A stretch of 63,716 bases of DNA, the filler included, from Reticulomyxa filosa (lineage: Eukaryota; Protista; Foraminifera), in NCBI GenBank assembly GCA_000512085.1. It is 19 parts of 19 records of this genome, joined end to end, with 100 filler letters (N's around TTAATTAATTAA, not from the genome) between each part and the next. Parts side by side here need not be neighbours in the genome. Positions count along the whole stretch, not along the records: positions 31,770 to 32,769 come from ASPP01042965.1; 18 more parts are not named here. One strand, given 5' to 3'. The number at the start of each line of letters is the position of its first letter. The first letter of the stretch is position 1. Shown here piece by piece: positions 1-63,716 of this stretch. Under the pieces are notes generated by a model that had not been told where the DNA came from, did not search any database, and saw nothing but the letters and a program-made list of their open reading frames with translations. Position numbers and translations under genes: made by a program.

Positions 1-665
1 AAGCCAATGGAAACCATTGATTTGGAAATATACAATCCCAATGATTGTATAATATTTTTTAAAGAAGAATAATAAGAAGAGTCAGAATGATCTGAATCAA
101 TATTTTCATCCGATTCAAATTCATCATCATAACTAGATTCATTTTCATCTAAATCAGAGTCAAATAAAATGAAATAATTTTTCTTTTTCCACACACTTTC
201 ATATTTCATAATCCAAATATGTTTATATTCAGTTGGTCCTGTCAATATTTATTCAGAATTCTTTTTTAAATAATATCTGCAAGTCTTGGAGAACCCAAAT
301 ATATATATTTGATTTTACAAAATAGTTAAATACATTTTTGGATTCTCTACGATGTGTAGATATTATTTTAAAAAAGAATTTTGAACAATAAAGACAAAAA
401 TATTTGTTAGAAGATGGTGATAAAATAAAATGTGAAATTTTTGAGAAATAAATATTTCGAGCGCACAATTTTTATGGACCAGTTTTTTTTTCGCATAACA
501 ATATCATTTCAATAAGGGGCTTTTTCTTAAAAAAAAAAAGAAATAATTTTGGAGCAGCAAGAATGATGAACAACAGATTTATGACTTACTGTTTTTATAT
601 GTACTGTTTTTTTTAACAAAAACACTTTCACACTACAAACAGGCGACGACAACAAAGACATTGAC

Positions 666-1109
666 TTGTTGTTGAACTTGAGTGCATTGAAGCTCAGTTC
701 ACAAGACAAGGAACAACAACAACAGCAGAAAGAGTTGAAACAGCAGCAAGAAGAGAAACAGGAACAGGAACGACGAGAAAGAGCGATTCAAAATTATCGA
801 AAAGAAAAAAAAATTCGTCGAGAAACGCTGTTGCGAGAGTGGCAACAGAAACGACAGCAAGAGTTGCAACAACAGCAAAAGCAAGAACAAGAACAAGAAA
901 GGCTGTTGCGAGAATGGCAACAGAAATGCCAGCAAGAGTTGCAACAACAGCAACAGCAACAACAAGAACAAGAAAGACAACGACAACGACAACAACAGCA
1001 ACAACAAGAACAAGAAAGACAACGACAACACAGCAACAACAAGAAAGACAGCGACAACAACAACAAAGACAACAACAAGAAAGACAGCGACAGCAACAAC
1101 AAGAGTTAA
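666..1109 (+). CDS. Low-complexity Q/E/R-rich coiled-coil ORF (possible terminal exon)
   Basis: 147-aa ORF built on CAA/CAG repeats, with the internal repeat LLREWQQK(R/C)QQELQQQQ. No family recognised. Confidence 0.35.
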   Translation: MLLNLSALKLSSQDKEQQQQQKELKQQQEEKQEQERRERAIQNYRKEKKIRRETLLREWQQKRQQELQQQQKQEQEQERLLREWQQKCQQELQQQQQQQQEQERQRQRQQQQQQEQERQRQHSNNKKDSDNNNKDNNKKDSDSNNKS

Positions 1110-1842
1110 TATCTTAAAATATTTTTTTAATTTTATTATTAAATATTTAATTTTATTTTTATATATTTATATTAATATAAATATATATGAAGATGGTTGT
1201 TGTTGTTGTACATCAAATAATTTCCATTGGAATCAATTTTGTTGTTGATAAATTGCACTTTTTCCCATTCCATGACTACTGCCACATTCCATTTTTCATT
1301 GCTTTGAGGATATAACAATGTTGAATGAACACCATTCCAACTCGTATCCAATATTATTCCGATATTGTTTTTGAATGTACTTGATATTCTATTTTCATCC
1401 AAATGTTTATCTACTAAATTTATCAATGCTTTATCACCAGTTGATGACAATGCTGATACATTGTACAAGTGTAAAGTGTAATTGTTCATAGTTGGTTTGT
1501 TGATACACCACACTGTTTGTGATTCGAAGATTTGTTATTATTAGAGTTTACATTCTTTTCCATTCTGCAATGATCTATCCACAAATTTGATCGATCATTC
1601 AAGCATAATGTGCATCCAAATCATGGATATTCATGTTCATCATTTTATATTTACTGCTGCTTGGATTATGAATTCACCACATCTTTGTTGTTGGTTACAA
1701 TACAGTTGTCCATCAAGACTTGACCACTTTTCTGTGCATTTCGATTAATATTTGTTATATATATATATTAATGGATTTAACAATTATGGAACAATCAATG
1801 TTCCAATTATATGTGGATGGAATATCTACAACAATAGCAGTT

Positions 1843-1942
1843 NNNNNNNNNNNNNNNNNNNNNNNNNNNNNNNNNNNNNNNNNNNNTTAATTAATTAANN
1901 NNNNNNNNNNNNNNNNNNNNNNNNNNNNNNNNNNNNNNNNNN
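1843..1942. other. Artificial contig linker (44 N + TTAATTAATTAA + 44 N), first of 18
   Basis: The identical 100-bp block with stops in all six frames also occurs at 5462, 8104, 11116, 15475, 18404, 20916, 22354, 24309, 31670, 32770, 33912, 36989, 42807, 48840, 58211, 61047 and 62582. Confidence 0.99.
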
Positions 1943-2879
1943 AGCTACTTTCCACAAGGCATGGTCTATCCAAAAGCACTTATGCTTTCATAACACAAAC
2001 TACGCACTCATTGACACAAGCAGCTCGCATTGCACACTCTAACAAACTCACATCAATATCCAAATCAAGACGTTGCCCATGGTCTTGTAAAGTTATTTTT
2101 TATTTTATTTTTGTCATTGCAATAATAATAAGATATGTTTTTGTTGTTGTATAGATCAACAATGGAGCAAATGTTTGGACTAACTAGATGGACGGCGCAT
2201 AATATTCGTGGCTGTGTGAATAAGTGGAAAATATCAATAAATGTAATATCTTGTGTTTTTTATTTGTGTTCATCTTGTAAATATATCTTGTGGTATTGCT
2301 TAAATAGGACCACCAGCTGTGATGAAAAGAAAAAAGAAAACGGGGTAGAAACCACCCCGTCTCCGAAAGGAGAAATAAAGGCTTGTTCTATTTATCTTTT
2401 TTTAAAAAATATGTTTAAGTTTTTTGCTGTGTGTTGTGTAACATAGGTTCCCCCGTCCACAATGCCCGTTACAATATATGTCCCATCCCCTTTACACACA
2501 CACAAAAAAAGAAAATCGGGGTTGAAACCTGCCCCCGTATCATCAATGATGCAAAATGGTTTGTGCTGTTTATTTATTTATATACATAGATATTGTTTTG
2601 TTATGTAACGTTGTTTGTTTGTTTGATTAAATAGGATTCCCCCTTCAAAAAAAAAAAGAATATATGTATACTTTATTTTTATTTATTTGTCCCCCCCTAC
2701 AAAAAAAGTATGTTAGTGTCTTTATAGGAAATATGTGCAGATGAATTCCAAATTATAGTTACAAATATTATTTTTTTTTGTATATTATTTAAAAGATTAT
2801 AAAAAGTAACTTTTTTGTGTGCATAGGTCAGTGATCAACAAAACCGTAGCAGTGTATGTGTTTGTATTGAAAGGGAGTT

Positions 2880-3065
2880 GGAAAAAAGGGAAAAATAAAG
2901 AATAAGATGGGAAGAAATGGAATAATAAAAGAAAAAAAAGGGGAAGAAAAAAAATAAATGTAGTAATAAGAAAAAAAAGTACTAAAAAGAAAGGAAAAAA
3001 GAAAAAAAGAAAAAGAAGAAAAAGAAAAAAAAAGAAAAGAACAAAGATGATAAATGAAAAAAAAT
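2880..3065. repeat. A-rich purine low-complexity tract
   Basis: Near-pure A/G run. A similar tract lies at ~37545-37890. Confidence 0.8.
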
Positions 3066-3199
3066 TTAGATTTGAAATAATTAATTTTTTTTTTTATTTG
3101 AAGTGATTATATCCCGAGCGGGATAACAATATAAATTAAGTAAGTTTTTCTCTTTGTGTGTGTTTGTTTAAAAAATGTATGTGTTGTTGAATGTTATAG

Positions 3200-5430
3200 A
3201 ACACGAAGATTGGCAATGTGTTCGTGTGAAAGCATTATATCAAAGACTGTTCGATGTGGCGAATGTATTTAAGTGGATTTGTGAGAAGTGAATATTCAAT
3301 GGACCAAAAAGCAAAGTGGTGGAGTCGCAATTGAAGAAGAAAACATGAAAATATCGCAGCAATGACTTAAACATGGAATGGACTATGTATGATAATCCTG
3401 TTGATTTGTTTGTTTAAAAAAAGGCCAACTGAATCCACATCAAATGATGCTTCTTCACAAATCTCGTGCACGGATTAAACAATATGGATTGACAACGACC
3501 CAATTGATCAGAGCAAGGAAAAAAAACAAAAATAGATCAAACAAAAGACATGGTTGTGTAGCAGAATTATTTTAATGGCGCTCAATTTCTTGCAAACAAT
3601 GAAAGATTTGAAAATGCTGCACAAGAAACACGTGAAAACTTGCGAAATATTGGAATTTGGCAAGCCGACGTTCACTTCGCTGCGAAAACAGTGGCAACGA
3701 ATTACCAATGAACAACTTTGTGATATCCATAACACTTCACGTCAAGTGTCTAATTGGGAAAAAGGTCAAGTTGTTATTGGGTCAACCTATAAATGGTGTG
3801 AGTTTTCATTCTAGACTACAAACAAACTATAGAGCACACTATTTTATATCTGCACACTTGTATATTTAAAAAAGAGAAATATATATATATATCTGTTTTG
3901 TTTCCTTTGTTTGAAGTGTTTCAATTGCTTGTTGACACAACTTGTATTTGACAGATTTTGGAACATTGCCCGATGGAAGATTCCAAATTCCAGCAATAAA
4001 CACAACAATTGTCTGCCAAATTTCCTTCATCCAAAGAATTTTTGGAAAAAAATTCTGGAATTACCCAAAGTAAGAGAATTGAATATGGCAATGGTAATCA
4101 GTGAATTTTAAAACAATCAATGGGGCAGTCACTTTATTTGATGTTGAAAAGCATATTTCGAATTTTCGTGAAATGTTAGTTGCCGCTATTCATGGAGCGG
4201 ATTCTACTACTGGAGAAGATTACCTGCATCTGGTTAGCAATTTATTCATCTCTCGAGCGAATCGTATCAAGTAAATACATGCCTCAAATGTGAACACATC
4301 ATTCATAATAATTAAAGTGGAACCTGATCACTTGCCAACACAATTACAAACAGCAAAGGTCATTAGTAAAAAAAAAAAAAAATATCAAGACAAATGTTTT
4401 ATTGATACGATTGTGAGGATGAATGCTATTCGTAATTTTGCGTATTTCATTTTTGGACAAGCAACTACGTCTGAATCATCTACTAATGCTTTTGGCACCG
4501 AGCAAAAGCAAGCAACAGAACAAATGAAAGTGAGAATCAAGAAAATGGTCAAGCCAGCAATGAAAATAAAAAGCGCTACTTCAAGAATTTCTTTTGGGCC
4601 TAAAAAAGCTGGCAAAATAAGAGACTATTTAATCAAATCCACAAAATCATAAAAGTGGGGAGCATCGACCTGGCGACACTGTGCATGCAGCTACAACCCC
4701 ATAAAACAACGACCCCACATCTTCAAAAAGTAGTGGCTAATACTGAACGTCTTAATGAGCAGTCTGGAGAAAGAACATCCGTGCGAGAAAATGGTTGAAT
4801 GCCTGTGGCCAAAGCGAAACAAGGAAGTATGAGCATCATCGCAGGAACAAGCGACTTTGCGCACTTTTAAACATGGAACAATTTCATATAGTGCGCCTCC
4901 CAATGAAAGCTATTTGATTGGTGTGACAATATCAAGCGCAGTGCCAGCCATGATGACGATGCACGACGACCACAAAACGCAGTCCATGTTCTCATCTATT
5001 CATTGTCAATTACTTCAATACATTGGACTGATGTTGTGTGTGTGTGTGCCAATATTGGATGCCGCTGTTGTTGGTGTGCACGGAAGAGAACTAATGCTGT
5101 TGTGTGGCCATTTATTACAAAAAACAGTAACATCGTGCCAATCGATTGATAATTGAATCGACAACTCAAAAGTGGATCCATTATTTGGCAAATCAAATCA
5201 AAAGTTTGGATATTGGCAATGCATTGGTGGCTTTGGGCCCTGTTTGGGCAATATTTTATGTCAACAGTCGAGCCCCCTCTCTCTTCTATACTCTCTCATC
5301 CCTTATCTCAAAGAAATCGGCGTTGTGGATACGAATGAATTTTTCGGTTATCAAAACCGAATTACTCGAATTCAAAACGTGAAATTGTCTGCCATTGGCA
5401 AGACTGCAAATAAAAAACAATGATAGCTCT
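3200..5430 (+). pseudogene. Decayed large protein-coding gene of unknown family
   Basis: Chain of protein-like + strand ORFs (3554-3814, 3911-4111, 4290-4652, 4857-5156, 5146-5382) broken by stops and frameshifts. Confidence 0.4.
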
Positions 5431-5561
5431 AGGGAAAGAGCCTTTCAATGATAATAGCTTCNNNNNNNNNNNNNNNNNNNNNNNNNNNNNNNNNNNNNNN
5501 NNNNNTTAATTAATTAANNNNNNNNNNNNNNNNNNNNNNNNNNNNNNNNNNNNNNNNNNNN

Positions 5562-6736
5562 GTTGTAGTTGTAGTTGTTGCATTTGATATATTTGTAGCA
5601 GCAATTGCTGTTGCTGTTGCTGTTGCTGTTGTTGTTGTTGTTGTTGTTGCTGCTGTTGCAACTGTTGTAGACGTGCCTGGAAGTGGATTCGAGGACGATG
5701 GCTTGGGCTCCGACGCACTTCCCACTATACTGCCGCTGTTCGCCTCTGGGATTTGTGGAATATCATCTCTCAACAAAGAGTTGGAAGAGGAAGAGGATGA
5801 CGACACGCTGGACGCGTCGTCCAGGTCCGCATTGGAGTCAAGCACTTGCTTCTCTGCTTTAGTCTTGTCATTGTCTTTCTTTATAGTCCCTTTCCAATTG
5901 TGCTTTTCAATGTTCTTGCTTTCTTCTTTTTTTTTGTTCTTGTCCTCTTTGTGTCTTTCATTTTCTTTACCCTTGTCCTTGTCATTGTCCTTATTCTTGT
6001 TCTTGTTTTTGCTCTTGTCTTTGTTCTCATCTTTAGTCTTATTCTTATTCTTATCCTTATCCTTATCCTTGTATTTATCTTTGTCTCCATTCTCTCTTTC
6101 AAATTTATTACCCACGTCTTCCTCATTTTCGTCTTCATTATCATCATCATTGTCATTATTGTTATCATCATCATTATCATCATCATTATCATCATCATTA
6201 TCATCATCGTCATCGTCATCGTCTTCTAGTCCGCTTTCTTCCGAACTCACCGATTCGAACACACAGTCATTTTGACTTATTTTGTCCAATAAATGAATCC
6301 GCTTTTGGTCGTCGCGAACAAATTGAGGATATACATTTGGCAACATGTTTGTTTGCTTAGTCTGTTGTGTTTCATTTGTTTCCTTTCTTTCCTTTGCTTG
6401 TTTGTTTTTTCAATGTTGCCAAACATCAAATGCAAACATTTTTACATTTAAATGGGATCCGCTATCATTTTCCAATGCCATTGACCTTGCTGCTGCTGCT
6501 GACATTGCGTCTTCGAATGCACTTAGCTTAAACGCTGTTGGAGGTATTGTTGGTCCCGCCACGGTTCCTGGCACACGATTATTTGGGATCCTACAGACAG
6601 GGGGAGGTGTCGATCCAATGTTTGCCATTCGGTTCGCTGCTGCTTGGATATTTATACCTACTCCTTGCGACGCGGAGGTGCTCTGAATCGATTTATTCAA
6701 AATTGCATTGCGTTTTCTTTGTGTTTTCTGCTCCAT
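5562..6736 (-). CDS. Intrinsically disordered acidic/KD-repeat protein (2 exons, 3' truncated by contig end)
   Basis: ORF 6410-6736 can be joined by a GT..AG intron (~6450-6362) to ORF 5510-6346 (TKQTNMLPNVYP...). Contains poly-D/N, (KD)n, poly-S and poly-T tracts. Confidence 0.6.
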
Positions 6737-7386
6737 TTTGATTAGGAGGGAAACAATAAATCAATGCCCGAAAAAAAAATAATCAAGGCGGGCTCTCGAA
6801 CAAGAGCAGTCCTTACAAATCAAATGAAAATTTACAAAATTTAGAATATTATTTGGAGAATAACTTTTACTAGCAATATTTTCCATTCCGATTATTTTAA
6901 TCCTTAATCAACAGTGTAAGTTTCAGTGCGATACTACGTTTGCAACTTGCGATTTAAAATAAAATGCATTGACTGACAATTTTTTGCATAATTTCAGGTC
7001 AAAGAGCGTGTAATTAATTTTGAATAAAATAAATAAAAACAATAAAAAGTTAGGATATATCTTTGTTATGCCAAACGCGAACAATAAGATACATGACTTG
7101 TTTGAATGTACGAAAAAAGTTTTATAAGGTAAGAAAGAAAACAGTGGGGAAAACAAATATCACATTTTTTTTTTGATACATAAGAAGCGCAGGGATGTAT
7201 TTTTTGGGCATTCGTTTGCATAATCTCATGTATGAAATTATGAAGTAGTTTTAGAGGGCACTTGAAGAACATGCGGAGAAAATTTTGTAACACTTCATAT
7301 GCGTAATAAGGGAGAAAAAGCAAACAATAAACAAATGATTCATCAAAGGCGTGTCTTAGTTTTCAAAATCTCCACAGTGAATTTTT

Positions 7387-8103
7387 TTAGGTTTCTTGTT
7401 TCTCATTTGCACTACTATTTATTTTGTCTTTTTCGACATCAAGAGGTGCCGCGGTGTTCTGTTGCAAAGGATGGTTGGTCTGTCTGTCATTTGGCTGTTC
7501 CAAATAAGCAAATGTTTTAAGTCGATTATTGATAGTACTTTCAGTTTGATGACTTCTTCCAGTCGACATTATTTCATTTGTTTCTGTGCCTCTTGTTTCT
7601 TCATATTTTTCTTCACCTTTTTTAAATTAAAAAAAAAAAGAGTAACATTTATTCTGTAAAGAGAGTGTGCATGTGAATTATAACATATTTGGATTATACA
7701 AAACGGAAAGGGTATTGTTCTTGTTGGGTATTCGTTCCGTAATAAGAAGGATGAAGAAACTGGGTTTGCAGCTCTTCTTGCAGCGTGGCATAGTGTTCCA
7801 ACTGTCGAACCAGCTGCTCCACCATGGACTGGTGAAATCTGAGTTGCAGCTGTGTGATTCTGGAGAGATGTTGCAAATGCTGCAGTGAGCCGTCCAGCGT
7901 TTGTCCATCTATGAACATTGGGTTTTCCAAATAAGATTGAAACGGATCCATGCCCAACGAAGGTACAGGTGGGAAGAGAGAGGAGGGAGCTTGGTGAAGC
8001 ATTTGTGGTGGCAATCCGCTTGTTGAAAAAAAAGAGCGTTATCGAAAGTGTGTGGGAAGGTGGTGTCCTGTTCCTGCTGTTGCTGTTGCTGTTGCTGTTG
8101 CTG
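7387..8103 (-). CDS. Hypothetical Q/P-rich protein, 3' exons
   Basis: ORFs 7694-8014 and 7387-7569 are separated by an intron-like AT-rich gap. Poly-Q lies at the contig edge. Confidence 0.45.
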
Positions 8104-8227
8104 NNNNNNNNNNNNNNNNNNNNNNNNNNNNNNNNNNNNNNNNNNNNTTAATTAATTAANNNNNNNNNNNNNNNNNNNNNNNNNNNNNNNNNNNNNNNNN
8201 NNNAAACAACTTCAGCTTATATCTCCA

Positions 8228-9285
8228 TTGACCGCACATAATCATTCAATAAAAAAAAAAGTCCAAAGAGGAAATCAATTGGAAACAGTGACAAAACTAC
8301 TTCGCGAACATCTGGAAATAAAAGATTGTAAATGGTATTTAACAGCATACAAAATCTGTTTTGTGGGAAGTGAGGCAATGTCACTGCCCGTGAGCTCAGG
8401 TGTAGCAAAGACACGAGGCAAGCAGTGGAACTTGAGAAGTTGATACTTGCGGTGAACGTCTTTTGCCACGTGATAAAAGATCACAGCTTTAAAAATGACA
8501 ATTTGCATTATCGTTTTATAATGGATGAAATCAGCCACGGCGAAAAAGAGAAAAACGAGGAATGTCTATTTCATGCTTGTGTTGGTATACGTTGATCCGA
8601 CTAAAGGAAAGGCGGTTGACGTTAAAATTGTCGGTGAACGTGCGAAAGAAAAAAAGTGGAATAACTCATTGCCAACGAAGCGTTGGTCGCAACAGGGAGA
8701 AAGCACAATGTTGAAAATATGGAATTAAAAAAGTCATGTGTTAAATTCAATGTTTATAGATGAATTGATGTAAATGACTATTTGCAAACTTCCAACAATA
8801 TATATGCCGTTAGCTACACTCGCCGGTGCAATAGCCAGAATGATCATTTGCAATGCTATGTCCTTTGGTCGTGCCAAATGCAGTGATTTGGTTATCCAGT
8901 GGCGCACGTATAAATTTCCGGAAGTGGCACATGTGGGGTTGCATAAACGAGATCTACAAACCCGTCGCATCGACTATGATTTGATTAAAGTAGACTTGGA
9001 TCACAATGATAGAGCCATTTGCGAAGATGAGACTGGTGGATTTGTCAAAATGTTGATCAAAAAAAGTTGGACCAATCTTGGGATGCTCTATTGTTAACAA
9101 AAACGCTGGTAATCAAATAAATGAAGTCACTCTAGCCATCAAACTAACGCTGGATTCGGGTTCTTTGCGTGAGTTATCCTTACTTATCCAACTGTAGGAT
9201 AAGCTGTCAAAGTTGCTGGTGATGCTTACAATTGCACTCGATTGACCACTATTACAAAAGCCTTATTGTGATAATGGCCCTTAGA
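8228..9285 (+). pseudogene. Mercuric reductase-like / dihydrolipoamide dehydrogenase-like flavoprotein disulfide reductase pseudogene (C-terminal half)
   Basis: Read across frames: EALVATGRKHNVENMEL..., IDVNDYLQTSNNIYAV, ARMIICNAMSFGRAKCSDLVIQWRTYKFPEVAHVGL, DHNDRAICEDETGGFVK, LGCSIVNKNAGNQINEVTLAI, TYPTVG*AVKVAGDAYNCTRLT. These are the FAD-binding and dimerisation motifs, with several stops and frameshifts. Confidence 0.85.
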
Positions 9286-11215
9286 AAGTTTGTAGTTATT
9301 TTTTTTTACGTGCTTCTGTATGTATTGTCTTTTTTAAACAAAAAGTGTAATGTATTTATATATTGAAAGATTGAAAGAATGGATAATCCTAAAAAGCAAG
9401 CAAAAAGTAGTGATAAAAGGGATAAGCTCACATACACGTGCTTTATTTGCTAGAAGTGGAAAAAATTGTGGCTTAGAGAATGAATATAATGCAATTGCTT
9501 ATATTGATGAAATTCATGTTGTGTGAATGTAGATAGAGTCGCTTTAATACTATCTGGTACTTTAGTCAGGAAATTAAAATTATCTTTGTTGGTCTAATTG
9601 TATGTAATATGGATTGTTTCACATATTGCTATTTTAATAGTTTTGAATGATACTTTATGCAAAAAAAGAACTTGACATTTTGCTAAGCTGTGCCGACACC
9701 ATTGCACTAAGATTATTTGATATAAGTTTTATTTTTGTTTTTAATTTTTATATATTGCTTTGATTTTTTTGTCTTTTTTTTAGAGATCAATCTACAGTTT
9801 AGAAGATTTATGAACCGAACTAAGCTAAGCGAAATTTGTATCAAGACCAATTTACAATCCAAAATTTTCAAACTACAGATAAACACTGGCAATGCTGCCT
9901 TTTTTACTTTTAGAGAATCTATTTATTTTGCCACAAATGAAGCGAACCAGAACATTGCATTCTTTCATTTGAGATAACACATCAATATTGTCTTTCGGAG
10001 TATGGTCTATATATAAGCAATGAGTATTTTCTAAAGACGCAGAATGAACGAACAGATGATTGTGGTCCTAGTGTGATAAGACATCATGATGCCACACATG
10101 ACCTGCAGCCGAAGATACAAATCTCGGAAGACTCTTGTCTTCTCTGACAATCAAATATTACAAATATCGAAGGATTTCCGGATCGTGTATGGAGTCATTT
10201 CATCATCGCCCTTGCCCAGTTCAGCTATATCAAAGGTTATCATTTTGTTTTCTCCACCCGTTGAAATATGGTCTACTAATTTTGACAGCGTTGCTTTTCG
10301 AGTATAAGACATTGTTTGTAATGTTTGCTTTGTTTTTGTTTCCACATTCACCATCCACTCGCAATTACGTACAATTTTTTTTTTGGAAATAATAAAGACG
10401 ACGTTATAAGTATTGAAGAAAAAAAAATTGAAATGCCAGTAGTTGGTTCGACATTAGACGCAGTGGTAGTAAATATAAGTTTGGCAAGCTTTTTGAACAA
10501 TTTATTTTTTTCATTGTCCAAATCTCATTCGTCCCACAATAATTGCTAAAGTTTGTAACTAAATTTTTTTTCATCCAAATATATTTTATTGTTTTTGTTT
10601 CTAAATTATTAATTGCCACATTAGAATACAAATTATTTTGAATTTACTGTTTTATTTCTAAATTCTTTTATTAGATTAATTCGAATCAATAACATTATTT
10701 TGTATTAACTAATTCAAGCTTTAAATTTTTTATAATCTTTTACTAGTTTTTCAATTCCAAATAACTATGACGAACAAGCTCTTCAAATATCAATTGCTTC
10801 ATCTTTATTAATTTTTCTCTTTCATCAATATCACACATACATGAAACTATTCTTTGATTTTTCATTTTATTTCTTTGACTATCATTTATATTCAATTACA
10901 TTATCAAAAATACGCTATGTACGAGATCACATTGATTACAATACTTTAAAATCACTTTTTCTTTTCACTTAACAATATATTCACTTTTATTTTTATGATA
11001 TAGATAAGTAGCCGTTCGGAAATGATATATCTCTCATTATGTAAAGCAACAATAACAACATCTATTATGATAAAGAAGGACATTGTAGACAAGTTGTCGT
11101 ATTTGTCTGCAATTGNNNNNNNNNNNNNNNNNNNNNNNNNNNNNNNNNNNNNNNNNNNNTTAATTAATTAANNNNNNNNNNNNNNNNNNNNNNNNNNNNN
11201 NNNNNNNNNNNNNNN

Positions 11216-11247
<32 letters not shown>

Positions 11248-11252
11248 AAAAG

Positions 11253-12253
11253 GAACAACCTATTTCGACAAAAATCTCCTTTTCTGCGATAATTACTCCG
11301 TCATCAAATTATCAGCAGCTTATAGCATTAAGACAAAGCAACATGCTACGTGTCTCTTCAGAAGGCTCGCAAGCGGACAGCGGAAATGCCAAACGTATAT
11401 GCAATCTTTTTTTTTTGTAAATGGGACTTTTTTTATCACGTACAATATACAATGCGACAATACAAAACAGGGTCAGACAATTCCGACAGTTTATTGCAAC
11501 CCACAGCTTCAATTTCTTCCAAGAAATCACATAAACAAAGGAAAAAGGATGAGAAACGCGTTCGAAGGGACAGCAATGCCAGTAATCACACTAATCGTAG
11601 TACATCCAAAGGAGGAACTTCAAGCATTTTGAATAACTTATCCAAACATCGAGGTGTCGTGTATGGTAAATATACCGGTAATATCGACATGGCTCATTGT
11701 GACTTTGATGTTCATCATTACCAACAATTACATAGCTTGACATTCAATTGGAGGGACCATGCTTATTCTCTATTACAAAGACATTATCCATTTGTTGTAG
11801 ACAGCATTGATCGCTGCTTTACACGATCGTCCACCATGACTGACAACAAAATCTCAGGAAAAGAAATTCAACGTGGTACAGAGAGTATTCGTGTAGCTAT
11901 TTGGAAATGTGTCCAAGCATTTTATGGAATCAGAGATGATTCCTATGATTATAGAAATGTAAGCCTTTTTCATTCCAAAAAATACAATAAAACAGCCATC
12001 TCACGTTTTACGTGCATACAATTTTTGTTTTTTTTACCAGGTCAACATTTTTTTGGAGCCAAATCTGAAGCGTTTTTTGAAAAAAATTGTATGCCATCCA
12101 CCAAATGTGACCTATCACGACCTTCACCGGTTGGGAATCAAATTTGAAGATTACGAAAGAATACACATCGGCATTTTGGCAGTTGAGGCCAAAAGACAAG
12201 CAGCTTTATTGTATGGGTTACGAGCTGTCATGAGATACACTTCAACAAGATGA
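11253..12253 (+). CDS. SESN: Sestrin (PA26 family), C-terminal part
   Basis: FNWRDHAYSLL, IRVAIWKCVQAFYGIRDDSYDY, GT-AG intron 11959-12040, then VNIFLEPNLKRFLKKIVCHP...ERIHIGILAVEAKRQAALLYGLRAVMRY. This matches the sestrin C-terminus (EARMQAALLYALRAITRY). Confidence 0.93.
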
Positions 12254-12998
12254 TACTTTTTCTGGTGCTTTTTTCTCTCCTTTTTTTCTTCTCTGATTAT
12301 ATACACATATTGGTATGTGAGAAGACATCTTTTTTCGTATCTTTATTTTATTTTTGTTTTATGTTATTTCGACAAGCCGAGAAGAGTTATCTTGGCATTT
12401 TTGAATTTTTTATCTTCAACTTTCTTGGCTCTTTTTTTATTGTTGTCCTTGTTCCTTTGATGATATTGTTTGACGCAGTAGTACCTTTACCTTCACATAT
12501 CATAAAAATGATTTTTTTTAGGTCTCATTATTTAAACCAGGAAGTTTTTTTCCCACTTTGCATTGAAAAAAAAGCACAGTTTGTGATGTGATAGTATTTG
12601 TGTATGTGGCTTGGTTCCACGTGGAAGCCACTTAACAAACGTCACCGCTTATCGTTTTTTACATGTTTGTTGTTTGTGTTGCATTTGCCTCCTTTTTTTG
12701 TTTTGGCTATGACAAAACTACAATGGAGGCCATAGTTCATCTTTTGAGTTTACTCTGGGTGGTGTCCATCCACTTAAATGTCTTTGTTGAAAATCTTGGT
12801 GGGGGAGTGTGGTTCGCAAAGAAAAACGATTCACGTCAGAATATGCACAACAATAAAACTTTCTCAAACAAAATTTGCCATCAACACACAAAAAAAATGG
12901 TCACAAAAAAGTCACACAAACATTTTTACGACAAAAAAAAACAGTACGGTTTATGCTATTTAAAGTGCACAAACCAAAATTCATGGAAAGATTAATAT

Positions 12999-15330
12999 TT
13001 ACTGTTTGTCTTTTTTTCCAAAAAAAAGCTTTTTAAACGTGTTCTGTCGCTTTGGAGATTTTTGCGTATCAGCATCTCCGGAATTACTGTTAGGCTCAGA
13101 AGTTACAGAAGAAGTGTTTCCAGCATTGTCAGGACCAGTCATAGGGGCATAATCAGAAACTAGTTTATTATCCTTTTTCAATTGCTTGTATTTTGTCAAA
13201 GCGTGTGAACTAGTTGTACTTTTCAAACGCCTAGCGCCAGTTTCTTGAGAGTTGGTGTTATCATTGGAAACAATATTTTTCTGTCCACTGTTGTCAGTAT
13301 CGGCGAGATCAGCTGCCTTTTTTTCGGTAACAGGCAAATTTTCATTTTTATTACCGTGGATATTGGCACTTCTATTTCTGCTATAGTTTGCATTCTTATC
13401 ATCATTTTGAACACGGTCTTTCAATTCGTGTGTTGTATTTTGTTGCTTTACATTTTTTGATGCCTTGTCGTTGTCGGCTGAGGTGTGTTGATTTTTAGAA
13501 CGGGAATTGATATAATTTTCAGCGTGATTATCTTCGCTATCGTCATCACTATCGTTAATGTCAACATCGTCTTCATCTGTATCGTAGTAACGAGGAACGA
13601 GTTTTTCTTTTGTTCCTGAAATAACTTTTGGAACAATGGGCATTTCATTATTAGATTTTGGTGGGTCTGTTGCATTCATTTGAGAAGCCTTATTGAGTTT
13701 TTGGTCATTGCCTGTCGAGGACACTGCTGATTTGGAATCAATGGATTCAATTTGACCAACCGCGTTCAGATTTCGTTGTTGTAGGAGTTCTTGTCTACGA
13801 CGATCTATATGGCAGTGTTGCATGCAACGAAATATAAGTATTATTTTACATTTAACAAAATAAAAGCAGTTCTCTCTGAATTTGATAAAAAGGTAAGCAC
13901 GAAACTCTTGCTTGAGCCTCCAGCAAAAGCAGTACTGCCCATGGTGGTGTCCGTGTGAACCTGTGGACTGGATGATATGGATTTGGACACAGGACTGGCG
14001 TCATAGACGATGAGAGGAGCTGAGAATTCGTCAATGGGAGCCATTTTGGAATTGCCACTGCTTTGAGCCACCCCACGTGGCAGGGGATCCCCTCGTTTGT
14101 AATACTTCCCACCACTTTGCTGAGCAATACTACTAGTGCTGCTGGTTGTGGACACGCCACTTTCTTTGCGATTATGGCGATTGGGAAAACTTGCGCCCAA
14201 ATCTTCATTTGAATTGACCAAAGGGGTTTCCTCACCACGACGAAAATATTGGGTCGGTGTGGACGTCACAGAAGATGTCTCTCCGACTCGATATTTGCCA
14301 CTAGTTCGGCCTTGTATATATTGTGAAGCACTGTGCTGATGGTTATTATTATTATTGTCATTGTTGTTGTTATTGTTATCGTTATTATTATTATTATTAT
14401 TATAGTTTTCTTCATCCACATCTGCAGTAGTTTTGACAGAAACCAATGAAGTGCGAAAGTTTTGGAATTTCTGGCGATTCCATTGCTTTTCGGTGAGATA
14501 TTTGTGCTTTGCACGCTGTGCCATAAGAGCATCGTTGATGCGAGCCAAGCGTTGCAGCGAGGTCCTAACTCCTTCCAGATCCGCGTTTAATTCTTGTATC
14601 GTCCCCGACAATTTCAGCACCTCGACTTCGTGATTGCTTTGATTGGATTGCATTTGTTTCGTCAGCTCTTCGATTTGGCTTCGGAACTGCCGTCGAACAT
14701 CGGAAAGTGTTTGAATTAATTCGCCCATTTCTTTTTTGTATGCTTCGTCCTTGCTTTTCTACAACCGTCGTCGACACCACGTTTGCAAAGTACTTGGAAC
14801 ATTGGCAATTATGTTCCTCTTTTTTTTTTTAAAAAAAGAATTGCAAAACTTTGAGAGTGAGTAGCTGCTGTTCATATGTGGTATTCAATTGTTGCACTTG
14901 CTTTTGATGGATGGCATTTTGTTGGGCCAACTGCTGATGCAAGTCTTTGATCTGCCGATTGCTGGAGTTGATTTTGGTGCTATAGTCGGATAACACCGAT
15001 TGCAAACTTGTCTCTAACTCCTTGTTTTTTTTCATTTGGTCTTTCAACAGGATCGTCTGCTCACCTAGCAGCTCTTGCAATTGTCGCAATTCTTCTTCTT
15101 CCTCTTCCTTCGACTCATTCTTTGATTGTCCTTTGTTTTGTGTCTCTTGTTTGTGTGTCGAATGAGAAGATGTATACAATCTTTTTTTTTTTTCCCTTCA
15201 TCGTACCATTCGATTTCCTGTGCTCTTCAAATGACGCTTTAAATCGTCCAATCTCTTCCAAATACTCATTGAATGCTTTCACAATTTCATTGTACAGCTC
15301 AAACTGGGTATCTAGTTCTTCGTCTATTTT
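12999..15330 (-). CDS. Multi-exon coiled-coil protein with disordered C-terminus
   Basis: Long co-oriented ORFs 14829-15179, 13841-14728 and 12999-13823. Heptad-rich Q/E/L segments come first, followed by an S/N/D-rich tail. Confidence 0.7.
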
Positions 15331-15574
15331 ATGTTTTTTTAAATACCACCCTTTTTTGCTTTGTGTGCGTCTCTGCGCTTTTTTTTTTTAATTGACATGG
15401 AATACGTAGATTGTTCTACTGTGTTCAAAACAAAGTAATTTTTATTTGTTTCGTCTCTTTTTCTCTCTCTCTCTNNNNNNNNNNNNNNNNNNNNNNNNNN
15501 NNNNNNNNNNNNNNNNNNTTAATTAATTAANNNNNNNNNNNNNNNNNNNNNNNNNNNNNNNNNNNNNNNNNNNN

Positions 15575-17210
15575 ACAAGAACAAGAACAAGAACAAGAAC
15601 AAGAACAAGAACAAGGACTAAAGGAAGAACAGACAAAACAAGAAAAAGAAGAAAAAGAAGAAGAAGAAGAGGAAGAAGAAAATAATAGGTACAACTTTGG
15701 GCAAGAAAAAGATAAAAAGAAAATGCAAACAATGAAGGACGACGACGACGACGACGACGATGATGAATCCGAAAAGGATGAAAATTACACTCAAAGCGCA
15801 CGGCAACACAGAGATACCCAATTCAAAGGAGCCGAGTACAACATTGACAATTCGGACGTGCCCAATGAAAAAGCTGGAGTCGAATCAAACGTATCTGCTG
15901 TGAAACAGCAAAACAATGACAATGATAATGATAGTGATAATGGCAATGATAATGACAATGACAATGACAATGACAATGAAAACGGGAATGAAAATAAGGA
16001 TGAAGACGAAGATGAAGATGTGAAAGAAGAAAAACTGTTGAAACAAGATGCTAAGCAAAGAAAAGAAGACGAAAGCGACGAGGAAGAAGAAGAAGACAAA
16101 GAGAAAGAAGAAGAAAAAGCTCAGAACAAACAAGGCTGGGCCAACGCAATAAAAGCAACGGACAGAGGGGATGGCATAAATTGGACTGACCAAATGGACA
16201 AAACAGAACAACCGGCCGACCTAACCGAAATGCTGAAAGTAATCACAAATATGCAGTTCACTTTGACAGTTATAACCAATGTGTGTAGATGTTTGATGTC
16301 ACTCCATACTTTGTCCCTTCTTTTCTGTTCACATTACAGACAATCAAACAACAATTGCATCCATATCAAACTCCAAGTCGAACAATGGAGTCTCCAAAGG
16401 TACATTTATTCACATACATATACATATACATATACATATATATGTATGTATTTATATATATGTAATCTATCAATCTTGAACACAAATGGCATACGACAAA
16501 AATGCATTGTTTGTGACTTGGTTGGTCTGTAAACCCAGGAAACAAAGAGAAGCCGAGACTTAAGTGAAAAATATCCTTCGTGGAATATCAATGCAAAAAC
16601 ACGACCCTCAATTGTTTCGAATGAGAGCGATATCGATTTTGGCACAACGAGAAAGGAAATAACGCTCGAAGACGATGATGATAACGATAACGATAATGAT
16701 AACAATAATGATAATGACAACGACAACGATAACGATGACGACGACGACGAGGAGGAGGAAGCAGAGGAAGATCACAGCGCTGGCAAGAATAAGGAGGAGG
16801 AAGCAGAGGAAGAAGCGAATGGCAGCGACGACAATAACAATAATAATGACGAAAAAGAACATGAATATGAATATGAAGATGAAAATGATGATACTGAAAA
16901 TAAAAATAACAGGACAAAACCAAGAAACACCACAAATGCATACCACACGGAGATGCACGTAGAGCCTACGAAGGAGTCGTGGTGGAAAGCCATTGTTGTC
17001 TTGCTGTTCACTTTACTGTGGCTTTCAATAATCGTCTTTCTTGCATCCAAAATCAACCAAGACTTTTACAACGTGTATTACCCCGATCCTTTAAAAACGC
17101 TTGTTCGAGAATTGGACCCTTTGGTCTTCCAATTCAAGGATTGGGTCTTTAATTTTGCCCCCTCTCTTTCCATTCTTCTTACAGACTTGACGAAAAATGT
17201 TTTGAGATGA
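15575..17210 (+). CDS. Acidic low-complexity protein with a single C-terminal transmembrane helix
   Basis: D/E/N-rich ORF 15723-16532 and a second acidic stretch at ~16530-16950 running into WWKAIVVLLFTLLWLSIIVFLASK. An (ATAC/AT)n intron lies at ~16400-16530. Confidence 0.6.
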
Positions 17211-17432
17211 GATTTGAGATTATGTTACTTTTTTCTCTTTAAGAGAAATGATTCAATGTCCATTAGATAGCTTTTCATTCTTGTTATAAACACGAGTACT
17301 GACAATTCAAAAAATACACATACACAACCATCATTGCATAAGACTTGGCTTCCACGAAAACATTAGACCCCTTCTTGAAAGAAGACGTAGATTCAGGGGA
17401 GGGGAAAAAAAAAGAGCCACAGCTTTAACAAA

Positions 17433-18355
17433 ATGTCTCAAGCAGATCATTTACCCGCCTCCAAAGGTATAATATGATTCAGTTTGCACGAAGACTTAGA
17501 ACAAAGCACTGCAAAAAAAAAAAAAAAAACGTGAATAAACGAACAGAGCAAATCTGGAAACGATTAGAATATTTGCTATGGTCTCATCAAAACGAGAACG
17601 AGTTTGACGAATATTTTAGACAGCTTGAAGAATTGGCCAGCGCAGGACATGGATTCAAGAAGAAGTTGTTTAGTAATACCCGGCCCAAGACAACATGCAG
17701 AAAAATGCCAAACGATTGGCTGCTTTTTGAGTGTGCGACATGTTCAGTAGACGGATGTTTATGTACGAAGTGTTACAAGAATTCTGATCATATTGGACAT
17801 GATGTGTCATTTGGTATTTCCAATGGTGGTTGTTGTGATTGTGGAGATACAGTCTGTTGGCCAGCCAGTGGAAGCTGCGCATCCCATCCAGGACCAGCTG
17901 ACATTTCTCACCTTCGTTGAGTCCATTTTATACATATTGTTGACCAAACATAAAACAAATAGAGACGATATATATATATATATATGTACATATATATATA
18001 TATATATAATTGATAATACATTGAGCTTTTAATTTATTAGTACATGTTTTGTTTTTTTTTTTGGGGTATTAAAAAGAGTTGGATCCAGAAATAGAAATGT
18101 GCTGTCGACTAGTATGCGGATATGTGATTTATTTGCTGAGTTATGCTTTCAGCAGCGACCATCACGACGTGATCATCTTGCCAAAGGCAGTTGCGAAGGA
18201 GTCCTCATTTTATCGAACTTTTGAAGAGCATAAGACACAAGTGCAACACGAGGACACTTTTGCACAATTTCCTTCGCAAGTGTTGCAGCCACTCGAACAT
18301 CGGGATAAAATATTGCTCGTTTATCCAAATGCAACTTCTACTTTGCGTCAATGTA
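17433..18355 (+). CDS. UBR-box (N-recognin) E3 ubiquitin ligase, 5' part
   Basis: CRKM...FECATCSVDGCLCTKCYKNSDHIGHDV...GGCCDCGDTVCW...CASH is the zf-UBR signature. Likely ATG at 17433, further exon 18079-18355. Confidence 0.9.
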
Positions 18356-18503
18356 TTGCATTCATTTTTTATTTTTATTTTTATTTTTATTTTTATTTTT
18401 ATTNNNNNNNNNNNNNNNNNNNNNNNNNNNNNNNNNNNNNNNNNNNNTTAATTAATTAANNNNNNNNNNNNNNNNNNNNNNNNNNNNNNNNNNNNNNNNN
18501 NNN

Positions 18504-20790
18504 AATAATAATAATAATAATAATATGAGACAACAAAACAACAATAATATTCACAACCACGATCGAGGACGTAGTACCAGTGACATCACGGTGACAGGAC
18601 CATTGATATCACACTCACCACAGCCTGCGGACCTCTCCCCTCATAGCAGTGGCAGCAGCAACTATCCCTTCTCTGTGCGAGACGCCCTCGCCATGACTGT
18701 CTCCGCCCAAAACAATCCTCGCGGTCTTTCCGTACATAGCGCCTATCGTCGTCGCCGCTATTTCCATCAGCGCGCCACTCGAAGGCCCTTGGGGTTCCAC
18801 GACTTGAAGTCTATGAGCGAAGCGCGAACTGGAAATCATGTCACATATGTGTATATTATCCTTTCTATACGCACGTATATACACATACATACATACACAA
18901 TACACTCTGGCATACATGCAGTACATCTACATGCACATCATCTACATTTCGTCTACAGGCGGATCAAGACTTGGCCGCATTTTTATTGGACAACTACTTT
19001 AGCGATAGTGATGAAGACGATCCATTTGAAGCACAAAGAGTCTATGTATAAATATATATATATATACATATATATGTATATGTGTATACGTATACATATA
19101 TATACATGTGTATTTATGTATATGAAAAATAAACTACTTAAAAAAAAAAAAAAAAAAGGATGCGGTGTTGAAACGGAGACGTACTTCGAAATTGAGCCAA
19201 ATATCTTTTTCGACAATGGGGACTCCATTGCAGTCTCCGTTGGCATACAGCGTGAGTCGTAACACAAATAACCCGACGTCCCCCGCCGTGCTGGCGAGCT
19301 CGGCGTCGTCAGTCTCCTCTTCCGCGCAGCATAGCTTCACGCGCAGGCCACTCTATCGTGTATCCTACGCAGTGCTGGACGAACGACTCAAAGATCGAGT
19401 TTCCAAACGCATCGGCCAAAAGAAAGTGCACTTTCCAAGACTTAGTAAAGCTTCGAGTGTGAGTCATCAAAGAGAAGAAAGAGGAGGGCAAAGGTATGAA
19501 GAAGAAGAAGAAGAAGAAGAAGAAGAAGAAAAAAAGGTACATGACGACGATGGTGATGCCGATGACGACAACGATTCGGATACGGATTTGATAAATGAAT
19601 TAAGCGCTTACAAGGCTGTTGCAGTTGTTGGCGTTAGCAATCACTCTGTGATCAATCCTCGCCTTGCGACAACCGTTTCCATGTCCTCGTCTTCCACGCT
19701 CACCACGCTGCCTCCACAAGACACAGACACCGAACGTGGATTTAGCCAAGACTGGGAGCCCAGCTTGACCGGAGCCACTCAAAAACGAAACACCATTCGC
19801 TCCGTTTTATTGCGAGGAGGGTCCGTCGCTTCCAACTATTCCGCTTCTTCGTCCACCGTACTCACTGTCGGAAGTCCGGTCATGGTCATCATGCAGCCCG
19901 TTGATCCTAATAAAAGATGTTGCGTTAAAAATGTAAAGAGTAGGAAATATTTCCAATGCCACATATACATATATATATATATATATATATATGTATACGT
20001 ATATTTATGTATACGTGTTAGTGGAAATGGCGTATCAACAAAAATCATTGCTGCAGTACAATGCCATGAGTGATGTGATGGTCAAGTACCAAACCAAAAT
20101 GAACGAATGGGAGTTTGACGCGTTTGAGTTTATGGATGATCCGGGGACACATGGGCTCGGACTTGTGCTCATGGCGTATCACATTACCAGACACACGGGC
20201 TTGCTGGAATTATGCGAAATTGAACCCGAAAAGTTTTGGAAGTTTTCTGAGCATATTCAAAAAGGATATCTTAACAACCCTTATCACAACAAATATCATG
20301 CCTGCGATGTCCTCGTTTCCACTTATTATTACTTGAGAACACGTTTCATGAAAGTTATGTCGATTACGTACTTTACTTTTGGTGCGACGTATACGTATAC
20401 ATATATGTACATATACATATATACACGTATATGTATATGTGATATATATATATATATATATTAGTCTCATATGACGGTGTGGGATGAATTTGCAGCCTAT
20501 GTGGCAGCAATGGCGCATGACGTTGGACATGACGGATACAATAACGCGTTCCATTTGGCAACAGCCTCGAACTTGGCACTGCTGTATGGCGATACCTCAT
20601 TGTTGGAAAACTATCACGTCAGCGAGACATTCCGCATTCTGTCTCTGCCGGATTGCAATTGGATGCAATCCCATCCATTGTCCATTCGAAGGTATTTAGG
20701 TATTTTGATACGACAAATTATCTTTGCAACGGACATGAAACACCACGGGACTAATATGGCCAATTTGAATGAAGTTGTCAAAGTTCTCAA
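18504..20790 (+). CDS. 3',5'-cyclic nucleotide phosphodiesterase, class I (partial)
   Basis: WEFDAF, NPYHNKYHACDV, AMAHDVGHDGYNNAF, LALLYGDTSLLENYH, IFATDMKHH. An S-rich N-terminal region precedes the domain, and introns contain (AT)n. Confidence 0.95.
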
Positions 20791-20880
20791 GTTTAGTTTG
20801 TTTTCTTTGTTTATTTTTATCTATTTGATGTAGTGCAATGCATTGTAATAGTCAGATAAGACTCAATAAAAAGGGGGATG

Positions 20881-20915
<35 letters not shown>

Positions 20916-21015
20916 NNNNNNNNNNNNNNNNNNNNNNNNNNNNNNNNNNNNNNNNNNNNTTAATTAATTAANNNNNNNNNNNNNNNNNNNNNNNNNNNNN
21001 NNNNNNNNNNNNNNN

Positions 21016-22160
21016 ACAAACTTTTCTTCGTGGATTTAAGTTTAAAAAAAAAAAAGGGGGTCGTTTTTTGTCACATACCCTTGCGTTTTCATATCTCCCA
21101 AAGTGTCTTTCAATTTCTGAAATTCTTCCTCAAATTTGCCGCCGCTTAGACTTTTCAAGATATTTTTGAATCTTGGGCGATAGTGCTTTCGACGACTTTC
21201 TTGAATCTTGGACAAACGAACACCAATATCTTTCAATGTAGTTTCTACTTTTAACTCCAATTTTTCTGCTTGCAACTCCTCTTCCGATATATTCACATTG
21301 ATGCTACTTGTTTCTTCATCTTCATTCGTAATAGCACTTTCAATGTCCATTACTACATCGACTTTGGTTTCTTCTTCTCTTTTGTCTTCACTTTTTTCTT
21401 GTAACGCTTGCACTGCAGTTCGAAACGCACGAGCAAAGCCAAGCCTTATCGAACACTTTTTGCACAATTCGTCTAATTCAGAGTCACTTTTTGACACTAG
21501 TTCGCGATTGTTTTTTATGCCATGTTTCATTAGCTCTTCACTAAATTTTCCAAAACCATTATTCTGACACCATTGCTGTATTATTACATGTGGATAAAAA
21601 AAAAAGAGTAGCTCTGAAGTTTGTACAAAGAAAGTTAAAAGTAGTTGCAGTTACATGACGCTAACCTCAAATTCGCTTTTTTGTTGCTCTAAAACCACAT
21701 TTTTAAATTTGCGTAAATACATAAATTTCATTCCAGCTGCTTTACCAATGTTATCCAATTCATCTTCTGTTTTGCTCAAAAATATTTTTGGATCAGTATA
21801 ACCCGCTTTAATCAATGCATCTTTGAATTGGACGATATTGCAATCCTTACAGAATTTCTTTTACAACAACAAACGTCCAAAGATTGAGTTAAAAAAAAAA
21901 AAGAGCCACGGAAAAAAAAAACAGAGCCTTGAAAAATAGTAAACCTGCATCTCATCCACAACGGATACATCAGTTGCAAAAACAGCTGATTTAAATTTGT
22001 CTTTCTTTTCATTGGACAGAAGCAGTATTTCGCAGATTTCATTAAAATCCGCTTTTAAACCTTCTTTGTCCTTAATCCCTCCTTCTTCAATTACTGTCCC
22101 GATATATTCTTCAAAACCATTTTGTCTCAACCAGTCTGCAAAACCACTTTCTGTTGCCAT
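21016..22160 (-). CDS. Protein with three tandem SAM-like domains followed by a coiled coil (3' truncated)
   Basis: Three SAM-like repeats in separate exons: FADWLRQNGFEEYIGTVIEEGGI, KFCKDCNIVQFKDALIKAGYTD..LSKTEDELDNIGKAAGMK, and QWCQNNGFGKFSEELMKHGIKNNRELVSKSDSELDELCKKCSIRLG. Confidence 0.7.
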
Positions 22161-22472
22161 CGTTGCACGACAGTTTTAAATTTCACAAAATACTCCAAAA
22201 ATGAGTATAAGATGAAAGACTTACAGCAACAACGCAACAAAAGAAATTCTAGGGTTTTTTAAATGATGAACTTTTTTCTTTTTTGCAGTTGCTGGTGGTA
22301 TCTCTCGTGTTCAAGACACTAGTTGGAATTGTGGCTGGTAAAGTTAAATAATANNNNNNNNNNNNNNNNNNNNNNNNNNNNNNNNNNNNNNNNNNNNTTA
22401 ATTAATTAANNNNNNNNNNNNNNNNNNNNNNNNNNNNNNNNNNNNNNNNNNNNAAAAAAAAAAAAAACAATA

Positions 22473-22990
22473 GAGAGTTAATTTTATGGAAAAGACAATC
22501 CATTTAAAAAATGTGAATGTAGATATATCGATATGGAATTTAGGTGGTCAAAAAGACTTTAGCACATTAATGCCATTAGTAGTGTTATTTGCATTTGATT
22601 TGACAGCAAACCAATCTTTACATTCTGTGAAGATGACATTGTATAAAGAAAATAAAGTATGTTTTATTTATTTTTTTTTTTAAGAAAAAAAAAAAGGAAG
22701 GACCCCTTTCAAAAAAAAAAAAAAAAGTAATGTTGTACGTATTTTATAAACTTTTTTTTAATAAAAAAAAGGTGTTTATTGGAACGAAATATGATTTGTT
22801 TGATGGACTTCCAGATATGTATAAACAACAATCTCGAAAATTTGCTCAAAAAATGCATGCTCCATTATTATATTGCTCGTCTGCTAAATCAATAAATGTT
22901 GCTACAATTTTTTAAGTAATTATCATCAATGTGTTTAATATGGCCACTAAAGTTAAAATTGAAAATCTGAAAAAGAAAAAACAGAAGGAG
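22473..22990 (+). pseudogene. Spg1/Tem1-type small GTPase pseudogene
   Basis: VNFMEKTIHL..SIWNLGGQKDFSTLMPLV, FAFDLT, FIGTKYDLF, RKFAQKMHAPLLYCSSAKSINVATIF*. G3 Asp is replaced by Asn, there are internal deletions, and a premature stop falls at 22913-22915. Confidence 0.85.
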
Positions 22991-23922
22991 TAAAAAACAA
23001 GAAACCGAAAAAAAATAATTTGTTTACAGAATTGAAATTGTCTTGCCAAAAAACATCTTTTTTTTTTTAACATTGATGTTTTTTTTTTCTTAAATGAAAT
23101 TGTCCTCGTTTTTCTTTTGTTTACTCTTTGGTTCTTAGGACATGTAAAATCAAAAAAATATTTATTGAAAGATCACCAGCAACACAAATCAGCAAATAAA
23201 ATATGTTTTTTTTTAAACTGAGCCAAAATATTTTGTAAGAAAAATCAAAGCAATTTTTTGAATTAAAAAACAGCTGTACCAATAAAATAAAAAAAAAGCA
23301 CATCAACTTAAAGCATGCAGGCAGTCTTAGCATTGATAAAAGTCGTCATGCTTGATTAATTACCATTAAGGTACTTATAAACCTAATCATAGTCCTGGTC
23401 CCTTACCTTTTACAAAATTTCATGCATCACACTTTTTTTTTTACCAAAACTTGTTACCTACAGAGAAGTTTTGTAATTTTGCATAACTCATTTTTGAACA
23501 TTCAAAATGAAGAAAAAAACAAAAGGTCGACTAGGCTTCTACCATATTTACCACAAATGCTGACTTTTGATGAAATTCATTTGATCAAAGGTTGTTGAAT
23601 ATTTTGGTCGCCGCTTGGCATCAAGCAGGCGAGGGTATTAGTTATAAACCAAGCGTTTTTTTTAAAAAAATAACAATCACAAAAAAATATTGTTAAAACG
23701 TTGTGGAAATGAAACAATATTTTTCATTATCTCATTTGGTTCAAATGAGGCTAAGAATAAGAGACGATACCATTGCCAAAAAAAAAGAAAACAAAGGCAG
23801 CTATTCAAAAAATTTTCATTCCCCGAATTTTAAGAAAAACACTACAAATTGAGTGATAGTCATACCTTCTCTTCGTCGCAAAAGAAAGAGAAAGTAGAAA
23901 AAGAAAAAATTTGGTATGATTT

Positions 23923-24285
23923 TTACGTCTTAATTTTGACTTCGAAGTCCTCTTTTTTTGCAAGAAAAGGTTGTCTTTCATGATTGGGAGTCATGTCATT
24001 AATGTCAGTATCATGAAGATGATGAGATGAATCACGATCCACACTTTTCGAGTCATCCGATAGATGCATCTTTCTTGACGAATCCTTGTGTTTACTTCCA
24101 CTATCAACCACAATGGGCTTCATTTCTTGGCGAATACATAAGTACTCGGATAACACGGTGGATATCAAAAATGAACAAAAGTTGACAATCCATCAACACA
24201 ATATCAAGTGTAATAAATATATCGTCGATGCATAGTCCAAACATTTCTTTGCTCTTTTTCACTACCAAACATATGCAAAATGAAC
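23923..24285 (-). pseudogene. SYS1: SYS1 Golgi trafficking protein, disrupted 3' part
   Basis: LVVK/RAKKCLDYASTIYLLHLILC*WIVNFCSFLISTVLSEYLCIRQEMKPI matches SYS1 (R.KQCLDF...HL...GEYLC.R.ELKEI). It has a frameshift, a stop and a deletion. Confidence 0.8.
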
Positions 24286-24408
24286 TATTTTCAATTGCAA
24301 AAATCATTNNNNNNNNNNNNNNNNNNNNNNNNNNNNNNNNNNNNNNNNNNNNTTAATTAATTAANNNNNNNNNNNNNNNNNNNNNNNNNNNNNNNNNNNN
24401 NNNNNNNN

Positions 24409-27400
24409 AAGCTGCAATTTACGGTGTCAATGTGTTGTAAATACAACAATTGGAAAAAGAAATCGTTGATATCTTTATTAACACAAGAGGATATATCAAT
24501 ATGATACACAATCCAATTGTCTTTCGAATATTTGAGATTTTTCATATTTTTTTCAATATTCTTGCTGTTTTCTTTGGATGCATTGTCTGCTTGACACGGA
24601 TGATATTTCCACAGTACTTTGACAGTATTTTCCCAATCGATGTCACTACTGTTGAAACGTATACAAACACTTTGAATTTTGCTTGTTGTTTGTTCCAAAT
24701 CTTTGATATCTCGACGAATGGTCCAAGTCTTTCCTGTGTTGTTATCTTTTACTTCATACAATCGTACAAAGGGTTTTTGATCGGCCTTCTTTGTTGTAAG
24801 TAAGTCTAATTCTCGCGCGTACATGTTATGTATGCCAGAGTTGGGATTGACGTTTTCTTCTGACGCATTCCATTTAAACTCTCGCAAGATATACGACAAT
24901 CCATTGTCACGATCAGAAGACACAACTGCAAACAAATACAATTGCGTTTGTCGAGATTGGGAGGGACTGAAAATATGCTTTCGAAACAGCTTTATGACTT
25001 TCTCCAATGTCCTTGCTTGCAATTTTTCTGGCCAAACTAAGCAATATAATGGTGCTTTTACATTGATGGCTTTGTTCGATTTCATATATAACAAAGCTCG
25101 TAATAACAAGCACTCCACTTCTTCTTCTGTTGTTGTCTCCTTGCATAAGAGTACATGTTCAGCTCGAGGTGTCAATCCAATGGATTCATACAAACTCAAC
25201 ACCGACCATAGTTTATTGTTATGATTGGCAATGATTAAATTGGGTCTTCCTGTCTTTAAAGACTTAGGAAAAGAAGAAGAAGAAGAAGAAGAGAAGGGTG
25301 ATATTATTTCGTTGTTTTTTGATTTCGTCCAAACATTGGAAAGGATACGTCCAAGTTCTTGTAATGACCGCATACTGTCAGTGTGTGCATCTTCCCATTC
25401 ATTCAACATAGCAGAGGCATCGTCAAATCTGTAATCCAATCGTTGTAAGAAAGGCACAATGTATTTGGAGGCCAGCATATCCCAATGCTGCTTTTCATGT
25501 TGAATAATACAGTTCAAATTGTTAATCAGCTGTTGGGACTCATTCATGGTAAAGTACGTCAAGCAAGGATAGGTGTGTCGCAATTGGATACACTCATCAT
25601 TCCATTTTTCCAAGATTTCCTCCCATTCTTTTTCTTTTTATGAAACAGATCAATGGAAACATTTGCTTGCAATATGAGTGAGGTTTGATTTGCAACGCCT
25701 CCTTTTTCCCAATAGTCCATTCGAATGGCATACAAGTCTTTGCAAATTTCAAATTGCAAGAGAATATTTGCTATTTTCTTTTGCTGTGCGCTCGTCAAGC
25801 CAAGTTTTAATCGATCAATTGAATTTTCCATGCTTTCGCAATTCAGTTGCGTACCTTCAAACTCGAGTGTCAATCCCTCGTATTTGTCGCTGTTCGAACG
25901 CGACGTACGAATGCTATTATAATCACTCAACACCCAATTTCCTTGTCGATTTGCTTTCTCAAATTCGCCGAATTCTTTGATTACCACTGCCTCGTCACTG
26001 GGTGCCATTGATCGAATGAGAACGTGGAAATTCACTTCGAAGCATGCCTCCATATTCTTATCCCACTCTTTGTTGTCGTCAATCAGTTCGAGTATGGCCT
26101 TTGTAAGTTCGTCTGTGTCTTTGAACCGCGCTTTCCATATCTTTTCTTGCATGGTTTGATTGATAATACACAGTGGTTCAATCAACCGATGAAATTTTTC
26201 ATTGTCACAATCCTTCAACAGTTGTAATCCATACTCAAACGATGTATTGTTTGTAAACACGTGATTGGTTGCAATTTCTTTGATATTTCGCTCATGTCGC
26301 ACAATCAATTCCAATATATGTACGTACTTTGCAATATCCCCAAATTGTTCCGTACATTGCTTGTAAGCGTTATTTGCCTCTTCTATCTCCACTTCTATCT
26401 TGCCCGCTAGTAGCTCTTCACTCATTTTCAGCGCTTTTTCCACTGCTCGCCACGCATTACCGTCACTTATATCTCTCTTTCCTTTGTGGTATTTCTGTAT
26501 CGTCTCAACGCCTCGCTTTAACTGTCTCCATATGTCTTGCAGCTGTTGCAGTTTCGTTATTTCTGCTTCCAATGCTTTGTTTCCATTCTTTTTTTTTTAT
26601 GTATGTGTATGGAGGGGGTATTTTCAAACACTTTTTTTTGCACACATATAATATTACGTATACAAAACAAATACCTTTGTCTTTTCTTCCCACTTCAGAT
26701 TGATATTTTCAAAAACTTCAATGAAATCGATAGTAACAGTCGGAGATGTCGAGTCCGCATCGTTCATTTTGTAAAGTTCATCGAAGCGAGAAAGAACAAA
26801 GTTGTAGGCAGCGACGCAATACTTCCAAAAGAAGAAGCCTTGTGGAAAGTAGGCCAATTCATCCAAAAAAAAGTATTTGTTTTGCAAAAGGCTTATAATT
26901 GATGTCGTTGGCTGTATGTGCATGAATTTGGCCTTTTTTGCCAAATGCCTCCATGCGGTCATTATCCTGCGAATATTTTGCTTGGATGTGCGCTTAACAA
27001 AACGAGATAATTGGGTTTCCAATTCCGGATTCAAATCCACTTGGTCAGGTTGAAATTGTATTTTCAAACATTGCAAAGTTTGGAATTGCCCTTTGTAGAA
27101 ATCCCACATTGTATGGAACGTTTGTGTATCCTTCCTGTCTATCATTACTTGCCATTCGTCGTGGAAACATTCCAACAATCGCATTCCTCTTTCCATTCGT
27201 GCTTCCACGTCGGAAATCCAATCATAATTTAAGGCTCTGAAAAAATTGTGGAACTCCTCTAAGTCACTCGGAACTTTCTCCAAATATTTTTTTGCTAAAA
27301 GCTGCTCAAGGACGTTATTCCATTTTTCAAAGTTCCTAAACTTTTCCATCGCTTCTGTCCATATCTGTTGGTCAAGTAATTGTCCAGCCAATTCTTTGAT

Positions 27401-30370
27401 GCATTTTTCATTGCTATCTTTTTTGACAAATTTACAAAGTGCAAAGTTGGTTTTGCCACCTTTTATCACATTATCCAATGTATTCAATGTATCTTGCATA
27501 AAATTCCACTGTTGTATGAGAACCTCAATGTTTCGGTGATTGCGTATGATATCTTTCCATCCGGTATATGAGATACACTGTTTCAATTCGTAGAGCAATT
27601 GATCTGTTTGCGCTGATGACAATGTATGTTTTTTAGTCTCGTTTTGCAATTCTTTTTCCTCGTCACTGTCAATGGAAGCTATAGACGTTTCCATTTCGCT
27701 ATATAACACAAAATAATATTCTTATATGCATGCACATATATGAAATATGAAAAGTAAAACACAAAGCACAACTTTTCGCTTTGATATTTGAGGAATAATG
27801 ACAAAAACCAATTCCATTTTGTCAAATCCCAAGGCGGTTTGCCAATGTATTGATCCAATTGGCTCCGATCTTTGTCAGTCCAGCATTTGTTTTGATATTG
27901 AAAATGCTCGGCCTTGGACTCCAAACATTTCTCCAATTCGTCATGACATGTGGCAGGCAAAAGATTCCATCGTGAATCGGCCAACAACCATAAGGCCTTG
28001 CGTGATAGCAATTGTCGCATGGCAGTCCATCCAAGTCGGCACTATTGAACCATATCCGTAGTGATGCTGTCAGCTGCCTATTCCATTCATTCACATTGCT
28101 TTCGACTTTGCAATTGAATAATTGGATCCAAACTTCCAAAGATTGCTCCAATCCTGGTTCCTTTTGCTCATATTTCAATAATTTTTGAGTCAAATCGAAT
28201 ACTTTATCTTTGATGCTTTCATCTTCCAATGAAAGTTGCTTCATTTTTTCAAAAACAAATATGTGCACGTGCATACGCATATGATATACATAAATATATA
28301 TGTATATATATTTATGTTAACGAACATTCCAAAGGATGTCAATCAAACATGACAGTATTTCTTTGCTATAAAATATTTTGTCAATGTATTGCTCAATTGT
28401 CGTCAGCAAATCATCATCGCTTTTCCAACTGTTTTTTTTTTTATATTTGTTATTTTTTTTGACTTTAGACTTTGCTCATCTAATGAAGACAAAAGAATAT
28501 ATTACATAATGTTTTGCTTTCGGATAAAATTAAAGAAATTCAAGAGTTGCTTAGGTGAGACTGTCACCAAATGCTGAAATGTATTATCGCCATTGAAATT
28601 CTCGAAAAAGATGATTCGAACTTTATCATCTTCAAAAATATGGATGCTTTGCAATTGCTCAATGAATTTATTCCACATTGAAAAATCATTTCGAAACGCG
28701 GTACACATGACTCGCCAACATTTGTCGCCATTGTCCAATTGACAAATATTCTTCCATATCTCTTCATTTTGTGCAAATAGAAAGTCCAAAATAGATTGAC
28801 ACAAGCGACTTTGATCGGTGTAGTGCTGCAGCAATTTGATCACATACGCCTCTGCGTGATGTCTTTGTAGATGTGCATATGAGTTGGATAATTGTGCAGT
28901 CGCATCAATTTTCACTTTTCGAATATTCAAATCCATCTCTAAAATAGAGTTGATTTTTTGTCGAGGTCATCATATTTGCCATCGGAAATATCACCTTCTT
29001 CGAACTTGCTAGGAAAGCCGCTTGCCAAAGGATTGTCTTCGACAAACAATGACAAATAATTGATACATGGAAGGAGAAAAATGAGTTGCAGCTTTGAAGG
29101 GTGGCGAAAGTAATGTTCCTTCAAATCACTTTGTAACATTTCGCAAACTCTATTGTTGTTTTGATCGCCATTGTTTTGAAAAAGTCTTTGAATGATGACA
29201 AACAAGTGCCAAGGTGACAATAATTTATCTACTGTCGATGTTATATTTCCACTCTTTTCTGGCAAGGTACGTAGCCATATATATTTAAGTATCTTTTTTT
29301 TATTATTGTTATTTCAATCAATGTACATATCTATAAAATATGAGTACATTCTTTTTTAAAAAAATTTATTGTAAAACAAACTGATATTAAATCAATAGTC
29401 GATTTCTCCAATTCTTTTTTGATCCCTTCCAAAATGTTGCAAAACGATTCTGGTAATGCCTTTCGATCACCGAACTCAGGTTATGTTTTGCTTCAAGTGC
29501 AAATTCCAAAGATGGCCAATCTGTAATGCCGTCTGTCAAGTGCTTAAACACAGCAATCTCAAATGTGATTGGTACTTTTTCTCTTTCTCTTGGCAGTCGG
29601 AGTAAATACACTTTACAATTGTCTTCCACACTGTATTGCATGTTGTTATTGTTGTTGCTGTATTGAAATGAAATTGGACTGTCTTGTTCCACCTGAAAAT
29701 CCCCAACGAAGACGTTGTCGCCAATCTTTTGTAAGTGACGCTCTAAAATATTATTTGTGTGTTGAAAAATTCATTGAAAGAAAGCAAGAAAGGGGGTGAT
29801 ATTTCATTTAAAAAAAACAACTGACTTTTTCTATCGTCTAAAAATGAAATAGTAGGTTGATCCGTTTCTGCCACAAAAGCATAAATTCGAAAAGGTCGTG
29901 TTTGTCTTGTGGTGGTATCTAAAATGTTTGATTTTTCATCACTGTCCAAAGGCTGGTCAGATCGATGATCACAATGAATAACAATTTGTGTGCATTCTTT
30001 CAATAAAGATTTTGTGTCCTTGTCTTCGGTCAATTCTTGAAATTTTTGCACAATGTGCTGTAATTGTGGCACTTCTGTTGAATGTTTTTGTTGGAGAGAT
30101 TCCTCTGCCAATCTGTCCAAAATCTCTTGTGGTATTTTACATTTACATTCCAAACACTTCTCCACGACTTCTTTGATGGCACTTAAATCACAACTGTCTC
30201 CAGGTGTTCCTGATAATTGTCAAACAAACACATTAAAGATCCTTATACCTATTTTGCAAGTCTTTTGTTTTTCATTTTTTAAAAAAAAACTGTTGTAATT
30301 GCCAATGCATTCATTCCATTGTTCTAGCTTCCACATCACACTACCGGAAAACGGAATTATTTTCATTTGT
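24409..30370 (-). CDS. Giant RNF213/mysterin-like AAA+ ATPase, N-terminal stalk to start of AAA core (multi-exon, truncated at contig end)
   Basis: PCLTYFTMNESQQL, PRAEHVLLCKETTTEEEVECLLLRAL, LYCLVWPEKL, NNTGKT and IVYHIDISSCVNKDINDFFFQLLYL parallel RNF213 motifs (EVLLCT..TT.EEV.LLLRR, GVGKS, FHLDVT...FLFKLLIL) in the same order. About 6 kb of co-oriented exons. Confidence 0.85.
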
Positions 30371-30499
30371 CGACTGCATTTAAAAACAGATACATGTATT
30401 AAATGTACATATCTGCTTTTTTTTTAAAAAAAAATAAAACATTCAAACAAAAAAAAAACAAAACGGTGGATTGTGTGACACTATTTTCAAATCTTTGGG

Positions 30500-31215
30500 C
30501 TGCCATTGATTATTTACAAATTTCAACTGAAACCTCACTGTATCTCCTTCTCTTGGATGTACACTCATTATTAGATCTTCTCTTGCTTTCCATAATACTA
30601 TCTATATTGTCGCATTTGTTGAATGTATAAAAAACGACTCCAAAATTATAAGTTATGTAAACAGTGAATTTTATTTCACATTAGTATATACTTTTTCATG
30701 CTTTTCATTTGGATATGCAGAAAGAGGGACCACTTCTACTGTTGATTCTCTACTTGATACACTCACTCTTCCAGAATATAATTTTGGTAATTTCATTTCT
30801 TTTACTGTTATTGCATTATTTTGATCTCTTATGTATAAACATTCCATTTCGTCACCTGTTTCGCATCCCAAATCTTCCCATTTCTTATCATTTAGATCGA
30901 GTTCGATTTTTATACCACGCTATTTTAATATAGATCATTTTATTTTTGAAAGAAAATATTTGGTTTGGTCGGTACTGCTTTGTGAAAAGAAGTAACACCT
31001 TCAAAAATGCCTCTATGGTGGAATATCCTCTTGAAATCAATACAATTTCTTTCCTTTCCACAGCTTTCTCGTCTTCCATATTTCCTTCGTCTCTTGCGAA
31101 GGTTTTCTTTTTGTTTGAAAGTAACTTGTTTGTACTTTTCTTGCCGCAAAACTAGCCAAAAATTAAATGTTTTCCATTTGATAGTCTTCGATATTTGTTT
31201 ACCATGAGAAAACAT
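30500..31215 (-). CDS. Possible further 5' exons of the RNF213-like gene
   Basis: Co-oriented protein-like ORFs 30888-31079 and 30671-30871 lie directly upstream. The splicing path is not resolved. Confidence 0.35.
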
Positions 31216-31769
31216 TAATCATTTTTAACCTGTTTATTGTTTTTGAATATCATGAATGCATATTTTTGTATTAATGAATTTATTTGTTTCGGTACTCTTG
31301 TTTGTCATATGCAAGCTGTCCAAGTCTCTCCTTACAAACCCAGAAAAAGAGCACAATGTTTGTGTGTATTTGTTTTAACCACAACACGAGACACTTCCCA
31401 AGCGATGAAAACAGATCACTTTTTTCAAGCAGAAGTGTAGTTTCTGCATGGAGAAAAGTGGAAGAAATGTTAAATAATGAATGTTTGCAAAAACTTAATT
31501 CAAGCACTGTCAGATCATTTCAAATGGAAAATGTAAGAGAAATCTATTTTAGCAAATAATTTTTGGATAGAAAAGACAGCGACATCATATAAAAGGCAAC
31601 GTAATAACATAAATTACGACATTTGATATCCGAATACCTTCTTCAAAAAAAAAGAAATGGTCAGATGACNNNNNNNNNNNNNNNNNNNNNNNNNNNNNNN
31701 NNNNNNNNNNNNNTTAATTAATTAANNNNNNNNNNNNNNNNNNNNNNNNNNNNNNNNNNNNNNNNNNNN

Positions 31770-32418
31770 GTAATGATAATGATGCAATCATATTCTTTTC
31801 TAAAAATCTTTTACATGATTTACTTATTTTATCCATCTTTTCAATATATCTTTGATGTATTGGCGCTTCATCAATCAAATCATTAGCAGCAATTTGCAAT
31901 TGATCTGGAGAGAATGGATATACGTGGACATTGTTTTGAGTGTAATGAAATTCACAATATTGTCTTTTCGAAAATGTCCAAGCTACTGCGATATGATATT
32001 CCAACCCTTTCCATTTGATTTTTAATGATGACTTTGAATGTTTCAATATTTTTATTTTATCTGTGCAAAGTTCTTTTCTTATTTTGTCGATGTTTTGCTT
32101 AATCCATTTAAAAATGTTGCTACTTTTTTTTTGAAGCGAATAAATATCATCACAATTACCACAAGTTAAATGTTTTTTCAGATGATGTAAGAATACCAAA
32201 TATCCACAAGATACATTAGGAATGATAAGTTGTTTTTGTACACATCCGGATAATATCGCTCCATAAACACGTGAAAATGGATTTTTTTTATCGTAAAACG
32301 ACGTATCTTTGTGCTTGTCCAGTAAACTATTTACAAGATCGTTGTCATGCTTATAATACAATTCACTGGAAGCTGTTCTTTCTTTAAATCTCTCTTCCAA
32401 GAGCACCTGATATGTCAT
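31770..32418 (-). CDS. OAS/cGAS-fold (Pol-beta superfamily) nucleotidyltransferase-like protein with degenerate active site (3' truncated)
   Basis: Intronless ORF from ATG 32418. [28 protein letters not shown] aligns by eye to OAS [45 protein letters not shown] to ALSFVL..GVEFDVLPAF, and NMIASLSL to EFSTCFTE. Confidence 0.6.
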
Positions 32419-32649
32419 CTTAAAAACGAAACGGGAATTTTTTAACAAACAAGTGCTGCTTTCGATTTAAAATTTTAGTATCTGTGACTTACATTATTAC
32501 TTTAAATAAAAAATTCTTTGCAACTATGTGATTAAGTGCTTTATTTGACGAATTTTGCTTTTAATTTTGAAGTAAATTTTTATATTTTCAGTCATTTTTG
32601 TAAAATATCAACAAAAATACTCGAAAAAAATTCCGCATCATTTTTTGAG

Positions 32650-32769
32650 ATGTCAGAGAAAAATTCGACATACCAGCAGTCATTGGAAGATAAATTCAAA
32701 GAAAGGACATCTAGTGGGCTGTATTATGAACTTGCCAACGACCTTGTGAGCAGTGTACTGGACAAACAC
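32650..32769 (+). CDS. Paralog of the OAS-like gene, 5' end only
   Basis: MSEKNSTYQQSLEDKFKERTSSGLYYELANDLVSSVLDKH is clearly homologous to TYQVLLEERFKERTASSELYYKHDNDLVNSLLDKH on the opposite strand. Confidence 0.8.
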
Positions 32770-33194
32770 NNNNNNNNNNNNNNNNNNNNNNNNNNNNNNN
32801 NNNNNNNNNNNNNTTAATTAATTAANNNNNNNNNNNNNNNNNNNNNNNNNNNNNNNNNNNNNNNNNNNNACGAGAACCAGCCGATGACGTCCGATCCGAG
32901 CGGCGTCAGTTGGTGGTCCTTGCTAACACGTTCCAACAAGACGAAAAGTGTGTCATTGATGGACTTGTAGCGATGCGTTGCAATAGAGGAATGACGACTA
33001 GCTTGACAAATAGATCACACCGTCACCAACATCTTTTACGACGACGACAAAAGAAAAGCAGTGCGATTGTAATCGAACATGGCTGAGAACGGACGAGGAA
33101 GAAAAAAAAAAAAAAAAAATATGGAAAAAAATGTGCATTACGCGTGGCATGTGTATAGTAAGTAATATTTGGACGATGTCGTTTTGCACTAAAC

Positions 33195-33700
33195 TCAGAA
33201 TACGTAGTGGATTGAAACGCCTTTACAAAGTCCACGGTGACATTTCTCGTGGGCAAACGTCGTCAATTTGTAAAAAGCTTGGCAGGCCGGTATATTGAAT
33301 GTTAATGTTCACGTGCATGTATACGTATATATACATATATGTACAAATTTGTATCGGATAAATATTGATAACGTCGTCTCTGGAATATTGGCAAAAAACT
33401 GCCAACAATATCGACTTTTGTATGATGTCAATATCTTCGTTTTGATTCAATCTGTTTTTTGTTTTTTTACATTCACGCACATAAATGAATAAATAAATGT
33501 ATAAATGTATACATATATATATATATGAAAGTGAAGACACAGTAAATACTGCCTATCGTATGGAGTCAGCGAGCGAACCTGGCAAGATACATTCGAGTGA
33601 GGAGTTTTATAACAACCTCCACCCATTACTCCAACTCTTTTGTGAAAAGTTGGAGGGACATGACGATCACGTATTATCCGCACAAAATACAATTTGAACC
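33195..33700 (+). pseudogene. Class III adenylate/guanylate cyclase fragment, degenerate
   Basis: INIDNVVSGILAKNCQQYRL / intron / EDTVNTAYRMESASEPGKIHSS, compared with consensus GIHSGPVVAGVVG..YCLFGDTVNTASRMES...GKIHIS. Conserved glycines are substituted and there is an early stop. Confidence 0.75.
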
Positions 33701-34059
33701 AAAACTTAAAACCATTGTTCCTTTTCGCTTGTCTTCTTAACAACGGTTGTCACAAGTCCATATTGTCTCGTCGCCGCCGTCGTCGATAAGCCATTGCGCC
33801 TCTCTGCTAACGTGTCAGCAGGCTAGTGAGTCGACCAACTTTACTCTTGCACCACACACTGTGTCTCCAAAAAACGTAGTCCCACAACATCTTGCACAAC
33901 TGACTTAGACTNNNNNNNNNNNNNNNNNNNNNNNNNNNNNNNNNNNNNNNNNNNNTTAATTAATTAANNNNNNNNNNNNNNNNNNNNNNNNNNNNNNNNN
34001 NNNNNNNNNNNAAAAAAAAAAAAAAAAATTTTAATGCCAAGTTTGAACAACGGAAAATA

Positions 34060-35925
34060 AAAAAGAAACTGCCAAGGACACAGAAACATGGGGCGGACAT
34101 TATGGCACACGATTGAAATGCCCATGTATTCGACTAGCAGCGCCAACAGAAGGTCAAGTGTGAGCTTGTTTTTATACGTATTTTATTTTATTTTTTTTTT
34201 CTCCTAAGTGTAAAAAGAGTATACAATGATTTTTTTTTAAAAAAAAAAAAAAAAACGATTTGTTGTTGTTGTTGTTGTTATTAATCAAAGCACAGTCGGA
34301 ATAGGTAATGCATTGAACAAGTCTGTGGAACAACAAAAATGTGCCCTGCCGAAACATATTGGATCGTCACAGACGGTATAATGGAGCCATGGCAGTGCAA
34401 CTTTAGTACAGGACACGGGATTCACTTTCAATGCAAAAATGTGCATGAATTGGCAGACTCTACACACGTAAGTCTTCAACATCATTGTTGGTTTGATTTA
34501 TCCTTGCAGTCCTATTCCGTTAATGCAGGTTAATCAATTTGCACACACACACACATGTATACACACTTTTTTTTTTTTTTCACCCCCCCCTCCCCCTCCT
34601 CCTCCTTCCAAAAAAAAAAAATGCAAAACTTGGAGTCAATCCCATATATGATTTAGAAAGTAACAGTTGCTCTGTCGGAAATTGGCAAAGTTTTGTCAAT
34701 CACAGCTGTGAGCCCTTTGATGGAGGTTCAGTTGTCTCCTTTGATTATGAATTTACATCTTTATCTGGGGTATGTTTTTTTTTTTCTTTTCTTTTGAAAA
34801 TAAAACCAAAAGTACATACTATAAATTATACCAATGATTTTGTGTTGTTGCCCTATCACTATCTTTTGAAACCTAGAATGTGGCCACATTCCAATTATTC
34901 CACGTCCATCAAACACAGGCATTTAAAGGCTATTTACGAGTCGTTGTGGCGTGGAAAACGACATCACCGACGTCGACAGTGATGTCAGACAAAACAAGTG
35001 AAGAGAAGGATGAAAAAAGTAAAGCCAATCTTTATTTTGGAGTTAATTTGTTTGGATTCAAAAAAATTACGACTCGGAGTTTGTGGAGGACAACAGTCAT
35101 TAACAAACCAGTTCAAAGACAAAGAGGTTATTCTGCCGGTTCAGATCAAATCCTATCGCAATGGGTGGAACGAAAGCGAATTTCAAATATCTGCGACCCA
35201 CTTGCTTATCACTCAAGTCCGAAGCTGTGTTGGGATTAATGACAATGTTGGACTTGATAAATGTGCTAGTGTTCATTTGGGATATCTTTGCATTGAAACT
35301 GTGCAAGTTCATGTTTTTCTTTATTTTTTTTTTTTAGTGAGAGAATAAGAGCAAAAACCATTTTAAATTTTTTTTGTTATTGTGAAATGAATGTTTTGGT
35401 TAGAATCATTACATCGAACGTGACATCGATGAAATCACAGATATCGTGAAGGATCATTTATCAGAAATTCGCAAGATCCCCATAACTTTGAGCGAAACTT
35501 TAACCACGAGTGAACAAGACACTAGATTCATGGAAAACAATTTGGAGGATTTTTTGATAAAAATTGACTGGAACAAACTTTTATCAAATAAATTATGCCA
35601 AAATGAAAGCTTTGTCGATTTATTTTTGCTTTGCTTTCAAACTACTGAGCAAACAAATATACTCAAATGTGGATGGTATGCTCAGTATGAATTTTTTGAT
35701 TGGTGCAAGTCTGGTTCAAATGTCATTGTCTGTTGGCTTATGCGGGTTTCTGTTAAAAATGGCTACTTGATTATAAGACAGTCGCAGCTGCAGCAAGTGC
35801 TCAGCAACAAAGCTATTGCTCAAAAGATGGACAGTGCGTATCTGTGTTGTTTATGTTTGAACTTTTCGATGGATTCAGAATTGTCCTTGTGGAATTTACT
35901 ACGAGTTGTTCACAATCAAGTATGA
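34060..35925 (+). CDS. Multi-exon hypothetical protein
   Basis: Co-oriented protein-like exons (34339-34470, 34630-34770, 34877-35300, 35404-35925) separated by homopolymer-rich introns. No family recognised. Confidence 0.5.
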
Positions 35926-36287
35926 AGTTATTTTTTGATCACTGAGTACTCAAAAAAAAATAGCTTTAAATTGAAAATTTTTACCCTTTTTTCAACTTTT
36001 CGGTTTTTGCAAATTGAGGTAACAATATTTGATTTTAAACCATCCGATCAATTCTCAAAATCGGTTATCGAAAATAAAGGTGTTTGTTTATTAAAAAATT
36101 TTACTGCTTGGAAAGAGTGTTCTAACATTGAAGGGATAGTTGTCAATGTGACAAGGGCCAAGAAACATTTGCTTTTCGTTGTGTTTGCCCTCCCCCGGCT
36201 GATCAAAACATCAAGTTTTTTTTGGAAGGAAAATATAACACAAGAAATTCCAAATATTTAGACTGTCAAAAAAAAACCTCCAATACA

Positions 36288-36988
36288 TCAATCAAATTTA
36301 ACACCAGAAGGCGCATCCCAAGAAGTTTCTCCAGTGCGTAAGTTTTCATAATAATAATCACCAGAGTTTGGATCAAAATGACGCAACCATTCTTGTTGGG
36401 GCTGTTTCTCTTGGAAGACAGGAGGAACCTCCCACTGAGTTTTGCCTGTCGCCAGATTTTCATAAAAATATTCACCTGTTTCGGGACTTTTTTTTGCCAT
36501 CCATTTCTCTTCAGAATCTGCAAACTCATCAGGCTTGTCCCAGGCCGTGGCACCAGTATCAATATTTTCAAAGTACATATCGCCTGATTCGGGATCGTTG
36601 TGGGCAAGCCAATAGGGTTTTACAGGTTCAGCAGGTCTTTCCCATTGTGTGTCTCCTGATGTAATATTTTCATAGTAAACATCTCCAGATTGAGGATCTA
36701 AATGGCACAACCATTTGTACGAATCAGTTTTCTTTGGTGGAGCAGACGATTTCTTCGCATTATTGGCAGGCTTAGTATTAGCAGTGCTGGCCGTGCTTTT
36801 CGTTTCTGTCTTTGGATTTGGGGTGGTATCATTTTTTTTCACAGTAGTATTGGGCTTGGACTCGGGTTTTTTTTCATCGCTGTTGTTTTTCGCAGTGTTG
36901 CTTACATTTGTTTTGGTTTGCTGATTGGGATTAAATGCGCCACGTTGAGCTAATTTGGCCTGTAATTCAGCCACAGTACCACCACCAC
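36288..36988 (-). CDS. Protein with four tandem WW domains (C-terminal part)
   Basis: WLCHLDPQSGDVYYENITSGDTQWERP, WLAHNDPESGDMYFENIDTGATAWDKP, WMAKKSPETGEYFYENLATGKTQWEVP, WLRHFDPNSGDYYYENLRTGETSWDAP. Confidence 0.95.
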
Positions 36989-37934
36989 NNNNNNNNNNNN
37001 NNNNNNNNNNNNNNNNNNNNNNNNNNNNNNNNTTAATTAATTAANNNNNNNNNNNNNNNNNNNNNNNNNNNNNNNNNNNNNNNNNNNNGAAATCATGGTT
37101 TGTTAAATCTATTTTTTTTATTTTTTTTTTTTTTTTTGCATAATAACATTATGTATTTTTTCAATTAAAGCTGCAGCCCTATTCAAAAAAAAAAAATTAT
37201 ACGTCCATCCCTCCAAAGAAAAACTTCGGGGTTGAAGCCACCCACGCGTTTGAAAAAAAATGAAAAGGTTTATTTTAAATTTTTTTTTATTTTTTAATGA
37301 AAAGTATGTTTGTGTTTGAATAGGCATGCCCCCACAAAAAAAAATTGTTTGTACTCCTCCACTACCTGTGCAAAAGAAAAAAATATAGAATATTTGAATT
37401 AGAGCGTTGAGCTCCAAGGCAAAAGTAAGTTTTGTTTATTTGTTTTTTTTCAAATGGAAAAATTTTGATTTGTGAATGGTCAACAGGGGTCTAAAGCAAA
37501 GCACGATTGGGAATTTTTATTTTATTTTATTTCTATTTCTATTTGAGAGGGATAGGGAAAATGAATGGGAAAATGATTGGGAAAAAAAGGATGGGAAAAT
37601 TGTTGGTGAAAAAATGAAAAATGAAAGTAAAAAAATAGATAAAAAATTTTATTTGAGAAAAATGAAAAAATAAAAAAGAATGATAAAATAAAAAAAATGA
37701 AAATGTTGAAAATTAAAAAAAATGATGGCAATTGTAAAAATTAAAAAAAAATTAAAAAGAGAAAAAAATGAAAATAAGAAAAAAAAGATATAAAAGATAT
37801 AAAAAGAGAAAAAAGATGAAAAAAGTAAAATGGAAAATGGGAGGGATAAAAAAGAATGAAGAAGAATAAGAAAAAAGAAAAAAAAAGACAATAAGATCGT
37901 GTACGTGGGGATATGCGCAAATCTAGACTTCGTG

Positions 37935-39060
37935 CTCCAGACATATACTACTTCACATAGAATGCGCCAATCAAAGATAGAATAAATGGTGGAAATGCAG
38001 CGCGAACAACTGGAAAGAACTTGGAGTCAATGTATGTGCACACAAGTCTCTGGCGCTTTGCAACGCCGACAATTACCTGTAAAGAGAACGTCTGATCGCG
38101 ATTTACATGTTCCAGATCGACTGTTATAAAAATAGCGCTAACTAGTCATGTCGAAACTTATAGTATGCGTACGCACATTCGTAACTTTGTTTCAAACCGT
38201 GCATACGTTGATTTGATGAATCGCTTGCAATGAATACGCCCAAGACTGAAAAAAAACGTTACTTCCAATCATCAAATCGCCAATCGAAACATTGTGAAAT
38301 GCCCGCGCAAGTATTTATCTCGTCAAAAGGAAGACGACTTTTTTCAAGTACGAAGTCCATCCGCTATCGTTGAACAGTTTGCGCTTTTTTTTTTCTTTTT
38401 AGCTAGCTTTCTTTCGTCGTCATCCAACTTTCCGGAACTGGTTTGGGAAAATCTTGTCAAAGTAGAAAAGATATAGACAATGTGGTATCACAACGGCGGC
38501 AAATAAAAAGTTGAAGTTAATGAAGAAAAAAACATGTAAGTTGTTAGTGAATACATTACTCACAGCAATCGAGAAAACCACTACATTGGGAGAATGTTCC
38601 ATGTGCGAGTGGCTAAACTTGGTGGAGGGATTGTGCGAAACTCCGTGAACACGTTGACAATCAAGAAGTGGAATATGATGATGATGATAATGATGAAGAT
38701 AAAGAAAGAGGAAATCGAAATCATATTGCGCTGGACATGTTAAAAAAAAGTCTCCAGATTTGCTTAGTATAGTTATGCACTGGATCTTTCACGTATACGA
38801 GTAGAAACTTCGTGTTTCCAGACATTCATTACATTCCAATAGAACGCTCCAATCAAAGAAAATGAATAAGTATGTGTGAATGACTTGACCATCATAGGTG
38901 CACACAAGTCTCTGGCGCTATGATAATCCAACAATCATCCGCAAAGAGATAGGCGAGATGCGATTTAAATGTCCCAATGAGCAAGTAAAGCGCGATTGTT
39001 ATAAAAATACCGTAGACTACAGTGTCGAAACTGGCCGTGAGCATACGCACATTCGCAACA
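37935..39060 (+). repeat. Diverged direct duplication (~37935-38185 and ~38815-39060) inside decayed coding sequence
   Basis: Shared blocks TCCAGACAT, CCAATCAAAGA, GTGCACACAAGTCTCTGGCGCT, TGTTATAAAAATA, TGTCGAAACT and TACGCACATTCG occur in the same order about 860-880 bp apart. Confidence 0.85.
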
Positions 39061-39499
39061 TTTTCTTTGTAGTAGTCGTTCGTGTGCTGCTGATTGAAGA
39101 AATGGTGATAGCGCTAGTGTCATAAGCACTAATGATTGTGAAAAGATATAGAACTGGCTCAGTTCGGCAAAGATAATCGACAGACGCAATGCAATATATT
39201 CTTGCAATGATTGTCTCCATATCGACTGTGAATCATAGACAGCGTGTTGGATGCGACGAAATACTTTGTATACCAGTAATTGGAGAGCATCAAAAGCGAT
39301 CATCCAAATATTATTGAATGGACGCAAGGCGATTGATGCAAAAATTTCTAAGAACGACCATTATCCAACGCCAATGTGTCCTCCTCATCATAAGGGTAGC
39401 AAGACTGGACTAGCGTCGTATTTTGAAAATATCAATCATAAGATGACATTGGAATAGTTGAAGAAAGATTTCCTCAATTGAACTGGGACATTTTTCGTA

Positions 39500-41560
39500 G
39501 TCAAGTAGCATCAAGGTCCAGAAAGAAATTCTTGAAAATACCACGCAGAAAAAAAAACGATATCGATGATGTCCTTGCTCTTTTTCCTGACTTTCTTCCT
39601 CTTTTATCCTATCTTTGTCTTTTTCTTTCTTTTGTTTTTTTTTTTTCATTGTTCCGTCCTTTCGTCTCATTTCCACGATTTCCCTGAAAAAATTAGTATT
39701 ATTGTGATCCCCTTTATTCATTTTGCGCTTTCTCGCGTTTTCATGGACATTCGACTGTTTTTGTGATCCATGTGATGAAGATGGAATCGAGTTCGAATAG
39801 TTTTCGTGGGAAAATGAAGCGCGCATCGACTTGGAATTTTCTTTGTTGTTTCAGTCGTCTTTGGATAACAAATTAGTATTAATCGTGGAAGTGATTTCGT
39901 CTAAATTTTTGATTGTAATTATATCTTCGTTTATGTTTGGGGTTGTGATTGTGATTATGATTAGAGTTGTGATTGTAATTGAAACAATACATAACATGAT
40001 TGTTGGACACTCGATTGTCTAAATTATTATTTGAAGGATTCAAGGTTGCAAGAGATCACTTCTGTGTTTTGAAGGGTAATATTCGTATGGTAATCGCGTG
40101 GAAGATTCTTGTCCAATGTTCCCATTACCTTTGCAATGGTCAATGGTAAATGCAAATCACACAACCAAAATCCAAGAAAATTACGTGTGTATTTGGCTTG
40201 TTTCTGTTTGGAGTAATTACATACCTAGTGTAGACTCAAAGGGGGAGGAAAAAGATGAATTGATTGACTGGTGTTGGTGGACGTTTTCCACGTTTCATTG
40301 GTAATGCTGGTAAGCGGACTGACAAATTGGTTTGGAAGAGTGATGTGGAGATGTTCTTGTGCTTCTGTTACCTTCGGATGGGTATTTTCGACGCATGTGG
40401 CTTCGCCACTCCTCATAGTGACAGGACAGCTTTAGTGATGAGTCGTTCTTTTCATCGGTCAATTTTGGCATATTTGCCCTTGTTACATTCGTTGAAAGAG
40501 AGACCATTGTTATTGCTATGATCGCTGCCATTTCCATTGCCGTTGCTGCTACCATTGCTACTGCTGTTGCCATTGATAGGGGTGCCCGTTCTGGTGCTGT
40601 TGTTAGTATCATTGACAGGTTGAAAAGGGAACAATAACACTCTTTGTTATTGTATGAGATGTAAATTTAAATGCGAAGAGAAGATTGGGGTATTTGGAAA
40701 AAGTATTAATAGAGTTGATGTTTGCTGTGGTGTAGCAACAAACGCGGATCAGTTGTCATCATGGACGTTGCAGATGTAGTCAATGACAGCATGCTCGCTG
40801 CCTCTACCCATTTGAGGCGAACTTGTCTCTATTCGGTGCAAAGCATACGATGGTGTTATCTTTCGCTTGTCGTCTTCTACATCCTGTAAATGTTGGGATT
40901 GGTCCTCAAAATGGTGACAAATTGTAAGAAAAAAAAGTCTTGTTGCTGGATTTGTCTCGGGCCAATGCACAACAAAGTCCATATCCGAAGACTCAAAGTG
41001 AACACTTAATTCGTATGAACCATAACAACACACATATGCTCTCTGCCTGCTCATCTTTCATTCGTCCTTTCGAACACGATACTGTTTGAATCCATTCACA
41101 AGCCATTTTCTCAATATCCGCTATCACGCGAATGCGCTTTGTTGTCTTCATTCAAAAGGGTTCACTCTTCATCGCATCAATGCCACATTGCGATGCGTGC
41201 GTGCTGACAGGATGCTCTTTTCGACAATTCAAACGATCTGATTGGTTCCAATTGTCTTCATCCTTATTGCTTGGCAGAGGAAAAGGGGTTGTCAACAGCA
41301 CTGCCACACCAATTCAATATCATTGTCATAGTCGGCATGACTGTATCTCTCAAGTTCGATTGTAATGCAGATTTGTCTGTCACGTATTGTTGTCAATGCA
41401 ATCGTTGCAATCGTTGTCATTGTTGCTTTCATGATGCTTTTCGTTGATCTCTTTATTTTCATCTTCACCATTACCATCCTTATTGTCATGTTTGGCAATG
41501 CCATCACTATTTTTGTTATTGCCATTGTTAGTATTTGCGTTGGCGATTCCACACATTTGG
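39500..41560 (-). pseudogene. Poly(A) polymerase-like nucleotidyltransferase pseudogene
   Basis: AYVCCYGSYELSVHFESSDMDFVV resembles PAP FGSYRLGVH..GADID. In-frame stops lie immediately upstream and downstream, and the flanks are N/S-rich low complexity. Confidence 0.65.
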
Positions 41561-42906
41561 TCCCTCTTTATGACTCTTTACACCAAATTTGCTTACAAAC
41601 ATTGTTCGCGTATTTGTTTCTTTTTTTTTCCGATTTATTTGTCGTGATGCTATTAAAAAAATCAAAATAAAAATATTTTAAATTAAAAAAAAAAACAAAA
41701 AACTTTAAACGAAAAAGTTTTGATTAAAAAAATGCTAAAAATCAGTGCAAAACAATCTGGTGAAAGGAAAAAAAGCTGTGATGGACACTCAAGGCACACA
41801 AAACGAACAATACTTTTTAGTTTAATTTTGTAAGAGCGAAGCAAGCAGATGTTCTGTGTGCAATAATTTTTTGATGACGTCACGCAGCTTGGAAAAAGGG
41901 TGAGGGAAAAGAAAGTAAAGTAATCTCTGTTCTTACCTAAAATTTAAAAAAAGTTGCTTTCAACTGAAGTGTGTGATGCTTCAAACTTTGGGGGAAGACA
42001 GCATCCCTGCAGATTGGCTGCAAGAAACCTCTTTTTGTGTTTCCTTCTCAAAAAAAGAAAAAGCTGTCATGATTGTAGAGAAATCTTTATTTGCCATAAA
42101 ACAAATCTACCAATTAAAAAATATCATTAACAACAAAATGAGATGGACAATACAATTGTCATAGTTTTTCTATTTTATAATTTTTAGTATATCAAACATT
42201 AAGAAAGGCTTAAAAGCTACTTGCAATCAATTGATTCATACTAAGTCTTCGCATTTGCACATTTATGCTCCAATTTGTTTCTGAAATTTTAGTCGTTTAT
42301 GTTATCCTCTAACTCGTATGCAACCTACTGAAAATAAGTTGGCTTTTAGTGGATGGTCAATTGTGATACAATAATCCCAAAGAACAAAATAAAATACATG
42401 ATTGACCAGGCTACTCTAATACATTGATCATCTCTACACTGCTGTTTTTTCAAACATTTACACAGTTAGTGATAGTGTACCATTGCTCTAAAAAAAGTGG
42501 CATAAACATTGCTTAAACGCAATTGTTTGTAATCATTACCTTGTGTTTCCGTAAAGCATGTCGTACAAACTTCTAAGGAGCTAGAGCTTGTCAATGTGTT
42601 GGCAATTTCTCTTCTTCAAAACAAATCTTACAGAGTTTCCATTTCGTTTAGTTTTGCTATTGTCGTCAGTCAAACAAATTTCTGACATATAGTAAAAGAG
42701 CTTCATTTCAGCACCCAACGTGCCACAAGCTCATTTAAAGTTTTCAGTTACAATTTGCGTATTTTTTCAAAAAGTGCAGCAAATTTACTTTAAAACTACA
42801 AAAGTTNNNNNNNNNNNNNNNNNNNNNNNNNNNNNNNNNNNNNNNNNNNNTTAATTAATTAANNNNNNNNNNNNNNNNNNNNNNNNNNNNNNNNNNNNNN
42901 NNNNNN

Positions 42907-44800
42907 TGGCAATATCTTGATCAAAACGATTTTCACATTTGAATACAGTGTAATTTGAAATGGATGCATTGAATACAGATAAAAGAGCATCTCCTTGAGG
43001 AGATCGTTTAAATGACCCTAATCCTCCAAAGTTTAAAATGACGTATAAAATATCTCCAACAATCCTTGCAGTGATCCAAACTCCATCTGTGCAACGAGCA
43101 CCCGAAATATTGAATTTACATCCAAGCAAATGATTCAGCATATAAGACTTGCCAGTGGATTGTTTTCTCATGTACTCATTACTCAAATCTTTCCTGGCCA
43201 CAAGTTGATTAGTGCATCATAGCCTCCAAATCGAATGCATTCAACAAAACTACCGTTTGTTGTGCAATGTGCATAATGTGCTTGATCATTTTCATCATTG
43301 TAAAGTAATACAAAATCACCTCCAAAGGCTCAAGCAATTTGCATCGGAAACTGCATAATCAATTGTCTTATGAAATCATCTCCACTTCTGGAAGGACTAT
43401 GATTTTTCACCAATTTCAAAACATCTTTCAGATATGTTTGCTTGTATGTGCCATCGATAACAATGGATTCACATTGCCAGTCCAAATGCGTAAATATTTT
43501 TTGGTGTCTTGTTTGACTTTGTCGCATCCAATTCGGATGCCTGTGTAATCGATGTCCATGAGAATGGTGATGAAGATTTGTCTTTACCGGCATCCAAGAG
43601 AACAGACAAATGAAAGGCCAATTTAAGCTATGAATAAACCTCTGGCTTGGATCCAAACTTGTCCAAACTGTATTCGATATAATCCAATTTGCTTGGTTTT
43701 CTTTTTTGCATCCCTCTGTCTGTGGATGATAGTTTGAAATGTAATTGAAATTTTTTCAACGACACCTGCAATGGCAAACAATGGAAAATAAACCGATTAT
43801 CCAAAGAGACGAGATGAATTTGTTGTCCAAGTATTACTTTGAATTGAATATTGCTTATACCACTTGATGTGAATTCCCTGGCAACAATAAACTACACACA
43901 AGTCCTTTGGAGTGGTTGAGTGCATACAAATCACATTGCGCCAAACCAGTCGATGTGAGCTTCATTGAGGGATAATTGTAGTATTAGTAGGGTTTCTGTA
44001 TCTTTTCTTTTTCCGTTTGAGATTTTGATCGGATTGCGTTGTATTTGATGTTTTTTTCTTCTTTCTCTTGTCCAATATATCTCCCTTTTAATGGCGTCAA
44101 CATTTTAGAATACAAACCATTTCTCGTTCATGATTGAACAGGCCAGTGTCCAAAGCAATACAATGAATCGTGTTTGTATTATTGAGAATATACAAATTGT
44201 CATCTTTGCTGTCGAAACACATGCTTGTGACATAAAAGCCATCGGGCAATACTCGTTCACGCAAATTGATGGCTTTGTATAGTCGCAAAGGGTCTTTCCA
44301 ATTAAATCCAAAAATGGATTGTCGCAAAGAGTCTATAATTTGTTTATTTCATTTGTATACGCAGCATTTGTCTTGAGGAGAAAAAGAAAATTTTGGTGAT
44401 GCAATTTTGATTGTATTGTTTACTCTATAAATCTTGTTTGCTTGCATGTTTGTCGTCATCGCAGTATTTGTATTTTCTCTCTTTGTTGTTCTCTTCGTGC
44501 ACCGATAAAGCGTCGGATACATTATTGTCAATGGAAAGCACTAGCACAATTTTATTGTTGGCCAATCCATACCAATTGTCCATTCTCACAAATGTCAATT
44601 TCATTGCCTGTTTGCATCGCTTGTTTCAACTCCAAATTATTTGGGTTCGAATATGATGTAGTGAAATCATCAGATGAAAATGTCAAGTGTTGAATTGGTT
44701 TTAGTCTTGTTTCGATACTTCCTTTCAATTCGTTGTTATGACGCGTTTCTATAACACAGGACAATGAATTACCATTGTCCATTCTTTCGTTTATTTCATT
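42907..44800 (-). pseudogene. VLIG/GVIN1-type (GBP/atlastin superfamily) large GTPase pseudogene
   Basis: KQSTGKSYMLNHL (G1), GARCTDGVWI (G2) and LNFGGLGSFKRSPQGDALL (degenerate LDFEGLGS.ERS.QED), with FIRQLIMQFPMQIA upstream. Many stops and frameshifts. Confidence 0.8.
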
Positions 44801-46424
44801 TCTTGCAAAAAATAACCCAAAAAATTTTGGTTTTAATTAGCCAATGAAATATTGGTTCATCAAAAACAGTACAAAAAACCAAAGTATGAAATAAGTGAAA
44901 ACCATATACTCTCTTTTTGCCAGTTTTGGGAAACAAAGCCAGTTTCTTGAACAAAGACCGGACAATTCACGTAGTAAATCCCTAACAAATTTGATTTTTA
45001 TGTTTTATTGTCGATTTGGCAACACTAGAAGTCGCGTCATTCTTATTTGAGGAGGTAGAAACTTAAAATAATCTATGTTCATACCTAAATACGAATGTTG
45101 TCATAAGGACATGATACAATTGTACAATCAGAAGTTTATTGCATTTCCTAATTTCAGAAATATATAAATGTTTAAATCTGGATGATTCTTTGTTTTCGAT
45201 AGACAAAGCCAAATCCTTTGTCTAAAAGTGTGCTCACTCCTTCAAAAGAGAGCAAAATGTTAATGTTTGTAATGTTTCAAAGATAGTGTTTCGCAATTGT
45301 GTACTTCCAGAGGAAAGAAAAAAAAGCAGTAAAATTCCATTAAAAAGGTGTTTTGCATAAAAGGCTAAAATAACAAGTAAACTTGCGTCTTCCTTTGAGC
45401 ATTGTCTTGTATTGAGATTGTTATGTGAATATTTCAGTGGAATATACTTGTACTTTAAAAAAAATTGATAACGACCACTTTGACAAAAAAAAAAAAGAGC
45501 TGTTAGTTTTTCGTTGAATTTTTGGGAAACGAGAGGTTCAGTTCGAGCTGTGGTCATTTAAGGAGGAAAGCGTCCTTCTCGTCGTTACATTTTTCACTGT
45601 TGTGGAGTTTCCCAAAAGTATCTTGTCCCTGTATGTTGACATGGGGAAAAATTCTTCAGCGTACTGTGTAGTTAGTCTCCAGTATCCCAAGCTGTCATTT
45701 TAAAAAAAATTAAGATTGACAAGTATTATACAGTGCATTTGACACTGTTGAATTGGCAAAAAGTCATTATCAGTGCACGATTACAGACGAACATTGCACA
45801 CGTCCACGTGCAGAGGGTAATCCCAGGAAATTTTTTTTAAAAACGGATTGTTGAGCATTACTAGATTCATAAGCAATCCCTGGAATAACAAAAACTTTGT
45901 ATTGTTTTCAAAATTTTTGCATTGTTAAAATTTGTTTATTAAGTCAAAACAAGTGTTACGTGTGATGAATAAATTATTATAACTGTTTTTTAATTTTTTT
46001 TTCGCTTGGAGCACTCGAAACTGTATTCCTTTTTTCCTCTATATTTCACTTTTGCATCTTAGTTTAAATTCTGCTCCACCTTCGAATTATGTTTTTCGAG
46101 TTCCAATTCTATTCCATTGACAACATGTTGACCTTTGTAATAATACTTGGTATCAATCATATTTAAAAATATTGAACAAAACGATGTTTTGATATTTAAT
46201 AAAACCAGGAAGTAAATGATAATGAAGAGAATTTGCGTTTAAGTTAAACGTATTACAATACTTCCTTTTATGCGTGAAAAGACTGCACAAATCTTTTGTC
46301 AGAAAAGCCAACATTGATTCCCAAAAAAAAAAGTGGAGTGAAAAATAAATTGGAGTCATGAAAATGTTTTGCTCAAAAAAAAAGAAAAGTCATACAATTT
46401 TGATTAGTTTTATAGTTTGTATTT

Positions 46425-47490
46425 ACTCTTGTACGTTGTCAACAATTTGGTTGATGTCATTTTTTAATGCTTCAACTCGACTCACCATTGTTTGCCATTC
46501 ATGTTCACGAATATTGTCGAAACTCCATTGGTGCTATTCAATTTTGTAATTGCTTGTCCGATTCATTTTCAACGTTTTTTAACTTTTCTAGTTCTGCTTT
46601 TTGTTTGTCCAATCTTTCGTCAATTTCATCAGAAACGCTGTGTTTTGTCTGCATTTGTTATGCGACTTCCCTTAAAGCCTTAACCAATTTTCTGAGGCTG
46701 CCTCTGTGTTTTCTGCAATCGATATTGATTTCATACCCCGCTGTGTTAACACTATATATTCGGTTACGGTTTCCTTTAATTCTGTATGTGCCTTCTATTT
46801 TTTCCCGCAAACCATCCAAGAAGCCACCAATCAAAGCCCCAACTATGGCACCAACAGCAGCCCCCCAAAGATCCTTCAGCTTCCTTCAATAATACCTCCA
46901 ACAACAGCTCCAACAGCACCTCCGATAATGGCTCCAGTTACAGCTTTATTTCCGGTGTTTTCCCAATTCCCTGACCTCACTTTCGACGTGATTTCAAATT
47001 TAAATTTTGTTGCAGTTTTCGTATCAGCGATAGTGTCGATGTCTTCAATGGCTTTCAACTCTTTACTTCCTTCAAGACTTTCGATCCTTGTTTTCAAATA
47101 GAGTTGATCTTGAATTATAGCTTCGCAATGTCGTTTTAACAATCTCGAATTATTCAGTGCAACTATTAATGATCACAATAAATTCTTTGCCTCCAACAGC
47201 GCAGCTGCATTTGTGAGTATGCCACTTTCTGTTTCAAAAAACGGTAGCAGCTCTTGCAGTCCATTAAAATGTGTGTTCACTGCCCTTGTTGCTTCTTCTT
47301 TCCACATATCCCCATATCGGTTCAATACAGGTTGTATCAATTATCACCATTGATTTCCTCGTCATATGAATTGGTCAGACTCTGTTCCAGTGCTGTCTTC
47401 AAAGACTCCACTTCTTCATGCAACACCTCTCCAGTGACAGCACATATTTTCACTTTCTGTAAATTTCTTCAACACATTTACCGTAATAAT
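46425..47490 (-). pseudogene. Decayed coiled-coil protein with a glycine-zipper hydrophobic hairpin
   Basis: GAIIGGAVGAVVGGIIEGS*RIFGGAAVGAIVGALIGG flanked by coiled-coil-like sequence, with in-frame stops. Confidence 0.55.
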
Positions 47491-47496
47491 TTACTT

Positions 47497-48028
47497 TAGC
47501 TAATGTTAAATTTGTTCGTGAAAAAAAATTACTAATGGATTTTATGCAAGAAATTGCTAAAGATACTAATAAATATTGCTTTGGCTATCGTGATACTATT
47601 CGTGCTATGGAAATGGGCGCTTTAGAAACTTGCATTGTTTGAGAAAATATTGATCTTTTAAGAATAAACATCCAATAATGATGAAAAAAGAAATTTATCT
47701 TACACCTAAAGAATCACAAAATTCTAATGATTTCTTAAAAGATGATTCTACTGGTCTTATTTGGGAAATTGTTCAACAAAATGATGGATGTAAACTAGAA
47801 TTTATTACTGATCGCTCACAAGAAGGTTCTCAGTTTGTTGACAGTTTTGGCGGAATTGGAGGTATTATTATATACGTATACATACATTATTATACGTATT
47901 TTACGTTAAATAAAAAATTTTTATGCTTTTCTTTTTCCATCAATGGCTTCCTGAGATATGCTATCAACTTTGCTGAACTCGAAGACATCATCGATGGCGA
48001 CAATGATGAAGAAGAGGCCTGGATTTGA
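47497..48028 (+). pseudogene. ETF1: Eukaryotic peptide chain release factor 1 (eRF1) C-domain pseudogene fragment
   Basis: LANVKFVREKKLL...[31 protein letters not shown]...GCKLEFITDRSQEGSQFVDSFGGIGG / intron / LRY. It has stops, a deletion and no N/M domains. Confidence 0.92.
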
Positions 48029-48958
48029 CGCATTCATGCGCTTGGAAGGGAAAACGTCACTGTCCGTGCAAGTGAACAGTATAGCACTACGGACTTAATG
48101 CACTAATTTTTTTAAACTGGAAAAAAAAACAAAAAAACAACTAAGAAAAACTAAACCACATTTTGGTATGCGTATTCAGCGGCTTTTTTTCGCCATGTTG
48201 TTTGTGTGATTTTTTGCGTATGGAGCAGTGCGGAGGGGAAACGTTTTTTAAAAAATTGATTATTTGCGGCCTTTGAGCTCGCTGTGGCTTTTTTGAAAGC
48301 CGATTCGACTTGTGATGCGAAGACTTCATCAAAAACAAGTTTGCTTGAAAAAATTCGTAAACTTTAAACTTTTAGCCTGTGCAAAAGCTTGGCCTAACGA
48401 GAAAAAAATGTTGCGACATTTCTACGTCAGAAATGTGCATAATGCACAAAAATTTCTTCTAAATCATCAAAAAATGTTTCGGTCACGTTTTTTAAGTTGA
48501 TGCACACGTCAAAAATGAACACATTTTTTTAAAGACGTATTCATCAATTCTTGTTCCTTGCATTAAAAAAAGATTTTTGTCAATTTTCCAAAAATTGTTT
48601 TGGCTAGCTTTATACATACAACGTCTTTCCTTTTAATAACGTCCTCCCCAAAAAAGTGTCACCACGAGGCACATCTTCAACCAAAGAGCTTTTCAAAAAA
48701 ACTGTATATTTTGACGTGTGCACCATAGAAACAGCACAAAATTTGTGTTTTTCATTATAAAAACAGTCCAAAAATGTTTTTGTCTTCGAAAAAGGTTTTT
48801 TTGCGATGTTTTGCGAAGATATAAAGTGAATAGTCAAATNNNNNNNNNNNNNNNNNNNNNNNNNNNNNNNNNNNNNNNNNNNNTTAATTAATTAANNNNN
48901 NNNNNNNNNNNNNNNNNNNNNNNNNNNNNNNNNNNNNNNAATATTGTTTATTGTATTA

Positions 48959-49609
48959 TCAGTTATGTAAGTATGGAATTTGGTGCAATTGAACATATGT
49001 AAGTGCAAGAAAAAGTGCGCTCACCTCTACACTGTTTTCCATCGAGTCAGTCATAAGGCAACCAAAGCGATCAAAGCGAAGGCGATAATTTGGCAACAAA
49101 GTTAGTTTGGAAATGACGTTACAACCAAATCGTTGAAGAAAAACCGCGGAAATCAATAAAAAGACATGTGTGAAAGGCAACAATAAATCATAATTCCAGA
49201 CATAAATTAGGGCGTATTGAGAGTAGCCAAGCAAACCCAAACTTACATATTGCAATGATCTCATAAATTTTTTGCTATTGTTTGAGTGCTTTTTCAACAT
49301 TGATAAGCCATTGGTATCCACCAATACCATTGGCTCTTTCACTTTGAAGAAGGACAACGTTATTTTTTCTGGAAGTGGGGTCTCTTCCTCAACTTTCTCT
49401 GCCCTTGATCCAGTTATTTTGGATAGAAGACCACTTCGTTTAGACTTCTCAAACGTGTCCTTTTCCATTGATGCAATTGTTTGTTTTTTGTAGTAGGTTG
49501 GTGGCCCCGGCGCAGGTTCTTTCTTCAAACTTGAGGCTGTTCGTGCCACATGAAATGCCGAAAGCCTAGTACTTGGTCTATCTACAACATGAATGCATTT
49601 GCGATACAT
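48959..49609 (-). CDS. Putative mitochondrial two-TM protein (TMEM70/186/223-like)
   Basis: R/S-rich N-terminus resembling a targeting peptide, two hydrophobic helices, then NVISKLTLLP..RLRFDRFG. Confidence 0.45.
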   Translation of the reverse strand: MYRKCIHVVDRPSTRLSAFHVARTASSLKKEPAPGPPTYYKKQTIASMEKDTFEKSKRSGLLSKITGSRAEKVEEETPLPEKITLSFFKVKEPMVLVDTNGLSMLKKHSNNSKKFMRSLQYVSLGLLGYSQYALIYVWNYDLLLPFTHVFLLISAVFLQRFGCNVISKLTLLPNYRLRFDRFGCLMTDSMENSVEVSALFLALTYVQLHQIPYLHN

Positions 49610-49967
49610 GATCTATATTGGAATTATATTGTCACACTGAGTTTTTGATTCTAGGGGAAGATCAAAAAGTTTTAAGGCGTACACAAGTCGCAATATTACC
49701 ATCTCTTTATGGCAATCTTGAGAATACAGAGTCATATTGAGTTGTTGAACACGTTACTACGTTAATGTTTTTGTTCGGCACCACATTTAGTTGACTGTAG
49801 AAAAAGTGACAGCTCTACTAGTTTAACATTTCAAAGAAAAATGTCGAATTGGGTAACACAACAGATATGTTCAAGTACACAGTACAAGGAGTTGACTTGC
49901 CTTTTTTTAAACAAAAATTCACTTTAGTTTTAAGTACAGGATCTTGTCCATCTAATTTTCGCTTAAA

Positions 49968-50516
49968 ATGACTTTTCCGCTTAATTTAACTTTTGTTTAT
50001 GGTGTAATATTAGGTATAGTTTTTATGGACTTGCGAGTGGATCATCACTTCATTGGGGTCGAGTCTGCACGGTCGCTAAACGACTTGTCTCGTGGTTACG
50101 TGTATTATGCCGATATAAGCGCAAACGAAAGCATTTATTTTCAATTGGTCCTCCCATGTCTGATTGTGGTCAGTGGAGTATTCTTGATGAAGCTGTGGAT
50201 TGAAAAACGAACTCAAATCGAATTTTTTTTGGTATTCTTTAATGTTTTCATGGTTTATGTGTTCATTGGCTCTGTCATCCCTCAAATAACTAAACTAAAA
50301 AGTATGACATTAAAGAGCATAGCAGATAACACAAGTCAACAAGATGTAATGTTTAAAATTCTCAAAGACATTGCGTTATCTCATGTCCAAGTGTGCTTGG
50401 CTGCATTTTTTAGTTTACTAATTGTCCTTAAATCGTACTTAAATGACTCTTCCACCGAACAGATTGAACAGGAGGAAATAGAAGAAAAGAAAGAAAATGA
50501 CAAAAAAACAAAATAA
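49968..50516 (+). CDS. Four-TM ER membrane protein, Shr3-like
   Basis: Intact 182-aa ORF with four hydrophobic segments and a charged tail ending in the KKTK dilysine ER-retrieval motif. Confidence 0.6.
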   Translation: MTFPLNLTFVYGVILGIVFMDLRVDHHFIGVESARSLNDLSRGYVYYADISANESIYFQLVLPCLIVVSGVFLMKLWIEKRTQIEFFLVFFNVFMVYVFIGSVIPQITKLKSMTLKSIADNTSQQDVMFKILKDIALSHVQVCLAAFFSLLIVLKSYLNDSSTEQIEQEEIEEKKENDKKTK

Positions 50517-50867
50517 AATTAGAAGGATAACGATTTTGATCAAAATTTGATTATCTAAAATGTTATCTTTTACATATTTTTTAAAAAAAGTATGGATAAC
50601 TTTAACATAAAAACAATCCCTTTCAAAAAAATTTCTTAGTTAACAATGGATATTCTCAATAAAAATTTCTTTAAATTTGTTCGTCAAATGATCTGTAAAT
50701 TAATGCCTTGTTGCGAATTACCTTAGGAGGCGGAACGTTTGAAAAAAGCCTCCGAATTGGGATAGTGCTATTACAAACTGAAAACTCAAGGTCTACACGC
50801 TTTTGTGTTTTCCTTTTTTTTTAAGTAAAGATCCTTTCAAGGTGACATCTCTAATCATCAAAAAAAA

Positions 50868-52060
50868 ATGTCCGGTGTTGAACCAGCAGATGAATTAGCC
50901 CAGTGTGGTGAGATATTGAAAGATCTGCAAAGTAAACCTGAAGCAGAACCTTTTCTAGAACCAGTAGATTGGAGGGCTCTCAAGTTACCTGATTACCCCC
51001 AAATAATTAAAAATCCAATGGACTTAGGAACGATTGCGAGCAAATTAGGCCACAGTGAATACAAAGATTCCTATGCTTTTGCTGAGGACGTAAGGTTGGT
51101 ATGGAGAAATGCAAAGCGTTACAATACTCCTGGGAGTGGAATTTACGTGGTTGCCGAAGTTAATTTGCACATTCACTCAATCCGCTATCTTTTCAATTTA
51201 TGAATATTCTAACATCAAAAATGACTTAAACATATTTTGATAATAAAACATTTAAATAGAATTTAGCCAAAATCTTTGAACGAAAGTTTGCAAGAATAAA
51301 AAAGGTTGATACTGGACGAAGGTAGTCTTTTTTTTTTTAATCTTCCCTTTTTAATAGTGATTTTTTCCACAATTTTCGGTGCTCATATGCGGTTTTTCGT
51401 GCCACATTTTGTTATCCATTTTTTTGTTTTCTCCCAGGAAAGAAAATAGCCTTTTATTTTGCATATGTGTGTAATGACAACAATAAATCACACTGCCCAA
51501 GGAACAAAAGAGAAACAAAAAAACTTTCCTCAAACGCTTGGACACATACAAAAAAAAAAATGGAAATAAATAGAAAACTTCCAGACAAAGTGAAAGGCAA
51601 AGAAAGCACACATGCAGACCGTGTGAAATTCACCGAATTGATTAAAAAAATAAACAGTGATCAGTTGGGTAAAGTAGTGGAAATAATAGACAAAAAATGC
51701 CCTGCGGCATTGAATTCTTTGGAAAATGAAGAAGATATTGAAATTGAAGTGTATCACATTGATGCTGACACTCTCCATCAATTGATCGACTATTGCACAA
51801 AGTGTGTTCATAAACTTGATAGAAATGCAACAACCCCCATAGTTGATCATACTCGTGGACAAAGTACAACAGAGCAAAATATCAATCCTGTTGATCCTGC
51901 TAACAATGAGACCAATATCACTAACACAGAGGGGGTCGAGACTACTGACACTGGCACTGCCAATTTCGAAAAAAATGACAATGACTTGCTTCCCAACACT
52001 GGACAACCTCAAAGTAATTGTGATGACAAAACCATTGCCAATCCATCACAACCAAACTAA
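50868..52060 (+). CDS. Bromodomain + extra-terminal (ET/NET) domain protein, BET/GTE family
   Basis: AEPFLEPVDWRALKLPDYPQIIKNPMDLGTI..FAEDVRLVWRNAKRYN, and an ET domain DQLGKVVEII...EEDIEIEVYHIDADTLHQL. Exons 50868-51158, 51260-51321 and ~51574-52060. Confidence 0.93.
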
Positions 52061-52520
52061 ATTGTCTAGGAAAAAACTCGTAGATTACCTTGTTAGTTTT
52101 CCCTTCTTCGTCTTGTGCCATCACAAACTTCGAAAGGGGATTGAAAATACTGTTTTCCTATTTCACACTATTGTTATTTAAATCGTTTTGAGACAATCAC
52201 AATGACTTGACTTTGTTGTGAATCTTAATTTGATATCTTGATTTGATCCAATAGAGAGTTGGAGTTTGCTTGAGACACAAAAGAATTTTTCAAATTACAA
52301 TCAATTTTAAGTTCAATCATTTTAATTTTTCATTCTTCTCGTGAAAAGTTTGTGAGGAGAAAAATAAGATATTTTATTCTTGTATTTTGCAAAGTTTTTA
52401 TTCACCACTCCACGTAGGTTTGACCAAAGTGAAGCTGTGACTTGTTATACTTAACATAAAAAAAAAAAATGTCTTACTTAAAAAAACAAAAAACAATGTG
52501 AGAGTGACCCCAATGTTTTT

Positions 52521-54461
52521 TTATTCGTTATCTTTCCATTCATCATCTACTCCTTGGTTGTCAGCACTGTCGTCGTCTTGCCAATTCATGATTGTTGACA
52601 TGTGTCTTAACGTATGTATGGCAAGGCCAGTACTATTGTTTTCTTTTGTTACTTCCCCATATTCGATTTTATCAGAGCTTCTATTTTCTTCAAGTTTTTT
52701 CTCTACAGCATCAGTGGCCAAAGTGGGCACCTTAATTTCGCTTTCAGTGATGCCTCGCATTAATTTGTTTCTTTGTGCCAGTTTTGCTTTTAAATGATCC
52801 ATCAATCCAACTTTTTCAGGCTCTTTTGCTTTTGGTTTCTCTTGACTTCGTGCACTTTTATTAACTGTTTTCAGTTTTTTTGGATTTCGAATTTCATCCA
52901 ACATGGCCGATCTTCCTACTTTATTTGTTTATTTGTAATGTTTATTTGCAATGTTTATTTGTATTCAAAAAAACGAGAAAATCACTCAATAACAACAATA
53001 CCTTCTTTTTTCTTGGTAAGTGGCGCAGCAGGTGCTGGTTTTGGTGCAACCTCTTCTGGAGATGCTTCTTTTGGTGGTGCTACAGGAGCGGATGTTGGCT
53101 GTTGTTGTTGTGGTTGTGATTGGGACTGTACTTGTGGTTGCTGTTGCGGCGGTTGTTGCTGTGGGGGTGGAGGAGGTGGAGTCAAGAGCTTTGGAGGAGC
53201 GGGAGGTGGGCCTGCAAAGTCATCTGCAAACGCGACATCAGGCAAAGGCCCTAAATCAGGCAAGGCTCCAAATTGAACAGCAGACGGAGCAATTTTTCGC
53301 TGACTGGAGGTACCCATCTGAAAATTGACATCCAAAGCCACTCCAGATAACCCAGGAACAACTCGACCGATTTGAAATCTGTCATTGGATTGTTATGTGT
53401 TATATTCGGATTTATTTAGCAAAAATACGAGAGAAGAAGGAGAGAGTGCCAGACAAAAAAAGCTATTTTGAACTAACTCGGGGGCTTTGTCCATGTGAGG
53501 TTCGTATCGAAGATCAAAAGCTTTGTGATCCATAAGCGATATTTTTTTGCCAATGCTCGGGGGTTGTGGTTGTACTGGTACATTTGTGTCTTCTTTTCGT
53601 TTTTCTTTTGCTTCTTCGCCTTCTAATATATCACGCAATTGATATCTCACATATGGGTTCTGTACGTGCACATAATGTTTCAACTTTACCTCTTTATCGC
53701 AATACAATCGTTTTCAAAAAGGAAAAAAACCCAAACAAAAATTAATACCTCATCGTTGTTGAACAACAGACAATCGGATACGGAAGTGAGCCACTGAGGT
53801 AATTGTCCTAATCCTTCCTAGATTTTTTTTGTAATGAACACGTATAATAAAGGTTCAAACCAATAATAAGTCTTCCTTTTTTTTAAATGTGTAATATAAC
53901 AACATATTTGAATATCATTGGCTTAACTGGTTTATTTTCGCTCTTCTTTGTTGTTCTTTGTGTAATGGAATGAAACAAGTGCAATGTATCTTTGTATTGT
54001 GGTTGCTCCAACTAATATTATAAATTCACATTATGTAACTCTTTTGGCAAAAATAAAAAAATTTTGTTTGAAAGGATATGTTAAAACTTAACTCTTTGCT
54101 TGACTGACAGTTTATATTTTGGCCGTTCGGGCCCGGTTGGATTTTCAATCATTGTTACCAAAGGCTCGTCTTTTGGTCTTTCTTTTTGTGGATAAGTCTC
54201 TTGCGAAAACACTGTTGTTGCCTTGCTTGGATACTTTGCGATCAATTCCGATTTTTTTTGGCACGTTTCCACACGTTTGGTGATCGATTTAATTTTATTT
54301 CTCTCCAAATTACATTGGTTTGAAATAACCGTTAACGTGTCATCCATTACTTTGCACAAAAAGTTCATGTTGTCAATCATCTGATTCAGCGTCTCCGCTG
54401 GAGATAAATTTTGAAGCGCTAATGGCAACGAATATTGCCTTGTTTTCAACGTTGAGGTCAT
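52521..54461 (-). CDS. WASH1: WASH complex subunit 1 (WASH1)
   Basis: WAHD domain (YSLPL..LSPAETLNQM...KATTVFSQETYP; GLGQLP..SVSDCLLFN), poly-proline, WH2 (RSAMLDEIRNPKKLKTV), C helix (LMDHLKAKLAQR) and acidic DDEW tail. Confidence 0.92.
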
Positions 54462-54654
54462 TTTGGAAAGTTATGCTGATAAATAAAGATGACTGAAAAA
54501 TGGTATCCTTTTTTTGTTTTGCTTGAAAGTTTGGCGTTTCCGTTCCAAAAAAAACATGCCATGCCAACGCGAAGTAATGAGGTTCTTAAAACAACACAAA
54601 ACTAGTAAACGCAAATTAAAATGATATTCTTCCTCTTTTTTTTAAATGATATGA

Positions 54655-57600
54655 TTACCATGCTGTGGCTTGAACTAGCCAACCATGCTCATTTTTGCGC
54701 ATAATACCTTTTCGTACTTCGTCGTACGCAAGAATTAACAATGCAAACGGCAAACCCGCCAACCACCAAACAAAGCGAACAGGACGCGTTGAAAAAATGG
54801 TATTGCAAAAAGGGACATAACTCAGCATTCCTGCCATGATGGTTTCACATAATATTGAATAATTCATAAATCCATTTCTTTTTTTATATTCACGTTTGTT
54901 GAATGTAAATAATTATTTTAATTTTTAAGTATAAATTTTGTATAGTTCCCTTTTTTAGATAACATATACATATAATATAAATATAAGTAAATGTTTTTCT
55001 TAAACATACTCCATTCCTTGTTCGAATAAAGAACGTGTTCTGCTCTTGCAAATCAGTAAGTTGGCCCATTGTTGAGTGACAATGGAAATGAAGAAAGCAG
55101 TTTGTGCCTGTATCAGCACTTCGTTGCGATCCATGGCTTGCATTGGGAACAAGGAAAACTTGGAACCTTTTTTTGTGCGTGTTTTTTCGGCATTTCCATC
55201 ACAGTAAGCAAATTCTTTTCCGGAAAAGTCTTTTTTCCAGCAGGGACGACTGGGATAGAGATTGGAGGTAAAGAGGTGTTTTTGCAAATCTTCAAAAAAC
55301 CCGCCATTCCAAGCAGTTTGAAAGACAGTCCAATTACCAGTTTGAATGGCTGATTGAATTGCGGCGCCTTGATTCAAGTTAGTTTGGCTTTGTAAGAATG
55401 AGCGACCTCTTTTCGCAAAACCATGAGAATCAGTTAACCAACTTTTGAAATCGGACTCACCGTTAAAAGATACGTCAGAGGACGAGGCGTAATCTTGATG
55501 GAGTTGTGTTTGACCAAAGTCGGGCAAAAATGCGCAGTAGTAGTTAAACGATTTCATGAAACTGGGTTCAAAGCAATAAAGCCAGTACGAGTTGGTTCGC
55601 AATGAGGAAGGCGCATATTCGAATACGAGATCGGTGTCAAGCCATAGCAAAAACTCGGGACGGAGTCCAAAGGCGGCCAGAACCACAAAGTATGTATACA
55701 TGCCTCCCAACGATTCCAAGATACCCATCTGGCCGTAGGCAAATCCCATGAGTCGCCACTGGACGAGTTTATCTTTTTGTGCATTTCTCGGTTGACGACG
55801 CATAATGTCAGCCTCTTTGGTCTCAAAGGCCATGGAAATGGCAGGAGCAATATCAGTGCCTAAATCGACCATAAGCATCATGACTGTTGTTAAAGGTAAA
55901 GGAATGCCAATCATTTGTGTCAATAAGTAGGGGACCAATTCAGGGATGTTGGAGGCCAACACGTAGGCAATGGATTTCTTCAGATTATCAAAGATGATAC
56001 GTCCCTGTTCAATGCCATTGACAATTGACGCAAAGTTATCATCTAGCAAAATCATGTCGGCTGCGTCTTTGGCCACCTCCGTGCCTGTTTTGCCCATGGC
56101 GATACCAATGTCTGCCTTTTTCAAGGCCGGTGAGTCATTCACACCATCTCCCGTCACAGCGACAATGCCACCACGATCTTGGCAGGCAGAGACGATTAAT
56201 AGCTTTTGCTGCGGCGATGTTCTGGCAAACACGATATTATTTTTGATTAGTGTGCGATTCCAAAAATCGGCAATGGACTGTGCGTCTTTGTCCAGCTCTT
56301 CTTGCAACTCCCAGCCGGGCACGACCACGGCGTCATACTCGCTGTCTTTCACCATGGTCTTATTTCCGCCGTACTTTTCTTTGGCCACGTCGTCCAATGT
56401 TCGGCTTCCTGTTCCCAAAATGCCTACTTTTTCCGCAATGGCTTTGGCCGTCACGGGATGGTCTCCTGTCACCATGATCACTTTGATACCTGCTGACTGG
56501 CACTTGGCCACGGCCTCGGGCACGCCGGGACGTGGTGGGTCGATCATGGCCATGAGGCCGACAAACACAAGTCCTTGTTCTTGTTCATTTCGATGGAACG
56601 GGAAGTTGAGATCGTCTTCTTTCGTTCCAGAAAACTTGTAAGGGCCTTGTCGAATGTGGAATACGCTTCCTTGTTGGCATTGCAATTCTGCAAAGGACAA
56701 TTCGTCATCCAATACTTGCATGCGCTTTCCATACATAACACGTTGCATAGCAACAGGCACATGGATCGCGTCTGCCGCACATTGCTTGAGATGCTTCACT
56801 TGCAACTGCTCCCATGTATAAGGCTGATTCGTTGTTGCATTCGTCCCGCTCACTGCAATTATGTGTTTCTTGTCATTCCATTCGATTACCACACTCTCAT
56901 TGGTCACGTTCTGATCCACTTCCTCGTCGAACAGTTCCGGAACAGGTTCCTCGATATTCAAATTATATTCATCACTTTCCAGTACCATTTCCGCCATTGC
57001 CAATACTCGTTGTCCACGGCTTCCCAGCGACAGCACCATATCCAACACCGACTGTTGCACTTTTTCCGTCATTTTTTGTTTTTCTCCGTTCAGCCAATAG
57101 CGATCGCAAAATGTGAGTATACGTTCGGGCGCACCTTTCATTTGCACCAACGCAACTTTTCGAGCGCGTTGCCTTGCCAACATATCTGATTGGGGAATCT
57201 TTTGCTCTTCGTCGACTTTGGATTCTACATCACCGTCAATGACAAAGTTCATAGGTAACTCGTGAACGGAGATCTGCCATTTGTTTGCACTGTTGAAAGG
57301 GATTTCGTGCAGCTTGAAATGCGTTTTGCGATAATGTGCAATGGTGGTGGCATACGTAGCATTGATATGTCCAAATGCAAATTTCACCATTGCCGCTTCG
57401 GTCGCATTTGCAGTCTTATCGATTTCATCTCCGATAAATTCCGCATTGTTGCACACCGCAGCACAGCGAACCAATCGCAAAAAATCAGGTCTTCGCACTT
57501 TTGTCTTGTGGATGGTTTCGTCGTAAAAATCGCCTTCAATGGCCTGCAATGGAGACGCAGTATCGCACTCACGTTCTTTCATATCAATAACTACATGCAT

Positions 57601-58128
57601 ACAAGTCATCACGTTCGTCGTCAATGTCCCGGTTTTGTCTGAACATATCACCGACGTTGATCCCAATGTTTCCACAGATTCCAAATTTTTCACTTGCACA
57701 TTTTTTTCCAACATTCGATTGGCCGTCACTGTCAGAGATACTGTCACTTCTGCCAACAATCCCTCGGGCACATTGGCAACAATGATTCCAATCAACCATA
57801 CCACGTTGACGAGCCAGTTCGGGTTGGTTGCCATTCCCAAAATGAAGAAAAAGATTCCCAATGCGAATGCGATCAGTGATATTTTGAAACAAAAGTCTTT
57901 GATTTCCACAGCGATGGGTGTCGGCTGTGAACCCGTGGCAGCAGCAGCCTGGGCTGTCTGTCCCATAAATGTTTCATCTCCAATGCTAATCACGAGACCC
58001 ATTCCCTTTCCACGGACCAACAGCGTACCAAAGAATGCCAAGTTTGCCGCTTCTGCCGGAACTTTGTTCGATTTGCGCCAATCGCGTTTTTGTGGTTCTG
58101 TCTCTCCAGTCAATGACGAATTGTCCAC
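54655..58128 (-). CDS. P-type ATPase subfamily IIC (Na+/K+- or H+/K+-ATPase alpha-like), 5' truncated
   Basis: VDNSSLTGE, VANVPEGLL, ICSDKTGTLT, KGAPE, DPPR, MVTGDHP, TGDGVNDSPALKKAD, DNLKKSIAY..SNIPE, DLGTD, ICKSR. Last exon ~54655-54875 with YDEVRK. Confidence 0.97.
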
Positions 58129-58310
58129 CTTTCAATCCGCAATTTTTAGATCCAAACAAACACAATTTTTTTTTTTTTTTAAATGTGGGTCACTGTTGCA
58201 AAAAAAAAAANNNNNNNNNNNNNNNNNNNNNNNNNNNNNNNNNNNNNNNNNNNNTTAATTAATTAANNNNNNNNNNNNNNNNNNNNNNNNNNNNNNNNNN
58301 NNNNNNNNNN

Positions 58311-59681
58311 AAGAAGGCAGAGATGCACTATCGCAAAGCGATGGAGCTGCGACCCGATGACGTCACCTCCTACAATGACTGCGCGATCATGCTCGTTCGG
58401 CTACGTCGGTCGATGGAAGCCAAGGAATTGTATGAAAAAGTCTTGGAACTAAAGCAAGATCACGCCATTGCCCATTTCAATTTGGCTAATTTGTTGCGAA
58501 AAGATTTAAAAGATTACAAATCTGCCGAAACGTATGTTATTATAACATATGCATATATGTATATATGTATATATGTATATTTTTTTTTTTTTTTTAAAAT
58601 TGTGATAAATGATTTGCATATAGCGTGATGTGGGTTTGGTTTAATATGTACATTTTTTTTTTTTTTTTGGGGGGGGGGGGGGGGAGGGGGGGAACACAAA
58701 TTGCTCAAAAATTCTTTGTTTTTCTCGTGGTTATATCATGACAGCCATTTTTTGAAATCGATCAAACAAAAACCCAAGTTCACGGCAGCGTTGAATAATT
58801 ATGCCACCATGCTGCATCACCAATTGAAACGCTACAAAGATGCGGAATACTATTATCTGCAAGCCATTTGCGTCGATCCGCAATATTCCAGGGCCCATTT
58901 CAACTACGCCAATTTGTGTCGCGAGCATTTAGTCAAGTTTGAAACCGCTCAAGAACACTATCTCATCGCACTCGAAACTGATGAAAACAACCCCAACTTT
59001 CACAACAACTACGGCTTGCTTTTGCAATACTCACTTAAAAACTATCGCGAGGCTAAAACACAGTATGAGGAAGGTAATTTATTGCAATGATATTTTTTGA
59101 ACTAATTTTTGATTTGTTGTAATTTTTTTTTTTTTTTTTTTTTAAATTAAAAAAATAAAAAATAAAAAAAAGCGCTTCGATTGGATCCTGCACACGCGTT
59201 GGGCCATTGCAATTATGCCACAATATTAATGCAAATGGTCGACAAAAAATACAATCCTAACATGGACGACTTGTCCGACCCTGACGAAGACTCACAGCCC
59301 AGAAAAATATCAGCGAAAAAACGAGAATTGTATTTGCAAAAATCGGAAAAGCATTTCAAACAATCGATTCAACTTAATTCACAGTTGGTTATGGCATATA
59401 ACAACTATGGTTGTTTGCTACGACGTTTGGAGAGGTACGACGATGCAATCAAAATGTTTGAGAAGGCACTGACAATTGATCCAAAATTTGTAATGGCTAA
59501 GAGAAACCTTAGGAAAACGCATGAATTAAATGGTACCATACCACCTAAGTCTACTTCTACTGCAAATGAAAATGTTTCTCCTCCTGCCAATCCAAACTCA
59601 AATTCTACTTCAAAGATAACACGAAACGTAAATGAGTCTGAAAGAAATGTAGAAAAAAACGAAAATTGTTCTGTGATGTGA
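58311..59681 (+). CDS. Tetratricopeptide-repeat protein (partial), ending in CSVM
   Basis: Repeated A..N.A/G..L...A...Y.KAL...P motifs over three exons (58323-58532, ~58745-59072, ~59173-59681). Confidence 0.92.
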
Positions 59682-60414
59682 TGTGTTTGTGTGATAGACG
59701 CAATCAGCTCTCTCTTCTCTTTTCTGTTACTTTGTGTCGATCAATATTGTTAAGTTTTTAAATGACTTTTTTTTGTAGTCATGCTAATAATAAAGTTGCG
59801 ACGTTTTGTCCCGGTGGGTTATTTTAACTCATTAATTATTGATTGACTTTCCACCAAGAGCCGTTCCTTCTTTTCCTCTTGTCAATCTGTGTTGAAGTGA
59901 CTCTTTGGCATTTTTTTAAAATTCTTCAACGTTTTTTTATTTTAATTTTTTTTTTTGTAAGCTCATACCTTGGCCAGTAAAAAGGTTTTTCTAATGGCCA
60001 CTCAAACTTGGTGAGTTTGATTGCTTCCATATTATTTTCTTTTTTTTTCTTTTGATGAGCAGTGCTTTTTTCAAAGTTTTACTTATGTAATGGAATTTGT
60101 CTTTTTTATAAAAAAGAAAGCAATGACAAGAAAAGTAAACCAAAGCAACTCGGTTTTGCCTATTGGCGAGGCCTCAATATGAAAATTTGACTGTTTTGGT
60201 TCAAATTCATATACTTATTTTTAGTTGTATTCGCAGCTAGAATAATTCTTTAATGTATCAATTAAATTGAAGGAGGTAAAATCGTTGCTTTACAAGTCAA
60301 CAGTAACTCGAGTTTTTATTGAGGTAAATCAAATTTGCAGATCAACCAACAGCAAGACTCAAATGAGGTTTTCTCTGACTTCAACATCCAAAAAAAAAAA
60401 ATAAACGACAAGAT

Positions 60415-60880
60415 TCAACTTTGTTGATTTGGCTGAATCGGTCCATCCCACCAATCAGTCCTATAAATTTCTTTGGGATTGTTAAGATTGCATTGCCAAC
60501 ATTGCCACTCTTTGCCGGGCCCTAAATAGACCCTTTGACCTCGTGGAGGAATTTTGGTATTGAAATACTCATCAATTTCAAAATCGACTTGTTCTTTGTC
60601 ATAAATGAAAGTGCGTGGACGTGGTGGTAAGGGAATATCACTCCAATTTTTGGGCTGATTGTAAGTGGCCTGCAAAATGGGATACCAGAGTTTGGCATCA
60701 CCCAAGTACTTGTAATTGTGCGCGCAAACAATATAAGGCGAGCAACATTCTTTCCCCTGTTTCACCTGTGGAGGTTTAAATTTCCAGTACCATGTATCTT
60801 CCCGAATAATTTTGACATGGTCGTCAGGTCGAAAGATTAAGAAGCGTTCTCTTAGTTCATGATCCAACGTATTACCTTCA
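60415..60880 (-). CDS. Core-1 beta-1,3-galactosyltransferase (C1GALT1/GT31)-like, last exon
   Basis: GNTLDHELRERFLIFRPDDH...WYWKF...GKECCSPYIVCAHNY resembles C1GALT1 GDSRD..GKETFHPF.PEHH..WYW.Y....G..CCSD..VSFHY. Confidence 0.8.
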
Positions 60881-62034
60881 TATACACAAATGCATCTGAT
60901 GTAATTATGTGCAAAACAACTGCAAATGCACACCTCAGCAAACAGACAAAGATGGATAAAGTAAAAACAGTAATACATTGAATATGCATATGTATATGTA
61001 AAAAAAAAAAAAAAAGTGAGAAAAAAAAGGAGGGGAAAAAAAAAAANNNNNNNNNNNNNNNNNNNNNNNNNNNNNNNNNNNNNNNNNNNNTTAATTAATT
61101 AANNNNNNNNNNNNNNNNNNNNNNNNNNNNNNNNNNNNNNNNNNNNACCTTTTCTGTCGTTTGGTTGATCCCTCTGTCAAAAAAAAAAAAAAAAACAACA
61201 AATATATATATATATATGTATATATACAAATATATGTACATATATATATTTGTATATATACATGTATATATATTTGTTTTGTTTCGAGTAAGTAACGTTG
61301 TGGGATGCAGCGGCTATGTCTGCAAGACGGAAAGCTTCAATCAAAGACCAGTGGCTTTGGATATCTTTGAAACTTAGACTAGAATACTGTTCTGGGAAGT
61401 TGGCACTATATTGATATAACTCTTTTGGAGCGTCGGCATAACGTCCTTTTTGTTTTTGTGTGTTTGTGTTCGTATCTATTGCTATCTACTCACTTTTTGA
61501 TGAGTCCCGAGCAATCACTTGCTCTTGGCCTCATTGCAAACTTTTTCTTAAGTGCCACATATAGTCACTCCATTTTGTTTTCCTTTTCGTTTGTTTTGTT
61601 TTTACCAATGTCCTTTTTGAAGCTTGCGTCGAGTAGACTCAATTCTGCAGAAACATCACTATTACCAGAAACAACAAGAACAAAGCCAATGCGAAATACA
61701 CAAAGAGAAATTGTCGACATATATGCAAGACACACTTTGAATAGGACATCTCCCTCTTATTGCGATGTAGCCTTTTTTTTATAAAAAAAAAAACGACTCC
61801 TTTGAACACGCTCAAATATTGTCACAAAAATGATGTATCTCCAAACAGTACGAAGCAGTTTTTGACAAAAAGGTAACCTTAAAACGAGTAAAGAGCGGAT
61901 GGGGAAAAAAAAGCAACTTTTCCTGTTGAGTTCCGGTTTTGAAAAGTTTTTTGGCGAGCACATAAATTCAATAAAACTCTATCCTTCAGTGTCAGCCCCC
62001 CCCCCCGTAACGTTTGGGCTAGAATCTTGTCAAT

Positions 62035-62581
62035 ATGACCACCCCGAACTCTGATGAAAATAAAGAAACGCCAACAGTGGAAGACAGCACAAACGGTAAC
62101 GTTCCGAAGCCAGAGGTAGAAAAAGCGCCAGAGGAGAAGTCTCCAGTAGACAAAATAGAGGAACAATTCGAAAAGTGAAGTGTCTTTTTAAAAAAAAAGA
62201 GTTGAGGAAGGGTCAATTCAATTCAATTTAATAACTAAATAAATAAAAAAAAAAAACGGGGGGGGGGGGGGAATGAAACTATGGACCGTTGGGAAAAAAA
62301 AAAAAAAAAAAAAACGTTTAGATCGAAGGGGCAGCAAAGTTAATTCAACACGAGCCGACAATAGCGGAATTGAACGCACAGAGATATAAGCGATCGATTG
62401 AAAAGGCACGAGACAAATGCCCGATGAACGAGAAGCGTTACTTGCATCAAGTGCACTACGTGATGAACGACCGCAACGAGCAAGAGGCGTTCTTGGGATG
62501 GAGCGACGACATCCCAGCGACGCATGTGGGGCACGCAGTGAGCGTGATGAACAACAGCACTTTGAACTTCAAAGATCAGCC
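62035..62581 (+). CDS. Hypothetical protein, 5' exons
   Basis: MTTPNSDENKE...IEEQFEK, a homopolymer-rich intron, then IEGAAKLIQHEPTIAELNAQRYKR... running to the contig end. Confidence 0.45.
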
Positions 62582-63716
62582 NNNNNNNNNNNNNNNNNNN
62601 NNNNNNNNNNNNNNNNNNNNNNNNNTTAATTAATTAANNNNNNNNNNNNNNNNNNNNNNNNNNNNNNNNNNNNNNNNNNNNAATAAAATAACTTTTACCT
62701 TAGCTTTGGTATTTTGGTACAATCACACCTTTGCATTGTCGTTTATCGTTGTCGTCGTCATTAGCCTATTTTTTTTTTCAAAATACGTACAATGCATAAG
62801 TATACATAAACATTGCAATGTGGATCAAAAAAAAGATTATGTACATTTATTTGTTTATTTATACGTTTTACAATAATAGATCAGATTTTTAAAAAGAAAA
62901 GAAATATTTGTACCTTATGTACATTTGTCGGCCGACATTTCCTTTGGCTCGATCGTTTGCGTCTTGTACGCAATCACTGTTGTGATTTATCCGCCCTGTA
63001 TCTCCGCCACTTGCGAGCCATTGTGGGAGACAACACGCTAATATTCCACACTGAATGATCCCATACGCCAATACCACTTTTCTAAACGTCTAGTGGCTCC
63101 ATAGATTGACATTATGTCGTGTTGGTACGTCCAGCAGTATTGTTGTCTACTGTATTTTTTTTTTTAATATGTGTGATATTAAAATACATTATTTTATTAT
63201 TGTAATCAAAGTCTTTCTTACATACTTATATATTTCTTTTTTTTATTCATTTGTTTTTTTAATGAAAAAAAATGAATATCGAAAATAACTGAAATGAGTA
63301 AATCACAATATCGAATGATGAAATAATCTGCCATGTTTGACAAGCCCGTCATTTGATGCAAGATTTGGGGGGCTGAGTTAATATTCAGTGTTGGAATGGC
63401 GATTATTGGTGTGATAAAATTGGTGATGTGATTTGAGTGATGTGATAATTGTTTGTGCGATAGTGGTTGACGTGGATGTGGCGTACTGGCTGTTGATCTT
63501 GTAAAGTATGAGTTTTGGAGTGGTGATGTCCAAATTTGGGCTAATAACTTGTGCGTCATTTGAGAGAGTGACTTGAAAAGAGTACTCATATCTGCAACGC
63601 CAGCCCGTAAACTCCAAACTCAGCCAGAAAAGGGAAAAGTTACGACATCCAACTCCATAACTTTTGCATAAAAGAAATTCGTAATTTGCAATTGTAATCA
63701 ACATATTTGATCAAAA

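Follow-up and report, generated by a model that had tools for sequence, protein, structure and literature searches.

Among the immune proteins through which eukaryotes signal with nucleotides, the OAS-type CD-NTases are regarded as the most ancient and the most broadly distributed, and to our knowledge almost nothing is known about their roles outside animals. In bacteria, CD-NTases of clade C (CdnC, PDB 6u7b) and clade D (CdnD) are active enzymes encoded in CBASS operons together with effectors and HORMA/Trip13 partners. Animals have independently reused the same scaffold without catalysis, in two groups of proteins: (i) inactive OAS modules, such as the OAS-like domain of OASL (4xq7), domain I of OAS3 (4s3n) and domain I of OAS2 (9h1z), all vertebrate-specific and found as single domains or as fusions (in OASL with ubiquitin-like domains); and (ii) NF45/NF90 (DZF) and MiD49/MiD51 (Mab-21-type), which likewise have a Pol-beta/OAS-like fold that does not catalyse. 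The latter are dimeric adaptors, some of which still bind nucleotides, with MiD49/51 acting in mitochondrial fission and NF45/NF90 as RNA-binding heterodimers.

OAS-like CD-NTases have been reported in eight of the twelve eukaryotic supergroups (Culbertson & Levin 2023, PLoS Biol, PMC10732462). In that survey the foraminifer Reticulomyxa filosa (EP00480) was scored cGLR 0, OAS 1 and eSMODS 0, and the supplementary trees and alignments contain five of its sequences, including EP00480_P025644 (RFI_14454, here P0023) and P024262 (RFI_15844, here P0027) (PMC10732462).

The DNA analysed here is a window of 63,716 nucleotides, joined from 19 records of the R. filosa assembly GCA_000512085.1, of which one part carries two divergent genes. 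In this part, a gene has probably been duplicated locally in inverted (head-to-head) orientation, and the gene would belong to an expanded, predicted catalytically dead, R. filosa-specific clade of the OAS superfamily. A sequence-only reading of the same DNA had pointed to an OAS-like family not known to it as described in a protist. This claim stands in part: OAS-like proteins had already been catalogued, five of them from R. filosa, but the clade discussed here is not among them, as none of its proteins occurs in the published set and the main text of that study does not mention Reticulomyxa (PMC10732462). Our literature searches found no main text dealing with Reticulomyxa and oligoadenylate or with Foraminifera and cGAS. 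As far as the literature was searched, the expanded, predicted catalytically dead clade is undescribed; the result is an expanded and catalytically rebuilt variant within a known superfamily, in a protist.

Organization of the locus

The part at positions 31770-32769 is the entire 1,000-bp contig ASPP01042965.1 (G+C about 29%), so that both genes are cut by the contig ends. Its features are:

31770..32418, minus strand: first 216 codons of a gene for a predicted OAS-fold pseudo-nucleotidyltransferase of the SGC/CGY/H clade, recognized from its open frame and its paralogs
32419..32649, no strand: divergent intergenic region of 231 bp, with homologous leaders in the outer ~30 nt of each side
32650..32769, plus strand: first 40 codons of a paralogous partner, cut by the contig end, recognized from its frame and its N-terminal match to the minus gene

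The two start codons, at 32418 (minus) and 32650 (plus), point apart and are separated by the 231 bp that the sequence-only reading had given; both frames were found there, the minus frame running without interruption to the contig edge at 31770, again as claimed, and the plus frame to the edge at 32769. The N-termini of the two genes share 24 of 35 residues (BLASTP E 1e-12), and at the DNA level the 5′ end of one gene is an inverted repeat of the other (32311-32443 and 32625-32769, 74-77% complementary). This repeat takes in some 30 nt of leader before either ATG, where both sides read AAAAAATTC..TTTTT.AGATG as had been noticed before, and the similarity ends beyond it. The intergenic centre (~180 bp) is unrepeated inside this part, yet it is about 91% conserved in a second pair located on another contig (L009, see below). 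The divergent arrangement suggests that 32419..32649 is a putative promoter. Scans of 31770-32769 for tRNAs, Rfam families and tandem repeats gave nothing relevant. The peptide segments quoted in the sequence-only reading were all located in the minus-strand frame:

Residues 55-77 (32188-32256, minus strand): first quoted segment, by position check
Residues 131-147 (31978-32028, minus strand): second quoted segment, by position check
Residues 212-216 (minus strand): ASLSL, by position check

Members of the family

A word search with the minus-strand protein retrieved 17 relatives with 49-90% identity, all annotated as hypothetical proteins of R. filosa, and an exhaustive profile search of 1.84 billion representatives returned 26 proteins, some of them much more divergent. 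The source was looked up for ten of the newly found proteins: nine are from R. filosa, and the exception, P0036, sits on a TARA Oceans scaffold. A word search started from an alignment of the canonical clade re-found four family members and nothing else. Full-length paralogs measure 329-364 aa, among them P0007 (RFI_32555, 364 aa), which is 64-66% identical to the minus-strand protein, and the frames are intronless in all nine copies compared. The family comprises about twenty genes, with about 22 proteins sharing the predicted dead state; in a fragmented assembly, in which some of the partial proteins may share one gene, this gene count is approximate.

Loss of the catalytic residues

Three sites of the minus-strand protein correspond to the catalytic columns of the canonical enzymes:

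32242..32250, minus strand: SGC (residues 57-59), aligned with the canonical GGS, with Ser replaced by Cys59 (family alignment, motif table, OAS1/OAS2 profile)
32200..32208, minus strand: CGY (residues 71-73), in the canonical DxD columns, with the carboxylates replaced by Cys71 and Tyr73, at the start of strand beta2 (alignment; strand position from the model of the paralog P0007)
31993..31995, minus strand: His142 (of EYH, residues 140-142), opposite the third catalytic Asp, where canonical paralogs read FD(L/V/I)L and OAS1 reads FDVL

The same columns (GS, DxD and third Asp, in this order) read as follows in individual proteins:

P0023 (RFI_14454): LGGSLQK; YDGDLVLL; FDLLVAF
P0027 (RFI_15844): GGS; DGD; YDILVAF
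P0026: GGS; ESD; FDVLV
Minus-strand protein: SGC (57-59); CGY (71-73); His142

The signature hG[GS] ... [DE]h[DE]h ... h[DE]h is present in P0023, P0027 and P0026, which answers the earlier question whether any paralog retains GS/DxD/D (as ESD in P0026), and it is absent from the minus-strand protein. According to the alignment, the latter has Cys71, Tyr73 and His142 in place of the three predicted metal-binding carboxylates, and Cys59 in place of the GS serine. The changes are those that the sequence-only reading had called (GS to GC, DxD gone and now CxY, third Asp to His), and the canonical paralogs of the same genome and the alignment to OAS1/OAS2, in which the family consensus GGs stands opposite GGS, agree on them. 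In the published alignment, the FD of RFI_14454 is in register with the catalytic Asp that other OAS-like proteins carry (Culbertson & Levin, PMC10732462). Seven further members (P0024, P0028, P0029, P0031, P0032, P0034 and P0036) have lost one or more catalytic residues in different ways.

The SGC/CGY/H state, with YH in the third column, is shared by 22 proteins. Cys59 and Cys71 are each conserved in 19 of 20, and His142 in every member in which the region is visible; in P0021, His and Tyr stand in place of the two Cys. Because its signature columns read SGC, CGY and YH, the minus-strand protein appears to be a non-catalytic OAS member by descent. With the metal-binding triad gone, two-metal synthesis of 2′-5′ oligoadenylates or cyclic nucleotides is not expected, and the protein is predicted to be a pseudo-enzyme incapable of two-metal nucleotidyl transfer.

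Predicted fold

The minus-strand protein itself is truncated, and AF2 was run on the full-length paralog P0007 with an alignment of 40 sequences including the divergent paralogs. The model reached a pLDDT of 91.2 and a pTM of 0.90, compared to a pLDDT of 52 with 18 close paralogs alone, a rise due to the divergent paralogs added to the alignment. It is a bilobal Pol-beta-type nucleotidyltransferase with an N-terminal spine helix and an OAS1_C-type helical lobe. In this model the GS equivalent lies at a strand-to-helix turn (E62-68/H69-72), C82-G83-Y84 opens a strand (E83-90) and the His is found inside a strand (E148-157).

In a Foldseek search of the model against the PDB, the best match was porcine OAS1 (4rwn_A, E 4e-6, TM 0.53/0.55), followed by CdnC, poly(A) polymerases, human OAS1, NF90/NF45, CdnD and OAS3 domain I. 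A shape search of the ESM Atlas found OAS1_C clusters at TM 0.63-0.65, and among viral matches to the model squirrelpox OAS was the sole one below E 0.001. The profile of the enlarged family, searched against PDB sequences, matched human OAS2 (E 3.4e-5) and OAS1 (E 0.17-0.19) and no other related protein, with the OAS2/OAS1 alignments crossing both GGS..DxD and LVKHW..ALELLTVYAWE. The full-length paralogs carry the C-lobe motifs RLAVLFLKxWQ and SLEIICxHL, in line with the LIRLVK.W-like C-terminal domain that the sequence-only reading had expected. Its prediction of an OAS-like layout likewise held in the P0007 model and in the Foldseek and profile matches to OAS1/OAS2, with OAS1 coming first among the PDB matches in the AlphaFold and Foldseek comparison that it had proposed. 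On the basis of this model the minus-strand protein is predicted to have an OAS-type nucleotidyltransferase fold, and we consider the predicted fold, as well as the loss of the catalytic residues, to be solid.

Pfam searches with the minus-strand protein and with sets of 18 and 25 family members gave no family at threshold, including OAS1_C (PF10421), NTP_transf_2 (PF01909) and Mab-21 (PF03281), the best match being OAS1_C at E 0.044 for one member. Searches of PDB sequences with the single sequence and with the profile of close paralogs returned noise only. Weak matches to zinc-ribbon/eS31 proteins (E 0.1-0.2) arise from the loop KHLTCGNCDDIY, which is unique to this copy, and were rejected as chance.

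Phylogeny and recurrence of the pair

A maximum-likelihood tree of the family proteins was built with a quick IQ-TREE search, leaving out eight fragments shorter than 180 aa. The SGC/CGY/H proteins form one clade (SH-aLRT 100) on a stem of length 0.91, and this clade groups with the canonical R. filosa paralogs; the single clade and its long stem indicate that the substitutions arose once and that the clade expanded afterwards.

The head-to-head pairing recurs but is not the rule. Beside the pair described here, a pair of this kind lies on the contig ASPP01042544 (L009, 1,081 bp), where genes and intergenic region together are 91% identical to those seen here, and a third pair was found on contig L001, at 534-1460 (minus) and 2672-3712 (plus), about 1.1 kb apart, together with a third, solitary family copy. 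Six other family contigs hold a single family gene each, so pairing is seen on three of the nine family contigs examined, of which two are copies of each other. The recurrence that the sequence-only reading had asked about is therefore real in L009 and L001. In the tree the minus copy is the sister of P0005 (support 95, quick IQ-TREE), which on L009 is the plus-strand gene. The two genes of the pair are probably each other's closest relatives, and the pair may have originated by local inverted duplication and then been duplicated as a unit; alternatively, the two contigs may be deeply diverged alleles.

The sequence-only reading had also compared the pair to sensor/helper immune pairs. Taken as a dead gene next to a live one, this picture is not supported by the data. 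P0005, the L009 counterpart of the plus partner, continues as a protein of the same clade with SGC(A)/CGY/H, and the plus partner, of which 40 residues are visible, is probably also of the dead type, judging by this 91% identical pair. On contigs of 7.2 and 5.2 kb, the canonical P0023 and P0027 are the only family genes. Pairing of a dead with an active gene was rejected on these grounds, namely the motifs of P0005 and the solitary position of the two canonical paralogs examined.

Possible function and alternative explanations

Two lysines are kept, one in the GxxQK turn and one in LFLKxW; from the alignment and from established OAS1 structures we take them to correspond to phosphate-contacting lysines of OAS1. 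As these two lysines are retained and the cleft region is the most conserved, a non-catalytic ligand-binding role is favoured, and the most likely prediction is a non-catalytic binder that would use the retained cleft. Candidate ligands are nucleotides, 2-5A-like products and double-stranded nucleic acids, and the proteins of the clade might act as regulators, decoys or sensors beside the canonical paralogs RFI_14454 and RFI_15844, much like OASL, the inactive domains of OAS2/OAS3, NF45/NF90 and MiD49/51 in animals. A putative immune or sensing role we infer from family membership and the multigene expansion, which suggest it.

Three other readings question whether the pair, the genes or the family assignment are what they seem. 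An origin of the head-to-head pair as an assembly artefact, from a misassembled or chimeric inverted read, would fit a contig of just 1,000 bp in which both genes end at the edges. Its probability is negligible: the complementarity of the arms shows that they are not copies of a single read, a fold-back artefact can be dismissed because they differ by about 24%, synonymous divergence between them is high (dN 0.16, dS 1.26 between the two N-termini, 34 codons), and L009 is an independent contig with the same junction and intergenic region. It is extremely improbable, too, that the family consists of pseudogenes in decay or of repetitive junk DNA, with the open frame as a remnant, even if the assembly is fragmented, many members are partial, and P0006 and P0014 have aberrant C-termini. 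Pairwise dN/dS (NG86) was 0.21-0.33 between the minus copy and eight paralogs and 0.12-0.40 in all 36 pairs, at dS values from 0.24 to above 1, below the value near 1 that the sequence-only reading had named as contrary to its view. In addition, all eight paralogs set against the minus-strand frame have uninterrupted coding regions, and the substituted residues themselves are conserved. By region, dN/dS was lowest (0.14-0.15) over residues 56-160, the old active-site part, compared to 0.30 in the N-terminal helix. The pseudogene reading is largely refuted by these ratios; the catalytic residues are gone and the genes evolve under purifying selection, the combination that marks a pseudo-enzyme, and the family is maintained by selection and not decaying. 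Membership of the cGAS/Mab-21 (cGLR) superfamily, instead of OAS, finds some support in the language-model features, which matched Mab-21/OAS/SMODS/DZF clusters only, with a Mab-21 cluster at the top (0.91, against 0.90 for OAS3). We consider it highly improbable, given that OAS1/2/3/OASL lead among the Foldseek and VIA matches listed for the P0007 model, that no cGAS or Mab-21 structure is among them, that the sequence-level PDB matches are OAS2 and OAS1 only, and that published trees score R. filosa with OAS 1 and cGLR 0.

The remaining two readings accept a maintained, OAS-fold protein and differ on what it does. In the first, Cys/Cys/His (with Tyr) would form a new functional centre in the old active site, which could bind zinc for a structural or regulatory purpose, be sensitive to redox state or provide a different catalytic site. 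Cys and His side chains typically coordinate zinc, the residues that took over hardly vary in the family and lie in the most constrained region, and by homology Cys59, Cys71 and His142 presumably occupy the OAS1 positions that bind Mg2+ and triphosphate. However, the clustering of the three residues follows from homology only, P0021 departs from the Cys pair, the conservation could equally reflect the packing of a closed, ligand-free cleft, and we know of no Pol-beta-fold transferase that uses a Cys/Cys/His centre; a new centre is for these reasons improbable. If it were true, the Cys-Cys-His (+Tyr) centre, for instance a zinc or redox site, would turn the OAS scaffold into a new kind of module that senses ligands or stress, more than a dead copy, and the rebuilt protein, expanded to about twenty genes, might work with the canonical OAS-like enzymes of the same cell. 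In the second, the protein would be a housekeeping scaffold unrelated to immunity, an adaptor of the NF45/NF90 or MiD49/51 type, with the head-to-head genes encoding heterodimer partners. This is a real rival, although an unlikely one: about twenty close copies would be unusual for such an adaptor, the nearest structures among the matches listed and the sole sequence-level matches are OAS proteins proper, and the pairing is confined to three of the nine family contigs, two of them mutual copies.

Comparison with known systems

Sequence identity between OAS1 (PDB 4rwn, 4ig8, 1px5) and a protein of the SGC/CGY/H clade is about 12-13%, and, compared to OAS1, the minus-strand protein is devoid of the GS Ser and of the three catalytic Asp (C59, C71, Y73, H142). 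CBASS-type effectors or HORMA/Trip13 neighbours, as found with the bacterial enzymes, were not seen at the R. filosa loci. Within the species, the canonical paralogs RFI_14454 (P0023) and RFI_15844 (P0027) belong to the same family (profile E 1e-53 to 1e-41, about 28% identity) and have the same C-lobe motifs, yet they keep GGS, DGD and FD. Relatives of the canonical clade carry a further C-terminal extension, and P0023 and P0027 lie alone on their contigs, whereas the SGC/CGY/H proteins constitute a separate monophyletic branch that is absent from the published set.

In contrast to the vertebrate inactive modules of OASL, OAS2 and OAS3, the R. filosa protein stands alone, belongs to a protist clade of about twenty members and has its own conserved Cys/Cys/His. 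With few canonical OAS-like genes and a larger, predicted catalytically dead clade in one genome, R. filosa offers a natural test of how the OAS scaffold can be reused without catalysis, as animals have done, and RFI_32555 (SGC/CGY/H clade) and RFI_14454 (canonical) are concrete starting points from which OAS biology in Rhizaria can be explored.

Gene models and start regions of the window pair

P0001, the gene model recorded for window 31770-32418 (minus strand), predicts a protein of 165 aa, which covers 76% of the frame. This model looks too short, since paralogs align with the 216-codon frame opening at ATG 32418 from the first residues onward. Further features of the two window copies are:

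Window 32140-32175, minus strand: loop KHLTCGNCDDIY of the minus copy
Window 32653-32679, plus strand: 27 additional nt (9 codons, SEKNSTYQQ) in the plus copy, by comparison with the L009 plus copy
Window 32623-32638 and 32656-32671: 16-nt direct repeat

The loop is peculiar to the minus copy, its paralogs carrying (E)KHLDYNNID at the same place. It is the source of the weak zinc-ribbon/eS31 matches (E 0.1-0.2) of the window protein, a similarity that was taken as chance. In the plus copy, the SEKNSTYQQ stretch lies immediately 3' of the ATG and is missing from the plus copy of L009, the second contig with a head-to-head pair; the direct repeat suggests that a short piece of the leader was duplicated locally.

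Deviating members of the dead clade

Three paralogs of the catalytically dead clade (SGC/CGY/H) deviate from its pattern:

L001:27-1493, minus strand: P0021, with SGH, YGY and YHI
L001:6323-7543: P0014, annotated model without the LFLKxW block
L004:2252-3109: P0006, ending early at 285 aa

An obligatory Cys-Cys-His site in this clade is argued against by P0021, the head-to-head partner of P0009 on L001, in which SGH replaces SGC and YGY replaces CGY, so that both cysteines are lost while YHI is kept. The C-terminal halves of P0006 and P0014 are aberrant, and tblastn located a frame change in the P0014 gene near L001:6962-6972; decay of these two copies, or errors in their gene models, may be the cause.

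Canonical-like clade and a relative beyond Reticulomyxa

P0024, P0026, P0028, P0035 and P0036, of the canonical-like clade, share an extension C-terminal to the OAS fold, which had no Pfam match.

Family alignment A3, columns ~650-950: C-terminal extension, including a block around IEHCFSQ
L006:9241-11268 and L007:2184-4211: P0036 (L006 being TARA_SAMEA2623246 scaffold_14, 18.9 kb)

Traces of the extension were found 3' of the annotated ends of the canonical paralogs P0023 (L011:6596-6712) and P0027 (L012:3406-3975), whose gene models may therefore be truncated. P0036 (675 aa; motif columns GGS, NGD and FD) is the sole relative shown to be non-Reticulomyxa among those whose source was looked up. 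Its scaffold, from a marine metagenome, has 21-27% G+C and ~21 short, tightly packed genes, for which Pfam returned no match except one weak SPRY. Giant viruses and AT-rich protists are both possible sources of this scaffold.

In the published catalogue of eukaryotic OAS-like proteins (Culbertson and Levin 2023, PMC10732462), one sheet of supplementary table S8 scores R. filosa as STING-positive (0 1 0 1 0); on the basis of that sheet, the species may possess a bacteria-like STING alongside its OAS-like genes.

Follow-up and report, generated by a model that had tools for sequence, protein, structure and literature searches.

A ubiquitin-related domain inserted within the N-domain of a Na+/K+-type (P2C) ATPase of Reticulomyxa filosa and its retarian relatives

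Results

The locus and its P2C ATPase gene

The analysed stretch of Reticulomyxa filosa DNA (63,716 nucleotides, referred to here as the window) contains an ORF of 1043 aa on its minus strand (58131–55000), which was identified as the alpha subunit of a P2C (Na/K-type) ATPase and which is 100% identical to R. filosa protein ETO28972.1 across aa 2–1041. Ranking of its matches among solved structures placed Na,K-ATPase alpha chains first (E 4e-195), followed by H,K-ATPases and then SERCA, and the catalytic motifs TGE, DKTGT and GDGVND are all present. By sequence, the protein belongs to the P2C Na+/K+- and H+/K+-ATPases, and it shares intact DKTGT, PEGL, SNIPE and DLGTD motifs with the animal Na+,K+-ATPase alpha subunit (PDB 3WGU, 9KCG and 8ZYJ). 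The 5′ part of the gene is missing, as it falls into an assembly gap at 58211. The features of the gene are listed in Table 1, including a large insert in the cytoplasmic N-domain, which is the subject of this study, and a long extracellular M7-M8 loop. The M7-M8 segment measures about 180–480 aa in complete insert carriers, compared with 50 aa in animal Na+,K+-ATPases, and a Pfam scan of the Reticulomyxa pump returned no family match within the loop itself.

Table 1. Features of the Reticulomyxa filosa P2C ATPase gene in window coordinates
Feature	Position	Strand	Basis
Main exon, P2C ATPase alpha subunit, aa 2–1041	55010..58128	-	ORF; 100% identity to ETO28972.1; PDB matches
DKTGT phosphorylation motif, intact	57625..57639	-	Sequence
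Whole insert, aa 390–497, N-domain surface loop	56641..56964	-	Loop length and loop alignment
Acidic linker, aa 390–411, with conserved Glu395-Pro396; predicted packing on the ubiquitin-like domain	56899..56964	-	Charge, pLDDT, covariation
Ubiquitin-like (predicted beta-grasp) domain, aa 412–495; extra hairpin of ~9 residues after strand 2	56647..56898	-	AlphaFold, Foldseek, VIA, profile
Arg464-Val465-Met466, at the ubiquitin Arg42 (retained) and Ile44 (lost) positions	56734..56742	-	Alignment to viral ubiquitin 6KNA
Gly-Pro-Tyr exit motif, aa 496–498, at the return from the domain into the ancestral loop; not followed by di-glycine	56638..56646	-	Alignment
M5 ion-site segment: Y771, S775, N776 and E779 equivalents retained; T772 to Val, T774 to Ala	55933..55968	-	Animal-pump alignment
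Long extracellular M7-M8 loop	55132..55629	-	Alignment; segment 196 aa vs 50 in animals
Asn1024, aligned with the Na+ site III aspartate D926	55060..55062	-	Alignment
3′-proximal GT-AG intron, AT-rich, GC 0.14	54878..55009	-	Sequence; junction in NCBI protein
Last exon, encoding M9-M10 and the C-terminus, which ends in ATAW	54655..54877	-	Pfam Cation_ATPase_C, E 3e-10; end of ETO28972.1

The ion-binding residues were compared with those of animal pumps, with roles taken from a table in PMC5026471. All six site I/II ligands (E327, S775, N776, E779, D804 and D808) are present in the Reticulomyxa pump. Site III retains Y771 and Q923 and carries Ala for T774 and Asn for D926, so that the canonical set is incomplete. 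D926 is given as a site III ligand in the available part of PMC5026471, according to which the D926N substitution lowers Na+ binding and selectivity. Animal Na+,K+-ATPases combine a C-terminal ETYY with D926, T772 and T774, whereas the Reticulomyxa gene combines ATAW, which lacks the canonical aromatic pair, with Asn, Val and Ala at these positions. Most other carriers of the insert end in TYW or TFW; Asp occupies the D926 column in 48 of the 51 carriers in which it is filled (Asn in the other three), and each of the 11 residues compared at the ion sites is present in 43/46 complete carriers, the sole change relative to animals being Ser for T774. The R. filosa paralogue ETO20202.1 and the window gene both have Asn at D926 and Val or Ile at T772, and terminate in ANAW and ATAW, respectively. 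The altered-site Reticulomyxa pumps are P2C members, yet probably not 3Na:2K pumps. Reticulomyxa is a freshwater species.

An in-frame, exonic insert in an N-domain surface loop

The insert lies between the conserved motifs GQRVLAMAE (aa 373–381; 57015–56989) and DPPR (aa 531–534), and the intervening region contains VVIEW (aa 414–418), QRVMYG (aa 463–468) and GSVFHI (aa 488–493). The spacing from the G.RV motif to DPPR is 158 aa in Reticulomyxa, compared with 52 aa in the pump of Cercozoa sp. M6MM (MES1907262.1) and 44–45 aa in animal pumps, giving a net insert of 106 aa relative to the cercozoan. The M6MM pump, the nearest named protein lacking the insert, resembles the Reticulomyxa protein in its loop flanks at the insertion point and in its long M7-M8 loop. 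Alignment of the two showed that the insert stands in place of a three-residue turn between Y389 and Y498, with the cercozoan sequence resuming on both sides. The presence of an in-frame insert of ~105 aa in a Na+/K+-type ATPase, as proposed in the initial annotation, was thus borne out: the insert comprises 106–108 residues, the quoted motifs are present, and the bounds originally given (56645–56960) fall within a few bases of those based on alignment (56641–56964). Its placement at the junction of the N- and P-domains proved incorrect, since the insertion point follows the counterpart of pig alpha1 F558 and precedes both the last N-domain strand (LVFVGL) and the DPPR hinge, i.e. it is situated in a surface loop inside the N-domain. 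Animal Na+,K+-ATPases possess no such insert, the Reticulomyxa N-domain loop being ~108 residues longer after pig F558.

The insert is exonic and translated. Its GC content (0.461) matches that of the flanking exon (0.454 and 0.504), compared with 0.08–0.29 for four neighbouring intron stretches, and the sequence contains no YAG acceptor within codons 491–505. Furthermore, an in-frame insert is present in EukProt proteins of Nonionella stella, Rosalina sp., Elphidium margaritaceum and Astrolonche serrata, two of which bear MMETSP transcriptome names, while the other two are presumably transcriptome-derived as well, and dozens of environmental sequences have it as well. The alternative explanation, an assembly artefact or an intron free of stops, has in its favour that this transcript evidence stems from other species; the exon-like GC content, the missing acceptor and the in-frame inserts of the relatives leave this explanation with a negligible probability, and it was rejected. 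Together with the identity to ETO28972.1, these data uphold the exonic status of the insert assumed at the outset.

Distribution and origin of the insert

A search with aa 360–540 retrieved 26 proteins, 25 of which bear the insert (the window gene's own NCBI record and two partial sequences included), the exception being the cercozoan protein. When aa 1–389, from which the insert is excluded, were used as query, the best 120 of 4330 matches comprised 57 proteins with the full insert, 57 without it and six that were incomplete. One ostracod protein, flagged as a carrier by loop length, was found to be a gene model without an N-domain and was reassigned to the non-carriers.

In phylogenetic trees calculated without the insert columns, the carriers formed one clade, with an SH value of 0.993 for 87 rows (four rows omitted), an SH-aLRT value of 99 for 57 rows (30 of the 87 omitted) and support of 100/99 for 47 rows (40 of the 87 omitted), where the omitted rows were partial, degenerate or redundant; the 47-row data set required one change in 200/200 bootstrap trees. 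Two sides can be distinguished within this clade, one of them foraminiferan (100/99) and the other including the acantharian Astrolonche (99/94). The closest non-carriers in the tree are an unnamed protein, the cercozoan protein and an amphipod-labelled (Hirondellea) protein which groups with the cercozoan. A profile of the radiolarian-side inserts produced no match when searched against the non-carriers, and no clean loss of the insert was observed among complete in-clade sequences. The domain also persists in divergent paralogues, for example in one from Nonionella whose DKTGT motif is broken. The domain is 19% identical between the two carrier subclades, whereas the N-domain and the P-domain reach 40% and 68%, respectively.

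Among the pumps sampled, the insert is confined to one clade. It was likely gained once, in the common ancestor of Retaria, this being the simplest reading of the sequence data because the carriers form one clade and their nearest relatives lack the insert. The sample consists mostly of environmental proteins, with one named radiolarian, one named cercozoan and neither Endomyxa nor polycystines identified in the set, so that the retarian boundary is provisional. As to whether rhizarian P2C ATPases share the insertion, a point raised by the initial annotation, it is common to the sampled foraminifera and an acantharian, and the cercozoan is without it.

Homology to the ubiquitin family and predicted fold

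The Reticulomyxa insert matched the Pfam ubiquitin family (PF00240) at E 1.4e-4, with a score of 22 bits, which lies under the curated cut-off of 25.4. Across a set of 26 proteins scanned, 15 matched at E ≤ 0.05 and one exceeded the cut-off (28.3 bits); a scan of nine radiolarian-side proteins gave no match to PF00240. These low scores probably explain why the domain is absent from the precomputed domains of the hit lists.

An AlphaFold model of aa 387–503, based on a 44-row alignment (pLDDT 91.8, pTM 0.85) and used in preference to a single-sequence model with a pLDDT of 51, predicts a beta-grasp fold with the order strand, strand, helix, strand, strand. Foldseek comparison of this model gave a probability of 1.00 and a TM score to the target of up to 0.84, with every match listed being a ubiquitin, SUMO, ISG15, NEDD8 or UBL chain. 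Exhaustive VIA searching of 48,161 chains returned the UBL of OASL as the top match (Z 10.5, rmsd 1.8 Å, 75 aligned residues), tied with ubiquitin, and the best 50 matches (Z ≥ 8) all bore titles of ubiquitin, SUMO or UBL chains or fusions. Consistent with the structural comparison, an 11-row profile consisting mostly of the insert matched viral ubiquitin (E 2.7e-7), the Dsk2 UBL (1.1e-6), NEDD8 (1.8e-6) and ubiquitin (about 2e-5). Since the profile matches the ubiquitin family by sequence, the relationship extends beyond likeness of fold, and the domain is, on this evidence, homologous to the ubiquitin family. Both the ubiquitin beta-grasp pattern recognized in the initial annotation and the expectation that the insert would model as such were therefore confirmed.

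In the ESM Atlas, the Reticulomyxa domain was matched best by the SF3A1 UBL, at 0.90, whereas the Astrolonche insert reached ubiquitin-family entries at 0.83–0.84, values regarded as a lead only. Homology of the Astrolonche insert rests on its position, its flanks and a radiolarian-side profile that matches the foraminiferan domain at E 1.6e-15. A calcium-binding (DxDxDG) interpretation of the extra hairpin was dropped, as the pattern is not conserved. In a search for the donor, phmmer analysis with the loop against 1.84 billion representatives yielded 28 matches, i.e. 25 pump proteins or fragments and three unrelated, repeat-driven sequences, while a profile search among longer proteins (7993 candidates scored, which constitutes weak evidence of absence) gave 11 matches, all of them pumps. 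Identity to the best structural matches, at 13–24%, is too low to single out a donor family.

Loss of the canonical ubiquitin surface and covariation with the linker

Ubiquitin numbering was assigned from the alignment to viral ubiquitin 6KNA, and residues were counted over 64 carriers. The columns corresponding to Gly75 and Gly76 contain Gly in none of the 64 carriers, and thus the C-terminal di-glycine through which type I modifiers (ubiquitin, NEDD8 and SUMO) are cleaved and conjugated is absent. The Leu8 loop is shortened to a tight turn, Val70 is retained in 10/64 carriers (Arg in the Reticulomyxa gene) and Gly47 in 2/64, and the Ile44 position holds Ile in a single carrier, being occupied elsewhere mostly by Gly (24), Phe (8), Tyr (7), Met (6) or Asn (6). 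The Leu8-Ile44-Val70 hydrophobic patch of proteasome-shuttle UBLs (Rad23, Dsk2 and BAG6) is thus missing from the carriers, and owing to these losses the domain can be classed neither with the cleavable modifiers nor with the typical UBLs that bind the proteasome.

The proposal made at the outset that the domain is a proteasome- or chaperone-docking module is thereby weakened as far as docking through the canonical ubiquitin surface is concerned, whereas a regulatory role, suggested there as well, may still reasonably be supposed. Docking of this kind, by which proteasome receptors, UBA/UIM proteins or chaperones would govern pump turnover, would fit the presence of the BAG6 UBL, the Dsk2 UBL and NEDD8 among the nearest solved sequences, the retention of Arg42 and His68 in the Reticulomyxa gene (with Met at Ile44) and the occurrence of His (23) or Tyr (17) at position 68 in 40/64 carriers. 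However, given the near-absence of Ile44, the scarcity of Val70 and Gly47, the tight turn in place of the Leu8 loop and covariation of the patch face with the linker (see below), we consider it very unlikely.

The conserved parts of the insert are the core of the fold and the junctions, namely Glu395-Pro396 and the exit motif (Gly496 in 63/64, Pro497 in 56/64 and Tyr498 in 60/64 carriers). Outside these, the only surface positions conserved across both subclades are Arg464, at the Arg42 position (Arg in 57/64 carriers), and an acid at 482; the extra hairpin is also present in each subclade. The linker is acidic, with a mean net charge of -6.7 in foraminiferan-side and -3.0 in radiolarian-side carriers, and was modelled with high confidence (pLDDT 90–91 across model residues 11–30). 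An acid at position 395 was found in 55/56 carriers with Arg464, compared with 3/7 without it (Fisher p 3e-4); this link, which involves about three independent co-losses, was the sole standout of 27 linker-region columns.

A mutual-information scan, which had an effective number of 45 sequences and statistics that ignore kinship, placed the pairs 401–466, 407–494, 404–492 and 395–464 within the top 30 of 6903 pairs, with 395–464 ranking 26th. Eight linker–domain pairs occur in the top 30, four of which fall on the R42/I44/H68/V70 positions, compared with 0.4 for random sets of four, Arg42 having been included in the patch set after its conservation had been noticed. Inside single subclades the covariation is weak (the top 30 contain two patch pairs, P about 0.05; foraminiferan side P 0.19 for the top 70). 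Given the covariation and the linker pLDDT of about 90, the linker likely lies over the former receptor-binding surface, which suggests that the Ile44 face of the domain is covered by its own linker.

Discussion

Comparison with known ubiquitin-domain proteins

The retarian insert has the same predicted fold as type II UBLs (OASL, BAG6, Dsk2, Rad23, SF3A1 and parkin; Z 8.7–10.5), sequence homology to these is detectable, and both lack the di-glycine and are non-cleavable. It differs from them in that it sits within the loop of another domain with both of its ends tethered, lacks the Ile44 patch and contains an extra hairpin. Rhizarian ubiquitin fusions, with N-terminal, C-terminal or internal ubiquitin, are described in the available text on Bigelowiella natans and Guillardia theta (Sibbald et al. 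2019, PMC6332867); compared with those, the retarian domain has diverged strongly and lies within a membrane pump.

The term 'ATPase' is absent from the available main text of PMC6332867 and from that of PMC6133090, and neither ubiquitin nor an insertion is mentioned in the available text of PMC3355532. In the accessible portion of the 2023 P-type ATPase review by Palmgren (PMC10654040), ubiquitin is mentioned solely in connection with yeast Pca1p, and foraminifera are absent. More broadly, searches of main texts in the openly available literature on foraminifera and Retaria, P-type and P2C ATPases and UBL insertions brought up no description of the insert. The architecture, i.e. a ubiquitin-like domain in a P-type ATPase, is thus apparently undescribed, in agreement with the novelty originally claimed for it, and was probably overlooked because the domain scores below the Pfam cut-off.

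A lobe proposed to act in cis on the pump

We propose that the retarian P2C pump gained, on a single occasion, a permanent and non-cleavable ubiquitin-related lobe, which acts in cis to stabilize or tune the pump rather than marking it for degradation, and assign this reading a probability of roughly 0.5. According to this proposal, the acidic linker would wrap the old Arg42/Ile44/His68/Val70 face, while Glu395-Arg464 and the Gly-Pro-Tyr exit would hold the lobe at a fixed angle atop the N-domain. With the patch face masked and the lobe clamped, ubiquitin receptors would be shut out and unable to read it. By analogy with SUMO1 on K585 of SERCA2a, the lobe may increase the stability or the turnover rate of the pump without a conjugation step. 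The fast drift of the domain (19% identity between subclades) counts against regulation in cis and fits a constraint on the fold only.

SUMO1 at K480 and K585 raises the activity and stability of SERCA2a, as summarized in the available part of a review (PMC12938818). Both cases feature a ubiquitin-fold moiety on the N-domain of a P2 pump, with K585 in the same loop as the retarian insert: SERCA2 residue 585, when the chain index is used as residue number, aligns to aa 516, 18 residues beyond the domain exit (E 0.4–0.6). SUMOylation is reversible and post-translational, whereas the retarian insert is genetically fixed and located at another point of the loop, and its profile is nearer to ubiquitin and NEDD8 than to SUMO. 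The parallel is positional only.

Integral UBL domains often serve as protein-interaction modules. The lobe may accordingly dock a Retaria-specific partner, for example a trafficking adaptor, a cytoskeletal linker, a kinase or another pump copy, via a surface other than that of Ile44, thereby localizing the pump in reticulopodia or axopodia. The catalytically broken Nonionella paralogue retains the domain, the extra hairpin is retained in both subclades, and the insertion site corresponds to the exposed top of the N-domain (available text of PMC3394785), all of which would suit such a role. However, beyond the core and junctions, conservation across the subclades is limited to Arg464 and the acid at 482, and Arg464 covaries with Glu395 of the protein itself, so that we regard partner docking as rather unlikely compared with the proposed action in cis.

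Retention of the insert need not imply regulation, because the loop accepts foreign domains such as YFP: with YFP placed ahead of residue 576 of SERCA2a, the pump still works with its transport intact, although the YFP matures poorly (available text of PMC3394785). The insert may on this account be a frozen accident, in which a ubiquitin-like exon entered a permissive loop, became co-adapted with its linker and was kept only because a misfolded or half-deleted domain harms the pump. Such an origin would agree with the fast divergence noted above and with the many ubiquitin-fusion genes, some of them internal, reported for the rhizarian Bigelowiella in the available text of PMC6332867. It is difficult to reconcile with the lack of clean loss among complete in-clade sequences, even though the ancestral short loop works in sister pumps, and with the almost invariant junction motifs, and is considered unlikely.

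Implications for retarian biology

If the lobe does act in cis, the retarian protein might represent the first ion pump with a hard-wired ubiquitin-like modifier, i.e. a self-masked lobe that regulates a sodium pump from the loop used for SERCA SUMOylation, constituting a defining molecular innovation of Retaria that persists in canonical paralogues, in those with altered ion sites and even in catalytically dead ones; this wider interpretation is advanced tentatively and is, on balance, doubtful. The insert itself offers a whole-domain candidate marker for Retaria (foraminifera and radiolarians), which could place polycystines, Taxopodida and Endomyxa and expose contaminants. Furthermore, the retarian pump provides a natural, stoichiometric model for the effects of a ubiquitin fold on the N-domain of a P2 pump, effects to which SERCA2a SUMOylation has drawn attention but which are hard to study where modification is partial. 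It also makes accessible to study the pumps by which major marine calcifiers and builders of skeletons move ions, paralogues with modified ion sites among them.

Ion-site residues of the Reticulomyxa pumps

In both Reticulomyxa pumps with M8 coverage, the insert-carrying P0001 (ETO28972.1) and P0066 (ETO20202.1), the alignment revealed an Asn at the position of the Na+ site III aspartate, together with altered M5 threonines and a C-terminal end in AW. Most other pumps carrying the ubiquitin-like insert (carriers) retained the site III Asp and terminate in TYW or TFW. The two pumps may operate with reduced stoichiometry or move different ions, and a connection to freshwater life is possible.

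Features of P0001 and neighbouring genes in the window
Feature	Position	Strand	Basis
Na+ site III Asn codon, P0001	55060-55062	minus	alignment
M5 segment with changed threonines, P0001	55933-55968	minus	alignment
M7-M8 extracellular segment, P0001	55132-55629	minus	alignment
WASH1-like gene (WAHD + WH2)	52521-54470	minus	
Bromodomain protein	50829-52060	plus	
TPR protein	58310-59681	plus	

The neighbouring genes are ordinary and imply no connection to the pump.

Extracellular segment and related pumps

The M7-M8 extracellular segment, the place of beta subunit binding in animal pumps, spans ~180-480 aa in complete carriers, compared with 50 in animals, and no Pfam match to it was found. It is likewise long in the insert-free cercozoan pump (Cercozoa sp. 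M6MM). P0100 (UniRef A0A6A7G5Y4), labelled Hirondellea gigas, clustered with this cercozoan pump (98/89) and not with animals in the tree, and is probably a protist sequence within an amphipod data set.

In Nonionella stella P308251 (P0055), a degenerate pump, DKTGT is replaced by DTAGI and no later ion sites were recognisable in the alignment; the ubiquitin-like insert is retained despite this degeneration.

P0109 (radiolarian side of the tree) has Lys at the N776 position, which places a built-in cation within the ion site. In the carrier paralogue P0024 (foram side), Lys occupies the S775 position and D926 is replaced by Asn, a pattern resembling that of H+/K+-ATPases. P0024 is a candidate proton-moving pump and, if so, would be of possible interest for calcification.
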